Shown here in pieces: positions 1 through 20,000 of a stretch of 20,000 nucleotides of DNA. The notes under the pieces are model-generated. The model was given only the letters and a program-made list of their open reading frames with translations. It had not been told where the DNA came from and did not search any database. The stretch is taken from IMG/VR virus record IMGVR_UViG_2858553787_000001. One strand, written 5' to 3'. Source of the stretch: an uncultured virus (IMG/VR IMGVR_UViG_2858553787_000001). Lineage: Duplodnaviria > Heunggongvirae > Uroviricota > Caudoviricetes. Made by a program: the position numbers and the translations under genes. Positions within the stretch are counted from its first letter, which is position 1. Each line of letters starts with the position of its first letter.

Positions 1-590
1 TAGTCGCTTCTATACCTCGTAATGAATCTTCCCAGCCGCTTTCCCTTATCCAGCAGCTTATACTCAGCAAAGAGATCCATTAAGCCGTTGGATGCAGGTG
101 TGCCTGTCAGACCTACTGTTCTTTTTATCTTCGGTCTTAATTTCATCAACCCCTTAAACCTCTTACTGTCTGAATTCTTAAAAGAACTCAGCTCATCCAC
201 CACGAGCATGTCAAAATCCAGAACGGCTCCGCTTTTTTCTACCAGCCATGCCACATTCTCACGGTTTATCACATACACGTCCGCACTTCTCATAAGCGCG
301 ATCTTCCTCTCCTGCTCGGTCCCGACAACCACGCTTACCCTCAAATCCGACAAATGCTCCCACTTTCCGACCTCCGCGATCCACTGATCTCGCGCCACTC
401 TAAGCGGTGCCACCACCAGCACCTTTCTCACCAGAAAGAAGTCATAGACCAAATCGAAAATCGCCGTCAGTGCAATTGCTGTTTTGCCAAGTCCCATATC
501 CAACAATACAGCTGCCTCTTCGTGGGTCTCTATGAAATCCACACAGTACCTCTGGTACTCGTGCATATTCTCCCTCTTTAACTTTTCCAA
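1..590 (-). CDS. SNF2-family (DEAD/DEAH-like) phage helicase, 5' part; runs off the window start
   Basis: Not in the ORF track. Manual minus-strand translation from TTG 590 (or ATG 566) gives MHEYQRYCVDFIETHEEAAVLLDMGLGKT (motif I), VLVVAPLRVA (Ia), MLVVDELSSFKN (II) and VGLTGTPASNGLMDL (III). Follows VRR-NUC, as is typical of this module. Confidence 0.93.
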   Translation of the reverse strand, partial: MEKLKRENMHEYQRYCVDFIETHEEAAVLLDMGLGKTAIALTAIFDLVYDFFLVRKVLVVAPLRVARDQWIAEVGKWEHLSDLRVSVVVGTEQERKIALMRSADVYVINRENVAWLVEKSGAVLDFDMLVVDELSSFKNSDSKRFKGLMKLRPKIKRTVGLTGTPASNGLMDLFAEYKLLDKGKRLGRFITRYRSD

Positions 591-862
591 TCTTCTATCT
601 CCCTCATCAATTCCTGAATTCCCTGTTCGCTGTCCACAACCCGGACACGGAACCCCAATTCCCTTATTTTCCGCATCTGTACCTCCTGCAGCTTCCTTGG
701 CTTCTCGCCCTCTTTCTTCAGCTCCACGAAAATCACCAGACCACCAGGGAGTAAAAGGATGCGGTCTGGCACACCAGAAACAGATGACAAGAACTTAAAA
801 CACATTCCTCTTTGCTTTTCTGTTTCTTTTTTTAATTTCTGTTCAATCTCCCTTTCCCTCAT
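578..862 (-). CDS. VRR-NUC domain nuclease
   Basis: MREREIEQKL...KFLS.VSGVPDRILLLPGGLVIFVELKKEGEKPRKLQ: PD-(D/E)xK VRR-NUC signature. ATG 862 is preceded by AGGAG; the track start at 910 is probably too far upstream. Confidence 0.92.
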   Translation of the reverse strand: MREREIEQKLKKETEKQRGMCFKFLSSVSGVPDRILLLPGGLVIFVELKKEGEKPRKLQEVQMRKIRELGFRVRVVDSEQGIQELMREIEDWKS

Positions 863-1427
863 TTGCTTTTTTCTCCTTTCTCGCCTTCTCAGCCAGAATG
901 AATCCGGCATGATCTGCTGTGACTTCGTCCACTATCTTTTTTCCTTTGTATTCACTCATCTTCCTTCCACCACAGATTACGCAGCCATTATGGAAATAAA
1001 CTTTTTTTCCTCCGCAACTTTTGTACTTCACTCCCCATTCATCCTGTCTCCACTCCCTCTTCAGAAAACTTCTCTTTCTTCCAGCACGGTTTCGCATCTC
1101 CCGATCACGCTCCACTGCTGCCGGAATATTACCCTCCATAATGCCGGCACAGATACAGCCGACATTCACTTCCTCAAAATAGTCCGGATTGCCCATGACG
1201 TGCAGGAATCGGACGCGCTCGCAGCCGCAAAGCTCGCAGGTTGCCAAACCAGCCCCATCATCCCAGTCATCCTCATCTCCCTTTACATCCACTACACTCT
1301 CACAGTACCAGCCTTCCAATGGAGCACCCCACTCTTTTAACTGCTTGGTACAACGATTCTGATAAGTGTCCTCCCGCATTTTTCTCGTTCCTTTCTCTAT
1401 TTTTCGCATTTCTCGTACTTTCGTCAT
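843..1427 (-). CDS. Hypothetical Cys-rich (probable Zn-binding) protein
   Basis: 194-aa ORF in operon orientation with CELCGC..RFLH..VGCICA and CVICG motifs. It overlaps the VRR-NUC start, and the true start may be ATG 1379 (MREDTY). Confidence 0.75.
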   Translation of the reverse strand: MTKVREMRKIEKGTRKMREDTYQNRCTKQLKEWGAPLEGWYCESVVDVKGDEDDWDDGAGLATCELCGCERVRFLHVMGNPDYFEEVNVGCICAGIMEGNIPAAVERDREMRNRAGRKRSFLKREWRQDEWGVKYKSCGGKKVYFHNGCVICGGRKMSEYKGKKIVDEVTADHAGFILAEKARKEKKANEGKGD

Positions 1428-1460
1428 TTTTTATTTCATCTGGAACAGAAACACAACTAC

Positions 1461-1558
1461 AACAACTTTTTCTATATACCCTATATGCGCTTATATGCGT
1501 ATTACACAGGCTTCTATTTTCTCTTTTTACCAAAACACTCTATATAGAAAAAGTTGTT
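1461..1558. repeat. Perfect 18-bp inverted repeat in the AT-rich intergenic region downstream of the primase-helicase gene (candidate origin element)
   Basis: aacaactttttctatata (1461-1478) and tatatagaaaaagttgtt (1541-1558), flanked by ggaacag/ctgttcc. Several tgttcc units lie between 1555 and 1730. Confidence 0.8.
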
Positions 1559-1710
1559 CCTGTTCCATATAGTTGATTACTTTTGACCTAAGCTACCGCC
1601 CTCCCACCCTCTGCTTTTCTTCCGTTTTTTCCTTAATTGCCCTGTTCCGTTGTTCCACTGTTTTTCTTTTCCTGTTTATCTGCCTTGTTCTATTGTTCCT
1701 ATTTATTTTC

Positions 1711-4062
1711 TTATTTTTCCTGTTCCGTTGTTTTCTTGTAGATTCTCTGTTTGCCGTAAATGCCAAAGCGAATGCTCTCCTTTGTCCTCGTCCAGCCGTA
1801 AACCTGTGTCATAAGGGCAGCGATAGCATAGGAATCAGCAGGCTTCATATCAGACAGAGAACGGCCAAAGCATTCACACCAGATTTCGGCATTGCAGACC
1901 ACACTCCGCATTCTCACACCTTTTTCTACCGTCGGGCTGTCTTTCTCGCTGATATAATTTCTTCTCTCATAGAGATCCATCATATCCCAGCGTTCCGGCA
2001 GCAGCATATTCAGATACTGTTCGACCATGCCCTGGCGCTCATCCATTTCCATTGCACTCTTCTGGGCCTCCTGTGCGCTCTCCAATAAATCACCTTCCAA
2101 GTACAGCTTCTCGCCGTCCTCGTAGTATTTCTTGGTTTCCGCCCAGATCTGGTCCTTTTCTTCTTTCGTAAAATGCCACTTACGCTTCTGCTCCGTCTGC
2201 TTCAGCTTAACAACCCAGAAGCGGCGGTTACCCGTAATATCGCGCAGGTATCCTCTCTCGCCGTTGACACTTGCAATCACCACACACTGCCGTGGGTGAG
2301 ATTCGACAGTACGGCCATAAGAAGGGCGATACTTATCATCGGTGGTCGTAATGAATGCTTTCACCTTTTCAATGTCCGCTTTCTTCATGCCGGCCAGCTC
2401 CGGGATCTCCACGATCCAGAATCCCTGCAGTTTCTCCGCGGCAGCCTTATCGTTCATATCCGTCAGGCTCAGGTTGTCGGCGTAGTATTCCTCTCCGCAC
2501 AGATCCTTCAAGAACGTACTTTTTCCAATTCCCTGCTCACCATCCAGTACCGGAACAGAGTCAAACTTCGTGCCGGGATGGTAGATACGGGTGACTGCTG
2601 CCACCAGCATCTTCCGGGTCACCGCACGGACGTATGGGGTATCGTCCGCATCAAAATAATCAATCAACAGGGTATCCACCCGTTCCTTACCGTCCCAAGA
2701 CGGCAGGCCGTCCAAATAATCTCTAACCGGGTGAAAGCTGCGGTCGTCCGCCACCTTCAAAAAACTCACATCGTGATTACGGGTAGAGAATGAAGTATAG
2801 CGGGTATCAAGAATGGCTTTCAGCTGTGCGGTATCTGCATCGCGCCAGAACTTGTTATCGTCCGGGCGGTTCCACGGCACTTTTCCTGTGATCTGGATGC
2901 GGTTTGCCATCTCATTGAACGCAAAATTCTGGAAGTCCGGGTCATTATTAAGGATCAGCACCTCGTTAAAGACACTGTTCTCCAGCACCTTGCTTCTGGG
3001 CATATACCTTAACTTCTCTCTCCAGTCCTCACCGTCATCAAAGTCCATGTCGGCTTCCGCTTTCTTCTCCTCTGCCGCCAGCACCCTGACCTTATCCAGA
3101 CTCATCGCAAAATCGCACATTGCCTGGAAGCTCTTTTTCTCATCTTCGTCCCCAAACTTGTGTACACGCACAAGGTCAAAGGAATTCAAGGAACGACCGC
3201 AGGCAGGGTCGGATGCATGGAAGGAATGTGCGAACTTCTCCTCAAAAATCTGCACACCGGCAGAGGAATCCGCCGGGATATAGGAATAGCGGCCGGGAAT
3301 GTTGGCAGACGGCTCATAGACATTGGAAAGGAAGGTGTCGATGGCTTCACGAATCGGATAAGCACGGCAGAACAGTCCAACCACGCCGCCTTTCGCCTCC
3401 GGGTCTTCCATCTTCTTGCCGCTGCTTTCCTTTACCTCGCTCTCTCTACTGCTGGTCGGAAGTAAAGAACAGTCCTGCCAGTTAGGGTGAAAAGAGAGAA
3501 AAACATCCGGGTCAAGCCATTCGCCCTCCACCTTTTCGCAGATATACTCTCCATTCGATGGCGTAGTCGGCCAGTACATCAGCTGATGCGGACGGTACGA
3601 GCATTCATCAAACTGGTCGATGCCCCATTCGGCTGCGAAGTACCGGGCAATGGCCTGGTATTCATCCGGTGTCACATCACGGGTCAGCGGGATGATGATG
3701 CGGAAACGAGGTGCTTCCGGGGTGTGTCCGTGGGTGGTATAGAGGACAGAGGTATACGAGGCCAGCATCTCATAGCTTTCGATGAAGCCTTTTTCACCCT
3801 TATCCACATCCATCGTCAGCATAGAACGGCTGACCACGTTTTCTCTCTTTCTTCTGCCGCCCTTCAGCTGACCGCCGACAAAGCCGCCCTTATCCTTGGC
3901 AGCTTCACGCTCGGCGCGCTTCATCTTCTGGTATTCCTCGACTGTCTCCGTGGTTCTTATCGTATTTTCCAGCCGGCCGCACAGCTCCCCAAAGGTGATC
4001 GTCTTATTCGACCATTTCTTCGCCATGCAGCTGTTGCCGTAGGCAATATTCAAGTCTCTCAT
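1711..4062 (-). CDS. Virulence-associated E (VapE/VirE) family phage primase-helicase
   Basis: 783 aa. N-terminal primase-like region (GGFVGG, TMDVD, YTTHGH..PRFRIIIPL); C-terminal P-loop GEQGIGKST, WIVEIPEL, YRPSYGR, LRDITGNRRFW. SD GGAGG upstream. Confidence 0.92.
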   Translation of the reverse strand: MRDLNIAYGNSCMAKKWSNKTITFGELCGRLENTIRTTETVEEYQKMKRAEREAAKDKGGFVGGQLKGGRRKRENVVSRSMLTMDVDKGEKGFIESYEMLASYTSVLYTTHGHTPEAPRFRIIIPLTRDVTPDEYQAIARYFAAEWGIDQFDECSYRPHQLMYWPTTPSNGEYICEKVEGEWLDPDVFLSFHPNWQDCSLLPTSSRESEVKESSGKKMEDPEAKGGVVGLFCRAYPIREAIDTFLSNVYEPSANIPGRYSYIPADSSAGVQIFEEKFAHSFHASDPACGRSLNSFDLVRVHKFGDEDEKKSFQAMCDFAMSLDKVRVLAAEEKKAEADMDFDDGEDWREKLRYMPRSKVLENSVFNEVLILNNDPDFQNFAFNEMANRIQITGKVPWNRPDDNKFWRDADTAQLKAILDTRYTSFSTRNHDVSFLKVADDRSFHPVRDYLDGLPSWDGKERVDTLLIDYFDADDTPYVRAVTRKMLVAAVTRIYHPGTKFDSVPVLDGEQGIGKSTFLKDLCGEEYYADNLSLTDMNDKAAAEKLQGFWIVEIPELAGMKKADIEKVKAFITTTDDKYRPSYGRTVESHPRQCVVIASVNGERGYLRDITGNRRFWVVKLKQTEQKRKWHFTKEEKDQIWAETKKYYEDGEKLYLEGDLLESAQEAQKSAMEMDERQGMVEQYLNMLLPERWDMMDLYERRNYISEKDSPTVEKGVRMRSVVCNAEIWCECFGRSLSDMKPADSYAIAALMTQVYGWTRTKESIRFGIYGKQRIYKKTTEQEK

Positions 4063-4092
4063 CGCTTTCCTCCTGCTTTTCTTTCCATTTCC

Positions 4093-4851
4093 TTACTCAC
4101 GCTCCATAACCGGCAAAATCCCGTCTGCCTTCAGAAGTTCATAAATAAACAGCCGGCCTTTCTGCGTCCAGAGCGTATGCATGGCTGTATGGTTATCCTC
4201 GTCATAGAGGTAAGTCCTGCTCTGGGTGTAGCCCTGCTCGGCATACTTCTGATACAAAAACCATGTCCTGCCCTGCTTGAACTGGATCTTCTTTTCCTTC
4301 AAAATCTTATTGAGCTTTTTCGCTGACAACCCGAAATCCTTTGCGATCTGGGTAATGGTAACGAGATCCGGGCAGGCAAGGACGATATCGTAGTAAGAAA
4401 CTTTCGGCTGCATCTCGGCGATCTGCTGTGCCTTGACTGCATTCTCCAGTTCCAGACGTTTTTTCTCCTCGCGCTCCTTCTTCAGCTCCATCAACGCGCT
4501 GATCAAAAGATCCGGGTTATTCAGCACTTCATCCACAGCATACAGACCATGCTTGCGGATGGACGGCAATACGTCATGCGTGACCCAACGCTTGAATTCC
4601 TTTGCCTGCGGTTTACGGCTCGTGAGGATCAGAGAATAAAGCCCGGCTTCATTCACCACTACCATCTGCTGATCTCCGCCAAGGGTCTTAATAGTAGTAA
4701 GACCCTTTTCGTCATCGTCCAGGCGTTCTACTGTTCTGGTGGGATTTCCGAGTTCCAGCACACGGCACACATCCGCTGCAACAAACCACACAGCTTCGTC
4801 CTTGTAATCCGTTCTGACCTGCTGACCCTGATAATCAAAAACTTCAAACAT
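4093..4851 (-). CDS. Phage antirepressor (BRO-N + KilAC/ANT domains)
   Basis: BRO-N: WFVAADVCRVL...VNEAGLYSLILTSRKPQAKEFKRWVTHDVLPSIRKHG. C-terminal ANT: PKVSYYD..ITQIAKDFG..WTQKGRLFIYELLK. Confidence 0.93.
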   Translation of the reverse strand: MFEVFDYQGQQVRTDYKDEAVWFVAADVCRVLELGNPTRTVERLDDDEKGLTTIKTLGGDQQMVVVNEAGLYSLILTSRKPQAKEFKRWVTHDVLPSIRKHGLYAVDEVLNNPDLLISALMELKKEREEKKRLELENAVKAQQIAEMQPKVSYYDIVLACPDLVTITQIAKDFGLSAKKLNKILKEKKIQFKQGRTWFLYQKYAEQGYTQSRTYLYDEDNHTAMHTLWTQKGRLFIYELLKADGILPVMERE

Positions 4852-4860
4852 AATAAAATA

Positions 4861-4921
4861 ACCTCCGAAAATCTATAGAGTAAGGGAGCGTTCCCCTCTA
4901 CCACGCCAGATTTTCGGAGGT
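4861..4921 (-). promoter_or_regulatory. Long hairpin covering the antirepressor Shine-Dalgarno
   Basis: Perfect 14-bp IR acctccgaaaatct (4861-4874) / agattttcggaggt (4908-4921) with inner tagag/ctcta and ggga/tccc pairs. The downstream arm contains the SD GGAGGT. Confidence 0.7.
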
Positions 4922-4932
4922 CTTTTATAACC
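4905..4932 (-). promoter_or_regulatory. Repeated bipartite motif, copy 1 (putative element-specific promoter)
   Basis: Minus strand GGTTATAAAA-GACCTCCG-AAAATCTGGC upstream of the antirepressor gene. Confidence 0.7.
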
Positions 4933-4975
4933 TGTTTCTCTTAAATTTTTTTCTTGTTCCTTTTTCTCTCGTCCC

Positions 4976-7843
4976 TTAATCCTTCATATAAAAATCCGAG
5001 GTAAAGCCATCTGCTCGCAAAACCAGCCCCGGTGTCCAAGGCGGGGTTCGTCCCATCTGCTCACAAATTGCTTCCAGGCTGACCCGTGGGTCTGCTTCGA
5101 TGATCAGCTCGTCATGCACATGCATCACAATGGAACAACAACGGAGTGTGCGCATGGCATAGCAGAGGATGTCCCGGCTGATTGCCTGGATCACGTTCTC
5201 GGTCAGCTTGCCGCCAAAGCTCTCCAGCCTCTCCCACTTCTTTGTACCGCCAACACCTTCATAGGTAATGGAAGTTCCGCCGAACTGGTTTTCTCCCAGT
5301 CTCGGTTTCACATATGCCAGCTTTCTGCCAGAGGGAAGATAAATAAAGAGAAAGCCAGACTGGTAAGTGAACCGCAGGCACTTCACCTGCTGTGGCTCTT
5401 TGGTCTTGATGACATGGATGGCCGCCCTCTCGATCTCACCCCAGAGTCGGACGATATTCGGATTTGCTGACCGCCAGGAATCCACCAGCGGTTTCAGTTC
5501 TTCCTCTTTCATGCCAAGCTCCAGCGCCCCCATCGCTTTCAATGCACCAACGGAGCCGCCATAGCCGCAGTTGTGGACGAGATGTCCCGATACGGTAAAA
5601 CGGTGATGTCGTCCGGCATTTCGTATATCATAAAGTCGAGCCGTGCGCTTATAATTCGCCAGTTCTTCCTTTTCTCGAATACCGCAGTCTGTGCATCCTG
5701 AATGATTTCGTCCCGGTTCATCCCACTGCTCAGTTTCCGGACAACAACATTCTGGCAGTACGGCCAATACTTCTGCTCGAATCTGCCGAGTACCGTTGTC
5801 CTTCGATTTGCAGAATTCTCCTGTCTTGTTACCAGACGAATATTCCCAGGGGCATAGTTGCCGTTGTTGTCTATCCGGTCCAGTTCCATCTCCCGTTTTA
5901 GATGTCCGTACTGCCTGATCAGATAGAGTCCGGCTTCTATCACACTGGGAAACTCGAACTTTATCCCTCTCGCACCGTAATTGGCATACCCTGCATCGTT
6001 TGGATTCTCGCATCTCTGCTTGGCTGCTGCCAGTCTCTTTTCCAGCCAGCTCGGAATGGGACGTTTCTGAGTACAGTTCTGGCACCCTTTCGATTTTCCA
6101 CTGGTCAGATTTGTCCTGAGCTGCCACTGTATCGCACCGCAACCCATGCACTGTGTCAGAACATAGCAGTGATTCTGCTTTTCGTTCCATCGCTTCTCCG
6201 GACTGATAATTTTTACCCAGCCGTAATGCTCTCCCACCATCTCCGGTTTGTACGAGATGCGCGCCGCAGGTGGCGGCGAATCCAAGCTGTACCGGCTCCG
6301 ATTTCCCTTCAACCCAGACGAAATGGTCTGGAGTTGCTGTGAGTCCTTCGTAGGTGATGACTTCCCTTTCTCCTCTGTATATGACACCATCATGGGACAC
6401 CCACTCCTCTCCGTCCCAGACTTTATCTTCCTGTTTTACTTTTTCTATAGGCACCAGACCTCTATCCGTCAGCACCAAACTGCCCTCTGCAATACAGCTT
6501 AACTCGGCCTGTTTTCCTTTTTGTCGCAGCTCACCATTCTCACCATGCTTTACGACCGGCACTCCGAACATACGGGAAGCCGTTGCACAGTAAATGTCGC
6601 CACCGGAAGCAAAGACCTCCATGCGCCATTCTTCCCCTGCGATCCAGGAAAGCACTCTGGCTTCGATGGCGGAAAAGTCTGCCACATAGAACCTCGCGCC
6701 CTCTCTGGGGATGAATGCGGTACGGATGAGCTGGGACAATGTGTCCGGCACATCCTCATACAGCATCTTTACTGCTTCCAGATTTCCCTGCCGTACCAGT
6801 GCCCTCGCCTCTGCCAGATCCGGCAGATGGTTCTGCGGAAGGTTTTGCATCTGAATGAGGCGGCCTGAAAACCTGCCGGTGCGGTTGGCTCCGTAAAACA
6901 TGAACATCCCTCTTGCCCGGCCGTCCGAGCAGGCAGCATTCTTCATGGCCTGATACTTTTTCACACTGCTCTTTGCAAGCTGCTGACGCAGGCGCAACAC
7001 TTCCCGAATCTCCTCCGGCACTTCTTCCATAAGAGCTTTGACCTGCTTCTTTCCAAGACTGTCCGTCTCCACCCCGTTATCAGCAAGCCACCCTGACAGC
7101 TGGGATACCGAGTTCGGATTTTCCAGTGCAGTCAGCTCCTGCATCTTTGTCTTCAGTTCTTCCTTGATCTCGGTGTCCATTGCAATGGCATTCTGTACCA
7201 GCACACCGTCAATCCTTACGCCCCGGTCGTTGATTTCCTGATCGATAGCGTATTCCTCCCATACGGAATCCGGCACAGGGAAACGCTCCAGCTTCTGCTG
7301 GATCTGCATCTCGACCTCAACATCCCGCACATTATACTTTTTGAAGACATCCCACTTATCCGGTGCATCGGACGGAAGATTTCTTGTCCGGCCGCCGTTG
7401 GTCTTGGTTGGCGCACAGGGTACGCAGAAATAACGGATCAGGTCTTTGCCTTCTCCCATCTTCTGCTTATCCAGCCCCAGCACAGCACCGACTCCGGCCA
7501 GTGACAACGGCAGACCCATATATGCCGACCAGACCATCGTACACTTCCATTCCTCTGGGTTCAGATATTCCCCGGTCGGATAGCCCAGATACCGGGACAG
7601 GCAGACACGCTCGAATGAGGCATTGTGTGCCAGCTTCGTTACGCTCTCATCCTCCAGCGCAGCCAGTATCTCCTTTGGCAGCTTCTCTCCGCAGGCCAGA
7701 TCCACGACCCTGACCTCACCGCCGTCACAGGAATAGCCAAACAGCAGGATCTCAAAATCCGGGGATTCTGTGTATTTATAGACACCGCACTTTGCAAGGT
7801 CGGCAGAGGAATACGTTTCTATATCAATGTGTAATTCCTTCAT
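4976..7843 (-). CDS. Phage family A DNA polymerase containing an intein (955-aa precursor, about 646 aa spliced)
   Basis: 3'-5' exonuclease LHIDIETYS and AHNASFER; YGANRTGRFSG; motif A ADFSAIEARV; motif B RQKGKQAELS^CGYGG split by an insertion; motif C IVMHVHDELI. SD AAGGAGGT. Confidence 0.96.
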   Translation of the reverse strand: MKELHIDIETYSSADLAKCGVYKYTESPDFEILLFGYSCDGGEVRVVDLACGEKLPKEILAALEDESVTKLAHNASFERVCLSRYLGYPTGEYLNPEEWKCTMVWSAYMGLPLSLAGVGAVLGLDKQKMGEGKDLIRYFCVPCAPTKTNGGRTRNLPSDAPDKWDVFKKYNVRDVEVEMQIQQKLERFPVPDSVWEEYAIDQEINDRGVRIDGVLVQNAIAMDTEIKEELKTKMQELTALENPNSVSQLSGWLADNGVETDSLGKKQVKALMEEVPEEIREVLRLRQQLAKSSVKKYQAMKNAACSDGRARGMFMFYGANRTGRFSGRLIQMQNLPQNHLPDLAEARALVRQGNLEAVKMLYEDVPDTLSQLIRTAFIPREGARFYVADFSAIEARVLSWIAGEEWRMEVFASGGDIYCATASRMFGVPVVKHGENGELRQKGKQAELSCIAEGSLVLTDRGLVPIEKVKQEDKVWDGEEWVSHDGVIYRGEREVITYEGLTATPDHFVWVEGKSEPVQLGFAATCGAHLVQTGDGGRALRLGKNYQSGEAMERKAESLLCSDTVHGLRCDTVAAQDKSDQWKIERVPELYSETSHSELAGKETGSSQAEMRESKRCRVCQLRCERDKVRVSQCDRSRTLSDQAVRTSKTGDGTGPDRQQRQLCPWEYSSGNKTGEFCKSKDNGTRQIRAEVLAVLPECCCPETEQWDEPGRNHSGCTDCGIREKEELANYKRTARLYDIRNAGRHHRFTVSGHLVHNCGYGGSVGALKAMGALELGMKEEELKPLVDSWRSANPNIVRLWGEIERAAIHVIKTKEPQQVKCLRFTYQSGFLFIYLPSGRKLAYVKPRLGENQFGGTSITYEGVGGTKKWERLESFGGKLTENVIQAISRDILCYAMRTLRCCSIVMHVHDELIIEADPRVSLEAICEQMGRTPPWTPGLVLRADGFTSDFYMKD
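5539..6393 (-). CDS. HNH-type (DRIDN variant) homing endonuclease-like protein encoded in the +1 frame inside the intein
   Basis: 284-aa ORF, same strand as polA, offset 1450 nt (+1 frame). Contains VGEHYGWVKII, CMGCG..SGKSKGCQNC, KQRCENPN..Y.NYGARGI and LDRIDNNGNYAPGNIRLVT..EN.ANRR, typical of phage HNH-like endonucleases. AGGAG lies 10 nt before ATG 6393; alternative starts are TTG 6285 and ATG 6240. Confidence 0.88.
   Translation of the reverse strand: MMVSYTEEKGKSSPTKDSQQLQTISSGLKGNRSRYSLDSPPPAARISYKPEMVGEHYGWVKIISPEKRWNEKQNHCYVLTQCMGCGAIQWQLRTNLTSGKSKGCQNCTQKRPIPSWLEKRLAAAKQRCENPNDAGYANYGARGIKFEFPSVIEAGLYLIRQYGHLKREMELDRIDNNGNYAPGNIRLVTRQENSANRRTTVLGRFEQKYWPYCQNVVVRKLSSGMNRDEIIQDAQTAVFEKRKNWRIISARLDFMIYEMPDDITVLPYRDISSTTAAMAAPLVH
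5570..6496 (-). mobile_element. Class 1 intein (309 aa, precursor residues 450-758) inserted in PolA motif B
   Basis: Block A CIAEGSLVLTDRG (Cys1 at 6496-6494), block B LTATPDH, block F LYDIRNAG..FTVSG, block G LVHN followed by Cys+1. Removing it restores KQAELSCGYGGSVGAL. Confidence 0.95.
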
Positions 7844-7853
7844 GGCTACCTCC

Positions 7854-7976
7854 TTACCCAGTCCGTCTGTGCATCATCCTGCCGATGCTCTTTCGCTGGT
7901 CTGTATACTGTTTTTTGGGTGTCTGCTTGATCTGCTTCTTTTTCTTCTGTTCCTTCTCCTGCTTCTTTTTATACAT
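7854..7976 (-). CDS. Small Lys-rich hypothetical protein (40 aa)
   Basis: MYKKKQEKEQKKKKQIKQTPKK..., preceded by an AGGAG SD. Its start overlaps the DUF932 stop and its stop abuts the polA SD. Confidence 0.5.
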   Translation of the reverse strand: MYKKKQEKEQKKKKQIKQTPKKQYTDQRKSIGRMMHRRTG

Positions 7977-9003
7977 ACAGTTCTCTCCTTTGCATGATCT
8001 GCCAGCCAATTCCTTCCAACGCAGTCGCACGGTCATAGGACTCCACATCCTGAGAGGCACGGGTGACCGCATTGGTCAGTCCATAAAGGGAAAGGTCTCC
8101 GCCCTCCACCAGATACTTGAAGATACCGTTCTGCTCGTCCTGCGTGATACCAAACTCCCTGCCAGTCAGTTCCACGACTTCCTGCACATTGCCCTTGATT
8201 GGGATACCGGCCGCTTCCTTCAGCTTATCGACTACCTGTGCAAAACGACTCTCCTCGATGGCTGCCATTGTGGTGTCGCGTAATTTCAGCATAAAGGCCT
8301 TATCCTCTGCCTCCAAAGTTTCATCCGAGTACAGCGTGAAATCTTCTGCCATCTTTGCCTGCCGGCCGACATGGTTCCTGCGCTCCCCGAAATCGTTAAT
8401 AATAAGGCCATTGGTACAAACCAAGCGATATACCAGTGGCTGTACGGACACTGCACCAAGGCCGACTTCGGAATTGGAGATTATGACTCCTGCCTGTACG
8501 ATATCGCCTTTCCGGACTTCCATCTCCAGCCTCTTGTTCAAAATCTTCAGATACAGTCTGTTCTCTGTCACCTCACAGCTCTCCACGCTGTATCCGTCAT
8601 TGCCTGCAAACAGCGGCAGCACCGCAGAGGCGATCTCCATGTTGTCGATCCTTCTGTATCTTTCCGAGAGAAGTGCTCTCGCTACAGGACCAGTGCCGTA
8701 ATCCATCGACCGGATCATGTAATTGCTCTGTCTGGTATCCAGCCAGGCATTCGCATTCTCTGCCAGCAGTTCCGGCTTTTCTTTCTGCATCAGATCATAA
8801 TACTTTGCCGGGATCGCCAGCGTGGATGCCAACTGACGATGGAACAATTCCGTTGTGGAGAATATTTTCTCCTGCCCCATCTGAAAAGTCCGTCCATCCT
8901 TTTCCAGCTTCATGCTCTGCGCCGGAGCGATATAGTCTTTCTTTGCCTGGTTCTGCCGCTGAAGTTCCATCAGCACTTCCTGCAAACTTCTTCCTGCCTT
9001 CAT
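7969..9003 (-). CDS. DUF932-family phage/plasmid protein
   Basis: 344 aa with IPAKYYD, RALLSERYRRIDN, GVIISNSEVGLGAVSVQPLVYRLVCTNGLI and LYGLTNAVT motifs. Confidence 0.85.
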   Translation of the reverse strand: MKAGRSLQEVLMELQRQNQAKKDYIAPAQSMKLEKDGRTFQMGQEKIFSTTELFHRQLASTLAIPAKYYDLMQKEKPELLAENANAWLDTRQSNYMIRSMDYGTGPVARALLSERYRRIDNMEIASAVLPLFAGNDGYSVESCEVTENRLYLKILNKRLEMEVRKGDIVQAGVIISNSEVGLGAVSVQPLVYRLVCTNGLIINDFGERRNHVGRQAKMAEDFTLYSDETLEAEDKAFMLKLRDTTMAAIEESRFAQVVDKLKEAAGIPIKGNVQEVVELTGREFGITQDEQNGIFKYLVEGGDLSLYGLTNAVTRASQDVESYDRATALEGIGWQIMQRRELYV

Positions 9004-9004
9004 C

Positions 9005-9316
9005 TTATTTCTCCCTTCCGATCATCTTTACAATCAGGTTCAGTGTTTCCCGGATCGCTTTCCGGTCCATACGGGGCTTTTCCATCAGCCTGAGCACCTC
9101 CTCGGTCTCATCCCGGATGTTCAGGAGCACCTGCTTGTAGTGGTCGGTGATCTCATCATCCGTGATCTCCTCTGCATCGCTCTCCACACCTTCCAGATAC
9201 TCCTCCAGATACTGCCGGATGTCGGTCCCCATATAATCCTCGACCGCATCCATCACATCAAACACATTAAATGGGGTGAGCAGCTCACCGCCCTTGATTT
9301 CCAATACATGTGGCAT
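9005..9316 (-). CDS. Hypothetical acidic protein
   Basis: 103-aa ORF with SD GGAGG, stop 1 nt before the DUF932 start. Confidence 0.8.
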   Translation of the reverse strand: MPHVLEIKGGELLTPFNVFDVMDAVEDYMGTDIRQYLEEYLEGVESDAEEITDDEITDHYKQVLLNIRDETEEVLRLMEKPRMDRKAIRETLNLIVKMIGREK

Positions 9317-9369
9317 AATTTTCCCTCCAGAATTTATGTACTTCTGCCGTGTCCCGGCAGAAAAAGGTT

Positions 9370-9400
9370 AAAAGAAAAGAGGGGCAGCGGACCGCCCCTC
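9370..9400 (-). terminator. Intrinsic terminator after the SSB gene
   Basis: Minus strand GAGGGGCGG-TCCG-CTGCCCCTC followed by TTTTCTTTT. Confidence 0.75.
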
Positions 9401-9406
9401 CCATCA

Positions 9407-9973
9407 TCAGCTGAGGAAATCGTCGTCCTCTTCCGTTGCAAAGTCATCCTCTGCACTTGCCTTGCCGCCCAGATGCTCACCATCGGCGATCTTCTGCAGG
9501 TTGTTCAGCGAACACGCGATGCCCTTGTTGCCAGAGCTGTTGAACGCATAGAACGAGATGGATGCACGGCCATACACACCGGAATACACCTCGGAACGCT
9601 GCAGGATCGGCTGGCGGTCGGCATCCACGATGCCCGGAGCAGTCGTGTTGTTGGCGTTCAGGAAGTAATGCCCTGCATAGGACTCATCATCCGGCTTCTC
9701 CACATCGCCATCACGCAGCGGCGTCTTCAGCGCAGCCAGCGGAGGTACACTCTTGCCATTGCCCTTCAGCTTTGCCTCGCCTTCCTTATAGGCGGCTTCG
9801 ATTGCCTTCTTGATCTTCTCGACCGTCACCGTATCCTCTTTCGGGATCAGCAGGCACACGGAGTATTTCGCTGTGCCGCCGTTGATGCTCTTCGGCTCCC
9901 ACACATTTGCGTAGCTCCAGCGGGTCTTCGGACCAGTGATCACCTTCATCGGATTTGTCATTTTGTTTGCCAT
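9407..9973 (-). CDS. DUF2815-family phage ssDNA-binding protein (T7 gp2.5-like)
   Basis: RWSYANVWEPKSINGG..KYSVCLLIPK, PLRDGD, EVYSGVYGRASI, GNKGIACSLNNLQK, with an acidic C-terminal tail (EEDDDFLS). Confidence 0.92.
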   Translation of the reverse strand: MANKMTNPMKVITGPKTRWSYANVWEPKSINGGTAKYSVCLLIPKEDTVTVEKIKKAIEAAYKEGEAKLKGNGKSVPPLAALKTPLRDGDVEKPDDESYAGHYFLNANNTTAPGIVDADRQPILQRSEVYSGVYGRASISFYAFNSSGNKGIACSLNNLQKIADGEHLGGKASAEDDFATEEDDDFLS

Positions 9974-9975
9974 GA

Positions 9976-11100
9976 TTAATTTTCCTCCTTGAAATCATCG
10001 TTTATCGTATTCATCTCAGGACGCTTATCATCCCTTGACACTAAGACAGGTTTTCCCTGGGGTTTTATAACCATTGCCCCCAGAATTTCTTCAAATTTCT
10101 TTTTGCCCATCATCTTCTGCATCTCAGTCACGCCCAGCACCCGTTTCTCATACGGATCATACCCAGCGGCAACCGCTGCTTCTGCGACAGACTTCTCGCT
10201 GGTGTACTTGCGGATGGAGCGGCCTTCCACCAGCTTATAGCCGTCCCACTTCTTACCGGCGACTGCTTCCTGTAGGGCATACTCTTTCACATCGTTTGCC
10301 CAGCGCAGGAGACCGTCTACCTTTTCCAGGATTTCCACGATCTCCTCATCCGAAAGCAGAGGCGGTGCGGCAAACTCATAGGCAGCCAGCTCCAGATTCT
10401 TCTTTGCCCGTTCCCGGCAGATATGACGCGCCTTGCAGAAACGGCACCAGTGGCCGGCATGGAACTCTCCGTTGCCCTCGTCCGCTTCCAACGCAGCCGG
10501 CTTCAGCACATGCTCCGCCCAGTCATACAGGTCGTCACGGGAAATGGAATCCACAGAGATGTTTGCCTTCCGGGGCTGGTAGATAGTCATCTGCACCGTG
10601 TCGATGTCGTACAGCGGGTCGAAGATTTCCAATGCGCCCAATGCATAAATGCGCATCTGGGTATTCCCGATCGCAGAAACTTCCACTCCAAGCCCGTACT
10701 TAAAATCGACTACATTCAGGACACCATCTGCGATGATGATGCAATCTGCTGTGCCGAAGCCGCCTTTGACAAAGCGTTCGTACTGGATCTTCTGCTCCAC
10801 CAGCACAACCACATCCTTTGTCCGCTGCCTTGCTTCCTCCACCAGTTCCATGACATAATCCCGGTAACCGTCTGCACACTCCTGCATTTCCGGATTATAA
10901 TAAGTAAGGTTCTCGACCGGGCAGGCCATCTTCTGCCCCAGAGCCTTCTTCAGCTCATACTCGCATACCTCATGGGCATCGGTGCCCTCCTGTGCAAAGC
11001 TGGTCGATACATCCGGCATATCGGCACAGAGCTTTGCACTCGGTGTGCAGTTTATCCAGCGTTCCGAGCTGGATGGTCCTTTTTCAGAATGCGCACTCAC
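9976..11100 (-). CDS. DUF2800-family PD-(D/E)xK (Cas4-like) phage nuclease
   Basis: HS..GPSSSERWINCTPS, EGTDAH, GFGTADCIII, VVDFKYG, QMRIYALGA, WCRFCKARHIC. Confidence 0.92.
   Translation of the reverse strand: MSAHSEKGPSSSERWINCTPSAKLCADMPDVSTSFAQEGTDAHEVCEYELKKALGQKMACPVENLTYYNPEMQECADGYRDYVMELVEEARQRTKDVVVLVEQKIQYERFVKGGFGTADCIIIADGVLNVVDFKYGLGVEVSAIGNTQMRIYALGALEIFDPLYDIDTVQMTIYQPRKANISVDSISRDDLYDWAEHVLKPAALEADEGNGEFHAGHWCRFCKARHICRERAKKNLELAAYEFAAPPLLSDEEIVEILEKVDGLLRWANDVKEYALQEAVAGKKWDGYKLVEGRSIRKYTSEKSVAEAAVAAGYDPYEKRVLGVTEMQKMMGKKKFEEILGAMVIKPQGKPVLVSRDDKRPEMNTINDDFKEEN
10045..10072 (-). promoter_or_regulatory. Repeated bipartite motif, copy inside the DUF2800 3' end, upstream of the SSB gene
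   Basis: Minus strand GGTTATAAAA-CCCCAGGG-AAAACCTGTC, same spacing as the other copies. Confidence 0.6.
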
Positions 11101-11438
11101 AGATTCTCTGCCTCCTCCATCAACACGGCGTAGTCCTCCGGCTTGATCTCGGAAAGGCGGTTTGCTCCGTGCTTGACCAGAAGCTCACGCACCTCTGCGG
11201 TCTTGCCGCCGGAAGAAAGGCTGGAGAGCTTCTTGCGGACATCTGCCATCGTGTACTTCTTCTCCGGTTTCTTTTCCTGCTTCGGCGGCTTTTTCTTCTC
11301 CTCGACCTCGAAAGGCACATCCACCTTTTCTTCCTTCTCGCTCTCCGCCGGGGTTTCCTCACCCGCCAGCTTCTTTAGATCCTCCGCCAGAACGGAATAA
11401 TCCTCAGCCAGCTTCAAAAGCAGTTCCTTACTCATCAT
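11097..11438 (-). CDS. Conserved phage hypothetical protein (usual neighbour of DUF2800)
   Basis: MMSKELLL...; C-terminal YTMADVRKKLS..GKTAEVRELLVKHGANRLSEIKPEDYAVLMEEAE. Start taken at the ATG overlapping the upstream gene end rather than the track start at 11540. Confidence 0.85.
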   Translation of the reverse strand: MMSKELLLKLAEDYSVLAEDLKKLAGEETPAESEKEEKVDVPFEVEEKKKPPKQEKKPEKKYTMADVRKKLSSLSSGGKTAEVRELLVKHGANRLSEIKPEDYAVLMEEAENL

Positions 11439-11706
11439 CCTCATCCTCCTCTTCGTCATCTTCCAGCAGGTCAAAAGCAGTACGGATGACACGGTCCACC
11501 GTACACTTTGGAATGCCCGGTTCCTGTTCGCACACCGCATCGATCAGAATCTTCAGATCCTTCTCGCGCTCTGCTTCCTGGTCTTCGCAAAGGCCAAACG
11601 CCTCAGCAAACTTGTCGATTGCATCCATGGCACACACCACATCATTGACAGCTGCACTCATGAGCTCCATTGCCTGCATCTTCACTTCGTACTCGTTCTT
11701 ACACAT
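11428..11706 (-). CDS. Hypothetical acidic protein
   Basis: 92-aa ORF with SD AAAGGAG, in operon orientation. Confidence 0.8.
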   Translation of the reverse strand: MCKNEYEVKMQAMELMSAAVNDVVCAMDAIDKFAEAFGLCEDQEAEREKDLKILIDAVCEQEPGIPKCTVDRVIRTAFDLLEDDEEEDEDDE

Positions 11707-11758
11707 ATTTTTTATCTCCTTTATTTGTTTTCCGGGGCTTTACCACCCCTTTCACATA

Positions 11759-11785
11759 GCCAGATTTTCAGGTGCTTTTATAACC
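11759..11785 (-). promoter_or_regulatory. Repeated bipartite motif copy
   Basis: Minus strand GGTTATAAAA-GCACCTG-AAAATCTGGC, followed by a GGGG/CCCC hairpin and an SD. Confidence 0.7.
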
Positions 11786-11792
11786 ATCGGCA

Positions 11793-12119
11793 TCAGACTT
11801 TTTTCATCGTGACCGGGATGTTTTTCTTCCGGGCATATTCCAGCTCCTGCTTCATACCATCCGAAAGTTCCGTACCAATCACCCACATCTCATCTGCCTC
11901 GTCCAGCCACAGGCTGCCGTAAGCCATACCGAGAAAACGCTCGAACAGCTCGTCATCATTGAGCATCTGGGTAAAATAGAGGTGTGGTGCAAGCGGCAGA
12001 TACCCGGCATCGATTGCAAGCCTGCAGGCTGTCTGTGCCTTTTCTACATTCCGCTTTCGCTCTGCCTCCGGGTTCTGTCCAGTCGGCCGATACGGTGAAC
12101 AGATATATACTTTTTTCAT
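11793..12119 (-). CDS. DUF4406 / nucleoside deoxyribosyltransferase-like protein
   Basis: KVYICSPYR, PLAPHLYFTQML, LDEADEMWVIG..LSDGMKQELEYA. Confidence 0.85.
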   Translation of the reverse strand: MKKVYICSPYRPTGQNPEAERKRNVEKAQTACRLAIDAGYLPLAPHLYFTQMLNDDELFERFLGMAYGSLWLDEADEMWVIGTELSDGMKQELEYARKKNIPVTMKKV

Positions 12120-12162
12120 CTGTGTAACTCCTTTCCGGGGGCTTGTTGCCCCCTTACACTTA

Positions 12163-12189
12163 GTCAGGTTTGAGGGTGAAATTATAACC
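12163..12189 (-). promoter_or_regulatory. Repeated bipartite motif, degenerate copy overlapping the sigma-gene stop
   Basis: Minus strand GGTTATAATT-TCACCCT-CAAACCTGAC, followed by a GGGGGC/GCCCCC hairpin and an SD. Confidence 0.55.
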
Positions 12190-12907
12190 CCATATCCTTA
12201 CGAAGATTTTTGAGTGCCGCATCCAGATGCTTATGGATCATCGGCTGGGAACAGTTCATCTTCTTTGCCATCTCTGCCTGTGTCTGATCCGGATCTTCAT
12301 AGAAAGCATGCTGGATCACTTCTCTCTGCTTATCTGTCAGCTTCTTTTTTGCTTCTTCCAGCTTTCTGCACAGCTCCTCTTCCCGTTCTTCTGCCTCCTG
12401 CACATCCGTGAAATCCGGTGTAATTGCTTTGTTTTCCCAGTCTGTACCATCGTTGCTCAGGCTGAAATCGCTGTGGCTCTGTTCGCGGCTGTCACTGTTG
12501 TGATCCAGCCGGTGTGTGCCAACAACATCCAGCGGCATTGCCCACGGGCCATTCATGTACTCCGTTTCCGGCACGATCACGATGAGGTGCTTCTGTCCGT
12601 CGCGGTCCGTCTTAACTCTGTGCTTGCATCCGGCCGTAACATTCAGACCGCCCTCATCGGCGTAAACACACGGGTATTCGATCTCCGTGCAGCGATCCAC
12701 TGCATAAACCGTGGCATGTCCACTGCGGCTGTAGATAAACAGGCCGTTCTTATAAATAATGAAGTGTGCGCCGGCCACATCGCCATCGAACACGATCTCC
12801 TCATCGGAGTTACGCAACTCCTTGGCAGTCGGGAGCTTTGCCAGTTCCTTTGTGCTGCCGACCAGTTTCTTCAGTTCCTTAAAAGTTGTCTTATTATTGA
12901 TTGTCAT
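12182..12907 (-). CDS. Sigma70 region-4 (ECF-like) HTH transcriptional regulator
   Basis: C-terminal LTDKQREVIQHAFY..QTQAEMAKKMNCSQPMIHKHLDAALKNLRK. ATG 12907 has SD AAAGGAG. Confidence 0.85.
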   Translation of the reverse strand: MTINNKTTFKELKKLVGSTKELAKLPTAKELRNSDEEIVFDGDVAGAHFIIYKNGLFIYSRSGHATVYAVDRCTEIEYPCVYADEGGLNVTAGCKHRVKTDRDGQKHLIVIVPETEYMNGPWAMPLDVVGTHRLDHNSDSREQSHSDFSLSNDGTDWENKAITPDFTDVQEAEEREEELCRKLEEAKKKLTDKQREVIQHAFYEDPDQTQAEMAKKMNCSQPMIHKHLDAALKNLRKDMGL

Positions 12908-12910
12908 AAC

Positions 12911-12950
12911 GGAATCTCCTTTTTCGCTGAAGCGCGGCGAAGGAGATTCC
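12911..12950 (-). promoter_or_regulatory. Hairpin sequestering the SD of the sigma-like gene
   Basis: ggaatctcctt (12911-12921) / aaggagattcc (12940-12950): perfect 11-bp stem that includes the AAGGAG SD. Confidence 0.7.
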
Positions 12951-12953
12951 AAG

Positions 12954-12990
12954 AAAAAACGGACTAGGTAGAGACTTTACCCAATCCGTC
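12954..12990 (-). terminator. Intrinsic terminator/attenuator in the leader of the sigma-like gene
   Basis: Minus strand ACGGATTGGGTA-loop-TACCTAGTCCGT followed by a T run. Confidence 0.7.
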
Positions 12991-12994
12991 CACG

Positions 12995-13122
12995 GAGCCT
13001 GTCTGATTGATGGCATGGCGAATTAAGGGTGGTCTCCACGGAGATGCTCGGATGGCTTGTCCATCTTTGCGTCTTCCGTATGAAAATCATCCTTCGCCAT
13101 TTGCGCTTTAAATTTCAGGCTC
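12995..13122 (-). ncRNA. Candidate structured leader RNA (long imperfect rod hairpin)
   Basis: Nested pairings gagcctg/caggctc, atggcgaa/ttcgccat, aagggtggt/atcatcctt, acggagatgc/gcgtcttccgt and gatgg/ccatc. Confidence 0.5.
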
Positions 13123-13261
13123 AGTTTATTTTGTTTTTCATCCAGCTTTCTTTGGGATGACTGGCTTGCCACCCACGGGCTTTCGCTGACTGCCCTCTAC
13201 TATGTACTTCTCCACTAAGGAGCTCTTGTTCTCTGCATCTGCTGCTCCTCCTTTCTAACCA

Positions 13262-13289
13262 GCCAGATTTTTGGGGTGGTTTTATAACC
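13262..13289 (-). promoter_or_regulatory. Repeated bipartite motif copy at the head of the replication module
   Basis: Minus strand GGTTATAAAA-CCACCCCA-AAAATCTGGC. Confidence 0.7.
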
Positions 13290-13487
13290 ATCTGGGAAAA
13301 AAGTTTTTTATTTTCCATATCTCCAGTTCTCTATGGCTCTGGTTTTTTATGGTAGGATATGATATGATAATTTCAGAAGTGTTTATATTGGTTTGTATGT
13401 GTTACACACCAATTTGCTTAGTGCTTGGGATCACTTCTTTTCTCTTTACAAGAATAATCTTGGTGTTCCTCTTGCTACGCTGCAAGT

Positions 13488-13511
13488 GTTAGCAGAGTTA
13501 GCAGAGTTAGC
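13488..13511 (+). repeat. 9-bp tandem repeat (gttagcaga x2.7) upstream of the plus-strand operon
   Basis: gttagcaga gttagcaga gttagc, ending 23 nt before ATG 13535. Confidence 0.8.
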
Positions 13512-13534
13512 CATTTTGAAAATTGAGGACAATC

Positions 13535-14440
13535 ATGGAAAAACAATATTCACCTTATCTCTGCGGTGGTGTGTTTTTCTTATTGCTGACAGAGGCAAAA
13601 GAAAAACCCGCTTCTCGCAGACAACTGCAAAGCGGGTTAAAAGACCGTGTTTCAAATAAAAATATACTTGAAGCACTTATTCAACTTATCGTACCATCCT
13701 TCCATCAGCCTTCAGTCGGAAAGACTTTTGGTGGCGATACATCAGACTATCGTGCATGTAAGGTTTCACACGGATTAAATCTCCCTTTTGATGACACCAC
13801 AGAAATTGATGGATTTGACAATCGGGTCAAATCACAATATCAAAGCGTGGTACACCAAATGGATACACTCGTTGACAATTTTCTGCATACTGAGTCCGAT
13901 GAGAGAATGCGTTGGCTTATCCAGGCAATTCTCTCTCTGCTTTCGGAAGATCACTCTGTCACTGATGGCACTCTTTTTTATCTTTCTGAATCTCCGATTT
14001 CTAAGAAAGAGCTTCTGGCCCTCGACCAATACTGCCTTTCTTCGCTTCTTCTTGCTGTATGGCACTATATTGTTGTGAATCGTCCAGATAATGAAAAGGG
14101 ACGTGCAACTTTTGAACAGTTTCACGAACGTGCAGATGAAGTAGGTGCCCGTTGGAAATTTATCAGTCCAATCGGAAAAACCTATCCGCGACAGATTACA
14201 TTTGATCTGTTCTCTGTTAAATCAGAGGAAATGCATGAAGAAAACAGCGGCAATTCTGCGAAGCATACTGACTATAGCGAACCGACTGTTGAAGTCTATG
14301 AGGCTCCTGTTACAAATCCGCTGACTGGTGAGCGTATCCTTGCACAGTTCCATGTTGAAGCAAAAGACGGCGGTATTGCAGCTGGCATCGTGTACGGTGG
14401 CATCAATATTGGAGATCGGAGGAAGAAAAACGATGAGTGA
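13535..14440 (+). CDS. Hypothetical protein with a C-terminal Gly-rich beta-motif
   Basis: 301 aa from ATG 13535 (SD GAGGA). N-terminal YLCGGVFFLLL helical domain, a polar linker, then QFHVEAKDGGIAAGIVYGGINI. Confidence 0.88.
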   Translation: MEKQYSPYLCGGVFFLLLTEAKEKPASRRQLQSGLKDRVSNKNILEALIQLIVPSFHQPSVGKTFGGDTSDYRACKVSHGLNLPFDDTTEIDGFDNRVKSQYQSVVHQMDTLVDNFLHTESDERMRWLIQAILSLLSEDHSVTDGTLFYLSESPISKKELLALDQYCLSSLLLAVWHYIVVNRPDNEKGRATFEQFHERADEVGARWKFISPIGKTYPRQITFDLFSVKSEEMHEENSGNSAKHTDYSEPTVEVYEAPVTNPLTGERILAQFHVEAKDGGIAAGIVYGGINIGDRRKKNDE

Positions 14441-14996
14441 CAATGAAATTGCAAAGCAATCACATGGTTTGCCATCCATCAATGTTCATGCCGATCATGA
14501 AGGTGTTGCCATAGGATATACAGATTCTGTAAACACAACCTTAAATGTGGTGCTGGTCGATGGGAAAAAGAGCCCCCTCAGTAAAGACTACTATGCTTTA
14601 TTGATGGGATATGACCCCTTTGAGAAAGACTATGTGCTGGTTTCAAAAGACCGCGCACTTACAGAATACATACAAAATGATGTCAAAACGAAGTTTAGTG
14701 ATTTGACCCCAGAGACGATTGCCGCTATCAAGGAAATTCCAGCTGTCATAAGCTGTGAAGCGGATGGCACCGAATCGCAGCAGGCCGTGTTCGCATTCAT
14801 TAAAGATATTCGGATTCAGGAAAACGGAATCAAAGTCTACTTTCAGAAGTATTTTCCGTTTCCTTATTCCGTTCTCCGCACTTACCAGCAGGAACTGGCA
14901 CTCCATCTGTTTGAATACACACGTACACATTGGACCATTAAAAATGTTGATTTGATTGAGGTTCTACAAGATGCCGGAGCCTTTCCGGGGAGGTAG
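14433..14996 (+). CDS. Hypothetical protein (paralog of the next gene) with an N-terminal beta-motif
   Basis: 187 aa from ATG 14433 (SD GGAGG, overlaps the upstream stop). SINVHADHEGVAIG at the N-terminus; EYTRTHWTIKNVDLIEVL at the C-terminus. Confidence 0.88.
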   Translation: MSDNEIAKQSHGLPSINVHADHEGVAIGYTDSVNTTLNVVLVDGKKSPLSKDYYALLMGYDPFEKDYVLVSKDRALTEYIQNDVKTKFSDLTPETIAAIKEIPAVISCEADGTESQQAVFAFIKDIRIQENGIKVYFQKYFPFPYSVLRTYQQELALHLFEYTRTHWTIKNVDLIEVLQDAGAFPGR

Positions 14997-15002
14997 CGAA
15001 AG

Positions 15003-15662
15003 ATGGCCGATAATTTAATTACTACCGATCACAACCTGCCAGTTCAGACATCTCAAATGACAGTAACTGCAAGCGGCAACGGTGTGGCCGCAGGCATTGT
15101 TCAGGGCGGCATCAATATACAGGAAGCGCATCTCGACCTTACAGCGCAACAAGCTCTAGCCCTGATTGCAAAAATGGCCGGGCCTAAAATGGAATCCCAT
15201 GCAGCAGAATGGGCGTTGCTCAACACTGACATTTTTAATGTGTTTGTTATTGAAAATGAGCGATACGACTGTGGAGCTTTTTGCATTGACCGGAAAACTG
15301 CACTGCAAAAAAACACCAGTGCCCGATACCGTGACCATTTTAAGCCATTGACTCCTGCGCTTATTTCGGAGCTTCTATCCATGCCTTGCCTGTTTGCCAG
15401 CCGTAATCAGAACTTCAAGACAGCCTTGCCATACTACCCTGCTTTCGTAGGGAAACTGACAGAAATCGTCTGTCAAGGAAAAATGATCAAATTTAAATTT
15501 ATTACATGCGGTCAATTTTACCAACAATTTATTAACGAAAACATCCATACATTTAGCCTTCTTTCTACCAGTGTCAGAAATCAGCTCGATGAAGAGCACT
15601 GGTGCATTCGACAGGGTAACCTGCTCCAGATTGCTGCAAATGTGGGAATCAAAATCAGATAA
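15003..15662 (+). CDS. Hypothetical protein (paralog of the previous gene) with an N-terminal beta-motif
   Basis: 219 aa, SD GGAGGT. QMTVTASGNGVAAGIVQGGINI at the N-terminus; QLDEEHWCIRQGNLLQI at the C-terminus. Confidence 0.88.
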   Translation: MADNLITTDHNLPVQTSQMTVTASGNGVAAGIVQGGINIQEAHLDLTAQQALALIAKMAGPKMESHAAEWALLNTDIFNVFVIENERYDCGAFCIDRKTALQKNTSARYRDHFKPLTPALISELLSMPCLFASRNQNFKTALPYYPAFVGKLTEIVCQGKMIKFKFITCGQFYQQFINENIHTFSLLSTSVRNQLDEEHWCIRQGNLLQIAANVGIKIR

Positions 15663-15672
15663 GGAGAATCCT

Positions 15673-15858
15673 ATGGAAGAATTAAAAGATAAATGGTTTA
15701 ACATTGAAGATATTGCCGAGTACCTGAGCATCACGCAGGATACAGCCCGGACATGGGTAAGAGATGGAAAGCTACCTGCTTATAAAGTGGGAAAGCGATA
15801 TAAATTCAAGCTCAGCGAAGTGGATGAATGGGTACGAGAGGGAAAAATAAAGGAGTAG
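15673..15858 (+). CDS. HTH_17 / excisionase-family DNA-binding protein
   Basis: 61 aa WFNIEDIAEYLSITQDTARTWVRDGKLPAYKVGKRYKFKLSEVDEWV, SD AAGGAG. Confidence 0.92.
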   Translation: MEELKDKWFNIEDIAEYLSITQDTARTWVRDGKLPAYKVGKRYKFKLSEVDEWVREGKIKE

Positions 15859-15865
15859 AACGGAT

Positions 15866-18226
15866 ATGAAAAAGGTACGAGTACACATCACAAAAACAAC
15901 CGTCAATGCCCCGACCTACAGTAACGTGACCTTTGAACCGACATTGATCAATTTCTTTTATGGAAAAAACGGAACCGGAAAATCTACGCTTGCCCGTTCT
16001 TTCAAAGATGGGAACGCTGCACTGACATGGGATGGTCAGCCATTCCCGGAAGAACGTGTTCTTGTTTACAATGAGGATTTTATCCGCAAAAATGTTCAGA
16101 GTTATGGTAACATTCCAGGCGTCTTTACTATCTCAGAAGTCAATGCACAGAAGAAAAAAGAAGCTGACGAAAAGGCCATCGAGAAAAAGTCCGTAGATGA
16201 CACTATTGTCGCAAGGGGAAAAGAGGCGGTAGCAAAGCAAGGTGAATTGGATAAACTGCATGGAGATTATGTCGAAGCCATTTGGGAAGCCACCAAGGAA
16301 TTCCGGGATAAATTTCCTCTCGCATTAGCCTATCTGCGCGACAAAAAGAAATTTGCTGATAAGATTCAAAGCATGACTCCTAAAGCGGCTAAAACAGCTC
16401 CAGACATTCCATCTTTTGATGAAGAAGATATGAGCATGTCCGCAGGTGAAGATCATTCCGAAGCGGAGCCGATGATTGAAATTGCAGATATCGAGGCGCT
16501 TTATCAAACCATTCATAGTGAAAAGAAGCCAGACTATAGTGCCTATCATTTGCTGTCATCCACTTCTCTTCCTGCATCTGATCTTCTGTCCACACCGATT
16601 CTCAGCCGCAGCGATACGGAATTCGCACGATTCATACGTGCACTTGGCAACCTGGACTGGATTACTCAGGGACATACGAAGTATCACTCTTCTGAAGGGA
16701 AGTGTCCTTACTGTCAGCAAACTATTCCAGCCACTTTTGAGGATGACCTTGCTGCCTGCTATGATGCCGAATACAAAGCTGATCTGAAAAAACTGTCTTC
16801 GTTTGTTCAACAGTATAAAGACGCACTAAACAATGTATACAAAACAGCTCATGCAAACGAAGGGAACAATTTTCCTTCGCCATTGCAGGCTGATTACAAG
16901 GCTGCTTTCGAGCTGTTTATGGAGAAGGCACGTACCAATGTGACCCTGCTGGAGCAGAAATCAGACAGCCCGGCAGATGTGATAGTATTGGAAGATTTGT
17001 CTGACCTTCTTGTTGAGCTCGACCAAATTTCACGCAAGATCAACGAAGATATTAAAGCCAGAAATGCTGTTCTCGCTGATATTCCGACTCAAAAGAAAAA
17101 ATGTACTGATATGGCATGGTCTGCAATCGTTCAGCGGACTCAGGTACTTACAAATACCTTCCGACGCAACACAGATTCTGTGATTGAAGCCATGAATTAT
17201 ATCAAGGCTGAAAGCAGCAAATTGAATGCAAAATCCCAGGCTCTTAGCAAAGAGATCGCAAAATTGAACAGTGAAACTGTCAACACCACTAAAACGATGC
17301 AAGATATTAACCGTGCCATCGCCAGTGCCGGTTTTAAAGGGTTTGAGCTTCAGGAAAAACCTGGTGCCAAATATGTCTATCAGCTTGTACGAAATCAGAA
17401 CGGCAAAAAGGTCGTTGTTGATAAGGATCTTAGTGAAGGTGAACGGCATTTTATTGCTTTCCTGTACTTCTATCACATGGTAATGGGCAGTCAGTCCGAT
17501 GCTGGAAAAGTCGAGGATAAGATTGTTGTAATCGATGATCCTGTTTCCTCTATGGACAGTGGTTCTCTATTTGTGGTTGCTTCCCTAACTCGTGAAATGA
17601 TTGCTGTCTGCTATAATAATTATGCATTTCATGAAGAAGTTGTGGATGACCATATTCGACAGTTCTTCTGTATGACACACAACCCTTACTTCTTCCGGGA
17701 AATTTCTTATAACCGCTTGCCTGATTATGAATGTGTATCCTTCTTTGAGATAAAGAAAGACACAAAAAATCAGACCAGCATTATAGAATGCCAAGATGAA
17801 GACACCATAGCCGGCGGCGGTCTTATCAACCGTTCTCCAGTAAGAAATACTTACGATACCCTTTGGCATGAATACGCCACAACGAGTGACCCGGATACTC
17901 TCCTGATTGTCATCCGGCAGATTCTTGAATACTACTTCATCCAGATGGTTGGTTATCAAAATGGAAATCTGCGTTCAGACTTACTGGATAAAAATGAAAG
18001 GGAATTCGTAAGAATTTTAGATGATGGCAGCGAAGATCGATCTGACTATGTCGCTGCTGCCGCCATGATTGCCATGCTGAATGTTGGGGCTACTGGCTTT
18101 AATGATGGACTATACTATGACTCATCTGCCACCAGTGTTGAACAGTTGCGTTCTGTCTTTGAACGGATCTTTAAGGTCATGCATCAGGAACAGCACTTTA
18201 ATATGATGACACGAAAAGCCCGATAA
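15866..18226 (+). CDS. AAA_13 / RloC-like ABC ATPase with coiled coil and zinc hook
   Basis: Walker A YGKNGTGKST, VYNEDF, hook CPYCQQ, signature LSEGE, Walker B/D-loop VVIDDPVSSMD, H-loop MTHN, C-terminal IRQILEYYF. Confidence 0.9.
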   Translation: MKKVRVHITKTTVNAPTYSNVTFEPTLINFFYGKNGTGKSTLARSFKDGNAALTWDGQPFPEERVLVYNEDFIRKNVQSYGNIPGVFTISEVNAQKKKEADEKAIEKKSVDDTIVARGKEAVAKQGELDKLHGDYVEAIWEATKEFRDKFPLALAYLRDKKKFADKIQSMTPKAAKTAPDIPSFDEEDMSMSAGEDHSEAEPMIEIADIEALYQTIHSEKKPDYSAYHLLSSTSLPASDLLSTPILSRSDTEFARFIRALGNLDWITQGHTKYHSSEGKCPYCQQTIPATFEDDLAACYDAEYKADLKKLSSFVQQYKDALNNVYKTAHANEGNNFPSPLQADYKAAFELFMEKARTNVTLLEQKSDSPADVIVLEDLSDLLVELDQISRKINEDIKARNAVLADIPTQKKKCTDMAWSAIVQRTQVLTNTFRRNTDSVIEAMNYIKAESSKLNAKSQALSKEIAKLNSETVNTTKTMQDINRAIASAGFKGFELQEKPGAKYVYQLVRNQNGKKVVVDKDLSEGERHFIAFLYFYHMVMGSQSDAGKVEDKIVVIDDPVSSMDSGSLFVVASLTREMIAVCYNNYAFHEEVVDDHIRQFFCMTHNPYFFREISYNRLPDYECVSFFEIKKDTKNQTSIIECQDEDTIAGGGLINRSPVRNTYDTLWHEYATTSDPDTLLIVIRQILEYYFIQMVGYQNGNLRSDLLDKNEREFVRILDDGSEDRSDYVAAAAMIAMLNVGATGFNDGLYYDSSATSVEQLRSVFERIFKVMHQEQHFNMMTRKAR

Positions 18227-18346
18227 ACAAGAAAACCGACCTAGTGGTCGGTTGCGAGGTAATTATATGCTGTTTCCAGTAGATTTTTTGAACAGAATGC
18301 AGTGGCTGGTGGATGAACTTTGAAATCTTGAAAGGAATTCACTGAA

Positions 18347-18538
18347 TTGAACTACTACTTTTGCGATGCCTGCCGCTACTGCTTCTCTACTGAGGAACTA
18401 CCTGATCGTTGTCCTGATTGCGGAGCACAAACCTATAAAGAGAAGTCAGCGGTACGCTTAGCGAGTAACAATGAAATAGCAGAATTGCTTAGAATACGGA
18501 AAGAAGATAAGGAGGACATACAAAATGAAAACACATAA
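18347..18538 (+). CDS. Small zinc-ribbon (rubredoxin-like) protein
   Basis: YFCDACRYCF...PDRCPDCG; TTG start with an AAAGGA SD. Confidence 0.8.
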   Translation: MNYYFCDACRYCFSTEELPDRCPDCGAQTYKEKSAVRLASNNEIAELLRIRKEDKEDIQNENT

Positions 18539-18716
18539 GTATTGGTCACTCGGAGCACTTGCCTGTATGGCAGGATGCTTCTACACCGGCTGCAAGAAAC
18601 TGATGAAGGCTCACAAGTATTTCGCTTGTGGCTCTCTGGTCTGCATGGGCATGGCAATCTACTCTGGTCATAAAATTGCACCGAAGAAGAAAAAAGCTGA
18701 AAAGCCTGAAAAATAA
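18525..18716 (+). CDS. Small membrane protein with an internal duplication (DUF6219-like)
   Basis: SD AAGGAGG. Two units: MKTHKYWSLGALACMAGCFYTG and MKAHKYFACGSLVCMGMAIYSG. Confidence 0.8.
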   Translation: MKTHKYWSLGALACMAGCFYTGCKKLMKAHKYFACGSLVCMGMAIYSGHKIAPKKKKAEKPEK

Positions 18717-18724
18717 GAACACAC

Positions 18725-18755
18725 GCCCTCGCCGCAACAAGCGAGGGCTTTTTTT
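18725..18755 (+). terminator. Intrinsic terminator
   Basis: gccctcgc-cgcaacaa-gcgagggc-ttttttt. Confidence 0.85.
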
Positions 18756-18782
18756 GAACTCCAGGAGTTCACTTTATTTCCG

Positions 18783-19130
18783 TCACAAACTATATACTTC
18801 CATTATGAGCCGAATTCCGACTTTCAGGCCTTCCTCAAAAGCGGTCTTCTCCCATGCACAGCACACTGTTCCCTGCCGGTCCATGATCTTCTCCCAAAGT
18901 GGAATCTTATCGCCGATGTAGTCATCTACCAGCCTATCCATACCTTCCAAGCCACGCAGCCACTCTTCTAGTTCCTTTTCCTTGGCCTTTGCTGCTTTCC
19001 CGGCAACTGTGTTTTTCTCTACTGGGTTGTTCTCCGTGTAATGCTCGTAGATCAGATCCAGCAGATTCTCCACTGGCGGGTAATACTCCGGCTCTGTTTT
19101 CTTCAAATACTCCTCCAGCATTTCCTTCAA
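18783..19130 (-). CDS. Hypothetical protein (DUF6809-like C-terminus)
   Basis: 115-aa ORF ending AFEEGLKVGIRLIMEV; start uncertain (19130 or 19121). Confidence 0.75.
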   Translation of the reverse strand: MKEMLEEYLKKTEPEYYPPVENLLDLIYEHYTENNPVEKNTVAGKAAKAKEKELEEWLRGLEGMDRLVDDYIGDKIPLWEKIMDRQGTVCCAWEKTAFEEGLKVGIRLIMEVYSL

Positions 19131-19217
19131 TTTTTCTATAATGCTACCATCCTTCCCAACCGAGATTCACATCCTCAGTTACGGCACATATTACCGCACA
19201 CTTCTGTACATAGCAAC

Positions 19218-20000
19218 CTATTTTTTGCGGGTTTTCGGATGCCCCATCTTCTCCTTTACTTTGTCCGGCACATCGATCAGCCCGAACCGATAGAACATTC
19301 CGTAGATGTAAGTCACTCCCCGGATATCGCCCAGAGCTTTCGGGCGGTCTACCACTTCTCCTTTAATATTCTTCAGCGCCAGCAGCACTGAACTCCACGC
19401 TAGACTTTTACTCTTCTCCCGGCGGTCGATCCACAGCTCTTTTGTGTACTCACCGTTCCTGCCTTTTTTAATTTCGTAAGAGAATGGCAATCCAGAGTAG
19501 GTTTTAAATCCTACCCCGGCATAGGACACAACCATGCCCCAGAAGTTTTCTTCTGTCGGATCAACCCTCCACCGCTTCATTGCTCTGTATCTCCGCTGCC
19601 GCTCTGCTCCGACACTGATCTTCCCTTTTTCTGCTGTGCTTGGGAAGTACACACCTTTCCGATATGGCAGGTACGAGGTGACGGAGGCTTTGGAAAGTTT
19701 CAGAGTGTTTGCAGTTGAGAGTATGGAGGTTTTGTAGTCTTGTGTTTCACGGTATTCTTGAAAGGTAGCTTGCACCTTCTCCGCCACTTCAGATTCATAC
19801 ACATCGGCCGTGATGAGCAGCTTTCTTACTTTGATTGGATTTAATCCCAGTTCTTCGCCGATGGCCTGCAAGGACATCTCAGAATCATAAAGTGCCACAG
19901 CACTTTCCATCTGCTCTTTCAGATTCTTCCCGGCATCGTACTCCGGCTTCAGCTTCTTCCGACCACCGCCTGGTTTTCTTGTTTTCTTCATTTTACTCAT
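19218..20000 (-). CDS. Hypothetical HTH-containing protein
   Basis: 260 aa with HTH-like SLQAIGEELGLNPIKVRKLL and ANTLKLSKASVTSYLPY. The ATG sits at the window edge, so the start cannot be confirmed. Confidence 0.8.
   Translation of the reverse strand: MSKMKKTRKPGGGRKKLKPEYDAGKNLKEQMESAVALYDSEMSLQAIGEELGLNPIKVRKLLITADVYESEVAEKVQATFQEYRETQDYKTSILSTANTLKLSKASVTSYLPYRKGVYFPSTAEKGKISVGAERQRRYRAMKRWRVDPTEENFWGMVVSYAGVGFKTYSGLPFSYEIKKGRNGEYTKELWIDRREKSKSLAWSSVLLALKNIKGEVVDRPKALGDIRGVTYIYGMFYRFGLIDVPDKVKEKMGHPKTRKK

Follow-up and report, generated by a model that had tools for sequence, protein, structure and literature searches.

A likely PacI-like nuclease gene nested in the +1 frame of a predicted polA mini-intein from a prophage

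The window, a 20,000-nt stretch of DNA from an uncultured Caudoviricetes virus (IMG/VR IMGVR_UViG_2858553787_000001), carries on its minus strand a gene for a family A DNA polymerase (polA) that is interrupted by a predicted intein, and a second open reading frame (ORF) is nested in the intein on the same strand (Table 1). The polymerase frame from 5570 to 6496 encodes 309 residues without a stop; they start with CIAEGS, contain TPDH and end with VHN, after which the polymerase continues with CGYGG. Position 6393 is 103 nt (34 x 3 + 1) away from 6496 and, therefore, the 284-aa ORF lies in the +1 frame of polA. It extends 31 nt beyond the end of the intein into the C-extein. An original prediction, made from the sequence, had described this ORF of 284 codons and its motifs, and the translations confirmed both: two CxxC pairs, RC.NP...Y..YG.RGI and DRIDNNGNY.PGN are present, and neither frame has a stop across 855 nt. 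Pairs of compensating indels, which could have created such an arrangement artificially, were not found in contigs (not raw reads) from four public DNA runs, each belonging to a different study, which covered all 30 bins of 4976-7843 without indels.

Table 1 Features of the polA locus and of the nested ORF in the window.
Feature	Position	Strand	Basis
polA precursor ORF, family A DNA polymerase of 955 aa including the intein	4976..7843	-	ORF list; Pfam DNA_pol_A E 6e-20; phrog_17 DNA polymerase E 2.7e-140
N-extein, 449 aa, C-terminal end ...RQKGKQAELS	6497..7843	-	translation; tblastn
Predicted 309-codon intein of the polymerase frame, C1 ... HN, then C+1	5570..6496	-	sequence, alignment, structure match 2imz_A Z 16.5
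Hint N-lobe with blocks A and B, codons 1-86 of the intein (TPDH at 55-58)	6239..6496	-	pLDDT block means 86-93 (residues 1-80)
Polymerase-frame linker, intein codons 87-278	5663..6238	-	stop-free, otherwise unconstrained, predicted disordered
Hint C-lobe, intein codons 279-309, blocks F and G, ...VHN	5570..5662	-	pLDDT block means 82-91
C-extein, 197 aa and stop, first residues CGYGG	4976..5569	-	translation
+1-frame ORF, 284 aa, nested nuclease-like gene	5539..6393	-	ORF list; phrog_374 E 3.9e-23; wobble periodicity; pLDDT 87.4
AGGAG, Shine-Dalgarno-like, 10 nt upstream of the ATG at 6393	6404..6408	-	SD core scan
Cys4 zinc ribbon of the +1 product (C82, C85, C104, C107)	6073..6150	-	conservation, 81 sequences
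Beta-beta-alpha core of the +1 product, residues 170-196 (D172, R173, Y180, N184, N196)	5806..5886	-	model, conservation, PacI match
Helical domain at the C-terminus of the +1 product, residues 214-254	5632..5754	-	model

The splicing blocks are intact, as had been predicted. A Cys at position 1 (CIAEGS) and a Cys at +1 (CGYGG) were found, the features of a class 1 intein, and C1, T55 and H58 (block B TxxH) as well as the terminal H308 and N309 were invariant in 21/21 aligned sequences. Sequence profiles alone stayed below their cut-offs (Pfam Hint_2 E 0.11, TIGR01445 E 0.14). The structure predicted for the polymerase frame had pLDDT values of 86-93 at residues 1-80 and of 82-91 at residues 281-309, and it matched the Mtu RecA intein (2imz_A) with Z 16.5 and an rmsd of 1.9 Å over 113 aligned residues. 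The search of solved structures returned 30 chains with Z of at least 8, the level called safe by the comparison tool, and the 22 best matches were all inteins, bacterial intein-like (BIL) domains or hedgehog Hint domains. Residues 87-278 had a pLDDT below 50 and no secondary structure. In the model, the Hint (splicing) fold is built only by intein codons 1-86 and 279-309, which flank a disordered linker of 192 residues; this unconserved linker is the middle part in which the original prediction had recognised no LAGLIDADG or HNH motifs. The insertion site is what we take to be motif B of the polymerase.

The product of the +1 frame was modelled with an overall pLDDT of 87.4 and confidently at residues 41-260. 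In its zinc ribbon, C82 is invariant and C85, C104 and C107 are at least 90% conserved among 81 sequences. The core consists of strands 170-173 and 185-188 and helix 190-195 and is followed by helices 214-222, 227-239 and 245-254 (pLDDT >90), a domain which is possibly the DNA-binding part. PacI was the best solved structure for the model (Z 6.2, rmsd 2.9 Å, 76 aligned, model residues 111-200) and a second look gave Z 6.0, both values being under the safe level of Z 8. Foldseek found nothing in the Protein Data Bank at E <=1e-3 (PacI E 0.25), sequence searches of the same database with the ORF and with the 81-sequence profile gave nothing meaningful (best E 0.23) and NCBIfam had no family for the ORF. 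The product matched 84 viral structure models at E <=1e-3, of which many carry the name HNH endonuclease, and PHROG families of that name matched the ORF down to E 3.9e-23. Pfam HNH_3 reached only E 0.062 and 13.4 bits, against a cut-off of 24.8, and matched 1/81 family members at E <0.01. Moreover, the position of the catalytic His at the end of the first strand is occupied by Arg (R173) in 81/81 aligned members. The product is not a canonical HNH endonuclease: of the HNH endonuclease that had been proposed, the nuclease-like, confidently predicted fold was borne out, the canonical HNH assignment was not. Since the catalytic His is absent and HNH_3 stays below its cut-off, nuclease activity rests on the analogy to PacI. 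According to the excerpted text of Jablonska et al. 2017 (PMC5714182), PacI, of His-Me finger group 20, is active and relies on a loop tyrosine. Of the features given there for PacI and its group, the +1 product shares the lack of a catalytic His, a tyrosine in the inter-strand loop, modelled flanking helical domain(s) and a mainly viral distribution, and its predicted core may be of the beta-beta-alpha-metal type. The tyrosine is Y180, conserved to at least 90% and placed between the two modelled strands, with D172, N184 and N196 conserved nearby. On the other hand, a match at the sequence level is absent, the structural Z is only 6.0-6.2 and a zinc ribbon lies ahead of the core; further, PacI is a restriction enzyme and the +1 product a candidate homing nuclease nested in an intein. 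Taken together, the product likely comprises a Cys4 zinc ribbon, a PacI-like, His-less beta-beta-alpha-metal nuclease core and a helical tail, as judged from the model and the likeness to PacI.

To describe selection on the two frames, 27 non-redundant representatives (<97% nt identity) were compared. The polymerase frame of the intein had 0 stops in 27/27, the third frame 8-34 stops. The +1 frame was open from codon 48 to codon 305 in 24/27; the expectation that homologs would be free of +1 stops held for these, and three (L006, L051 and L053) have internal stops. In all 55 close loci, including the window, the frame that starts one base before that of the nuclease match was open over 345-1026 codons and the third frame over at most 80. 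Diversity peaked at position 3 of the polymerase frame in the exteins and in intein codons 1-60 (0.42-0.62), but at position 1, which is the wobble position of the +1 frame, in codons ~64-290 (0.34-0.61). The switch to the +1 frame was sharp at intein codon 64, the return to the polymerase frame was found near codon 290-304. In the middle of the intein, amino acid identity amounted to 0.55-0.82 in the +1 frame versus 0.25-0.46 in the polymerase frame, as in the non-coding third frame. Synonymous shuffling of the +1 ORF introduced on average 3.4-15.2 stops into the polymerase frame and only 0 to 25 of 2000 shuffles left it stop-free, which argues that this frame is kept open by selection. In the window, a wobble T ahead of AA, AG or GA was found in 0/62 cases versus 39/127 elsewhere. 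The overlap is real and selectively maintained; purifying selection acts on the +1 frame in the middle and on the polymerase frame at the ends, exactly the distribution of synonymous-site conservation that had been predicted, and the sole constraint on the 192 codons of the polymerase-frame linker is the absence of stops. On the plus strand, an antisense ORF of 146 aa (5902-6342) was also considered; it is not conserved and, as the longest antisense open stretch varied from 45 to 171 codons in the 27 representatives, it was taken as chance.

The family comprises about 50 loci. A tblastn search with the N-extein matched 1742 phage records; at 60-80% identity to the N-extein there are 118 phage records, and only 8 match the nuclease at >=60%. 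The nuclease search also lists roughly 170 records of Salmonella and Escherichia phages. A megablast of polA against the phage collection gave no match. The distribution of the intein is sporadic, and alleles that lack it occur at the identical position: Javan639 has an empty site, with KIAELA directly followed by CGYGG in a polA product of 650 aa. In two relatives the nuclease has been deleted in frame, leaving mini-inteins of 168 and 155 aa. A sister clade is found in Salmonella and Escherichia phages, the records of which read 'intein-containing DNA polymerase precursor'. Seven distant nuclease relatives were inspected and none of the seven lies within a long ORF of a different frame, in support of a free-standing gene as the source of the nuclease, as originally proposed. 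Eight longer representatives (376-834 aa) were searched for a form fused in frame, and Pfam detected no Hint domain in those eight. Of five intein clades, two are also present in the extein tree and one was not rejected (p 0.37); the remaining two were rejected with p-AU 0.035 and 0.005, the latter clade having a long-branch row. Among 1081 pairs searched for recent transfer, none had an intein with >=90% nt identity in exteins with <80% aa identity. By these sequence comparisons, the signal for horizontal movement of the intein is mixed.

The partial congruence of intein and extein trees is in line with a resident protein that binds DNA or regulates and is not a nuclease, in an intein that is no longer homing. 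Such a protein would also be compatible with R173 in place of the catalytic His in 81/81, with HNH_3 under its cut-off and with the loss of activity in some His-less His-Me finger groups that is stated in the excerpts of Jablonska et al. 2017 (PMC5714182). However, in the same excerpts PacI, the best solved match, is active by virtue of its loop tyrosine, and Y180 is conserved in the corresponding loop, surrounded by the conserved D172, N184 and N196. Further, the presence/absence polymorphism at one exact site, together with decayed and deleted copies, fits a homing cycle. We consider a non-nuclease unlikely, although it is the alternative that survives best, and a PacI-like nuclease is the preferred reading.

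How the nuclease would be made was addressed by inspection of possible start codons; among the runs listed as containing the stretch, none was of RNA. In all 27 representatives, the interval from the last upstream +1 stop to codon 63 contains an ATG, and in 26/27 such an ATG is preceded at 4-12 nt by a Shine-Dalgarno (SD)-like core, compared to 19% of all positions (19% for a core of >=4 nt, 1.9% for >=5 nt); since the SD-like core also codes for conserved residues of the polymerase frame and lies at a homologous position, these are not 26 independent observations. Most relatives have +1-frame stops at codons 46-47, just upstream of ATG49. The window, L010 and L036 do not have ATG49 but ATG35 with AGGAG 10 nt upstream. 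The products of the relatives have a length of 257-270 aa, compared to 284 aa in the window. The ATG of ORF residue 52 (nt 6240, intein codon 86) was discarded as the principal start codon: constraint on the +1 frame already sets in 22 codons ahead of it, a strand is modelled at residues 45-48 and an SD-like core precedes it in 0/24. A programmed +1 ribosomal frameshift, by which the product would be fused to the N-extein and the N-lobe of the intein instead of being initiated separately, would account for a +1 constraint that begins at codon 64, inside the translated intein, and for the conserved ATG at codon 86 having no SD-like core. Yet in 27/27 the open +1 frame retains an ATG ahead of codon 64, ATG35 with its AGGAG is present where ATG49 is missing, stops close the +1 frame just ahead of ATG49 in most relatives and the distant relatives, which share the N-terminal region, are free-standing genes. 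A frameshift is, therefore, rather improbable and separate initiation is preferred.

Less probable still is that the +1 ORF is a dead relic, i.e. a once in-frame endonuclease put out of frame by two indels in what is now a mini-intein with junk. The internal stops in 3/27 and the deletion of the ORF in two relatives would agree with decay, but the ORF is open in 24/27 at a median nucleotide identity of 67%, wobble periodicity and an amino acid identity of 0.55-0.82 demonstrate purifying selection on the +1 frame, and a second clade shows the same selection pattern with the nuclease in the +2 frame. Finally, we give hardly any credence to compensating sequencing errors, given contigs of four independent runs without indels and the same frames at 55 loci, or to an ORF-carrying group I intron: the record of Sodalis phage SO-1 does note a 'type I self-splicing intron' for the homologue gp38/gp39, but a search of 4900-7900 against Rfam at E <=1 found no intron family and one chance snoRNA match, the polymerase frame is held open by selection and the ends form a predicted Hint fold with C1, TxxH, HN and C+1.

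In sum, the data are best explained by a class 1 mini-intein in the family A DNA polymerase gene of a prophage and an overlapping, separately made PacI-like homing nuclease, and we assign a probability of about 0.8 to this explanation as a whole, expression, splicing and cleavage being its predicted parts. Ribosomes would translate the polymerase straight through the nested gene and the intein would excise itself together with the linker by protein splicing. The nuclease would be synthesised separately from an internal ATG with its own SD-like sequence. It may then cleave polA alleles that lack the intein, close to the insertion site, and the intein with the nested gene would be copied in by repair, which amounts to homing. 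The arrangement most likely originated by insertion of a free-standing nuclease gene into a mini-intein.

Tentatively, and with somewhat less than even odds, we suggest that nesting out of frame is a stable, selected design and no short-lived coincidence. A single homologous pair of a mini-intein and a PacI-type nuclease gene would be maintained in two offsets, with +1 in prophages of Firmicutes and other gut/vaginal bacteria and with +2 in enterobacterial phages of the Jersey and Dhillon types. The two sites in polA motif B would be four codons apart, and intein codons 75-86 and 279-294 would encode folded parts of both proteins simultaneously.

The layout of an intein with an out-of-frame endonuclease has already been described in print and the present locus adds to it; the original prediction had rightly cautioned that novelty may be limited, and two preprints of 2025-26 are considered here in excerpts. 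In the first (Gosselin, Arsenault, Gogarten, bioRxiv 10.1101/2025.01.02.630785), the homing endonuclease of non-canonical actinobacteriophage inteins is endonuclease VII-like and lies in 'reading frame 3'. These excerpts and the polA intein have in common a nuclease ORF that is out of frame on the same strand, an unstructured middle in the frame of the host protein, close intein-free alleles and a proposed invasion by a free-standing endonuclease gene. They differ in hosts (actinophages versus Firmicute prophages) and in the nuclease, which is PacI-like, His-less and in the +1 frame in the polA intein; the polymerase among the actinophage host proteins given there is DNA polymerase III alpha, not family A as here. 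In the second (Phillips, DeSimone, Gogarten, bioRxiv 10.64898/2026.09.14.751524), the cyanobacterial dnaX intein has an out-of-frame LAGLIDADG endonuclease as a +2 ORF, and the first proposal of an out-of-frame intein endonuclease is credited to Gorbalenya 1998. As excerpted, it resembles the polA intein in an alternate ORF under purifying selection with a relaxed intein frame in the overlap, in the coexistence of mini-inteins and intein-free alleles and in the proposed secondary invasion of a mini-intein; dnaX is a cellular gene with a LAGLIDADG enzyme in +2, whereas here a phage gene hosts a His-Me finger nuclease in +1.

Two further systems are related, again going by excerpts of the reports. 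ShiLan is a 'hidden' out-of-frame HNH in DNA methylase genes of actinophages (Arsenault et al. 2025, PMC11855218) and, like the +1 ORF, an HNH-type endonuclease gene overprinted on a host gene with a stop-free frame of its own. Unlike in the polA locus, where a predicted Hint fold would remove the insert, ShiLan has no intein and the insert remains in the host protein; the excerpted text reports no detectable ribosome-binding site for it, whereas an SD-like core precedes the likely start here. In fractured genes (Dassa et al. 2009, PMC2677866), the halves of a split intein flank a free-standing endonuclease gene. There, too, such a gene occupies the endonuclease position of the intein, but the intein and its host gene are divided over two ORFs, in contrast to the one continuous ORF that crosses the nested gene in polA.

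The family adds a large, well-sampled case to the few described inteins with a separate, overlapping endonuclease gene and supports the view that, in the origin of inteins, the splicing domain came first and the endonuclease invaded later. The nested gene is overlooked by standard annotation or labelled as an intron, as in the SO-1 record. The linker, which is stop-free but otherwise free, would give a measure of the unstructured sequence that can be accommodated in a mini-intein. Should the PacI-type reading be correct, the nuclease would be a homing enzyme with a tyrosine nucleophile and a defined natural target in polymerase motif B. If nesting out of frame is indeed a stable design, PacI-type enzymes would form a family of intein-associated homing endonucleases that has not been named to date, and the dosage of the nuclease would be uncoupled from that of the polymerase by the overlap.

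The window represents a prophage replication module within a 5.87-Mb genome, with genes for an exonuclease, a Gp2.5-like SSB, PolA, an anti-repressor and a primase-helicase. The original prediction was a polA intein whose HNH endonuclease is encoded in an overlapping +1 frame; its coordinates and motifs were found to be correct in the ORF listing and the translation. The junction of the exteins, the polA parts flanking the intein, reads RQKGKQAELS/CGYGG (slash, insertion site), which is consistent with motif B of family A polymerases (R-x3-K-x3-F/L-x3-Y-G). The nested ORF is present in a single copy in the 5.87-Mb genome. It extends beyond the intein end into the C-extein (5539-5569), as it does in some relatives; its stop lies at intein codon 306 in 11 of 27 representatives, and the last ~24 residues of its product are of low confidence in the model. 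Outside the replication module, a 786-aa ORF (15866-18226, + strand) matched phrog_2801 (unknown function, E 3e-67) and, weakly, an SbcC-like family.

Features of the polA locus in the window
Feature	Position (nt)	Strand	Basis
Family A DNA polymerase (polA) ORF, 955 codons	4976-7843	-	Pfam DNA_pol_A, E 6e-20; phrog_17, E 2.7e-140
Intein, polA residues 450-758	5570-6496	-	CIAEGS at the start, TPDH inside, VHN at the end, followed by CGYGG
Nested ORF, 284 codons, inside the insert and one base out of step	5539-6393	-	ORF listing

In the model of the polymerase-frame intein, built with 21 sequences, confidence was high for residues 1-86 and 279-309 (pLDDT block means 86-93 for 1-80 and 82-91 for 281-309), and residues 87-278 had a pLDDT <50 and were devoid of secondary structure. 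The model matched intein splicing domains, best the Mtu RecA intein (2imz_A, Z 16.5, rmsd 1.9 Å, 113 aligned residues), and 30 chains had a Z of at least 8. C1, T55, H58, H308 and N309 were invariant in 21/21 sequences; together with the match to 2imz_A, this corroborates intact splicing blocks and a Hint domain in the polymerase frame.

Relatives of the +1 ORF under polA genes were gathered from three collections by tblastn and pattern scans. They were found in Streptococcus and Gardnerella phages, 19 viral contigs and 30 genome contigs, the latter mostly of Oscillospiraceae, Lachnospiraceae, Anaerococcus, Peptoniphilus and Acidaminococcus, including some MAGs. Three loci (L046, L051 and L061) lie on MAG contigs labelled Synergistales, Alistipes (Bacteroidota) and Desulfovibrionaceae, taxa remote from the Firmicutes that predominate; these labels could be genuine host spread or a binning error. 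All 55 close loci, the window included, share the insertion site. In each of them, the frame that precedes the nuclease match by one base is open across the match, with 345-1026 codons (the shortest of these frames are truncated where the contig stops), and no open stretch of the third frame exceeds 80 codons. The intein is exactly 309 codons long with usable flanks in 47 of these loci, which were reduced to 27 representatives below 97% nucleotide identity (median 67%) after exclusion of eight loci with other lengths or truncations (L005, L019, L026, L027, L045, L046, L061 and L062). Among them, L005 (Streptococcus phage Javan422) and L062 have mini-inteins (168 and 155 codons) at the shared insertion site, in which the nested ORF is mostly deleted, in frame, with the splicing blocks retained and the polymerase frame open.

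In the 27 representatives the intein has no stop in the polymerase frame and 8-34 stops in the third frame, and the +1 frame is stop-free over codons 48-305 in 24. Homologues with +1-frame stops, which would speak against the overlap, were thus present in three loci (L006, codon 244; L051, codon 194; L053, codon 124), in all of which the polymerase frame is still open; they are decaying nuclease genes within still-translatable inteins. That two compensating indel errors had shifted an in-frame HNH is out, because contigs (not raw reads) from four studies, one DNA run each, covered 30/30 bins of 4976-7843 with zero indel letters.

Next to the open frames, nucleotide diversity was determined by codon position on an alignment of the 27 representatives that has no gaps. 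Polymerase-frame position 3 was the most diverse (0.42-0.62) across the exteins and the first 60 intein codons; the maximum shifted at codon 64 to position 1, the +1-frame wobble (0.34-0.61), where it stayed through approximately codon 290, and from approximately codon 304 it was back at position 3. Codons 64-95 and 286-303 were constrained at all three positions. In the intein middle, mean pairwise amino acid identity was 0.55-0.82 in the +1 frame and 0.25-0.46 in the polymerase frame, the level of the non-coding third frame (0.26-0.46). Synonymous-site conservation therefore follows the +1 frame in the middle and the polymerase frame at the ends, as anticipated. When synonymous codons of the +1 ORF were permuted over codons 96-285 (2000 shuffles per representative), a mean of 3.4-15.2 polymerase-frame stops arose, and stop-free shuffles amounted to 0/2000 in 24 representatives, 1/2000 in two and 25/2000 in one. 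In the window, a wobble T was found in 0 of 62 codons preceding a codon that starts with AA, AG or GA, versus 39 of 127 elsewhere. The polymerase frame is actively maintained open, and the overlap is genuine, under selection and widespread. A 146-codon antisense ORF inside the doubly coded stretch (5902-6342, + strand) looks like chance, since antisense open stretches in the 27 relatives range in length between 45 and 171 codons.

A homologous 300-codon polA intein was found in the Jersey-/Dhillon-type phages LP31 (Salmonella; L003), SO-1 (Sodalis; L004) and AV129 (Escherichia; L008). Their homologous nuclease ORF (34% identity, E 7e-23) is located in the +2 frame, and the insertion is four codons upstream of the window's site (GKA/C...HN/CELGLGYGG). 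Between LP31 and SO-1, polymerase-frame position 2, the +2-frame wobble, varies most in the intein middle; wobble sites differ less inside the intein (0.3-0.4) than in the exteins on either side (0.6-0.7), which hints at recent transfer. The SO-1 record (L004 921-4109, 2405-3163) presents gp39, the nested ORF, as the HNH endonuclease belonging to a 'type I self-splicing intron' in the polymerase gene and draws the polymerase CDS as one continuous frame; given the homology to the window's intein, the intron label looks like a mis-annotation.

For the start of the +1 protein, an ATG at ORF residue 52 is conserved in 24/27 representatives (GTG one codon on in the other three), but an SD-like core precedes it in 0/24. 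Selection switches frame 22 codons before this ATG, and a strand is modelled at residues 45-48. A further-upstream ATG in the open +1 frame is present in 27/27, at intein codon 49 in 24; the window and two relatives' loci (L010 and L036) have it at codon 35, with AGGAG 10 nt before. An SD-like core is located 4-12 nt before these upstream starts in 26/27, and one of at least 5 nt in 13/27 (base rates over all positions, 19% and 1.9%), which is suggestive only, since the positions are homologous and also code for conserved intein residues.

An empty site, KIAELA/CGYGG, was found in the 650-aa PolA of Streptococcus phage Javan639, whose exteins share ~80% DNA identity with those of the intein-bearing Javan255. 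The N-extein was matched at 60-80% identity by 118 phage records, the nuclease at 60% or more by only 8. Five intein-tree clades were tested with the exteins of 23 representatives, after four with incomplete exteins had been set aside: two were also in the extein tree, one was not rejected (p 0.37) and two were rejected (p-AU 0.035 for one and 0.005 for the other, which includes a long-branch row). Intein and extein similarity correlated weakly (Spearman 0.29, 1081 pairs), and no pair among the 1081 had a near-identical intein in diverged exteins. Distant nuclease relatives (28-45% identity) were not nested in a long other-frame ORF in 7/7 cases (longest such stretch, 155 codons); the family comprises 38,807 cluster representatives at E ≤ 1e-3 and 72 at E ≤ 1e-30. 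These un-nested relatives argue for the suggested invasion of a mini-intein by a free-standing nuclease gene, as also proposed for other inteins (Gosselin et al., bioRxiv 10.1101/2025.01.02.630785). The tree tests for intein transfer are mixed. In the proposed mechanism, which is well supported by anatomy, intein and linker would be spliced out of the polymerase as junk, the nuclease would be translated separately from the nested ORF, and homing into empty polA alleles would follow.

The layout itself is in print, as the original prediction had cautioned. An actinophage survey describes inteins in which an endonuclease VII-like gene lies 'in reading frame 3' (Gosselin et al.), and frame-dependent selection is reported for a cyanobacterial dnaX intein with a LAGLIDADG gene in the +2 frame by Phillips et al. 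2026 (bioRxiv 10.64898/2026.09.14.751524), who credit the first proposal to Gorbalenya 1998. Out-of-frame HNH genes are also described inside methylase genes, without an intein (Arsenault et al. 2025, PMC11855218). A full-text literature search found no published description of this polA intein family, which is an added example of a layout already described.

The +1 product, modelled with 81 sequences, had a mean pLDDT of 87.4, with residues 41-260 confident and two low tails. A Cys4 ribbon (C82, C85, C104, C107) is followed by helices, a strand-loop-strand-helix core (170-196) and three C-terminal helices. Foldseek gave no PDB match at E ≤ 1e-3; 84 predicted viral structures matched at this level, many named HNH endonuclease or AP2. 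An all-against-all structure aligner ranked the restriction enzyme PacI first (3m7k_A, Z 6.2, rmsd 2.9 Å, 76 aligned, model residues 111-200; 3ldy_A, Z 6.0, in a repeat comparison), at values under its advised safe level of Z 8. The assignment as HNH held in that PHROG HNH endonuclease families matched the +1 ORF (best E 3.9e-23), but Pfam HNH_3 was under the cut-off (E 0.062; E < 0.01 in 1/81 members) and the catalytic-histidine position is Arg in 81/81. In these sequences N184 is invariant and D172, Y180 and N196 are each conserved at 90% or above, Y180 being located in the loop between the two core strands of the model. PacI and the mostly viral group 20 are described to lack the histidine and to use a loop tyrosine as nucleophile, some other His-less groups being inactive (Jablonska et al. 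2017, PMC5714182). Since the +1 product likewise has Arg for histidine and a loop tyrosine, Y180, we read the +1 ORF as a predicted PacI-type nuclease. This PacI-type nature of the nested enzyme would be the most distinctive trait of the system.
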